Positions 1 through 64,000 of a stretch of 64,000 bases of DNA are shown here, in pieces (the stretch's first letter is position 1; the number at the start of each line of letters is the position of its first letter). The position numbers and the translations under genes are program-made. Source of the DNA: Gammaproteobacteria bacterium (GTDB taxonomy: Bacteria; Pseudomonadota; Gammaproteobacteria; JAJFJF01); assembly GCA_021774255.1 (NCBI GenBank), contig JAJFJF010000009.1:1658-65657 (forward strand), written 5' to 3'. The notes under the pieces were generated by a model. That model ran no database searches and was not told the origin of the DNA. It worked only from the letters and a program-made list of their open reading frames with translations.

Positions 1-9939: not shown

Positions 9940-10872
9940 CTATTTCTCTCTTGTGCTAACAAGCTGAGCCAGGTGTCTTAGCCTGTCGGCACGCTCGTCA
10001 AAGCCGCTCAGCGCGTCAATGGCTTGCTGGCAGAGTTGTTGTGCTTGATGTTGTGCCGCTGCTAGCCCGAGCAAGTCAACGTAAGTGGTTTTGTGTTGCT
10101 CGGCGTCACTGCCTTGTGGCTTGCCAAGCGTTGCGCTGTTGCTCACAACATCGAGTACATCATCTTGGATTTGAAAAGCCAAGCCAATCGCTTGCGCATA
10201 CTGTTCAAGCTGTGTTAACTGCGCTTCTGTGATAGTGGCACAAGCTAATGCGCCACAGCGCACGCTGGCGGCAATCAGCGCCCCGGTTTTTTGTTGGTGA
10301 ATGTGTTCAAGCGTGTTGAGTTCAATTTTTTGTGTGGTTGCCGCCAAATCATTTGCTTGACCGGCTACCATGCCTTGCGCGCCGCTGGCCTTGGCTAAAG
10401 TGTGTGTCATGGCCAATTGCTGCGCGGGTGTCAGCTGCGTGTGTGGGGCGGTTAATATTTCAAACGCGAAACTTTGCAGTGCGTCGCCAGCAAGAATGGC
10501 GGTCGCTTCATCAAACGCACGGTGGCAGCTGGCTTGGCCGCGGCGTAAGTCGTCATTGTCCATCGCAGGCAAGTCATCGTGAATAAGTGAGTAGCTGTGG
10601 ATTAATTCAACTGCGCAAGCGGGGGTGTCGAGCACCGCGGCAGGCGCACCGCATGCATGGCCTGTGGCATAAACGAGTGCGGGGCGGAGGCGTTTGCCAC
10701 CAGATAGCGTGGCATAGCGCATGGCATCCGCCAATCGAGGCGCTGTGCCCTTGGCAACATGCTGGTTAAAGAAGGTGGTCAGGGCTTGCTGTACACGGGT
10801 GTGGCAGGTGGCCAGGTAAGTTGGAAAATCAAGCGGTGCTTTAGTGGTCGTCGAAGTCATCGTCATCGTCAT
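9940..10872 (-). CDS. ispA: Farnesyl diphosphate synthase (geranyltranstransferase)
   Basis: Has [17 protein letters not shown] (FARM) and FQIQDDVLD (SARM), in the xseB-ispA arrangement. The start is uncertain: ATGs at 10872/10866/10860 overlap the xseB tail, and the track ORF extends to 10914. Confidence 0.85.
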
Positions 10873-11125
10873 CGTCGAGATCGTCGTCATACTCACCAAA
10901 AGGCTCAGGTTCACCGTGTTCGTCTAATAATATTTTTACTTTTTGCTCGGCGGTCTCTAACGCTTGCTGGCAGTCCCGGGTCAGCGCGATCCCCCGTTCA
11001 AACTCTGCTAAAGAGGTTTCAAGATCTAACTCGCCTTTTTCTAATCGGGCTACCAGCTTTTGCAGCGTAGAGAGCGATTTTTCGAAAGAGGGGGCTTTTG
11101 TTTCAGAGGATGGTTTTTTTGCCAT
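10841..11125 (-). CDS. xseB: Exodeoxyribonuclease VII small subunit with poly-Asp C-terminal tail
   Basis: 94 aa. [33 protein letters not shown] matches the XseB core. The tail is [17 protein letters not shown]. Confidence 0.85.
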
Positions 11126-11343
11126 AAGTAGGTTAAATGTTTAGGTATAAAGAACAACGAATGCTGATAGCCAGTATACGATGTTGGGTCTCTTTTTGAA
11201 AGAATCGAAAATTCAATACTTATTCAAATTCTTTAATGTCTGCTCGCCTAACAAGAAGTCAGGCATTTAACTTATGTTTTCTGTTTTTTTTGGTGACCTT
11301 GGGGAAAGGATTTTGCTTCGGAGAGGAGAACTTTTTTGTAGAA

Positions 11344-12537
11344 TCAGTAAAGTAGATCGATTTCGTCTAAGCAAGTGACGACTTGTAAAATAGAGGGTGC
11401 GTGAGGAGCGTGTTTTTGTGTATCAAGCAGCCATTCGATAATACTGTCTGGCATGGATTGCAGGTGCTCAATATCCTGCGATATTTTTTGTAGTTGTGCC
11501 TCTCTCATCGCCCACAAATTGTGTTTGCTATAGATCTCTTCTTTTTTGCTTAACCCCACTACAAAGTTAGCGTGCACAACACGAGGTCGGTGGAATTCAA
11601 AAATGGACATCCACTCCTCTCGACCTGGGTAAAAATAACGGCCAACCGCAGCATCAGGAATGGGTAAGTAATGTATTTTTAGGTGGCTTTGTAATTCATC
11701 ATCAGCTAAACCAGGGTTGTAGCTACCTACACTCAGTATTTCTTGTAAGATAGCCTGATCATGCCAGTCTTTTTTGTTCTCTCCTACGTTATAGTCGTAT
11801 GTGTCAACAATCAGCTTCATCAGCTTTATCGTGTTAGAGGTGTTACGGGCTAGGTAAAAGCCGGTGTTGCCTACATCGGCGCATTCAGTAGCAAGATAAC
11901 TGCGGTCTGTTGCACAATTGCCAACGAGGTTATCCACCATGATTTCTAGATCAGCTTCCTCTCGAGAGAGGAAAAGATCGCGAGGGTCTTCAAGCCAGGA
12001 CACATCCGCATCCGTTAAAAGCACATCAAACCCTTCACGCAATATGTTAGCGATGACACGAGGTTTTTCCACTGTCATTTGTGCATAATTTCCTTCTACA
12101 AAAGCAATTGCTCCGCTAGAGTAGTGAGTAACGCCACGCAAAGAAGCAACATGGGCACGCCCAACATGTTGATTGAGACAGACTTCGGCTCGTTCGTCTA
12201 TTGCTAAAAAGATAAAATGTCTTACCCCGAGGGTTCGAAATTGTGTTGCTAGGTTTGCGGAGAACTTGCAGAATGCCAAGTTTGAAAAAGAAAGAATGAC
12301 ACGGCCGTCTTCTGCTTGTTTGCTAATAGCTGCGTTCATGTTCTGAGGCCGCTCAGACCACGGCTCTTTTGCGGGATCGACTACGCGATCTTTTACTTCT
12401 TCACACCATCTGCCCGGAACGGCGACAATAAAAAATAGCAGGTAAAAGAAGACTGCGTTGTGCATTATTTTATTAGCTAGAGGGTCAACTATCTTCTGAA
12501 GAGGCGTTCTTTTTCTTCTAGAGATATAGCGTAACAT
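11344..12537 (-). CDS. Type-II-anchored nucleotide-diphospho-sugar transferase (Nucleotid_trans/PF03407-like, plant/protist Golgi type)
   Basis: 397 aa. N-terminal basic stretch plus TM (NAVFFYLLFFIVAVPG). LLTDADVSWLEDPRDLF is a DxD-type motif, followed by GNTGFYLARN and DQAILQEIL blocks. Family assignment is from memory of PF03407 motifs. Confidence 0.55.
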   Translation of the reverse strand: MLRYISRRKRTPLQKIVDPLANKIMHNAVFFYLLFFIVAVPGRWCEEVKDRVVDPAKEPWSERPQNMNAAISKQAEDGRVILSFSNLAFCKFSANLATQFRTLGVRHFIFLAIDERAEVCLNQHVGRAHVASLRGVTHYSSGAIAFVEGNYAQMTVEKPRVIANILREGFDVLLTDADVSWLEDPRDLFLSREEADLEIMVDNLVGNCATDRSYLATECADVGNTGFYLARNTSNTIKLMKLIVDTYDYNVGENKKDWHDQAILQEILSVGSYNPGLADDELQSHLKIHYLPIPDAAVGRYFYPGREEWMSIFEFHRPRVVHANFVVGLSKKEEIYSKHNLWAMREAQLQKISQDIEHLQSMPDSIIEWLLDTQKHAPHAPSILQVVTCLDEIDLLY

Positions 12538-12547
12538 TGGTATGTAG

Positions 12548-12584
12548 GTTACTTACACCTGACTGTTAGCCTATATCTTTAGAA
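12548..12584 (+). promoter_or_regulatory. Shared promoter-like module (CTTAC-N8-GTTAG-N3-TATAT) upstream of the sulfotransferase-like gene
   Basis: GTTACTTACACCTGACTGTTAGCCTATATCTTTAGA is very close to the copy at 61248-61284 and alignable with the cassette modules. Confidence 0.5.
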
Positions 12585-12638
12585 TGAAAAGCACTTAACT
12601 TGTCACAGTCGCCAGTTTATTTTTTTACTCAAATTGAG

Positions 12639-15494
12639 ATGGCTAAGAGGGCTGCTTTTTTGTGCGTGCTCTTCCTTTCTTTTGCTTGCGCCATGAGGCC
12701 AAGTGAAAACGATACACCAGAGAAAGCAGATGATCTTTCAACCAAGTGCCGCGCAGCTCGGCATGCTCTCAGCGCAGGCGCAGGTTTGTTGGATCTGGCT
12801 ATGCCAGAAACAGGGGGCACGGTACGACGACGTTTGTATGATGAAATTTTGTCAGGGACCTCCCAAAGACAATTTAAGCCATCGTTCGATTGCAACCCTT
12901 CTGCACCACTGATTATTGGTGATTGCGATTGTTGCTATCGATGCGGTGCTTATGGGCGGCATTTGCCGTTATCAGCCTTAATCAATTGTGCAATACGGGC
13001 ACCGGGCATTAAGTCAATATTGGAAAAGAACAAATTGTTTGTCACAGCCTTCTTGCAGAACCCTATTATACGTGTTGTTGCTGAGTACCGGCGTTCTGCA
13101 GGCTTGTTGCCATTGTCTGGGAATGTGCAAGACTCCCCTGCCATAGCACATGGCTTGAAAAAAAATGTCTCATCATTAGAAAGTTTCGTCACGTCAGAGG
13201 ATTGTCTGGCAAATAATCGACAGACGTGGATGTTAGCTTGGGATCAAGAACTTTCTGCCACTGTCATGCAAGGTAACTATTTGACTCGTCGCGAATTGCG
13301 GCGTTTCGCTTTTAATGGTGGACTTGATTTTTGGGATCGTTACTGTGGTGAAAATGGTGAGGTGGCCAGTTGCCTTGATGAAAGTACGGATTTGCTTGAT
13401 GCTGCACTGGGTCATTTGCGGAAAACGACATTTTTTGGGCTTGCTGATCAGTTGTCACGTTCTCAGGAGCTGTTTCATTGGACATTCAAAAATACCTTCT
13501 TTGATAAAACCTCTTTGGTGAGGGCAACTGAAAAGCTTCAAAAAAAAATCAGCTTGATTGAGGCGAGTATTACGTCAGAAGAGCGGCAGATGGTTGAGGC
13601 ATATAACCATTTGGATATGCTTTTGTACGATAAGGCAAAAAAAATCTTTGAGAAAAGATATGCGCTCATGAAGCGCTGTCAGGCTGCTGAGGCGACCATG
13701 GCTGTAGAGGATAAGAAAAGGCCGTATCAGAATGGTACTGCGCCTAGGGACTTGCCGATAGGCCCAAAATTTGACATGAGTAACATCACGGTTTCAGCAC
13801 TGCAGGATGTGGATGATAGGCGATGTCGTTTGATGCCGCCGCCCCCTCGCGTGCTACCGCCAAAATCCTCAAACAATAAGTATTGCCGAGAGCATATCAA
13901 AACAAGAACAGGGTTGGGCTTTGAAATGATAGAAGTCGTGCCGTATGCCTATTCTTTATATACAAAAGGATTGCTGTGTTCAACAGAAAGTGCATATGGT
14001 TCTAAAGCGCTTTATTTTTTCTCACCTCAACATAAAGAGCTAAACAAAGATCGCAGCATCACGTGGGAGCAAGAAAATATTCCGACAATAAAGCACCATC
14101 ATACCAATTTTTCTGAGTGGCTTGCGCCGCCCTATAAGCAACATTATTGCAATGAGGAGTTTGTCTATAACCGCCCTATATTGTTTATCGGCAATAAATA
14201 TAGTGTGGAGTGGGCGGGTCATGCACCAATCAATACATTGAATGAGGCGGTATTGCGTAGGCTTTTTGAATTGCTTGCAGTGCATTATCAAATTATTTAC
14301 TGGCGCCCTTATGATTTTGAATTTTCTGATCCGGCGTCTTTCTTCCTTCATGATTGGCGTGCGGACTTTGACCTGATTGAGGAATGGAATGAAGCATTCC
14401 CTTCTGCCAGCGTGTTAACCATACAGAGTTTGTTAGCGCAGCATAGCACATTTAATCTCAATGAAATTTTGTTTCGGGTATTGGCCAATACCGACAGGTT
14501 CATTAATGTGAAAGGAGGCAATGCTGTCATGACTAACTTCTTTAGCGGTGTGCAACTGCTGTACGTTGAAAGGAGTGCGCTTACCCGGGAAGAAGCCAAA
14601 GAAGAGTTTCCCTATTATACGCACTCTGAAATACATGTTGTCAAAACGTATGAGCGCTTGCTTGAAAAAGCAAAAATGCTATTTGCTCCCACAGCCACAT
14701 TGCCGCCGCCCATCTTCGCCGCCGATTTGCCACTGGCGAAACGGTTTTTGTATCTTGCATTCGTAGAAGCGGAACCTTCACCTGCATTGCTGGAAATTGA
14801 TGCGCGAGAAGATGCTGATTTGCTTGTACTATCGTCAGAATATCGTTCTCACCGAACGGATGTTTATCTCTCTCAAGCAAGCTGGAGCTCAGGCCGTAAC
14901 GCACTATACCGTGCTGCTCAAGAAATTGAACGGCGCCGAGGCTTTCCTTATGACTATCATATCTACACAGATGATGTGACTTTAAAAGCCAAAGAAAGTC
15001 GCGATCCTTTTCGATGGTGGCACAAATTTTTGCTTAAACACAAGCCTCCCATTGGCGTTGTTCGTTCTATTGATGAAGAAGTGAATGACAGTGTGGAACG
15101 TGTTAGTAGAGTATTACGCTTTAGCAAGCAGTTCATTGCTATCCGTGTTGATGCGCGAGAAAAGTTATTGCCTTACAGCGGAAAATTTGAAAACACAGAC
15201 ACACGTTTGCCGCATGCTATTTTTTCTCATGAAGCAGAGCTACTGTATCCACAGCAGGTGCTGCAGCTTGAACATATTCAAGCAAAGAGTGTATCAAGCG
15301 GTGGGGTTGCGTCAGCAAGAAAAACACAAGAGCCTGATTGGGAACTTGCAGCACAATATGTGCTTGGAGAGATGGAGGAAAGAGGGTTGCAGTGCACACT
15401 TTACCCCTTTAAATCTAATAGGACATGGCCATTTGATGCTAATAATACCGCCGCTCCCTGTCAGCCAAACAAAGAAGGCGTTGCGTTTGACTAG
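12639..15494 (+). CDS. Large multi-domain protein with signal/anchor and N-terminal Golgi-type sulfotransferase-like motifs; remaining ~600 aa of unknown function
   Basis: The track ORF starts at a TTG at 12600. The ATG at 12639 gives the signal/anchor MAKRAAFLCVLFLSFACA. MPETGGTVRRRL resembles the 5'-PSB loop (xxKTGGT) and NPIIRVVAEYRR resembles the RDPxxRxxSxY 3'-PB motif of Sulfotransfer_2 enzymes. Confidence 0.45.
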   Translation: MAKRAAFLCVLFLSFACAMRPSENDTPEKADDLSTKCRAARHALSAGAGLLDLAMPETGGTVRRRLYDEILSGTSQRQFKPSFDCNPSAPLIIGDCDCCYRCGAYGRHLPLSALINCAIRAPGIKSILEKNKLFVTAFLQNPIIRVVAEYRRSAGLLPLSGNVQDSPAIAHGLKKNVSSLESFVTSEDCLANNRQTWMLAWDQELSATVMQGNYLTRRELRRFAFNGGLDFWDRYCGENGEVASCLDESTDLLDAALGHLRKTTFFGLADQLSRSQELFHWTFKNTFFDKTSLVRATEKLQKKISLIEASITSEERQMVEAYNHLDMLLYDKAKKIFEKRYALMKRCQAAEATMAVEDKKRPYQNGTAPRDLPIGPKFDMSNITVSALQDVDDRRCRLMPPPPRVLPPKSSNNKYCREHIKTRTGLGFEMIEVVPYAYSLYTKGLLCSTESAYGSKALYFFSPQHKELNKDRSITWEQENIPTIKHHHTNFSEWLAPPYKQHYCNEEFVYNRPILFIGNKYSVEWAGHAPINTLNEAVLRRLFELLAVHYQIIYWRPYDFEFSDPASFFLHDWRADFDLIEEWNEAFPSASVLTIQSLLAQHSTFNLNEILFRVLANTDRFINVKGGNAVMTNFFSGVQLLYVERSALTREEAKEEFPYYTHSEIHVVKTYERLLEKAKMLFAPTATLPPPIFAADLPLAKRFLYLAFVEAEPSPALLEIDAREDADLLVLSSEYRSHRTDVYLSQASWSSGRNALYRAAQEIERRRGFPYDYHIYTDDVTLKAKESRDPFRWWHKFLLKHKPPIGVVRSIDEEVNDSVERVSRVLRFSKQFIAIRVDAREKLLPYSGKFENTDTRLPHAIFSHEAELLYPQQVLQLEHIQAKSVSSGGVASARKTQEPDWELAAQYVLGEMEERGLQCTLYPFKSNRTWPFDANNTAAPCQPNKEGVAFD

Positions 15495-15708
15495 TTGCTA
15501 AGAGATGCCGCCTTTGCGACGGGTCTTTCAACGTGCATTTCCCTCCATATCAAAACCAAGGTTAGTGTACTACTGGCCGCTACCCCTTTGATACCGGAGC
15601 TGTTGCACTTGGAAATTGAATCCAAGATTCAAAAAAAACCTATTTGCAAGTTATTTAAATTACTTAATCTGTCAAAAGAAAAAAATGCAGTTTGAACAGC
15701 GTAACCGG

Positions 15709-15738
15709 TTGACATTTGGTTAGGCCTGCAGGCAGAAT
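15709..15738 (+). promoter_or_regulatory. Candidate sigma70 promoter of the tRNA-tuf cluster (TTGACA-N18-CAGAAT, GC-rich discriminator)
   Basis: Perfect -35 TTGACA at 15709-15714. CAGAAT follows 18 nt downstream, then GGTGGGC. It lies about 40 nt upstream of tRNA-Tyr. Confidence 0.4.
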
Positions 15739-15775
15739 GGTGGGCTTAATTTTTAATGGGATTCTGTAGCTTTGC

Positions 15776-15860
15776 GGAGGGGTTCCCGAGTGGTCAAAGG
15801 GATCAGACTGTAAATCTGACGGCTCCGCCTTCGGAGGTTCGAATCCTCCCCCCTCCACCA
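15776..15860 (+). tRNA. tRNA-Tyr (GTA)
   Basis: Acceptor GGAGGGG/CCCCTCC, anticodon loop CTGTAAA, long variable arm, T-arm GGTTCGAATCC, encoded CCA. Confidence 0.9.
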
Positions 15861-15974
15861 TATTTGCCTAGGCGGGTATCGGTGGTTAATCTGGTTGATA
15901 AGCCAGGTTGCAAGGTGGAAATTTCAGAACAAGATGATTTTTAAAGGATTTTTTTGCAGGACGCTAAGAGTAAG

Positions 15975-16048
<74 letters not shown>

Positions 16049-16055
16049 GAGCGAC

Positions 16056-16131
<76 letters not shown>

Positions 16132-16211
16132 CTTTACTTAATAATAAGTGTAAGCACGTTAGAAACGATTTTGATTAATTTAGGATAATTTTTTTCGGAG
16201 GGTAACTCAAA

Positions 16212-17402
<1,191 letters not shown>

Positions 17403-17417
17403 AGCGAGTTAGTTTTT

Positions 17418-17493
17418 AGGCCAGTAGCTCAATTGGCAGAGCGGCGGTCTCCAAAACCGCAGGTTGGGGGTTCGATTCCCTCCTGGCCTGCCA
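17418..17493 (+). tRNA. tRNA-Trp (CCA)
   Basis: Acceptor AGGCCAG/CTGGCCT, anticodon loop CTCCAAA, T-loop GGTTCGATTCC, encoded CCA. Canonical position before secE. Confidence 0.9.
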
Positions 17494-17561
17494 TTAAGAG
17501 GCTAGCAGCGCAAGCAGTAATGGGCTGTAGTTGGCATAAGATAATAGAGTAAAGGCGCGTC

Positions 17562-17939
17562 ATGAATGCACAGAGCGAACAGCAAGATTCTTCACTAGAC
17601 CCACTTAAGTGGGTCTTGGTGGGGGCGTTAATTGTTGTTGGGGTCATTGGAAACCGATACTTTTCTGACGTTTCCGTTTTATTACGTGTTGTTGTGTTAT
17701 TAGGCTTAGCGATTGCGGCAGGCTTTATTGCCTTGCAGACAAGCAAAGGCCGACGTGGCTGGGCATTTGCATTGCAAGCCCGCACTGAAATGCGGAAAGT
17801 CGTTTGGCCGGCGCGCCCTGAAGTGCTGCAAACCACCTTGATGGTCGTGGTCATGGTCGTGGTGATGGCGCTCATTTTATGGGGGCTAGACGCTTTATTT
17901 TTCCGGTTAATTGCATGGTTGACGGGGCAAGGGGGCTAA
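17562..17939 (+). CDS. secE: Preprotein translocase subunit SecE
   Basis: 125 aa with three hydrophobic helices and a conserved ..VVWP.. segment. Position is tRNA-Trp-secE-nusG. Confidence 0.9.
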
Positions 17940-17944
17940 GCGCA

Positions 17945-18487
17945 GTGGCTGAAGTCGAAAAACGATGGTACGTCGTGCATGCCCGCTCTGGGTTTGAAAA
18001 GCAGGTCGTCAAATCTTTGCAAGATCGTATTCGTCACGAGGGTGTTGAAGACAAGTTTGGTCAGATTTTAGTCCCGACTGAAGAAGTGGTTGAAATGCGC
18101 GCGGGCCAAAAGCGCAAAAGTGAGCGGAAATTTTTCCCCGGTTATGTATTAGTACATATGGAAATGGACGATGCGGTTTGGCATTTAGTTCGCAATGTCC
18201 CCAACGTACTGGGCTTCATTGGCGGCACGAGTGATCGCCCCACGCCTATCAGTGACGCGGAAGCCGCTTCTATCTTGCAGCAAGTACAAGCGGGTGTTGA
18301 AAAACCACGGCCGAAAACATTATTTGAACCCGGCGAAATGGTGCGTGTTAAAGATGGACCCTTTGCTGACTTCAATGGCGTGGTGGAAGAAGTCAATTAT
18401 GAGAAGAGTCGCGTGAAGGTGGCCGTGCTTATTTTCGGGCGTTCAACGCCGGTCGAATTAGAATTTAGTCAGGTTGAAAAAGGGTAA
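17945..18487 (+). CDS. nusG: Transcription termination/antitermination factor NusG
   Basis: A GTG start gives [21 protein letters not shown]. There is a KOW motif near the C-terminus. The track start at 17879 would overlap secE by 61 nt. Confidence 0.9.
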
Positions 18488-18495
18488 AGAGTGTC

Positions 18496-18927
18496 ATGGC
18501 AAAAAAAGTGACTGGATATATCAAGCTGCAAGTAAAAGCAGGCGAAGCGAATCCGAGTCCGCCAGTGGGACCTGCATTGGGTCAGCACGGCGTGAATATT
18601 ATGGATTTTTGCAAAGCGTTTAATGCAGAAACTCAGAATGTTGAAAAAGGGCTGCCCATCCCCGTTGTGATCACGGTTTACAGCGACAGAAGTTTTTCCT
18701 TTGTCACCAAAACACCGCCTGCATCCATTTTGCTTAAAAAGGCAGCGGGTGTCCCCAAAGGCAGTGGTGTTCCCCACACTGATAAAGTGGGCAAGGTGAC
18801 GCGTGAAAAAGTAGAAGAAATTGCAAAAATGAAAGAACCCGATTTGTCGGCAGGTGACTTAGAAGCCGCGGTACGCACCATTGCGGGCAGTGCACGCAGC
18901 ATGGGCATTGACGTGGAGGGCTTGTAA
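18496..18927 (+). CDS. rplK: 50S ribosomal protein L11
   Basis: Translation is recognisably L11 ([31 protein letters not shown]). Canonical operon position. Confidence 0.97.
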
Positions 18928-18929
18928 TC

Positions 18930-19628
18930 ATGGCAACACTTTCAAAACGTGCGAAGGCAACCGCAGAGAAAATTGAAATCGGTAAATTGTATCCTGTTAT
19001 AGATGCACTGAATCTCTTAAAAAAATTAGCAACGTCTAAGTTTAATGAAGCCGTTGATATCAGCATTAATTTAGGTGTGGACGCGCGCAAATCTGACCAA
19101 GCAGTTCGCAGCGCAACGGTATTACCGAATGGCACGGGCCGGACAGTCCGCGTGGCCGTTTTTGCACAAGGTGAACAAGCCGATGCAGCGACGGCAGCAG
19201 GTGCCGATATTGTGGGTTTTGAAGATTTAGCAGAATCCGTTAAGGCCGGCAATCTTGATTTTGATGTGGTGATTGCCACACCCGATGCCATGCGTTTAGT
19301 GGGGCAGTTAGGGCAAGTATTGGGTCCGCGTGGCTTAATGCCTAATCCCAAAGTGGGTACCGTGAGCGCAGATGCTGCCACTGCGGTGAAAAATGCTAAG
19401 GCAGGGCAAGTGCGCTACCGCACAGATAAAGCAGGTATTGTGCATTGCACGGTGGGTAAAGCAGATTTTTCTGCCGAAACACTGGCAGAGAACATCAACG
19501 CCTTGTTGGCAGATGTGCAAAAAGCCAAGCCAAGCAGTGCGAAAGGTATTTATATGAAGAAGGTGACCTTATCGACCACCATGGGCCCTGGGCTTGCCAT
19601 TGATAAAGCAAGCTTGAGCATTGCCTAA
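18930..19628 (+). CDS. rplA: 50S ribosomal protein L1
   Basis: Translation is recognisably L1. Follows rplK. Confidence 0.97.
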
Positions 19629-19653
19629 CAAAATTTTTTGAGGGGGAGCCGTT

Positions 19654-20172
19654 GTGGCGCTGACATTAGAACAGAAAAAAACGGTTGTTGCTGAAGTGGC
19701 GCAAGAAGCCGCTGTTGCAACCGCACTGATGGGTGCAGAGTACCGTGGTTTGACGGCCAATGAAATGGCAAGTTTGCAAAAAAACGCGCGTGATAAAGGT
19801 GTTTATTTGCGTGTTGTGCCTAATCGTTTAGCCAAACGTGCACTGGAAGAAACAGAATTTACCTGTGTGCAAGATGGCTTAACGGGCCCGCTTATTTTAG
19901 CTTTTTCAAAAGAAGAGCCTAGCGCGTCTGCGCGTCTTTTTAAAGACTTTTCAAAAGAACATGACAAACTGATCGTTAAAATTGTAGCGCTCAGTGGCCA
20001 GCTGCTGGATGCAAGCGATTTGGAAGCGGTAGCAAAACTGCCTACACGCGAAGAGGCAATTGCTCAGTTAATGGCCGTCATGCAAGCGCCAATTGTGAAA
20101 CTCGCCAGAACCATGGCCGAGGTGCCAGGCAAATTTGTGCGGACAATGGCAGCCGTTCGCGACCAAAAATAA
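19654..20172 (+). CDS. rplJ: 50S ribosomal protein L10
   Basis: GTG start. Translation is recognisably L10. Precedes rplL. Confidence 0.95.
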   Translation: MALTLEQKKTVVAEVAQEAAVATALMGAEYRGLTANEMASLQKNARDKGVYLRVVPNRLAKRALEETEFTCVQDGLTGPLILAFSKEEPSASARLFKDFSKEHDKLIVKIVALSGQLLDASDLEAVAKLPTREEAIAQLMAVMQAPIVKLARTMAEVPGKFVRTMAAVRDQK

Positions 20173-20223
20173 GAACATATTACTTTTTCATTTAATTTAG
20201 ACGACAGTTAAGGGGAGTCAACC

Positions 20224-20601
20224 ATGGCCATGACCAACGAAGACATTTTAAATACCGTTTCTGAGATGAGCGTGATGGATATCGTCGAGCTTATCAAGAT
20301 GATGGAAGATAAGTTTGGCGTATCTGCAGCGGCTGCCGTCGCAGCAGCGCCTGCCGCCGCGGGTGGTGAAGCTGCCGCAGCAGAAGAGCAAACAGAATTT
20401 AATGTTGTCATGAGCGCAATAGGCGACAACAAAATTTCTGTGATTAAGGCTGTTCGTGCGATTACCGGTCTAGGCTTGAAAGAAGCAAAAGACATGGTTG
20501 AAAGTGCTCCGGCAGCAGTAAAAGAAGGTGCGAGTAAGGAAGACGCTGAAAACTTTAAGAAACAGCTAGAAGAAGCCGGCGCAACCGTCGAGTTGAAGTA
20601 A
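20224..20601 (+). CDS. rplL: 50S ribosomal protein L7/L12
   Basis: Ala-rich hinge and the [19 protein letters not shown] motif. Confidence 0.97.
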
Positions 20602-20632
20602 TCAACGCAATTAATTTATAGAACCATGGATT

Positions 20633-20662
20633 GGCTGGTGGAGTTTTTTCACCGGCCTTTTC
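20633..20662 (+). terminator. rplL-rpoB intergenic hairpin plus T-run (attenuator-type partial terminator)
   Basis: GGCTGGTG gagtttttt CACCGGCC followed by TTTT. An attenuator is known at the same position in the E. coli rplJL-rpoBC operon. Confidence 0.55.
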
Positions 20663-20713
20663 CCGTGATGCGTACACTATAAACCCAAGAAGCCCAAGCA
20701 ACTGAGGACTCTA

Positions 20714-23700
20714 ATGGCATATTCTAATACTGAAAAGCGACGTATTCGTAATCAATTTGGTGAGCATACAGATGCATTGGCTGCTCCCTATCTGCTGAGC
20801 ATTCAAGTTGATTCTTATAAAAAGTTTTTAGAGCCAGGGGAAGGGGACGAAACAGCCGGTTATAGTTTAGATGCTGCTTTCAAATCAATATTTCCAATCA
20901 TCAGTTATTCGGGTGCTGCCAGTTTAGACTATGTTGGCTACACCTTGGGTACGCCACCGTTTGATGTCAAAGAGTGTCAAATACGCGGCTTGACCTACGC
21001 GGCCCCATTACGCGTTAAATTGCGTTTGGCTATCTATGATAAAGATGCGCCAGCAGGCAGTAAAGCGGTAAAAGATATCCGCGAACAAGAAGTGTACATG
21101 GGAGAAATCCCCTTAATGACAGAAACAGGCGCCTTTGTCATTAATGGCACGGAACGTGTGGTGGTTTCACAATTACACCGTTCACCTGGCGTGTTTTTCG
21201 AGCACGATAAAGGTAAAACACATTCATCGGGTAAATTATTATTTTCTGCTCGTGTGATCCCTTACCGCGGCTCATGGCTGGATTTCGAATTTGATCCTAA
21301 AGACTGCGTGTTTGTGCGTATTGACAGACGTCGCAAATTGCCTGCGACCGTATTACTGCGCGCATTAGAATTCACGACCGAAGAAATTTTAGATACCTTT
21401 TTTGACTTTAGTACTTTCCACTTCACTAAAAAAGGCATTTTTTTAGACTTGGTGCCCGAGCGTTTGCGCGGTGAGCTAGCGGCCTTTGACGTAAAAGGTA
21501 AGCGCGGCGCCGTGATTGTGCCGGAAGGGCGACGCATCACCGCAAAGCATGTGCTTGACTTAGAAAAAGCGGAAATGACGCAGATAGAAGTACCCTCGAC
21601 CTATCTACTAGGGCGCACACTGGCAACAAGTATCATTGATCAAGAAACCGGTGAAGAGCTCGCTAAAGCAAACACAGAAATCACGGAAGAGCTCTTAGAG
21701 CAATTAATGAGCTCAAGTGTGACAGAACTCAATACACTGTACACAAATGATTTAGATCGTGGTCCGTACATCTCAGATACATTACGGATCGACCCCACCA
21801 CCAATCCACTGGAAGCCTTAGTGGAAATTTACCGTGTGATGCGTCCGGGTGAACCCCCTACACGTGAGTCAGCGGAAACATTATTCAAAAACTTATTTTT
21901 TGTGCCAGAACGTTATGACTTGTCAGCCGTTGGTCGCATGAAATTTAATCGACGTGTGGGGCGAGAAGAAACAACAGGTGAAGGTACGCTCGCTAAAGAC
22001 GATATTATCGATGCCTTAAAAACATTGATGAATATTCGTGATGGGCGCGGTAACGTTGATGATATTGACCATTTAGGTAATCGCCGTGTGCGTAGCGTGG
22101 GTGAAATGGCCGAAAATCAATTCCGCATTGGTTTGGTGCGTGTTGAACGTGCGGTGAAAGAGCGATTAAGTTTGGCCGAATCAGAAGGTTTGATGCCACA
22201 AGATTTAATTAACGCCAAACCCATTTCTGCGGCGATCAAAGAGTTTTTTGGTTCTAGCCAATTATCGCAATTTATGGACCAAGTGAATCCGCTCTCGGAA
22301 GTAACGCATAAACGTCGTGTGTCAGCATTAGGGCCGGGCGGTTTGACGCGTGAGCGTGCTGGTTTTGAAGTACGTGACGTGCATCCTACTCACTACGGTC
22401 GTGTTTGCCCGATTGAAACACCAGAGGGACCGAATATTGGTTTGATTAACTCGTTGGCTGTGTTTTCGCGCACCAATAATTATGGTTTCTTGGAAAGCCC
22501 TTATGAAAAGGTAGAAAACGGGAAGTTAACTGGGCAAGTGAATTACCTCTCTGCCATTGAAGAGGGTGACTACATTATTGCGCAGGCCAATGCGAAAGTG
22601 GATAAATCAAATTGCTTGGCCGATGACCTGATTTCAAGTCGTTACCAGAATGAATTCACTTTCTCGACACCTGAACAAGTGCAATATATTGATGTCTCGC
22701 CAAAGCAGATTGTATCCGTTGCGGCTGCGTTGATTCCGTTTTTAGAGCATGACGATGCTAACCGTGCGTTGATGGGTTCCAACATGCAACGTCAAGCGGT
22801 GCCTGCACTGCGTGCGGAAAAGCCATTGGTGGGTACCGGTATTGAACGCAAGGTGGCAATTGACTCCGGGGTGACCAAAGTAGCGGGTCACGGGGGCGTG
22901 GTGGATTCCGTCGACGCGTCACGTATTGTGGTGCGTGTGAATGATGATGAAGTGGGCGAAGACGGTAAAGGCGTTGAGATCCATAACCTCGTCAAATATT
23001 CTCGTTCTAATCAAAACACCTGCATTAACCAACGGCCCTTAGTACTGCCTGGCACGGAAGTGATGAAGGGCGATGTGCTGGCTGATGGCCCGTCAACCGA
23101 TTTGGGTGAGTTGGCACTGGGGCAAAATATCTTAGTCGCTTTTATGCCGTGGCATGGTTATAACTTTGAAGATTCTATTTTGATCTCTGAACGAATTGTA
23201 CAAGAAGATCGCTTCACCTCCATCCACATTGAAGAATTCACCTGTGTGGCGCGCGAAACAAAACTGGGGTCTGAGGAAGTCACTGCCGATATTCCTAATG
23301 TGAGCGAAACGTCATTATCAAAGTTAGACGAAGCCGGTGTGGTGTATATTGGTGCGGAAGTGTCCGGCGGCGATATTTTAGTAGGGAAAGTCACGCCAAA
23401 AGGGGAAACCCAGCTCACACCAGAAGAGAAATTATTACGCGCTATTTTTGGTGAGAAAGCGTCTGATGTCAAAGACACATCATTGCGTGTGCCTTCTAGT
23501 ATGACCGCCACGGTAATTGATGTCAGAGTCTTTACGCGTGAAGGTGTAGAGAAGGATAGCCGCGCGAAAGAAATCGAAGAAAATGAATTAACTAAAATTA
23601 AGAACGATCTAAACGATGAATTGCGTATTCATGAAGATCGTTTGTTCCAGCGTGTTGAGAAAAGTCTATTAAACAGTGCGGCTGAAGGTGGCCCGAAAGG

Positions 23701-24796
23701 CATCAAAGCAGGCAGCAAAATCACGCAAGCCCAACTGGATGCCTTGGATCGGGAAAAATGGTTTTCAATTCGTTTAAAGAATGACAAAACTAACCAAGAG
23801 CTGGAAAAATTCTCAGAGCAGTTAAAGCAAGAGCGCAAGGAATTTGAACTCAAGTTTGTTGAGAAAAGTAAAAAAATAACACAAGGCGACGAATTAGCGC
23901 CAGGCATTTTAAAGATCGTGAAAGTGTCGCTTGCTATTAAACGTTACGTCCAACCAGGCGATAAGATGGCGGGGCGTCACGGAAATAAAGGTGTTATTTC
24001 GAACATTATTCCTATCGAAGACATGCCTTATATGGAAGATGGCACGCCGGTTGATTTAGTGCTGAATCCTTTAGGGGTGCCTTCACGTATGAACGTGGGG
24101 CAAATTTTAGAGACACACTTAGGGTGGGCTGCAAAAGGCTTAGGCTTGAAAATTGGCAAGATGCTAGAAGCCAAAGCGGAAGTGGCGAAAATCCGAGAGT
24201 TCTTAAACAAAATTTATAATTTTGGTGCGAAAGAAAAGGTTGATGTGACTGCATTGACGGATGAAGAAATCATGACCTTGGCGAAAAACCTTGAAAAAGG
24301 TGTGCCAATGGCAACCCCTGTGTTTGATGGTGCCACTGAAGCAGAAATTAAAGGCATGCTGGCCTTAGCTGATTTACCTGAAAGTGGTCAGGCCCAATTG
24401 ATTGATGGCCGATCAGGTGAAAAATTTGAACGACTTGTCACCGTGGGTTACATGTACATGCTGAAACTGAACCACTTGGTCGATGAGAAAATGCATGCGC
24501 GTTCTACGGGCTCTTACAGTTTAGTGACCCAGCAACCGCTGGGGGGTAAAGCACAGTTTGGTGGCCAGCGCTTCGGTGAGATGGAGGTGTGGGCACTGGA
24601 GGCTTACGGTGCGGCTTATACCTTACAAGAAATGCTGACAGTGAAATCCGATGACGTGGCAGGACGCACGAAGATGTATAAGAGTATTGTGGATGGTTCA
24701 CTGCAGATGGATGCCGGTATGCCCGAGTCGTTTAATGTACTCGTCAAAGAAATTCGGGCGTTGGGTATTGATATTGAATTACAAACAAACTCGTAA
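20714..24796 (+). CDS. rpoB: DNA-directed RNA polymerase subunit beta
   Basis: 1360 aa. Unmistakable RpoB blocks (e.g. [13 protein letters not shown]). Confidence 0.98.
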
Positions 24797-24847
24797 AAAC
24801 GCTGAAATAATAATCACCGTGATGAATTTGCAGATGAGGAAATAGCC

Positions 24848-27800
24848 TTGAAAGACTTATTAAACCTATTGAAGCAACAAGGGCTGAGTGAGCAGTTTGA
24901 TTCTATTCGGATCTCGCTGGCGTCACCCGAAATGATTCGGTCTTGGTCTTATGGCGAAGTGAAAAAGCCAGAAACGATCAATTACCGTACATTTAAGCCT
25001 GAACGCGACGGTTTATTCTGTGCCAAAATTTTTGGTCCCATTAGAGACTATGAGTGCTTATGCGGTAAATATAAGCGTTTGAAGCATCGCGGCGTTATTT
25101 GTGAAAAATGCGGTGTTGAGGTGACCTTATCAAAAGTGCGTCGTGAACGGATGGCCCACATTGAGCTGGCCAGCCCAGTGGCCCATATTTGGTATTTGAA
25201 ATCACTGCCTTCGCGTATTGGTTTGTTGCTAGACATGACCTTGCGTGACATTGAGCGTGTATTGTATTTCGAAGCATTTGTTGTCGTTGACCCTGGCATG
25301 ACAGAGCTAGAGAAAGGCCAGTTACTCTCGGATGATAGTTATTTAGAAGCGATCGAAAAATACGGTGATGAATTTGATGCGCGCATGGGTGCCGAAGCGG
25401 TACAGAAATTATTGCTTCAAATTGATTTAGAAGGTGAGGCACAAGCACTGCGTGACGAGCTGCCAACCACGACCTCAGAAACAAAACTGAAGAAAATTGG
25501 TAAACGTTTAAAACTACTCGAAGCGTTCATTGACTCTAAAAACCGTCCGGAATGGATGGTGATGAGCGTATTGCCTATTTTACCACCCGACTTAAGACCC
25601 CTTGTACCGCTAGACGGTGGCCGTTTCGCGACGTCTGATTTAAACGATCTTTATCGTCGTGTGATTAATCGCAATAACCGTTTACGTCGTCTGCTGGATC
25701 TGAATGCACCTGACATTATCGTACGTAATGAAAAACGTATGTTGCAAGAAGCCGTAGATGCTTTACTCGATAATGGTCGACGCGGGCGTGTGATCACCGG
25801 TGCGAACAAACGACCACTCAAATCATTAGCCGATATGATCAAAGGGAAGCAAGGGCGCTTCCGCCAAAACTTATTGGGTAAACGGGTAGATTATTCTGGC
25901 CGTTCGGTCATCGTGGTAGGGCCAACGTTGCGCTTACACCAGTGTGGTTTACCAAAAAAAATGGCGCTTGAGCTATTTAAACCCTTTATTTTCAGCCGCC
26001 TGGAACGACAAGGTTTTGCGAGCACCATTAAAGCGGCCAAGCGTATGGTGGAACGCGCGGTACCTGAAGTCTGGGATGTATTAGAAGAAGTGATCCGTGA
26101 ACACCCTATTCTTTTAAACCGTGCACCGACCTTGCACCGTTTAGGTATTCAAGCATTTGAGCCTATGCTCATTGAAGGTAAAGCCATACAGCTGCATCCG
26201 CTTGTGTGTACAGCCTACAACGCCGACTTTGACGGTGACCAAATGGCCGTGCACGTGCCACTCACACTGGAGTCACAGTTAGAAGCGCGCACCTTAATGA
26301 TGTCGACCAATAATGTATTGTCACCCGCCAACGGTGAACCCATTATTGTACCGTCACAAGACGTGGTATTGGGCTTGTACTACCTCACCAGCGATAAAGT
26401 GGCTGCAAAAGGCGAAGGCATGGCCTTTGCGGATATTGATGAAGTGCACCGTGCATTTGAAACAGGCCAAGTGGGGATGCATGCTAAAATACAGTTGCGT
26501 ATTACAGAAGACGCAACCGAAGCAGGTGGCCAGCCTACCACGCGTCGTGTTGAGACCACGGTCGGTCGTGCACTGCTTTATGCTATTTTACCGAAGGCAC
26601 TGCCTTTTGAATTGATCAATCAGCCGATGACGAAAAAGGTTATCTCTAATTTGATCAACACTTGCTACCGTACTGCTGGCGTCAAAGAGACAGTGATTTT
26701 TGCTGACCAAGTGATGTATATGGGATTTGATTATGCAACACGTTCAGGTATGTCGATCGGTATCAATGATTTATTGATCCCCGCTGATAAAGAAAGCATT
26801 GTGAACAGTGCTGAAGAAGAAGTAAAAGAAATCGAACGCCAGTTTTCGTCAGGTTTATTGACCAATGGTGAGCGTTACAACAAAGTGATCGATATTTGGT
26901 CGCGTACGAATGACCAAGTCGCTAAGTCGATGATGGACAAGCTCTCAACAGAAGATGTTGAAAACGCAGAAGGTGAGACGGTCCAGCAATCATCGTTTAA
27001 CGCTGTTTATATGATGTCTGATTCAGGTGCGCGGGGTTCGCCAGCGCAGATCCGTCAGCTTGCCGGTATGCGGGGTCTGATGGCTAAACCCGATGGCTCT
27101 ATTATTGAAACGCCGATTACCGCTAACTTCCGTGAAGGCTTAAACGTATTGCAATACTTTATTTCAACTCACGGTGCACGTAAAGGTTTGGCGGATACCG
27201 CACTCAAGACAGCGAACTCGGGTTACCTGACGCGTCGTCTTGTCGACATCGCACAAGATTTAGTGGTGTTAGAAAACGATTGTGGTACGGCAGAAGGGTT
27301 AACGATCATCCCACTTATTGAAGGCGGAGATGTGGTTGAGCCACTGAGAGAACGCGCACTCGGGCGCGTCATTATCGATGACGTTGTTGTCGCTAATAAA
27401 GTAGAAGTGTCTGCCGGTACCTTGATTGACGAAAAAGTCATGGCACACCTTGAAGATTTAAGTGTGGATCAACTTAAGGTACGTTCCGCAATTACCTGTG
27501 AAGCGCGTCGTGGTGTGTGTGCGTCTTGTTATGGCCGTGATTTAGCACGTGGTCATCTGGTGAATATTGGTGAAGCCGTGGGGGTGATTGCTGCACAATC
27601 TATTGGTGAACCCGGTACACAGTTAACCATGCGTACCTTCCATATTGGGGGGGCCGCGTCTCGTGCTACCGCGACGAATAGTATTCAGGTGAAAAGTAGC
27701 GGTCATATTAAATTGCATAACCTGAAAACGGCAAAGCATGCGAATGGTCATTTGGTCGCTGTCTCACGTTCAGGTGAATTAACAGTGGTCGATGCGCAAG

Positions 27801-29056
27801 GTCGTGATCGTGAACGTTATAAATTGCCTTACGGTGCAACCTTAACCTTAGAAGATGGTGATGCAGTTGAAGCAGGGCAGATTATTGCAAACTGGGATCC
27901 ACATACCCACCCTGTGATCAGTGAGGTGGCAGGTCGATTGAAGTTTATTGATCTCGTCGAAAATGTGACGATGAATCGTCAAACCGATGAAATCACCGGT
28001 TTAAGCAGTGTGGTGGTCATCGATCATAAGCAACAGCGAGGCCAGTCTGGTAAAGATCTGCGGCCCATGGTGAAATTAGTCGATACCGATGGCAACGAGC
28101 TATTCTTAGGCGACACAACCTTGCCGGCCCAATACTTCTTGCCAGCCGGTGCGATTGTCAACGTGGAAGACGGTAGCGAAATTGGTGTGGCAGACATCAT
28201 TGCGCGTATTCCGCAAGAAAGCTCTAAAACCCGCGATATTACAGGTGGTTTACCGCGTGTGTCGGATCTGTTTGAAGCAAGAAAACCAAAAGATACGGCT
28301 ATCTTAGCTGAGATTTCGGGTCTGGTGAGCTTCGGTAAAGAAACAAAAGGGAAACGCCGCTTAGTCATCACGCCACCTACCGGTGAAGTGTATGAAGAGT
28401 TGATCCATAAATGGCGTCACCTCACCGTGTTTGAAGGTGAAACGGTTGAGAAGGGTGAAATCATTGCTGAGGGACCAATGAACCCGCACGATATTTTACG
28501 CTTACTCGGTGTCAGCGCCTTAGCGAATTATATTGTCAGTGAAGTGCAAGACGTTTACCGCTTACAAGGTGTGCGGATCAACGATAAACATATTGAAGTG
28601 ATCGTTCGCCAGATGTTGCGCAAAGTTGTGATCACGGAGACCGGCGATTCTTCCTTCTTGCAGGGTGAGCAGGTAGAAAAAACCACCTTGCTAGAAGAAA
28701 ATGAAAAGCTGGAGGCGGCTGATAAGCGTCCAGCAGAATACGAGCAAGTGTTACTGGGTTTGATTAAAGCATCGCTTGCGACAGAATCGTTCTTCTCGGC
28801 AGCGTCTTTCCAAGAGACAACACGTGTGCTCACGGAAGCGTCAGTGAATGGCAAAGTCGACCCACTGCGTGGCTTGAAAGAAAATATTATCGTCGGGCGT
28901 TTGATCCCAGCAGGCACTGGGCTCATGTTCCATGAAGAACGACGCAAAGCAGGCGAGATACAAAGTAGCGCAGAGGCTGCTAGCGTCACGGCAAGTGACG
29001 TAGAAAGTGCGCTTAGCGAGGCGCTCAAATCATCGTCTTCCGAGGCGGATGCGTAA
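24848..29056 (+). CDS. rpoC: DNA-directed RNA polymerase subunit beta'
   Basis: 1402 aa, TTG start, with the [12 protein letters not shown] catalytic motif. Confidence 0.98.
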
Positions 29057-29215
29057 CGAGTTTGCTTATTGCTTTTTCTGGTCTTCTTGCTTGACAGAAG
29101 ACCAGTACAGCTTTAGTATCGCTCTCTTCGCCAAGGGAGCGAAGTGGGTCTTTTTGACTTCAATTTTCGTGCAAAAAATGGCTCAATCTGAGGGCTATAG
29201 AGGTTTTTACAAATA

Positions 29216-29590
29216 ATGGCGACCACCAATCAGTTAGTTCGAAAAGGGCGCACACGCAAGATTATTAAAACGAATGTGCCGGCGCTGGAAAGCTGCCCGC
29301 AGCGTCGAGGCGTCTGTACGCGTGTTTACACCACGACCCCTAAAAAGCCTAACTCGGCTTTGCGTAAGGTGGCGCGTGTCCGCTTGACCAATAGCATTGA
29401 AGTAACAGCCTATATCGGTGGTGAGGGGCATAATTTGCAAGAGCACTCTGTTGTACTGATTCGGGGTGGTCGTGTAAAAGATTTACCGGGTGTACGGTAC
29501 CATATCGTACGGGGTAGCTTAGATACCTCCGGTGTGGCAGATCGTCGCCGTGGCCGTTCTAAATACGGCACAAAGCGTCCAAAATCATAG
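29216..29590 (+). CDS. rpsL: 30S ribosomal protein S12
   Basis: Translation is recognisably S12 ([30 protein letters not shown]). Confidence 0.98.
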
Positions 29591-29602
29591 GGTAGTAAGG
29601 GT

Positions 29603-30070
29603 ATGCCAAGAAGAAGAGTTGCCGCGAAAAGAACCATTTTACCTGATCCAAAATACGGGAGTCAGGCGGTTGCGAAATTTATCAACCATGTGATGACAGG
29701 GGGTAAAAAATCCCTAGCAGAAAGAGTGGTTTATGGTGCACTGGCCAATATTGGCGAGAAGCACGCTGAACCAGTAGACATATTTAATCAAGCGATGGGT
29801 AATGTACGCCCAGCGGTTGAAGTGAAATCACGCCGGGTGGGTGGCGCAACCTACCAGGTACCGACGGAGGTCAAGCAAAGCAGACAAACTGCCTTGGCCA
29901 TGCGTTGGATAGTCGATGCCGCGCGTAGTCGGCATGAAAAAAGCATGGATCTACGTTTAGCCGGTGAGCTAAGCGATGCGGCTGAGAAAAAAGGCAATGC
30001 GGTGAAAAAGCGTGAAGACACGCATCGCATGGCAGAAGCCAATAAAGCGTTTTCACATTACCGCTGGTAA
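29603..30070 (+). CDS. rpsG: 30S ribosomal protein S7
   Basis: Translation is recognisably S7. Follows rpsL. Confidence 0.97.
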
Positions 30071-30112
30071 TGCGAAAATAATATAAGTTTATGTAATTTA
30101 AAGAGTATTTAA

Positions 30113-32206
30113 GTGGCACGACATACGCCTATCGAACATTACCGTAATATTGGCATCATGGCACACATTGATGCGGGTAAGACGACGACAACCGAACGCG
30201 TGCTGTTTTACACCGGTGTTTCGCACAAGATTGGCGAGGTGCATGAAGGCGCTGCTGTGATGGACTGGATGGAGCAAGAGCAAGAGCGTGGTATTACCAT
30301 TACCTCTGCTGCGACCACCTGTTTTTGGAGCGGCATGGATAAGCAATATCCTGAGCACCGCGTTAATATTATTGATACCCCCGGCCACGTTGACTTTACG
30401 ATTGAAGTAGAGCGCTCTCTTCGCGTGCTCGATGGCGCGTGTGCTGTTTTTTGTGGTGTGTCGGGTGTAGAGCCACAGTCAGAAACGGTGTGGCGTCAGG
30501 CTGATCGTTACGGCGTACCGCGTTTGGCATTTGTCAATAAAATGGACCGTGCCGGCGCAGACTTTTTGCGTGTGGTCGGCACCATTAAAGAGCGCTTACG
30601 AGCCAACCCTGTCCCTGTTCAATTAGCCATTGGCGCAGAAGAAGATTTTGCGGGTGTGGTTGACCTCATTCGCATGAAAGCCATCTACTGGGATGAAGAC
30701 AACAGAGGCGCCACTTACGAAGCCAAAGACATTCCTGCTGATTTACAAGCCGATGCGCAAAAGTGGCGCGAGCATATGCTGGAAGCGGCGGCAGAAGCCT
30801 CCGAAGACCTCATGGAAAAATACCTTGAGTCTGGCGAGCTCAGCGACGAAGAAATCAAAAAAGGTTTGCGTGCGCGTACGATTAACAATGAAATTGTGCC
30901 TACTTTTTGTGGCTCGGCCTTTAAAAATAAAGGTGTGCAAGCGGTATTAGACGGTGTGGTAGATTATTTGCCTTCGCCCGTTGAAGTGCCTGCGATTAAA
31001 GGTGTTGACGAAAGAGAAGAAACGGTTGAACGGCCTTCTTCAGATGCGGCGCCTTTTGCTGCATTAGCCTTTAAAATTGCAACCGACCCTTATGTCGGTA
31101 CATTGACCTTCTTCCGTGTTTATTCAGGTATATTAAAGTCAGGCGATACGGTCTTTAATCCTGTAAAAGGTAAACGTGAACGTGTGGGCCGTATTCTACA
31201 AATGCACGCGAACTCGCGTGAAGAGATCAAAGAAGTGTGTGCGGGTGATATTGCTGCGGCGGTGGGTTTAAAAGATGTCACCACCGGTGATACCTTGTGT
31301 AGCCTTGATGATAAGGTCACACTGGAACGCATGGAGTTCCCAGAGCCTGTTATTTCTGTGGCGGTGGAACCCAAAACCAAAGCGGACCAAGAAAAAATGG
31401 GTATTGCGCTCAATAAATTGGCGCAAGAAGATCCTTCTTTCCGGGTGCGCACTGACGAAGAGTCCGGCCAAACTCTCATTGCCGGCATGGGTGAATTACA
31501 CCTTGAAATTATCGTTGACCGTATGCAGCGTGAATTTGGTGTAGACGCCGCTGTCGGTAAACCGCAAGTAAGCTACCGCGAAACGATTACCACGCCTGTT
31601 GAAGAAGAAGGTAAGTTTGTGCGTCAAAGTGGTGGTCGTGGTCAATACGGTCATGTGTGGTTAAAACTTGAGCCACGCGAGCCCGGCGAAGGCTATGAAT
31701 TTGTAAACGCCATTGTGGGTGGTGTGGTGCCGCGTGAATACATCGGTGCGGTGGATAAAGGTATTCAAGAACAAATGGAAAACGGTGTGATTGCCGGGTT
31801 CCCAGTGGTCGATGTGAAAGTCACGTTGTTTGATGGTTCGTATCATGACGTCGACTCCAATGAAATGGCGTTTAAAATTGCCGCGTCGATGGGTTTCAAA
31901 AGCGGGGCGATTAAAGCCAACGCGGTTTTGCTTGAGCCCATTATGAAAGTAGAAGTTGTGACCCCTGAAGATTACATGGGTGACGTGATGGGCGATTTGA
32001 ATCGTCGACGTGGTGTATTACAGGGTATGGATGAAATGCCGGCCGGCAAAATAATTCATGCGGAAGTGCCATTGTCTGAAATGTTTGGTTATGCAACCGA
32101 TTTGCGTTCTGCAACGCAAGGCCGCGCAACCTACACCATGGAGTTTAAAAAGTATAAAGAAGCTCCTAGCAGTGTAGCTGAAACAGTGATTAGTAAGGGT
32201 AAATAG
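30113..32206 (+). CDS. fusA: Elongation factor G
   Basis: 697 aa, GTG start, with [17 protein letters not shown] and NKMD motifs. Confidence 0.98.
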
Positions 32207-32221
32207 AATAGGTAGCAAGTA

Positions 32222-32545
32222 ATGGCAGCGGTAAAAGCGAAGCAAAAAATCCGTATTCGACTCAAGTCTTTTGACCACCGTGCATTAGAGCGGTCAACAT
32301 TAGAAATTGTCGATACAGCCAAGAAAACGGGAGCCCGATTACAGGGGCCTATCCCGCTACCCACCCGTATCGAGCGTTTTGATTTATTACGCTCCCCTCA
32401 CGTGAATAAAAAAGCACGTGATCAAATTGAAATTCGTACGCACAAGCGTTTAATTGATATTGTTGACCACACCGAAAAAACGGTTGATGCTCTGATGAAA
32501 CTAGAGCTTGCGGCCGGTGTGGATGTACAAATTAGCTTAGGGTAG
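32222..32545 (+). CDS. rpsJ: 30S ribosomal protein S10
   Basis: Translation is recognisably S10. It lies only 15 nt after fusA, with no tufA and no long S10 leader. Confidence 0.97.
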
Positions 32546-32549
32546 CCCC

Positions 32550-33368
32550 ATGTCGTTTGGAATAGTTGGTCGAAAACTGGGTATGACACGCGTCTTCGCT
32601 GAAGACGGTCGTTCTATACCGGTCAGTGTGATTCAAGTAGAAAAAAATGTCATCACACAAATTAAGACGCCAGAAAATGATGGTTATTACAGCCTTCAGC
32701 TCACCACAGGTACTAAAAAGCGCTCTCGTGTTTCCAAGCCAAGCGCTGGGAAATATGCGAAAGCGGGTGTGGAAGCAGGCAGAGGTTTATGGGAATTCCG
32801 CACCACCGAAGATATTGCTGGCCAGACCAATGTGGGTGACACCTTGACGATTGATCTTTTCAAGGTAGGCCAAAAAGTAGATCTCACAGGCACCTCTAAA
32901 GGTAAAGGCTTTGCCGGTGGCATTAAGCGCCATAATTTTGCGGGCCAAGATAATTCACACGGTAACTCTGTTTCCCACCGTGCCCCCGGTTCTATTGGTC
33001 AGTGTCAAACGCCAGGCCGTGTCTTTAAAGGCAAGAAAATGGCAGGCCACTTAGGGGATGTGCGTTGCACCATACAAAATGCTGAAGTGATCCAAATTGA
33101 TAACGAGCGAAACCTGCTGTTAGTGAAAGGTGCGGCGCCGGGCGCAAAGCAAAGTGATGTGATTGTGCGTCCTGCTAGCAAATACCCGCTCCCTGAATTT
33201 ACGATGGCGTCTTCTACTGAAGCTGAGCAAGAAGCGGCCCCGTCTGAAGCGCAAGCACCGGTTGATGCAACGGCGGCACCGGCAGAAGAAGCTAAACAGT
33301 CTGCGCCTGAAGCTGAAGCAGTGAAGAAAGCGCAAGAAGCGAAAGAGAATAAAGACGATGCAGCTTAA
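32550..33368 (+). CDS. rplC: 50S ribosomal protein L3 with ~60-aa Ala/Glu-rich C-terminal extension
   Basis: The canonical L3 core ends near ..DVIVRPASK (aa ~211). It is followed by an extra tail rich in A/E/P/K that overlaps the rplD start by 11 nt. Confidence 0.95.
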
Positions 33369-33978
33369 TGTATTAACGCCAGGTGGCACTCAAGCAACAC
33401 AAACAGTCGATGTGGCTGATGGTGCGTTTGCACGTGATTTTAATGAAGCATTGATTCATCAAGTGGTCACAGCACATTTAGCCGGTGCGCGCGCAGGCAC
33501 CCGTGCTCAAAAAAACCGTTCGGAAGTGCGCGGCGGTGGCATTAAACCTTGGCGCCAAAAAGGCACAGGTCGTGCACGTGCCGGTAGTATTCGTAGCCCT
33601 ATTTGGCGTAGTGGTGGTGTGACGTTTGCGGCTAAGCCACAAGACCATAGCCAGAAAGTAAATAAAAAAATGTACCGTGCGGCGGTCAGCTCCATTTTTT
33701 CTGAGCTCATACGTCAAGAGCGTTTGCAGGTGGTGGATGACTTTAAAGTCGAGACCCCAAAAACCAAAGCCTTGCTTGCGCAATTGGCCGACATGAATAT
33801 TTCAGACGTGTTGATTGTGACAGAAAAATTAGAGGGCGATTTAACATTAGCCACACGCAATGTGCACAAAGTCAAAACAATGGCGGTTGCTAACATTGAT
33901 CCGGTGAGTTTAATCGCACATAAAAATGTATTGATTACGGTGCCCGCACTGAAAGCATTGGAGGCGCGTTTAGCATGA
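33358..33978 (+). CDS. rplD: 50S ribosomal protein L4
   Basis: Translation is recognisably L4. S10 operon order. Confidence 0.96.
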
Positions 33979-34274
33979 ACGAACAACGATTGCTCCAAGT
34001 ATTATTAGGCTCACATGATTCAGAGAAAGCCACACGTATTGCAGATAAACATCGTCAATATACTTTTAAAGTGGCGAAAAACGCGTGCAAACCTGAAATT
34101 AAACAAGCTGTCGAAAACTTATTTAAAGTAGAAGTCGATAACGTGACCACCAGCCATGTTAAATTAAAGCAACGTCGCACAGGCCGTATTCAAGGCGTGC
34201 GTTCTGGTTGGAAAAAAGCACAAGTGACCTTAAAAGCAGGTCATAGTATTAACTTTATTGAAGCTGAGGCCTAA
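33975..34274 (+). CDS. rplW: 50S ribosomal protein L23
   Basis: Translation is recognisably L23. ATGA overlap with rplD. Confidence 0.96.
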
Positions 34275-34283
34275 GGGGACGTC

Positions 34284-35108
34284 ATGGCGTTAGTCAAAAC
34301 AAAACCCACATCCGCCGGTCGCCGCTTTGTTGTCAAAGTGGTCAATCCTGATTTACATAAAGGTGAACCGCATGCGCCTTTATTGGCACCGAAAAGTAAA
34401 AACGGTGGCCGAAATAATAACGGACGTATTACGGTGCGTCACCAAGGCGGTGGGCACAAACAACATTATCGTTTAATCGATTTTAAACGCCAGAAAGAAG
34501 GTGTGCCCGGTAAAGTGGAACGCTTGGAATACGATCCTAATCGCAGTGCCAATATTGCACTCGTGCTTTACCGTGATGGTGAGCGTCGTTACATCATTGC
34601 GCCAAAAGGCGTGAAGCAAGGCAGTGAAATAGCCGCAGGTGAAGGCGCGAGCATTAAGCCTGGTCATGCGATGGCACTTAAAGATATCCCGGTGGGTACC
34701 TTAGTGCACTGTATTGAATTGAAACCTGGCAGAGGCGCACAAATGGTGCGCAGTGCCGGTGGTTATGCTCAGATCACGGGGCGTGAAAGTAAATATGTTA
34801 TTTTACGTTTGCGTTCAGGTGAAATGCGTAAAGTGTTATCCGTTTGTCGCGCCACAGTGGGTGAGATTGGTAATGCAGAGCATAACTTACGTTCCTTAGG
34901 TAAAGCCGGTGCAAAACGCTGGCGCGGTGTGCGGCCTACTGTACGGGGTGTGGCGATGAATCCAGTGGATCATCCACACGGTGGTGGTGAAGGGCGTACC
35001 TCTGGGGGGCGTCATCCTGTTTCGCCATGGGGTGTTCCCACTAAAGGTTATAAGACGCGACGTAATAAGCGTTCTGATAAATTAATTATCCGTGCACGTA
35101 AACGGTAG
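34284..35108 (+). CDS. rplB: 50S ribosomal protein L2
   Basis: Translation is recognisably L2 ([17 protein letters not shown]). Confidence 0.98.
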
Positions 35109-35122
35109 ATGAGGGGGGTATT

Positions 35123-35398
35123 GTGCCGCGATCGCTAAAAAAAGGGCCTTTTATTGACTTGCACTTAGCTAAAAAAGTGGAAGTGGCAACAGCAAGCCAA
35201 GATCGTCGACCCATTAAAACATGGTCAAGACGTTCAATGGTCACACCGGATATGGTGGGTTTAACCATTGCTGTCCACAATGGCCGACAACATGTGCCTG
35301 TGTACATGACTGAAAACATGGTGGGACACAAACTCGGAGAATTTGCGGTCACCCGCACATTCCGTGGCCACGTCGCTGATAAAAAAGCGAAGAAATAA
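35123..35398 (+). CDS. rpsS: 30S ribosomal protein S19
   Basis: GTG start. [11 protein letters not shown].. is recognisably S19. Confidence 0.97.
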
Positions 35399-35431
35399 AC
35401 GTTAAACGGTTAAACGGTAGAGTTAAGCAAA

Positions 35432-35764
35432 ATGATGGTAGCGGCAAAATTAAAAATGATTAGGCTTTCGGCGCAAAAAGCGCGGTTAGTCGCCGATCAG
35501 ATACGTGGCTTAGCAGTCGACAAGGCGTTAAATTTGTTGCAGTTTAGTCCTAAGAAAGCAGCGGTGCTGATTAAAAAATGTTTGGAATCGGCCATTGCCA
35601 ATGCTGAGAACAACGAAGGGGCTGATATTGATGAGCTTAAAGTGGCCCTTATTTATGTTGATGAAGGGCCGACCTTAAAGCGCATGCGTGCACGCGCGAA
35701 AGGGCGGGCTAACCGAATTTTAAAGCGAACCTGCCATATTACGGTCAAGGTGTCCGATGAGTAA
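35432..35764 (+). CDS. rplV: 50S ribosomal protein L22
   Basis: Translation is recognisably L22. Operon order. Confidence 0.96.
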
Positions 35765-35782
35765 GAAAGGTTAAAAAATATT

Positions 35783-36487
35783 ATGGGTCAAAAAGTACAT
35801 CCTACCGGTTACCGCCTCGGTGTGATCAAAGATTGGTCATCTACCTGGTATGCTGATCCTAAACAGTATTCAGAGTATTTGCTGGCTGATTTAAAAGTAC
35901 GTGACTTTTTAGAGAAAAAATTAGCACACGCGTCAGTGAGTCGTATTGACATTGAACGCCCTGCGCAAAGTGCCCGCATTGCGATTCATTCAGCGCGCCC
36001 GGGTATCGTGATAGGCAAGCGCGGTGAAGATATTGAAAAACTGCGTGCGGAAGTGAGCAAGTTATTAGGTACGCCTACACAGGTGACCATTGAAGAAGTA
36101 CGCAAACCCGAATTAGACGCGAAATTGGTGGCCAGCGGTGTGGCACAGCAAATTGAGCGACGCATCATGTATCGTCGTGCCATGAAGCGTGCGGTGACCA
36201 ACACCATGCGAGCCGGTGCCGAAGGCATTAAAATTGCACTGGCGGGCCGTTTAAATGGCGCAGAAATTGCCCGCAACGAATGGTATCGAGAAGGCCGCGT
36301 GCCGCTGCATACCCTGCGTGCCGATATTGATTATGCGCTGGTCGAAGCCAATACCACCTACGGTATTATTGGCATCAAGGTGTGGATTTTTAGAGGTGAA
36401 ATACGCCCAGAAGACAAACGCCAAATGGCATTAAATGCGGTGGCAGCCAATGCTGCTCCGGAAGAAGCAAGCGAAGCAAAAAAATAG
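35783..36487 (+). CDS. rpsC: 30S ribosomal protein S3
   Basis: [13 protein letters not shown].. is recognisably S3. Confidence 0.97.
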
Positions 36488-36507
36488 CAACAGCAAAGTA
36501 CTGACCG

Positions 36508-36921
36508 ATGTTACAACCGAAAAAAACAAAATTTCGTAAACAGTTTAAAGGCCGTAATCGTGGTGAAGCGACGCGTGGCGCCAAGGTTAGCTTTGGTGAG
36601 TTTGGCATGAAAACGACTGAGCGTGGTCGTATCACGGCTCGCCAAATTGAAGCAGCACGGCGTGCGATGACCCGTCACATTAAACGGGGTGGTCGTGTGT
36701 GGATACGTCTTTTCCCCGATAAACCGATTACGAAAAAGCCATTAGAAGTCAGGCAAGGTAAAGGGAAAGGGAATGTCGAGTACTGGGTAGCACTCGTGCA
36801 ACCTGGTCGTATTTTGTATGAAATGGAAGGCGTGACTGAAGAAGTGGCTCGCCGCGCATTTCAACTGGCCTCAGCAAAATTACCGGTGAAAACCACCTTT
36901 GTGACCCGGACGGTGATGTGA
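36508..36921 (+). CDS. rplP: 50S ribosomal protein L16
   Basis: [19 protein letters not shown].. is recognisably L16. Confidence 0.97.
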
Positions 36922-37118
36922 TGAAAGCAGCTGATTTAAGAGAAAAAGATATTCCTGAGTTAAATAAGCAAGTAATGAATTTATTGCGTGAGCAATTTAA
37001 TTTGCGCATACAACACAGTACCGGGCAATTAGCGCAGACTCATCAACTCAATAGAGTGCGTCGCGATATTGCGCGAACCCGAACGATTTTGCGCGAGAAA
37101 GAAGGTGCCGCAGCATGA
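36918..37118 (+). CDS. rpmC: 50S ribosomal protein L29
   Basis: 66 aa. Overlaps rplP stop. Recognisably L29. Confidence 0.95.
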
Positions 37119-37375
37119 CTAAACCCAATACCAGTGCGAAAACGCTGACCGGAAAAGTGGTCAGTAACAAAATGAATAAAACCATCGTGGTGCAGGTTGA
37201 GCGTAAAATTAAGCATCCTTTGTACGGTAAGTACATTAAGCGCTCCACTAAAATATCTGCGCATGATGAAAACAATGCACATAAGATTGGTGACGTGGTG
37301 ACGATTGCTGAGTGCCGCCCATTGTCTAAAACAAAAAGTTGGGCAGTGGTTGAATCTGCGGAGGCAGCAGCATGA
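37115..37375 (+). CDS. rpsQ: 30S ribosomal protein S17
   Basis: 86 aa. [16 protein letters not shown].. is recognisably S17. Confidence 0.96.
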
Positions 37376-37737
37376 TCCAAACAGAAACGCGACTGCAAGT
37401 AGCAGACAACAGTGGTGCGCGCTCCGTTGCCTGTATTAAGGTGCTCGGTGGTTCGCATCGACGTTATGCGAATATTGGCGACATCATTAAGGTCAGCATT
37501 AAAGAGGCCATCCCACGCGGGAAGGTCAAAAAAGGTGAGGTGTTCAACGCGGTTGTTGTGCGTACCTGCCATGGGGTGCGACGCCAAGATGGTTCTAAAA
37601 TACGCTTTGATAGCAATGCGGTGGTGATATTAAACGCACAGCAGGAACCCATCGGTACACGTATTTTTGGCCCCGTGACCCGTGAGTTGCGCAAAAAGTT
37701 TATGAAGATTATTTCGTTAGCGCCTGAGGTGCTGTAA
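37372..37737 (+). CDS. rplN: 50S ribosomal protein L14
   Basis: [17 protein letters not shown].. is recognisably L14. Confidence 0.98.
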
Positions 37738-37762
37738 CGCGTTAAAGCGAAGCGAGTCGAGT

Positions 37763-38080
37763 ATGCAAAAGATTAAAAAAGGCGATGAAGTGGTTGTGCT
37801 TGCCGGCAGAGATAAAGGCCGCCAAGGGGTCGTGCAGAAAATACTGTCTAAAGGCCGCACGTTTGTTGAAGGTATTAATTTAGTGAAAAAACACACTAAA
37901 GGTAACCCACAGCAAGGCACGGCAGGGGGCATCCTCGAGAAAGAAGCCTCTATTCATTTGTCTAATATTGCTGTGTTTAATCCGTTGACGAAAAAAGCGG
38001 ATCGCGTGGGCATTAAGACGTTAGAAGATGGTCGAAAAGTGCGTTATTTTAAGTCAAACGGCGAATTGGTCGACGTATAA
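37763..38080 (+). CDS. rplX: 50S ribosomal protein L24
   Basis: [17 protein letters not shown].. KOW motif. Recognisably L24. Confidence 0.97.
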
Positions 38081-38093
38081 GGTAGAAGAGAAA

Positions 38094-38648
38094 ATGGCCC
38101 GACTAAAAACCTTTTATACAGAAAAAGTTGTTCCCGCTTTACAGGAAAAATTTTCCTATAAAAGCGTGATGGAAGTACCTCGCATCAAAAAAATCACATT
38201 GAATATGGGGTTAGGTGATGCGGTGAGCAATAAAAAAATCATTGAGCATGCTGTCAGTGACATGACAAAAATTGCTGGGCAAAAACCGATTGTGACATTG
38301 GCCAGAAAATCAATTGCGGGGTTTAAAATCCGTGCAGGTTGGCCAATTGGTTGCAAAGTCACGTTGCGTGGCTCACACATGTATGAATTTTTTGATCGTT
38401 TGGTGTCTATTGCGATACCGCGTATCCGTGATTTTCGTGGTTTGAACCCGAAAGCATTTGATGGCCATGGCAACTACACCTTGGGTGTGCGCGAGCAAAT
38501 CGTCTTCCCAGAAATCGATTATGACAAGATTGATGCTTTGCGTGGTTTAGACATTACCATCACGACATCAGCAAAAACAGATGAAGAAGGGCGGGCGTTG
38601 TTGCAGGCGTTTAGCTTTCCGATGAAAAAAATAAAAGGTGAGTCGTAA
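38094..38648 (+). CDS. rplE: 50S ribosomal protein L5
   Basis: Start taken at [12 protein letters not shown]. The track start at 38028 would overlap rplX by 53 nt. Confidence 0.96.
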
Positions 38649-38953
38649 TGTCTAAAGTATCCATTGTTGAACGGCAAAAACGACGTGAAGCGTTAGTGGC
38701 TAAATATGCAAGCAAACGTGCTGCGCTAAAAGCACAGGTTGTTGATGGCAGCCTGAGCTTAGAACAGCGTTGGGAAGCGCAAAAACAATTACAACAGTTA
38801 CCGCGAAATGCGAGCCCGGTACGTTTGGTTAATCGTTGTCAGCTAACCGGTCGGCCACGCGGTGTATTTCGTCGTTTTCAATTAGGGCGTAATAAGCTGC
38901 GTGAAATGGCAATGCGCGGAGATGTTCCTGGCGTGGTCAAGGCCAGTTGGTAG
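38648..38953 (+). CDS. rpsN: 30S ribosomal protein S14
   Basis: 101 aa. Ends ..[11 protein letters not shown]. Recognisably S14. Confidence 0.97.
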
Positions 38954-38970
38954 AGAGAGGCAAATAGAAA

Positions 38971-39366
38971 ATGAGTATGCAAGATCCCATCGCCGACATG
39001 CTAGCTAGGTTACGTAACGCTGGGTTACGAAAACATCCAGAAGTTAGCATGCCATCCTCAAAGCCAAAAGCAGCGATTGCGAATGTGCTAAAAGAAGCAG
39101 GCTATATTACCGATTTCCAGATTGATGAAACGGATAACAAATCTGTGCTGACATGTGCTTTAAAATACCATGAAGGCAAACCGGTCATCGAATCAATGAA
39201 ACGTGTGAGTCGCCCAGGGTTGCGCGTGTATAAATCATGCAATGAATTGCCCACCGTTTTAGGGGGGTTAGGTATTGCCGTGGTGTCTACATCAAAAGGT
39301 GTCATGACCGACAAAGCGGCACGCGCTGTAGGTCATGGTGGCGAAATACTTTGCTACGTTACTTAA
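38971..39366 (+). CDS. rpsH: 30S ribosomal protein S8
   Basis: [17 protein letters not shown].. is recognisably S8. Confidence 0.97.
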
Positions 39367-39384
39367 AGAGTAGGAAAATTATTC

Positions 39385-39918
39385 ATGTCACGTATTGCTA
39401 AACAACCGATTCCAGTGCCTCAAGGCGTTGAAATTAAAATGAGTGCCGGTACCGTTACCGTAAAAGGCGGCAAAACCACGCTGCAGCATGTGTTGCACCC
39501 CAGTGTGCGCCTTGAGCAGCAAGAAGATGTGCTAGCGGTTTCAGCAAAAGACGGTAGTCGCGAGGCGGATATGCAAGCCGGCACCGCGCGCGCCTTAGTC
39601 AACAATATGATCGTCGGTGTGAGCCAAGGTTTTGAACGTAAACTTGAATTAAAAGGTGTCGGTTACCGTGCTCAGGTGCAAGGGGAAAATTTAAATTTAA
39701 CACTGGGTTTTTCTCACCCCGTGGTGTTTCCTATTCCTGAAGGTGTGTCTATTGAAGCACCCTCACAAACGGAACTCGTTATAAAAGGGGCTGACAAACA
39801 GCAAGTCGGGCAAGTTGCCGCTAATATCCGCGCGTATCGTCCACCGGAACCTTATAAAGGTAAAGGCGTACGTTATGCTGATGAGACGGTGATCTTGAAA
39901 GAAGCGAAGAAGAAATAA
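39385..39918 (+). CDS. rplF: 50S ribosomal protein L6
   Basis: [16 protein letters not shown].. is recognisably L6. Confidence 0.97.
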
Positions 39919-39922
39919 GATC

Positions 39923-40282
39923 ATGATAAACAAAAAAACAACCCGTTTACGCCGTGCAAAACGTGCGCGTGCAAAACAGCGCGAATTACTTGCTTTGCGT
40001 TTAAGTGTGCACCGCACCTTGCAACATATTTACGCGCAAATTATTGACAGCAAAGATGCCAGTGTTGTCGTGAGCACGTCCACGTTAGATAAAACGTTGC
40101 GTGATGAATTAAAAGGTAAAAGTGGTAATCGCGAAGCGGCCGCGTTGGTGGGCAAGCGTGTGGCAGCGCTTGCAAAAGAAAAAGGCATTGAACAGGTAGC
40201 ATTTGATCGCTCAGGCTTCAAATATCATGGCCGCGTGAAAGCATTAGCCGATGCGGCTCGGGAAGCTGGGCTGACATTCTAG
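39923..40282 (+). CDS. rplR: 50S ribosomal protein L18
   Basis: Translation is recognisably L18. spc operon order. Confidence 0.96.
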
Positions 40283-40316
40283 AAACAGACATTAGGTTGA
40301 ATTAAAAGGTTAGATT

Positions 40317-40817
40317 ATGGCAAGAGAAGCAACAGACAGCGCTGAAGGCTTAATTGAAAAGCTGGTCTTTGTGAATCGCAACGCTAAGGTTGTGAAGGGT
40401 GGCCGTATCTTTAGTTTTTCTGCACTGACCGTAGTCGGTGATGGCGAAGGCAAAGTGGGTTTTGGTCGTGGTAAAGCGCGTGAAGTGCCTGCTGCTATTC
40501 AAAAAGCAATGGAAAATGCCCGCCGTGATATGCAGTGGATTGAGCTCAATGGCCCCACATTACATTACCCATTGATTGGCGTGCATGCAGGCACCAAAGT
40601 GGTGATGCAGCCTGCATCAGAAGGTACCGGTATTATTGCCGGCGGTGCGATGCGTCCTATTTTTGAAGTGGTGGGTGTGCATGATGTCTTAGCTAAAATT
40701 ATTGGCTCAACGAACCCAGTCAATGTCGTGCGCGCAACGATAAAAGCATTACTTAACATGCATTCGCCAGAACATATTGCTGCAAAACGTGGCAAGCCAG
40801 TGGAGGCGGTTGTTTAA
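40317..40817 (+). CDS. rpsE: 30S ribosomal protein S5
   Basis: Translation is recognisably S5 ([25 protein letters not shown]). Confidence 0.97.
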
Positions 40818-40835
40818 ACATCGTATATAAACATC

Positions 40836-41021
40836 ATGGCAGCAAAAAATTTACGCTTAACATTAATACGCAGTCCCATTGGCCGCTTACCCAAACATAA
40901 AGCTTGCTTGCAAGGTTTAGGTTTGCGCCGGATGCGCCAAACCGTTGAAGTGCAAGATACCCCTTGTAATCGTGGCATGGTGAATAAAGTGGCTTACATG
41001 CTACAAGTTGAGGAATGCTAG
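40836..41021 (+). CDS. rpmD: 50S ribosomal protein L30
   Basis: 61 aa. Recognisably L30. Confidence 0.95.
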
Positions 41022-41022
41022 T

Positions 41023-41472
41023 ATGCAGTTAAATACATTATCTCCCGCGCCGGGTTCACGTCCTGCCAAAAATCGTGTTGGGCGAGGCATTGGTTCTGGT
41101 TCAGGTAAAACCTGTGGTCGAGGCCATAAAGGGCAACACGCACGCTCAGGTGGTTATCACAAAGTGGGTTTTGAAGGTGGTCAAATGCCACTGCAAATGC
41201 GTTTACCCAAATTTGGTTTTACCTCACGTCGCAAATCACGCGTTGGGCAAGTACGCTTGCACGAATTAGCAAAAATCACTGCCGATGTGATCGACTTAGC
41301 GGCGCTCAAGGCGGCAGGTTTAGTCGATGCGCAAGTTGAAAAAGCCAAAGTCTTTTTGTCAGGGAGTTTAGACAAAGCCGTCACGTTACAAGGTATTGCG
41401 GTGACCAAAGGGGCACGCGACATCATTGAGCGCCAAGGTGGCAAAATTCAAGACAGTGGAACAACAGCATAA
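41023..41472 (+). CDS. rplO: 50S ribosomal protein L15
   Basis: Start taken at [13 protein letters not shown], just after the rpmD stop. Gly-rich basic N-terminal part typical of L15. Confidence 0.96.
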
Positions 41473-42797
41473 TGGCCCTACCAGGACAGTCTAAAAATGC
41501 AAGCCAAGGTGGCGGTTTAAGTGAATTAAAACGGCGCCTGCTGTTTGTGCTGGGCGCGATTATCGTTTTCCGGATTGGCGCACACGTACCCGTACCGGGT
41601 GTTGACCCTGTTCGTTTAGCAATGTTATTTGAAGAGCTGCAAAATACCTTGCTGGGCTTCTTTAATATGTTTTCCGGTGGTGCTTTAAGTCGTCTATCTG
41701 TGTTTGCACTTGGTATCATGCCTTATATTTCGGCGGCGATTATTATGCAGCTGCTGACAGCCGTCTCGCCCACGCTCAGTCAATTGAAAAAAGAAGGTGA
41801 AGCGGGCCGTCGTAAAATTACGCAATACACACGTTATGGTACGGTCTTTTTAGCGACCTTCCAGGCGATTGGTGTTTCAAAATATTTAGCCAGCTCAGGG
41901 ATCGCGCTAGACCCGGGTTTCATTTTTTACTTTACCGCGGTCGTGACCTTGGTCACCGGTACCATGTTCTTGATGTGGTTAGGTGAGCAAGTGACAGAGC
42001 GGGGTATCGGTAACGGTATTTCGATTATCATTTTTGCGGGTATTGTGGCGGGCTTACCTGCCGCATTAGGGCAAACCTTTGAGCAGTTACGTCAAGGGCA
42101 GATACACGCGATTGGCGTGCTTATTTTGTTATTTTTGGTGCTGGCGGTCACGGCGTTTGTCGTGTTTGTCGAAAAAGGACAGAGGCGGATCACGGTCAAT
42201 TACGCCAAGCGGCAGCAAGGGCGTAAAATGTATGCTGCGCAAACCAGCCATTTGCCATTAAAAATTAATATGGCCGGTGTGATACCGCCCATCTTTGCGT
42301 CCAGTATCATTATGTTTCCTGCGACGTTAGGGCAGTGGTTTGGTTCAAGCACCAATACCTGGTTGACGGATATCGGCTTAGCGCTCTCGCCGGGGCAGCC
42401 CTTATTTATCTTATTTTATGCTGCCGCCATTGTGTTTTTCTGCTTTTTCTATACAGCGTTAGTGTTTAACCCCAAAGACACGGCCGATAATCTTAAGCGC
42501 TCGGGTGCTTTTATTCCGGGTATTCGTCCAGGTGAACAGACGGCAAGTTATATCGATGGTGTGATGTCACGTTTGACCTTATTTGGCGCGCTTTATATTA
42601 CCGCTGTGTCGCTGATGCCTGAATTTTTACGGATGTTTTGGCAGATCCCATTCTACTTTGGCGGTACATCACTATTGATTATTGTGGTGGTCACGATGGA
42701 CTTTATGGGGCAAGTGCAGACCCACTTAATGTCGCACCAATACGAGTCCTTGATGAAGAAGGCCAAGCTAAAATCTGGAGGTCGGGGGTTAATATGA
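41472..42797 (+). CDS. secY: Preprotein translocase subunit SecY
   Basis: 441 aa, multi-TM, recognisable SecY blocks. Position is rplO-secY-rpmJ. Confidence 0.97.
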
Positions 42798-42907
42798 AAG
42801 TACAAGCATCGGTTAAGAAAATCTGTCGAAACTGCAAGATTGTCCGCCGTAAAGGTGTGATACGGGTCATCTGTAAAGAGGCTAAGCATAAGCAAAGGCA
42901 GGGCTAG
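42794..42907 (+). CDS. rpmJ: 50S ribosomal protein L36
   Basis: [41 protein letters not shown] overlap with the secY stop. Confidence 0.95.
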
Positions 42908-42910
42908 AAA

Positions 42911-42932
42911 CATCTTGCCATACAGCAAGATG
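42911..42932 (+). promoter_or_regulatory. Perfect 8-bp stem hairpin in the rpsM 5' leader (candidate part of an S4-responsive leader structure)
   Basis: CATCTTGC cataca GCAAGATG read directly. In E. coli the rpsM leader carries the S4 autoregulatory pseudoknot. Equivalence here is inference. Confidence 0.35.
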
Positions 42933-42972
42933 CCCGGTAATATTTAAGGTTTAAGTTGGAGATTAGTATAAA

Positions 42973-43329
42973 ATGGCTCGTGTAGCGGGTATAAATATTC
43001 CTGATGGAAAACATGCAGTTATCGCTCTTCAAGCGATCTACGGCATTGGAGCAACGCGCGCTGCTGCGATATGTGATGCGGTGAGTGTTAATCCATCCAC
43101 CAAAATAAAAGATTTAGACAGCGCAGAGCTTGAAGCCCTGCGTACTGGCGTCGCTAATCTACAAGTAGAAGGCGATTTACGCCGTGAAGTAGCGATGAAT
43201 ATTAAGCGCTTGATGGATTTAGGCTGTTTTCGTGGCATTCGCCACCGCCGAGGCTTGCCGGTGCATGGTCAACGCACCAAAACCAATGCCCGCACGCGTA
43301 AGGGGCCTCGTAAGCCCATACGGAAATAA
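42973..43329 (+). CDS. rpsM: 30S ribosomal protein S13
   Basis: [14 protein letters not shown].. is recognisably S13. Confidence 0.97.
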
Positions 43330-43344
43330 AAGGTGAAATTCAAG

Positions 43345-43638
43345 ATGTCTAAAACACTTAGAGCTAGGCATATTTTGGTTAATGATCAAAATATAGAGAT
43401 AGTGCCGGGCAGTTTTACATATGAAGAACGAAACTTTAGTTTTTCCTTAGAGTCCTCTGGTGAAAACGTAGACTTGAGGCGGAGTTTGCATTTTAATGAA
43501 AATAAAAATCAGGTAATAGCCGGCAACCTGAAATTTAGTAATGCTGTTTTGCTTGGGAATGGTGAAGTACATTTCGATGGACTCCCTTTAGAATTAGAGT
43601 TTGGGAGTGATCCTATTGTTATTTGTGAGGAAGTGTAA
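43345..43638 (+). CDS. Hypothetical 97-aa protein inserted between rpsM and rpsK
   Basis: Uninterrupted ORF with AAGGTG 9 nt upstream of the ATG at 43345. The track uses a GTG at 43333. Its stop overlaps the rpsK ATG (TAATG). It is visibly more AT-rich than the neighbours. I recognise no family. Confidence 0.5.
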
Positions 43639-44021
43639 TGGCGACTAAAACGCCAACGCGTAAAAAAATTAAAAAAACGATTGTTGATGGCATTGCGAAT
43701 ATCCATGCCTCTTTCAACAACACGCTGGTCTCTATTTCGGATCGCCAAGGTAATACCCTCTCATGGGCAACGGCTGGTGGTTCAGGTTTTCGAGGTTCAC
43801 GTAAAAGCACACCTTATGCGGCGCAAGTGGCTGCAAGAAAAGCAGCAACGCGTGCGCTGGAGTATGGCATGAAGAATTTGTCTGTGCGTGTCAAAGGCCC
43901 AGGGCCAGGGCGCGAATCTGCTGTACGGGCCTTAGGAGATGATTTTAAAATTACGGCGCTCATCGATGTCACGCCCATTCCGCATAATGGTTGTCGTCCA
44001 CCCAAAAAGCGTCGTGTGTAA
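43638..44021 (+). CDS. rpsK: 30S ribosomal protein S11
   Basis: Translation is recognisably S11 ([22 protein letters not shown]). Confidence 0.97.
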
Positions 44022-44059
44022 GCATTGATTGCATAACTAAATATAAGAGATAAAGTGGT

Positions 44060-44680
44060 ATGGCCAAATATAGAGGTCCAAAACTAAAATTAGCCCGTCG
44101 CGAAGGCACTGATCTGTTTTTAAAAAGCGGTGTGCGCGATATTGAAACAAAGTGCAAAATTGACACCTTGCCGGGGCCACCTTCTCAGAAACGTAGCCGT
44201 CTCACCGATTACGGTGTGCAGTTACGCGAGAAACAAAAATTAAAGCGTATATATGGTTTATTAGAGCGCCAGTTCCGTGCTTATTATGAAAAAGCAGATC
44301 GTTACAAAGGCTCAACTGGTGAAAATCTCTTACAACTTTTAGAAACCCGTTTAGATAATGTCGTTTACCGTATGGGTTTTGGTTCTACCCGCGCAGAAGC
44401 GCGCCAAATGGTGAATCACAAAAATATTGTCGTGAACGATAAATTAGTTAATATCCCTTCTTTTCGTGTGTCCCCCGACGATGTGGTGGGGCTACGAGAA
44501 AAAAGCAAAAATCAAGCACGTGTGCAGTCAGCCTTGACGTTAGCTGAGCAGCGCGAGCCTTGTGCCTGGATAGATGTTGATGCCAAAAAGAAACAAGGAG
44601 TCTTTAAAGCTATTCCAGAACGCTCTGACTTATCAGCCGATATTAATGAGCACCTTATAGTTGAGTTGTACTCTAAGTAA
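44060..44680 (+). CDS. rpsD: 30S ribosomal protein S4
   Basis: [23 protein letters not shown].. is recognisably S4. Confidence 0.97.
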
Positions 44681-44699
44681 CAGAAAAAGAGGTTTATCC

Positions 44700-45713
44700 A
44701 TGCAGATGACAGACTTAATGACGCCACGTTTGGTCGATATTGAAAATATCAGCCCAACACGAGCAAGGGTTACCTTAGAGCCACTGGAACGCGGTTTTGG
44801 TCATACATTAGGAAATGCCCTACGTCGAATTTTACTTTCCTCATTGCCCGGTTGTGCGGCAACAGAGGCAGACATCGAAGGCGTACTTCACGAATACTCT
44901 GCCATTGAAGGCGTGCAAGAAGATGTTGTTGATATTCTGCTGAATCTTAAAGGCTTGGCACTGAAGATGACGCAAGGCACAGAAGGCACAATTAAAATCA
45001 ATAAAACAGGCCCAGGCGTCGTGTTAGCAAGCGACATCGAATCAGGCCCGGGTATTGAAATCGTCAACCCTGATCATGTGATTGCGCACCTTGATCAAAA
45101 AGGTAAATTGAATTTAACCGCCAAAGTGATGCATGGCCGAGGTTATGAACCTGCGAGCAATCGCCGCCAAATCACAGTAGAAGGTGATGAAGAAGTGCCT
45201 AGCAGCACCATTGGCAAATTACACCTTGATGCAAGCTTTAGCCCATTACGACGTGTGACATACAGTGTTGAATCTGCGCGTGTGGAACAGCGCACCGACT
45301 TAGACAAGCTGATCATTGACCTTGAAAGCAACGGCACGGTTGAGCCCGAAGAAGCCATTCGTTACGCAGCCACCGTACTGCAAAAACAGCTGGTTTCATT
45401 CGTTGATCTTGAATCGATTGCTGAACCAGAGCTCACGAGAAAAGAGCCAGAGATTGATCCTATCTTATTGCGCCCTGTTGATGAATTAGAGTTAACCGTG
45501 CGTTCAGCAGACTGTTTAAAAGCAGAAAATATTTTCTTCATTGGTGATTTAGTGCAACGCACTGAAATGGAATTATTAAAAACCCCGAATTTGGGCAGAA
45601 AATCACTGAACGAAATTAAAGAAATACTCGATAGCCGCGGTTTAGCGCTAGGCCAAAAAATTGAAAACTGGCCAGAAGATAGCTCTGAACTGATCAATAA
45701 AATCGAGCAGTAA
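44700..45713 (+). CDS. rpoA: DNA-directed RNA polymerase subunit alpha
   Basis: Start at [30 protein letters not shown] motif. The track start at 44661 overlaps rpsD. Confidence 0.97.
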
Positions 45714-45741
45714 CAACTATCCCCTAAAATAATACACCATT

Positions 45742-46146
45742 ATGCGTCACAGAAAATCAGGCAAAAAGTTAAATCGTAACAGCAGTCATCGTATTGCCAT
45801 GTTTCGCAATATGGCTGCTTCACTTTTTAAGCATGAAATTATCAATACCACCTTGGTCAAAGCCAAAGAGCTGCGTCGTATCGCCGAGCCGTTGATTACG
45901 CTCGCCAAAGAAGACAGCGTGGCGCGTCGTCGCCTGGCGTTTGCTCGTTTGCGTGATCGCGACATGGTCACCAAATTGTTTGATGAGCTGGCGCCACGCT
46001 ATAAAGCCCGTCCGGGTGGCTATTTGCGTGTGCTGAAAAACGGCTTCCGCCAGGGCGATAAAGCCCCCATGGCATTGGTTGAGCTTGTTGATCGTCCTGC
46101 TTACCAAGAAACCGCTGAGGCGACTGCTGGCGAAACTGCCGAGTAG
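45742..46146 (+). CDS. rplQ: 50S ribosomal protein L17
   Basis: [17 protein letters not shown].. is recognisably L17. Last gene of the alpha operon. Confidence 0.97.
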
Positions 46147-46530
46147 TAGGGGCGCCAAAGGTCGCCCGCCCTGTCAGATATCAACCAACATAGTGCAACG
46201 AGGGGGAGCGCCTTCCACCAATCGTTAAAGCTTACTTTCTTTAATAAGCAAATTTAACATAATGTTTTTCGAGATATGGGTACCTATAACAATTTATAAT
46301 CAGCCCTATCTAGATTAAGGTGTTGTCTGATGAGAGGAACCAAAGGTCTTCCCCAGAGGTGGCTTACCAAGCAACATACAAAGGCAGCGCCGTGACTTTC
46401 CTTAATGCTGACAAGATTTATCATATTCATGATTTTTTTGTCTAGAACAGCAAAAAAATAAAATTTATTTATACTTTAAAATCAATCAATTACGTGTTTC
46501 TCCCCTGTTTGCCGGCTTGTTATTAGTGAT

Positions 46531-46570
46531 TTAATTAACTTACATTCGGATGTTACACCATATATAAAGA
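46531..46570 (+). promoter_or_regulatory. Cassette A promoter-like module (CTTAC-N8-GTTAC, TTACAT-N17-TATAAA)
   Basis: TTAATTAACTTACATTCGGATGTTACACCATATATAAAGA is conserved with 48331-48366 and 49581-49618. It reads as sigma70 -35/-10 with 17-nt spacing and lies 71 nt upstream of the ATG. Confidence 0.6.
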
Positions 46571-46631
46571 GTAAGTACAAGAAACGTAGCGTGCTCACTG
46601 AACAAAACAACAACCAAGCAACAGTAAGATC

Positions 46632-53351: not shown

Positions 53352-55364
53352 TTAAACAGGATCAGGGCACCCTAAAAACAACCCAGAGGTGATCGCGTTC
53401 ACTGTCCAAGTGAAAGGCGCGCAATCGGGCTCTTCATCCAAAATGTCCTCTGTGCCGCTGAACAGGCCATTTAATCTCGCCTCATTTTTGCCAATCAAGA
53501 TAGACGGTCTGTCGCCGCCTGCGGTGGCAAAGATACCGTGTAGGCTATTGAACCATGCCTCGTTTTTCTTGACACGGTTGTCAATGAATAACGATTCAGT
53601 ACGTGTTAGCTCTTCACCATCCCAATCTAATGCCAAACCCACACCGTGATTGAAATGCGCGTTGTTGTGACGCACGTTCAATTTCGATAGCGAATCGCTT
53701 TCACCGATACGTTGAATCAAAATACCGGTTGACACTTCGTCGTCAGCAGCTTCTCTTAAGAAGTTAAAATCGGTTTGATTATGCTGCACTTTTACATGAC
53801 GCACACCGCTGCTTAACGCCTCTTTTAGGTTATCTGTACTAAAATCACTGAGCGTGATACCGCAGCCATTGAAGTTAGCTTTGTTTTCTTCCACCTTTAC
53901 ATTCAGTACTTCTTGGGTAGCGAAAAAGTCTCGCGCAGCAAGACCGGCATCGCCATTTTTGGCTGCAATATTGTGTGAGAGTGCAATGTGGCTCACAACA
54001 TCAGGCTGGCTGTTACGACCAAGGCCAAATAAGTTAATACCGATATGCTCATTAAACAAAGCAAGATTATGCGTCACGTTGATATTGCTGATTGTTGATG
54101 CATTATCCAGCTTAGCAAACGCGCCCGTTCCAATGGGGCCCGCACCGATACCGTCGTTATCATTACCTGCTGCGAGATTATGGGAAATATTGATATTTTT
54201 AGTTTTATCTGCCGTGAAGTCACCAATAAAAAATCCATCGACTCCATTGGCTAGCGAGATATTTTTAAATACTTTGATATTCCGGATCCCTTGGCCAACC
54301 AGGTCACTTATCTCAATACCATTACCTTGGTTGCCAATGGCAACAGTGTTTGCAATCAAAATATTTTGAATATCAAATTGACCAGAAGTGTTTTCTGAGT
54401 TGATAGCTTCCAGCCTGTTTACCACAATACCTCCTGGATTAAAAGCCGAGTTATTTTCAGTCATCTGCTGGATACTGTTTTGTTCCGGTGTGCCGTTGTT
54501 GTAAACCAGCGAATCCGTTATCGATAGATTTTTGAGCTCTCCCTCGAACATCAGAGTACCGACCAAGATCCCCACAAAACCGTTATTGCTGGCAATTGAG
54601 CGAGTAATGTGATTGTTTTTCACATCCATGGTGACTGCCATCTGTTCAACAAGGTTAGGCGAGCCAATTTGGATACCAATCTGTGTGTTGTCTTTCGCTG
54701 ATACATAAGCAATCAGATTATGGCTCAGATCACTAGAAGCACCCTCTAAGCTGCTAGGCGCGCCTAGGAAAATCCCTATTTCATTATTGTGTGCCTTTAC
54801 ATGCTTGATCGCGTTAAGCTGACCTTCAGCTGCGATACCGACTTCAAAGCCTTCTACTTTGGCACGTAATCCGCCCACAATTTTCACACGGTCTGCGGCT
54901 TGGATACCTACGTTTGTTTGGTCATTGGCTTGGTTAATGACGTCATGCCCGGCCATAAACAACACAGTATTTTCAGCCAAGATGATACCAGGATTGCCTT
55001 CACCCCCTGCACAGATCACATCGTCTTTTAAGAAAAATTTACCGGGTCCGAAAACCATGCCATCACCACAGACAGGCGAGATCCCTGTGGGGAAGGGAAA
55101 TTCTGAATTGAATTCATCTTCGAAAGCTGTCAGATCGGCAAGTTGCTCAGACGAGCCCCAAATAGCCGCTTCATGATCAGCAATTTCCAGCTGGCTTTGC
55201 TCATATAAAAGCTGCATATCGTTGCGACTTTCTTCATCGGTCGCCAACTCTGCAATTTCAGCGGGCACACCGGGGTATTGGGCGTCTACTGCGGGGTTAT
55301 TGAAAAATAATGTACCTGCCAAAATCATATTAGCAAGCATGAGTGTACATGCGCCTAGTTCCAT
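53352..55364 (-). CDS. Secreted right-handed parallel beta-helix (PbH1) repeat protein
   Basis: 670 aa with a signal-like N-terminus. Many ~23-aa repeats of the form HNLxAxNxxxGIxxx (e.g. HNLAAGNDNDGIGAG, HNIAAKNGDAGLAAR). Confidence 0.7.
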   Translation of the reverse strand: MELGACTLMLANMILAGTLFFNNPAVDAQYPGVPAEIAELATDEESRNDMQLLYEQSQLEIADHEAAIWGSSEQLADLTAFEDEFNSEFPFPTGISPVCGDGMVFGPGKFFLKDDVICAGGEGNPGIILAENTVLFMAGHDVINQANDQTNVGIQAADRVKIVGGLRAKVEGFEVGIAAEGQLNAIKHVKAHNNEIGIFLGAPSSLEGASSDLSHNLIAYVSAKDNTQIGIQIGSPNLVEQMAVTMDVKNNHITRSIASNNGFVGILVGTLMFEGELKNLSITDSLVYNNGTPEQNSIQQMTENNSAFNPGGIVVNRLEAINSENTSGQFDIQNILIANTVAIGNQGNGIEISDLVGQGIRNIKVFKNISLANGVDGFFIGDFTADKTKNINISHNLAAGNDNDGIGAGPIGTGAFAKLDNASTISNINVTHNLALFNEHIGINLFGLGRNSQPDVVSHIALSHNIAAKNGDAGLAARDFFATQEVLNVKVEENKANFNGCGITLSDFSTDNLKEALSSGVRHVKVQHNQTDFNFLREAADDEVSTGILIQRIGESDSLSKLNVRHNNAHFNHGVGLALDWDGEELTRTESLFIDNRVKKNEAWFNSLHGIFATAGGDRPSILIGKNEARLNGLFSGTEDILDEEPDCAPFTWTVNAITSGLFLGCPDPV

Positions 55365-55475
55365 TTTAATCTCCTTACGTCCTTGTAGGGTTTAATAATT
55401 ACTCGCATAAGCGAGCGCCATAAAAAGCATAGCAAAGGTTTGGATAGTTTGCTGAATAAAATTGGCAAGATGGGA

Positions 55476-58307
55476 CTACAGCAGGGGTTTCAAGAACTTA
55501 CCGGTATAAGAGGTTTTATGTTGGGCCAGCATTTCAGGGGTACCGGTGGCAACGATCTGGCCGCCTTTATCACCGCCTTCGGGGCCTAAATCGATAATCC
55601 AATCGGCTGTTTTAATCACATCCATATTATGTTCGATGACCACAACGGTATTGCCGCGGTCGCGCAGGTGGGTAAGTACAGTTAATAGCTGTTCGATATC
55701 AAAGAAATGCAAGCCGGTGGTGGGCTCATCCAAAATATAAAGCGTATTGCCGGTGTCTCGCTTGGAGAGCTCGCGCGATAATTTCACGCGCTGCGCTTCA
55801 CCGCCTGACAGCGTGGTGGCGCTTTGCCCCAGCCGGATGTAAGACAAGCCCACATCCATTAAGGTTTGCAGTTTGCGTGCAATGGCAGGGATGGCGTCAA
55901 AAAAATCACGGGCTTCCTCTACCGTCATATCCAAACATTGGTGAATGTTTTTGCCTTTGTAACGGATCTCGAGCGTCTCGCGGTTATAGCGCTTGCCTTT
56001 GCAAATATCGCAGGTCACATACACATCGGCTAAAAAGTGCATTTCAACTTTGATTAAGCCATCGCCCTGACAGGCTTCGCAGCGCCCACCTTTTACATTA
56101 AAACTAACGCGACCAGGCTTGTAGCCGCGAGAGCGTGCTTCCGGGGTGCCGGCAAATAATTCACGAATAGGCGTAAAAATGCCGGTATACGTTGCCGGGT
56201 TAGAACGCGGCGTGCGGCCGATGGGGCTTTGATCGATATCGACCACCTTGTCGCATTGCTCCAGCCCCGTGATTTCTTCAAAGTCAGCCGCCTCCGGGAG
56301 GGTGGCATCGTTTAATTCGCGTGCGGCAATGGGGTAAAGCGTTTGGTTAATGAGTGTGGACTTGCCCGAGCCGGAGACACCGGTGATCGCCGTCATCACC
56401 CCTAATGGAATATCAACCGTCACATTTTTTAAATTATTCCCACTGGCGGCCGTGAGTGTGATCACATGGCCAGGCGCAAAAGTTGTGCGTGTGCGGGGTA
56501 CTTCAATGCGGCGTTTGCCAGATAAATACTGCCCGGTAAGCGAGTGTTGATTTGCGGCGACTTGTTCGGGTGTGCCAGCAGCAACCACTTGCCCACCGTG
56601 CACGCCTGCACGCGGACCAATGTCGACGACGTGGTCGGCGGTGCGGATAGCATCTTCATCATGTTCTACCACAATCACGGTGTTACCCAAATCACGCAAA
56701 TCGGTCAGCGTTTTGAGCAGGCGTTCATTGTCGCGTTGATGCAAGCCAATAGAAGGTTCATCAAGAATATACATCACGCCGACGAGCCCTGCGCCAATTT
56801 GACTGGCCAGGCGTATACGCTGCGTTTCACCCCCCGACAGCGTGTTGGCGCTGCGATGTAAGCTTAAATAATCAAGCCCCACATTCACTAAAAAACTGAG
56901 CCGTGCCACAATTTCTTTTTGGATCTTATCGGCGATTTCGCCGCGTTGACCAGGCAGTTTAAGATGGGTAAAAAAGTCTAATGTTTTGGCAATTGACCAA
57001 TCGACAATAGTCGGTAAGACGGTATCTTCCACAAACACATGGCGAGCGGCTTCGCATAAACGTGAGCCTTTGCAATCAGAACAGGCATGGCTGCTCATGT
57101 ATTTTGCGATATCTTCACGTACCGCGTCGGATTCTGTGTCGCGATAGCGGCGCTCCATGTTGGGGATAATCCCTTCAAAGGGGTGCTCGCGATAAATAGG
57201 GTTGCCATTTTCATTGTAATAACGAAAACGGATCTCTTCACCATTGCTGCCGTATAAAATAACGTTTTGAATTTTCTTTTTTAATTTATTAAAAGGCGTA
57301 TCGATTGAAAAGTCGTAATGCTTTGCCAGTGATGACAGTAAATTAAAATAATAGATATTGCGTCGGTCCCAACCGCGAATGGCGCCTGCCGCTAAGCTCA
57401 TGTCGGGTTGGTGGACAATCCTGTCGGCATCGAGCATTTGCTCCATGCCCAAACCATCGCACGTGGGGCAAGCGCCCACGGGGTTATTGAACGAGAAAAG
57501 GCGTGGCTCTAATTCTGCCAGGTTATAGCCGCATTCCGGACAAGCAAAGCGACTCGAAAAGGTGAGGGTGTCGGGCGAATCTTGTGGCACTTCATCCAAA
57601 AACATCACTTTGGCCAAGCCGTCAGACAGCGTTAACGTGGTTTCAAGCGATTCGGACAAACGCAATTGTTGATCCGGCCGCACTTTTAGGCGATCAACCA
57701 CCACGTCAATATTATGCTTTTTGTATAAATCGAGTTTGGGGGGGCTATCGAGTTCCACCAATTCGCCATTGACGCGTGCGCGCACAAATCCCTGGCTGCG
57801 TAAATTATCAAATAACTGCACATGCTCGCCTTTGCGTTCTTTGACGACGGGGGCGAGTACCATCAGCTTGGTGCCTTCGGGGTACGATAGAATTTGATCG
57901 ACCATTTGGCTGACGGTTTGTGCTTCTAAATGGGTATGGTGGGTGGGGCAATAGGGTTGGCCCACGCGTGCAAACAACAGGCGCAAATAGTCATAAATCT
58001 CAGTAATGGTGCCCACCGTCGAGCGTGGATTGTGCGAGACGGTTTTTTGCTCAATGGAAATAGCGGGGGAGAGCCCTTCAATATGGTCGAGATCGGGCTT
58101 TTCCATGACCGACAGAAATTGCCGCGCGTAGGTCGAGAGTGACTCGACATAGCGGCGCTGGCCTTCCGCATAGAGGGTGTCAAAAGCGAGCGAAGATTTG
58201 CCTGAGCCCGAAATGCCGGTGATCACAATCAAGCGATCACGGGGGAGGCTCAAATCAATGCCTTTTAGGTTGTGGGTGCGGGCACCGCGGATCTCAATAG
58301 TATTCAT
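55476..58307 (-). CDS. uvrA: Excinuclease ABC subunit A
   Basis: 943 aa. Begins [15 protein letters not shown]. Two ABC ATPase modules ([20 protein letters not shown]) and zinc-finger Cys clusters. Confidence 0.97.
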
Positions 58308-58426
58308 AACCCGCCATCATACCATTATCGGACGTTTAAGGGGGCGAGGCGGATGCTTGGAGAGCACTTTGGGTTTCCCAATATCAAAGTTTCTGGAGGC
58401 AAGCTTTGGTATTCCTATAAAGCTAC

Positions 58427-58465
58427 TCCCTCTCCCCTTCAAGGGGAGAGGGCTGGGGTGAGGGG
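58427..58465. repeat. REP-like GC-rich palindromic element
   Basis: CCCTCTCCCCTT c AAGGGGAGAGGG followed by CTGGGGTGAGGGG. This resembles palindromic intergenic repeats seen in many proteobacteria. Confidence 0.5.
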
Positions 58466-58677
58466 TTATTTTCCACCATGGAGTTGATAATTATATGATT
58501 TTTAATCTATTTTGCAGATTGCAGCCCATCAGCCAACACGCTACTATCTACAATACAATGTCGCAAATCATAAAGTTAGCTACTAAACTATAAATAAGTT
58601 GGCAGGAAAGTCGCTAAAAGCAGAACAGGCTACACACACAAAAGACCACAGAAACAAGAAGCGAAGAGGTGATCCCC

Positions 58678-59793
58678 ATGAGTATCGGTATGGCAGAGTA
58701 TATTTGGATGGATGGCAACGTGCCCACACAGCAGCTGCGTTCCAAAGCGCGTATTATCAATTCGGCAGGCAAAGATACCATTGAGTTAAAAGATTTTCCT
58801 GAATGGAGTTTTGATGGTTCATCGACCAATCAATCAGAAGGCGGTAGCTCTGATCTCATCTTAAAACCCGTCAATTTTTGCTCGGATCCTGTGCGGGGGC
58901 CAGGTAATTTCTTGGTCATGTGCGAAGTGTTCAATGAAAAGGGCGAACCCCACGTCACCAACACACGTGCGCAATTGCGTAAAGTGCTTGATGCCGGCGG
59001 CGCCGCCCATGAACCGTGGGCAGGTTTTGAGCAAGAATATACATTATTTTCAGGCCGTGTGCCGCTTGGTTGGCCAGACAAAGGCTACCCTGCGCCACAA
59101 GGGCCCTTTTATTGTGGGGTGGGTCAAGATCAGGTATTTGGTCGAGAACTCATCGAAGAGCACTTGGAGGCATGTCTAGAAGCTGGCCTCATGTTTTATG
59201 GCATGAATGCCGAAGTGATGCCGGGACAATGGGAATTTCAGATTGGTTATCGTGGTGTTGAACAGGATAACCCTGATATTTTAAATTGTGCCGATCATTT
59301 ATGGTTGGCGCGCTGGTTACTGTATCGCATTGCAGAAGATTACGGCATTACCGTGACGCTGGATAATAAACCGGTGAAAGGGGATTGGAATGGGGCAGGT
59401 TGTCATACCAACTTCTCAACAAAAGCAATGCGCGATGCCAAAACGGGCATGAAGACAATCGAGCGCGCGATTGAGGCCTTGCGTAAGCGCCACGATCAAC
59501 ATGTTGTCGTGTATGGTGATGGTTTAGAGCTTCGTCTTACCGGCTTGCATGAAACCTGCCGTATTGACGAATTTCGTTCGGGCGTGGCCGATCGCGGCGC
59601 TTCTGTGCGTATCCCGCAACAAGTGCAATTAACAGGGCACGGTTACTTGGAAGATCGACGTCCTGGCGCTAATATTGACCCTTATATCGTGTCTGCGCGC
59701 TTGGTGACCACCATTTGTGAATTAGACGAGTCTTTGTTTACCCATAAGCCAGCGTATAAGCAAATGAGTTTGCTGGTGGAACATAAAAGTTAG
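58678..59793 (+). CDS. glnII: Glutamine synthetase, type II (eukaryote-like GSII)
   Basis: Has EYIWMDG, FDGSSTNQ, GFEQEYTLF, MPGQWEFQIG, DWNGAGCHTNFS and SVRIP blocks typical of GSII. GAGGTG lies 6 nt upstream of the ATG at 58678. Confidence 0.85.
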   Translation: MSIGMAEYIWMDGNVPTQQLRSKARIINSAGKDTIELKDFPEWSFDGSSTNQSEGGSSDLILKPVNFCSDPVRGPGNFLVMCEVFNEKGEPHVTNTRAQLRKVLDAGGAAHEPWAGFEQEYTLFSGRVPLGWPDKGYPAPQGPFYCGVGQDQVFGRELIEEHLEACLEAGLMFYGMNAEVMPGQWEFQIGYRGVEQDNPDILNCADHLWLARWLLYRIAEDYGITVTLDNKPVKGDWNGAGCHTNFSTKAMRDAKTGMKTIERAIEALRKRHDQHVVVYGDGLELRLTGLHETCRIDEFRSGVADRGASVRIPQQVQLTGHGYLEDRRPGANIDPYIVSARLVTTICELDESLFTHKPAYKQMSLLVEHKS

Positions 59794-59813
59794 ATCGTCA
59801 TTTGAGTAAATAG

Positions 59814-60542
59814 TTGTTTAATCATATCCGCCTTGTTTTAGTGAACACCACTCACCCCGGTAATATCGGGGCGGTGGCGCGTGCCATGAAAAACATGGGG
59901 CTCTCCCAGCTCTATTTGGTCGCACCCAAACATTTCCCGCATGAGGATGCCGATGCCCGTGCGTCGGGCGCAGAAGATATTCTTGCGCAGGCCATTGTCA
60001 CCGAGACGTTTGAAGAAGCAATTAGCGATTGCGGTGTGGTGATCGGTAGCAGTGCGCGGCAACGCAGTCGGCCCATTTTGGTGCTTGACGCAAAAGCCTG
60101 TGCACAAAAAATCTTAACAGAAGTGCCGCACACCCCTGTCGCGTTGGTATTAGGGCGCGAGCATGCAGGTCTCACCAATGAGGAACTTGATCGTTGCCAT
60201 TATCACGTGGCTATTCCAAGCAATCCTGAATTTAGCTCGCTCAATGTGGCGGCTGCCGCGCAAGTGCTGTGTTATGAGATCTATGCTGCCGCGCAGTTAC
60301 CTTCTGCAACGCCATTACCGCAGACAGAAGAGGAATACGCGACCGCCGAGCAGATGGCTGGATTTTACGCCCACCTGGAAAGCGTTTTAAAAGAGATCGA
60401 TTTTTTAGACCCGCACCATCCTCGCCAACTGATGTCTCAATTGCGGCATCTCTACCAGCGTGCCCGCCCCAACCAACGAGAACTCAATATCTTACGCGGG
60501 ATCCTCACCGCGACAGAAAAAATAACAGCCCGCCACTTATAG
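59814..60542 (+). CDS. trmJ: tRNA (cytidine/uridine-2'-O-)-methyltransferase TrmJ (SpoU/TrmH family)
   Basis: 242 aa, TTG start. IRLVLVNTTHPGNIGAVARAMKNMG and LVLGREHAGLTNEEL..IPSNPEFSSLNVAAA SPOUT motifs. Confidence 0.85.
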   Translation: MFNHIRLVLVNTTHPGNIGAVARAMKNMGLSQLYLVAPKHFPHEDADARASGAEDILAQAIVTETFEEAISDCGVVIGSSARQRSRPILVLDAKACAQKILTEVPHTPVALVLGREHAGLTNEELDRCHYHVAIPSNPEFSSLNVAAAAQVLCYEIYAAAQLPSATPLPQTEEEYATAEQMAGFYAHLESVLKEIDFLDPHHPRQLMSQLRHLYQRARPNQRELNILRGILTATEKITARHL

Positions 60543-60547
60543 CGCCT

Positions 60548-60710
60548 ATATATCTGGCGAAATGTTTCCTCTATTCTATAGATTTCGCCACTTATAAAAG
60601 CATTATAAATGGCGGAATTTCTTATTTACTTTATATATTTCGCCACTTATACTAATTTTACATCTGGCGAAATCTTATGAAAACACATATCGTTTCGCCA
60701 TATGTGTTAA
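60548..60710. repeat. Three tandem ~55-bp units, each an inverted pair of TGGCGAAAT / ATTTCGCCA (iteron- or operator-like array)
   Basis: Six copies of the 9-mer or 1-mismatch variants at about 60555, 60583, 60610, 60637, 60665 and 60692, with alternating orientation and 19-22 nt between partners. Confidence 0.85.
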
Positions 60711-60895
60711 CAAAAGCAACTGCGCTGTCGTTGATCCATAAAAAGGAAATTTTTCAAGAAGTGACAAAGACCCGCAAACATATTTTTCTGGCCATGATTA
60801 CGCCGTTAGGGATAGAGCGTAATGCCTATTCTTCAGAACTCATCAATCATCAGGTGACACTAAGCGATCTGTTTGTTCCCAGAGATATCATCTAG
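60677..60895 (+). CDS. Hypothetical 72-aa ORF starting inside the third repeat unit
   Basis: ORF only. No recognisable motif and no clear SD. Confidence 0.25.
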   Translation: MKTHIVSPYVLTKATALSLIHKKEIFQEVTKTRKHIFLAMITPLGIERNAYSSELINHQVTLSDLFVPRDII

Positions 60896-60930
60896 TTTTG
60901 AGAAGCGCAGGGGAATTTAGGGAAAGCCTA

Positions 60931-60974
60931 TATCTTCTTTTGCCGGTGCTTTGAGACGAGTCCGGGAGATCCCC
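60931..60974 (-). mobile_element. Isolated 3'-terminal fragment of an IS30-family transposase gene
   Basis: Aligns with 1741-1780 (..CCGG[CT]GCTTTGAGACGA[CG]TCCGGGAGAT..). Minus-strand translation GISRTRLKAPAKE compares with DISRSRLKAPVEE*. Confidence 0.55.
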
Positions 60975-60981
60975 TTATTCC

Positions 60982-61025
60982 CGCCAGCTGATGTCTCAAT
61001 TACGTCATCTTTACCAGCGCGCCCG
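60982..61025 (+). pseudogene. Displaced duplicate of a trmJ 3' segment (codons for RQLMSQLRHLYQRAR)
   Basis: 44 nt aligns to 60423-60466 with 5 substitutions. All are synonymous in the trmJ frame (caa/cag, ttg/tta, cgg/cgt, ctc/ctt, cgt/cgc). Confidence 0.7.
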
Positions 61026-61055
61026 AGAGGATGGTTTTGGTGGCCGAGCCATACT

Positions 61056-61226
61056 TTTGTTGACACCAATGGCGATATATTGACCATTACTGTTTCACAA
61101 GGCGGTGGGCGTTCGTTGCCTAGGTGGTTGCATTACGATAGTGTTACTTTAACGCTTTCAGGCAAGCCGACACAGTGGGACACTGACACCAAAGATCTTA
61201 TGAGAGGCTTTCGTGTGTTGCACTAA
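61056..61226 (+). pseudogene. Fragment of a dystroglycan-type cadherin-like (CADG/He_PIG-like) domain
   Basis: FVDTNGDILTITVSQGGGRSLPRWLHYDSVTLTLSGKPTQWDTD resembles the F.D.DGD.LT....LP.WL.FD..T.T.SG.P pattern. There is no proper gene context. Confidence 0.4.
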
Positions 61227-61247
61227 ATTGATCATTTTTTGAGCAGC

Positions 61248-61284
61248 TGAACATACACTCCCCTGTTACTCTATATCTCTAGAC
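61248..61284 (+). promoter_or_regulatory. Shared promoter-like module upstream of the propeller/GLUG gene
   Basis: ACATACACTCCCCTGTTACTCTATATCTCTAGA compares with 12551-12583 ACTTACACCTGACTGTTAGCCTATATCTTTAGA. The spacing is identical. Confidence 0.5.
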
Positions 61285-61390
61285 AAGCAGACTCGAATAT
61301 TGATACAGGTTTTCTTGTTTTTTTTCAGAACAAAACCATCTAGCTAATTACTGAATTCTAAAAACCTAACCACATAACCAACACGTAAGG

Positions 61391-64000: not shown

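Follow-up and report, generated by a model that had tools for sequence, protein, structure and literature searches.

Ten copies of a 36-nt module, seven in the window (the whole stretch of DNA analysed here, 64,000 nt long) and three in a second genome, stand upstream of secreted or eukaryote-like genes. Their sequence and placement suggest that a lineage-specific regulon of host-interaction genes probably has the module as its core promoter. As such it probably switches on the host-interaction gene set, and it could serve to find such genes. The 36-nt consensus reads (t)aAC-tTACA-N6-TGTTAc-N-C-Y-ATAT-N-T-NN-AGA.

The first-pass annotation of this DNA had listed six alignable sites with identical half-site spacing. 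All six were present, with the G of GTTA at 4287, 12565, 46552, 48348, 49599 and 61265, and an anchored alignment over 36 nt showed the same half-site spacing throughout. The variable gap of 2–4 nt that had been allowed after the GTTA element proved superfluous, as the six sites align without gaps. Counting from the G of GTTA as position 0, we distinguished the blocks AAC-TTACA (−15 to −8), TGTTAC (−1 to 4), C-YATAT (6 to 11) and AGA (16 to 18), and the spacing of the four blocks is invariant. A pattern scan added a seventh copy, absent from the earlier list, on the minus strand (12552-12517) upstream of a glycosyltransferase gene. The copies in the window are the following:

4270..4305, plus strand, module copy 1 (RING gene), CCGGTTTACACGCTAATGTTATTCCATATAGACAGA, the weakest member, held-out score 12.7 bits
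12548..12583, plus strand, module copy 2, held-out score 24.3 bits
12517..12552, minus strand, module copy 7 (glycosyltransferase gene), GTAACCTACATACCAATGTTACGCTATATCTCTAGA, held-out score 35.4 bits
46535..46570, plus strand, module copy 3 (cassette A)
48331..48366, plus strand, module copy 4 (cassette B)
49582..49617, plus strand, module copy 5 (cassette C), with its leader a duplicate of that of cassette A
61248..61283, plus strand, module copy 6 (EPTP/GLUG gene), held-out score 29.2 bits

Copies 7 and 2 stand back-to-back at the centre of the 173 bp of intergenic DNA from which the glycosyltransferase gene and the gene for a 951-aa protein diverge, and the pentamer GTTAC at 12548-12552 is common to both. 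Because only these two modules occupy it, the region has no room for another promoter. The divergent pair (12517-12583) also has an exact two-fold pseudo-symmetry about 12550, the plus strand reading GTAAC-N12-GTTAC-N12-GTTAG.

The window carries, in this order, tRNA-Tyr/Gly/Thr, tuf, tRNA-Trp and secE-nusG-rplKAJL-rpoBC-rpsLG-fusA, then the S10, spc and alpha operons. No housekeeping or metabolic gene of the 64-kb window carries the module, and all ten copies, in the window and on the 13.5-kb contig of the second genome, precede secreted or eukaryote-like genes. The annotation's statement that no housekeeping gene has the module holds within the window, where 0 of about 50 other genes carry a copy. 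The module-bearing genes are monocistronic. They include the non-homologous NACHT, RNase III-like, RING, glycosyltransferase and sulfotransferase-like genes and orphan ORFs, and GLUG-family genes lie behind the module in both genomes. Those in the window are listed here:

4346..6073, plus strand, RING-finger protein of 575 aa with a C-terminal IAP/MGRN1-type RING, GC3 0.62
11344..12465, minus strand, nucleotide-diphospho-sugar transferase (PF03407) with an N-terminal membrane anchor, its start being the first ATG past the module
12639..15494, plus strand, 951-aa protein with a signal peptide, weakly similar to heparan-sulfate 6-O-sulfotransferase (E = 1.4e-4)
46632..47822, plus strand, cassette A ORF, 396 aa, no Pfam match, GC3 0.79
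48427..49104, plus strand, cassette B ORF, 225 aa, coiled-coil-like, no Pfam match, GC3 0.88
49687..50427, plus strand, cassette C ORF, 246 aa, no Pfam match, GC3 0.77
61391..64000, plus strand, secreted EPTP-repeat/GLUG/He_PIG protein, continuing past the window end

A search of 5.8 billion proteins gave no homolog of the RING protein beyond its C-terminal RING, and the N-terminus of the protein (MGNTES) resembles an N-myristoylation signal. Two small genes of the window are without the module: a 108-aa DUF4143 fragment at 2478-2804, probably the remnant of an ATPase gene, and the gene for a small RRM-domain RNA-binding protein at 6487-6771.

Cassettes A–C (46380-50670) lie just after the rplQ operon and are autonomous units, each made up of promoter, leader, ORF and trailer. 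Their ORFs are mutually unrelated and have a GC3 of 0.77–0.88, compared with 0.40–0.56 in the native genes measured. Among the cassette ORFs the large protein search covered that of cassette C only, for which no homolog was found in 1.84 billion representative proteins. The 105-nt 5′ flanks of cassettes A and C are ~87–88% identical and reach the ATG, and their 247-nt 3′ flanks are 94% identical from the stop codon on; copies A and C are related by duplication, and B is perhaps related to them in the same way. An A-rich trailer of about 130 nt is common to all three cassettes and ends in a near-perfect AT hairpin with 31-nt arms. The A-rich tract itself spans about 90 nt and in A and C is preceded by a terminator hairpin and U-run. 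The trailers were placed as follows:

47820..48065, plus strand, 3′ trailer of cassette A, with terminator hairpin and U-run, A-rich tract and AT hairpin (31-nt arms)
49106..49351, plus strand, 3′ trailer of cassette B
50425..50670, plus strand, 3′ trailer of cassette C, 94% identical to that of A

Folding of the cassette trailer gave z = −4.4, and the trailer matched no Rfam family and nothing in viral contigs. A trailer-like ACTTAAGGGT had also been reported at 6392-6401, downstream of the RING gene. It was not recovered at ≤3 mismatches against the 14-nt trailer core, and the resemblance is at chance level. Within cassette B, tandem repeats of 87 nt (29 aa) with a high content of E, Q, K and R make up almost the whole ORF (48431-49078), a composition suggestive of a coiled coil.

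A strict IUPAC pattern of the module matched the window exactly at five places and with two mismatches at one more, compared with none in 100 shuffles. With a position weight matrix the seven sites scored 34–50 bits, and the next-best of the 128,000 window positions scored 11.1. For held-out scoring, control positions were drawn from 82 other gammaproteobacterial loci and the duplicates A and C were held out together; sites 2–7 then scored 24–39 bits, above all 2,667,410 control positions. The 12.7 bits of the RING copy were reached by three control positions (~0.14 expected per window-sized stretch), and on sequence alone this copy is only marginally significant. As copies A and C are duplicates, the independent instances in the window number fewer than seven. 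Beyond the module itself, the remaining copies have flanks unrelated to one another, and no half-modules above chance were found elsewhere in the window.

To what extent the module is found beyond the window was assessed through the RNA polymerase subunit RpoA, as a marker of relatedness. Among 5.8 billion proteins, exactly one relative was more than 69% identical to it (P0123, 80%), and this protein sits on a 13.5-kb ENA contig (assembly ERZ25072490), here called L081. In 185,579 species genomes the best RpoA matches were at 60–68% identity (Endozoicomonas, Sororendozoicomonas and Zooshikella), and RpoA identity to the nearest named relatives is only 64–69%; the source lineage is a deep-branching, uncultured one within the Gammaproteobacteria. 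Three module copies were found on L081, all on the coding strand:

L081 12654-12689, coding strand, module copy, AAAACTTACCTGCCACTGTTACGCTATATATTCAGA, 35.8 bits, 102 nt 5′ of a GLUG-type lipoprotein gene
L081 11532-11567, coding strand, module copy, 21.0 bits, 25 nt 5′ of an RNase III-like gene
L081 4645-4680, coding strand, module copy, 15.2 bits, 137 nt 5′ of a NACHT gene

The control maximum, 13.5 bits in 1.33 Mb of other gammaproteobacterial DNA, lies below all three. The NACHT and RNase III-like genes of L081 have no homolog in the window, and its GLUG gene belongs to the same family as two window genes. Since L081 carries these three copies, the module is conserved across both genomes and stands before non-homologous genes. 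Homologs of the EPTP protein were at most 48% identical, and their contigs, L082 and L083, were without the motif. In 596 Gb of genomes, JGI metagenomes and viral contigs the strict motif had no match, and look-ups of the exact sequences of four window proteins gave no record. Loosening it gave one match in the JGI metagenomes, on contig L084 (36% GC), which we rejected as chance: it lies at 5800-6060 inside an unrelated repeated element, among several copies of CTTGCCTTGTTATACTAT. The repeated CTTGCCTTGTTATACTAT of that contig resembles an operator array.

The columns T−11, C−9, T−1, G0, T1, C6, A8 and T9 do not vary across the ten copies, position 7 holds a pyrimidine in each of them, and C−13 and C6 are exactly 18 nt apart throughout. 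AAC occupies −15 to −13 in 8/10 copies and is missing from the RING copy. The module holds about 32 bits of information in total, and the columns between the conserved positions are randomised both within genomes and between the two genomes. It could be supposed that common descent is all there is to explain, a promoter segment having been copied via gene duplication or a small mobile element with no shared regulator. Such a history would fit the flanks shared by cassettes A and C (105 nt 5′ and 247 nt 3′) and the agreement of copies 6 and 7 at 19 of 20 positions from TGTTAC to AGA. It is nevertheless very unlikely, given that the other copies share nothing outside the 36 nt, that variable positions are fully randomised and conserved ones invariant, and that the same pattern recurs before non-homologous genes in a genome whose RpoA is 80% identical. 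Invariant conserved columns together with randomised others indicate selection on a putative binding surface rather than recent copying (A and C excepted).

Sub-types of the module track gene class among the window copies and the L081 copy at 11532-11567. TGTTA-N3-TATATCT-N-TAGA is found 5′ of surface and glycan genes, TGTTAC-N-CCATATATAA 5′ of the GC3-rich cassettes, and TTTACACG-NN-AATGT 5′ of the RING gene (copy 1) and the RNase III-like gene of the second genome (L081:11532).

All ten copies are intergenic and co-oriented with the next gene, 25–137 nt 5′ of its start codon. By a rough estimate about 5% of window positions meet this geometry, so that ten such placements by chance would be negligible. 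Copy 4 begins directly behind a terminator-like hairpin (48304-48320) with its T-run. Between module and start codon the following leaders are predicted:

4306..4345, plus strand, predicted 5′ leader of the RING gene, no Shine-Dalgarno, no upstream ATG
12584-12638, 12466-12516 (minus strand), 46571-46631, 48367-48426, 49618-49686 and 61284-61390, the other leaders in the window
4681-4816, 11568-11591 and 12690-12790, the leaders on L081

The leaders contain 2 ATGs in 704 nt where 9.7 are expected (P = 0.002), and 16% G. The stretch from module to ATG behaves like a 5′ UTR. An earlier proposal, that the promoter class is limited to eukaryote-like or secreted-protein genes, agrees with these data: 10/10 copies are intergenic, co-oriented and placed before such genes, and the leaders are depleted of ATG. 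The energy of the duplex with the anti-Shine-Dalgarno sequence averaged 0.0 kcal/mol for the ten module-bearing genes vs −4.95 kcal/mol for 32 other window genes (Mann-Whitney p = 3e-5). Together with the ATG depletion of the leaders, this suggests that the module-bearing genes use Shine-Dalgarno-independent initiation, in which translation would begin at whichever AUG comes first in a leader that is A/C-rich and unstructured. The information-rich module and the leaders without Shine-Dalgarno point to a separate expression channel for these genes.

The same leaders, free of Shine-Dalgarno sequences and upstream ATGs, could be taken for signals of a eukaryotic type (TATA box, Shine-Dalgarno-less leader, A-rich 3′ ends) that serve expression in the host in a T-DNA-like manner. 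The cassette copies do contain TATATAAA, and the cassette ORFs have a foreign GC3 of 0.77–0.88. This idea is scarcely credible, however, as three window copies read TATATCT and so have no TATA box, the module also precedes surface proteins of bacterial type (GLUG, He_PIG), and one module-bearing surface protein of L081 has a lipoprotein signal peptide. Moreover, the A-rich tract of cassettes A and C comes after an intrinsic terminator, and no more than 25 nt separate the RNase III-like gene of L081 from its module.

For a bacterial promoter, the reading that we favor, RNA polymerase would start at or beside the conserved AGA, which lies 6–8 nt past C-YAT, at the expected start site. The predicted starts are 4303-4305, 12581-12583, 12519-12517, 46568-46570, 48364-48366, 49615-49617 and 61281-61283. 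C-YAT(AT) would be the −10 element and AAC(T)T the −35 element, as assigned from the alignment. The annotation had described a −35/−10 pair with a conserved spacer and, possibly, an embedded regulator site. The part that stands is the information beyond that of a plain promoter; the pair itself was not recognisable as a sigma-70 pair in a consensus scan, which called none of the seven window sites. The same scan does find TTGACA-N18-CAGAAT before the tRNA operon. In the best sigma-70 register, CTTACA-N16-TATATA or TATCTC, the −7 T is missing in 8/10 copies. AAC is present in the −35 region in 8/10 copies and is followed by T at −11 in 10/10, and a short invariant −10 lies at a fixed distance in all ten, with 18 nt between C−13 and C6. 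This geometry, an AAC −35 and a short −10 set 16–18 bp apart, would be that of an ECF-type alternative sigma factor and not of the housekeeping sigma-70. The ECF fit appears to be closer than that of sigma-70, as a resemblance and not as membership, and within the promoter class we tentatively put forward an alternative (ECF-like) sigma factor. A conserved spacer element such as TGTTAC is not normal for ECF promoters. Because the module holds about 32 bits, more than one reader is likely. A second reader is suggested by TGTTAC, by the imperfect dyad TTACA-N6-TGTTA, by the 13-bp repeat STTAC-N8-STTAC and by this information content; the second protein, which might activate or repress, would read TGTTAC in the spacer. 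Neither in the 64-kb window nor on the 13.5-kb L081 was a gene for a sigma factor or a regulator found.

Alternatively, the two STTAC repeats may be an activator site in place of a −35 element. In such an activator-dependent sigma-70 promoter (PmrA/PhoB model), CTTAC (−13 to −9) and GTTAC (0 to 4) would bind a tandem dimer and replace the −35, and TAT at 9 to 11 would open a weak −10 element. This is a possible though doubtful arrangement. TTAC is equally conserved in both repeats (7/10 each), the repeat ends 4–5 bp from an AT-rich block, and CTTACA/TTTACA, which in the cassette copies lies 16 bp from TATATA, resembles TTGACA; activator dependence is also the mode of the Legionella effector regulons (PMC6989116). 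The position of the module fits a site that replaces the −35, yet the −10 element is not sigma-70-like: the candidate −10 registers lack the −7 T and no site was called by the sigma-70 scan. The conserved AAC and AGA would be left unexplained. The annotation had also drawn an analogy with response regulators, which the spacing speaks against, since in every copy the STTAC half-sites recur at 13 bp and not at 10–11 bp; this period disfavors a tandem site of the PmrA/PhoB type.

A third arrangement, a constitutive promoter with a repressor operator, would have the dyad TTACA-N6-TGTTA silence the genes until a host signal. The dyad is centred ~23 bp upstream of AGA, between −35 and −10, and a centre in the spacer is a classic repressor or MerR-type position; ACA-N6-TGT is present in 7/10 copies. 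Its two arms, however, are imperfect (TTACA vs TAACA, one base out of register) and conserved asymmetrically, TGT being invariant and the last base of ACA reading A in 7/10 copies and C in 3/10, and the flanking hexamers are poor sigma-70 elements. We regard this arrangement as unlikely.

Several other elements were compared with the module, and all but the RpoS-type extended −10 were rejected. For sigma-54 (TGGCAC-N5-TTGC, with GG at −24 and GC at −12), TGTTAC has no GG and ATAT stands in the place of TTGC. For sigma-32 the spacer is 2–3 bp too short in the alignment. A T7/SP6-type promoter covers ~23 contiguous bp (−17 to +6), whereas the module is 36 bp long with unconserved positions −7 to −2 inside it, and only ACNCYATA resembles the CACTATA of that type. 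A dif/Xer-like site and an IS end were ruled out from the alignment. The RpoS-type extended −10 reads C(−13)-Y-A-T-A-M-T with T at −7. Its agreement with the module is partial: C-Y-A-T-A matches 9/10 copies, and the −7 T is missing, since the next two positions read T-M and not M-T.

Among known systems, the hrp box read by the ECF sigma factor HrpL in Pseudomonas syringae, Erwinia and Dickeya has the form GGAACC-N15/16-CCACNNA (PMC4544800 and general background). Like it, the module would be a bipartite promoter of strict spacing, its −35 containing AAC and its −10 being short and C-rich. It precedes scattered, mostly monocistronic genes, and the hrp box is likewise usable for effector prediction. 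The module is not itself an hrp box: no copy has GGAAC or its GG, the −10 block is C-YATAT, TGTTAC is an extra element in the spacer, and AGA stands at the predicted start. Only the cassette-type copies resemble CCA-NNA of the hrp box, and they do so at the wrong spacing. The half-site of PmrA is TTAA. In the intracellular gammaproteobacteria Legionella and Coxiella, a short element directly 5′ of the −10, read by PmrA or CpxR, marks dozens of effector genes (PMC6989116). The half-sites of the module are repeated like those of PmrA, and TTAC resembles TTAA. In contrast to the PmrA and CpxR elements, the module has a period of 13 bp rather than ~11, no sigma-70-type −10, and a greater length (36 bp) and information content.

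The element of LexR1, a LuxR-type regulator of Legionella, is a true inverted repeat, GTC...GAC, at a handful of genes; like the module, it was found by aligning the upstream regions of several genes and lies at a fixed distance from the −10 (PMC13555631). Unlike it, the module has an imperfect dyad and reaches through the start site. The PIP box (Xanthomonas HrpX) and the tts box (rhizobial TtsI) are long, strictly spaced boxes of ~25–30 bp that mark type III effector regulons. Their sequences are unrelated to that of the module, the organisms are different, and the regulators of those boxes are known. Phage "morons" are promoter-gene-terminator units, and cassettes A–C resemble them in being autonomous and of foreign base composition. 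They differ in that no phage context surrounds them, that searches of phage and viral collections gave no match, and that the three cassettes share both flanks but not the ORF. In kind the module would belong with hrp, PmrA, CpxR, LexR1, PIP and tts, short promoter elements that each mark out a regulon for virulence or symbiosis; the novelty lies in the sequence and length of the module, in its spacer element, in the lineage and in the absence of Shine-Dalgarno sequences.

The organisation of cassettes A–C bears on one further reading, in which the module is the front end of a standardised expression cassette. This would comprise the promoter, a CA-rich leader free of ATG and Shine-Dalgarno, the ORF and a common terminator and trailer, with foreign ORFs slotted in at the start and stop codons. 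We hold this to be decidedly unlikely. If it were true, this uncultured, host-associated lineage would have a dedicated platform for gene capture and expression, and might have its own transcription-translation channel for acquired, possibly host-derived, genes. If instead the module marks a regulon, as the reading that we prefer has it, searching the sequence for it would be enough to list the effector and surface genes in a lineage that has no culture, no genetics and no close reference genome. Homology cannot find many of the effector-like proteins, because they have no detectable homologs.

Downstream of rplQ (L17), both genomes carry accessory genes that are eukaryote-like or unmatched (L081 4272-13519; window 46147-50700). 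On L081 these are NACHT, HEAT, PF04754 transposase, RNase III-like and GLUG genes. The region after rplQ looks like an insertion hot spot common to both genomes.
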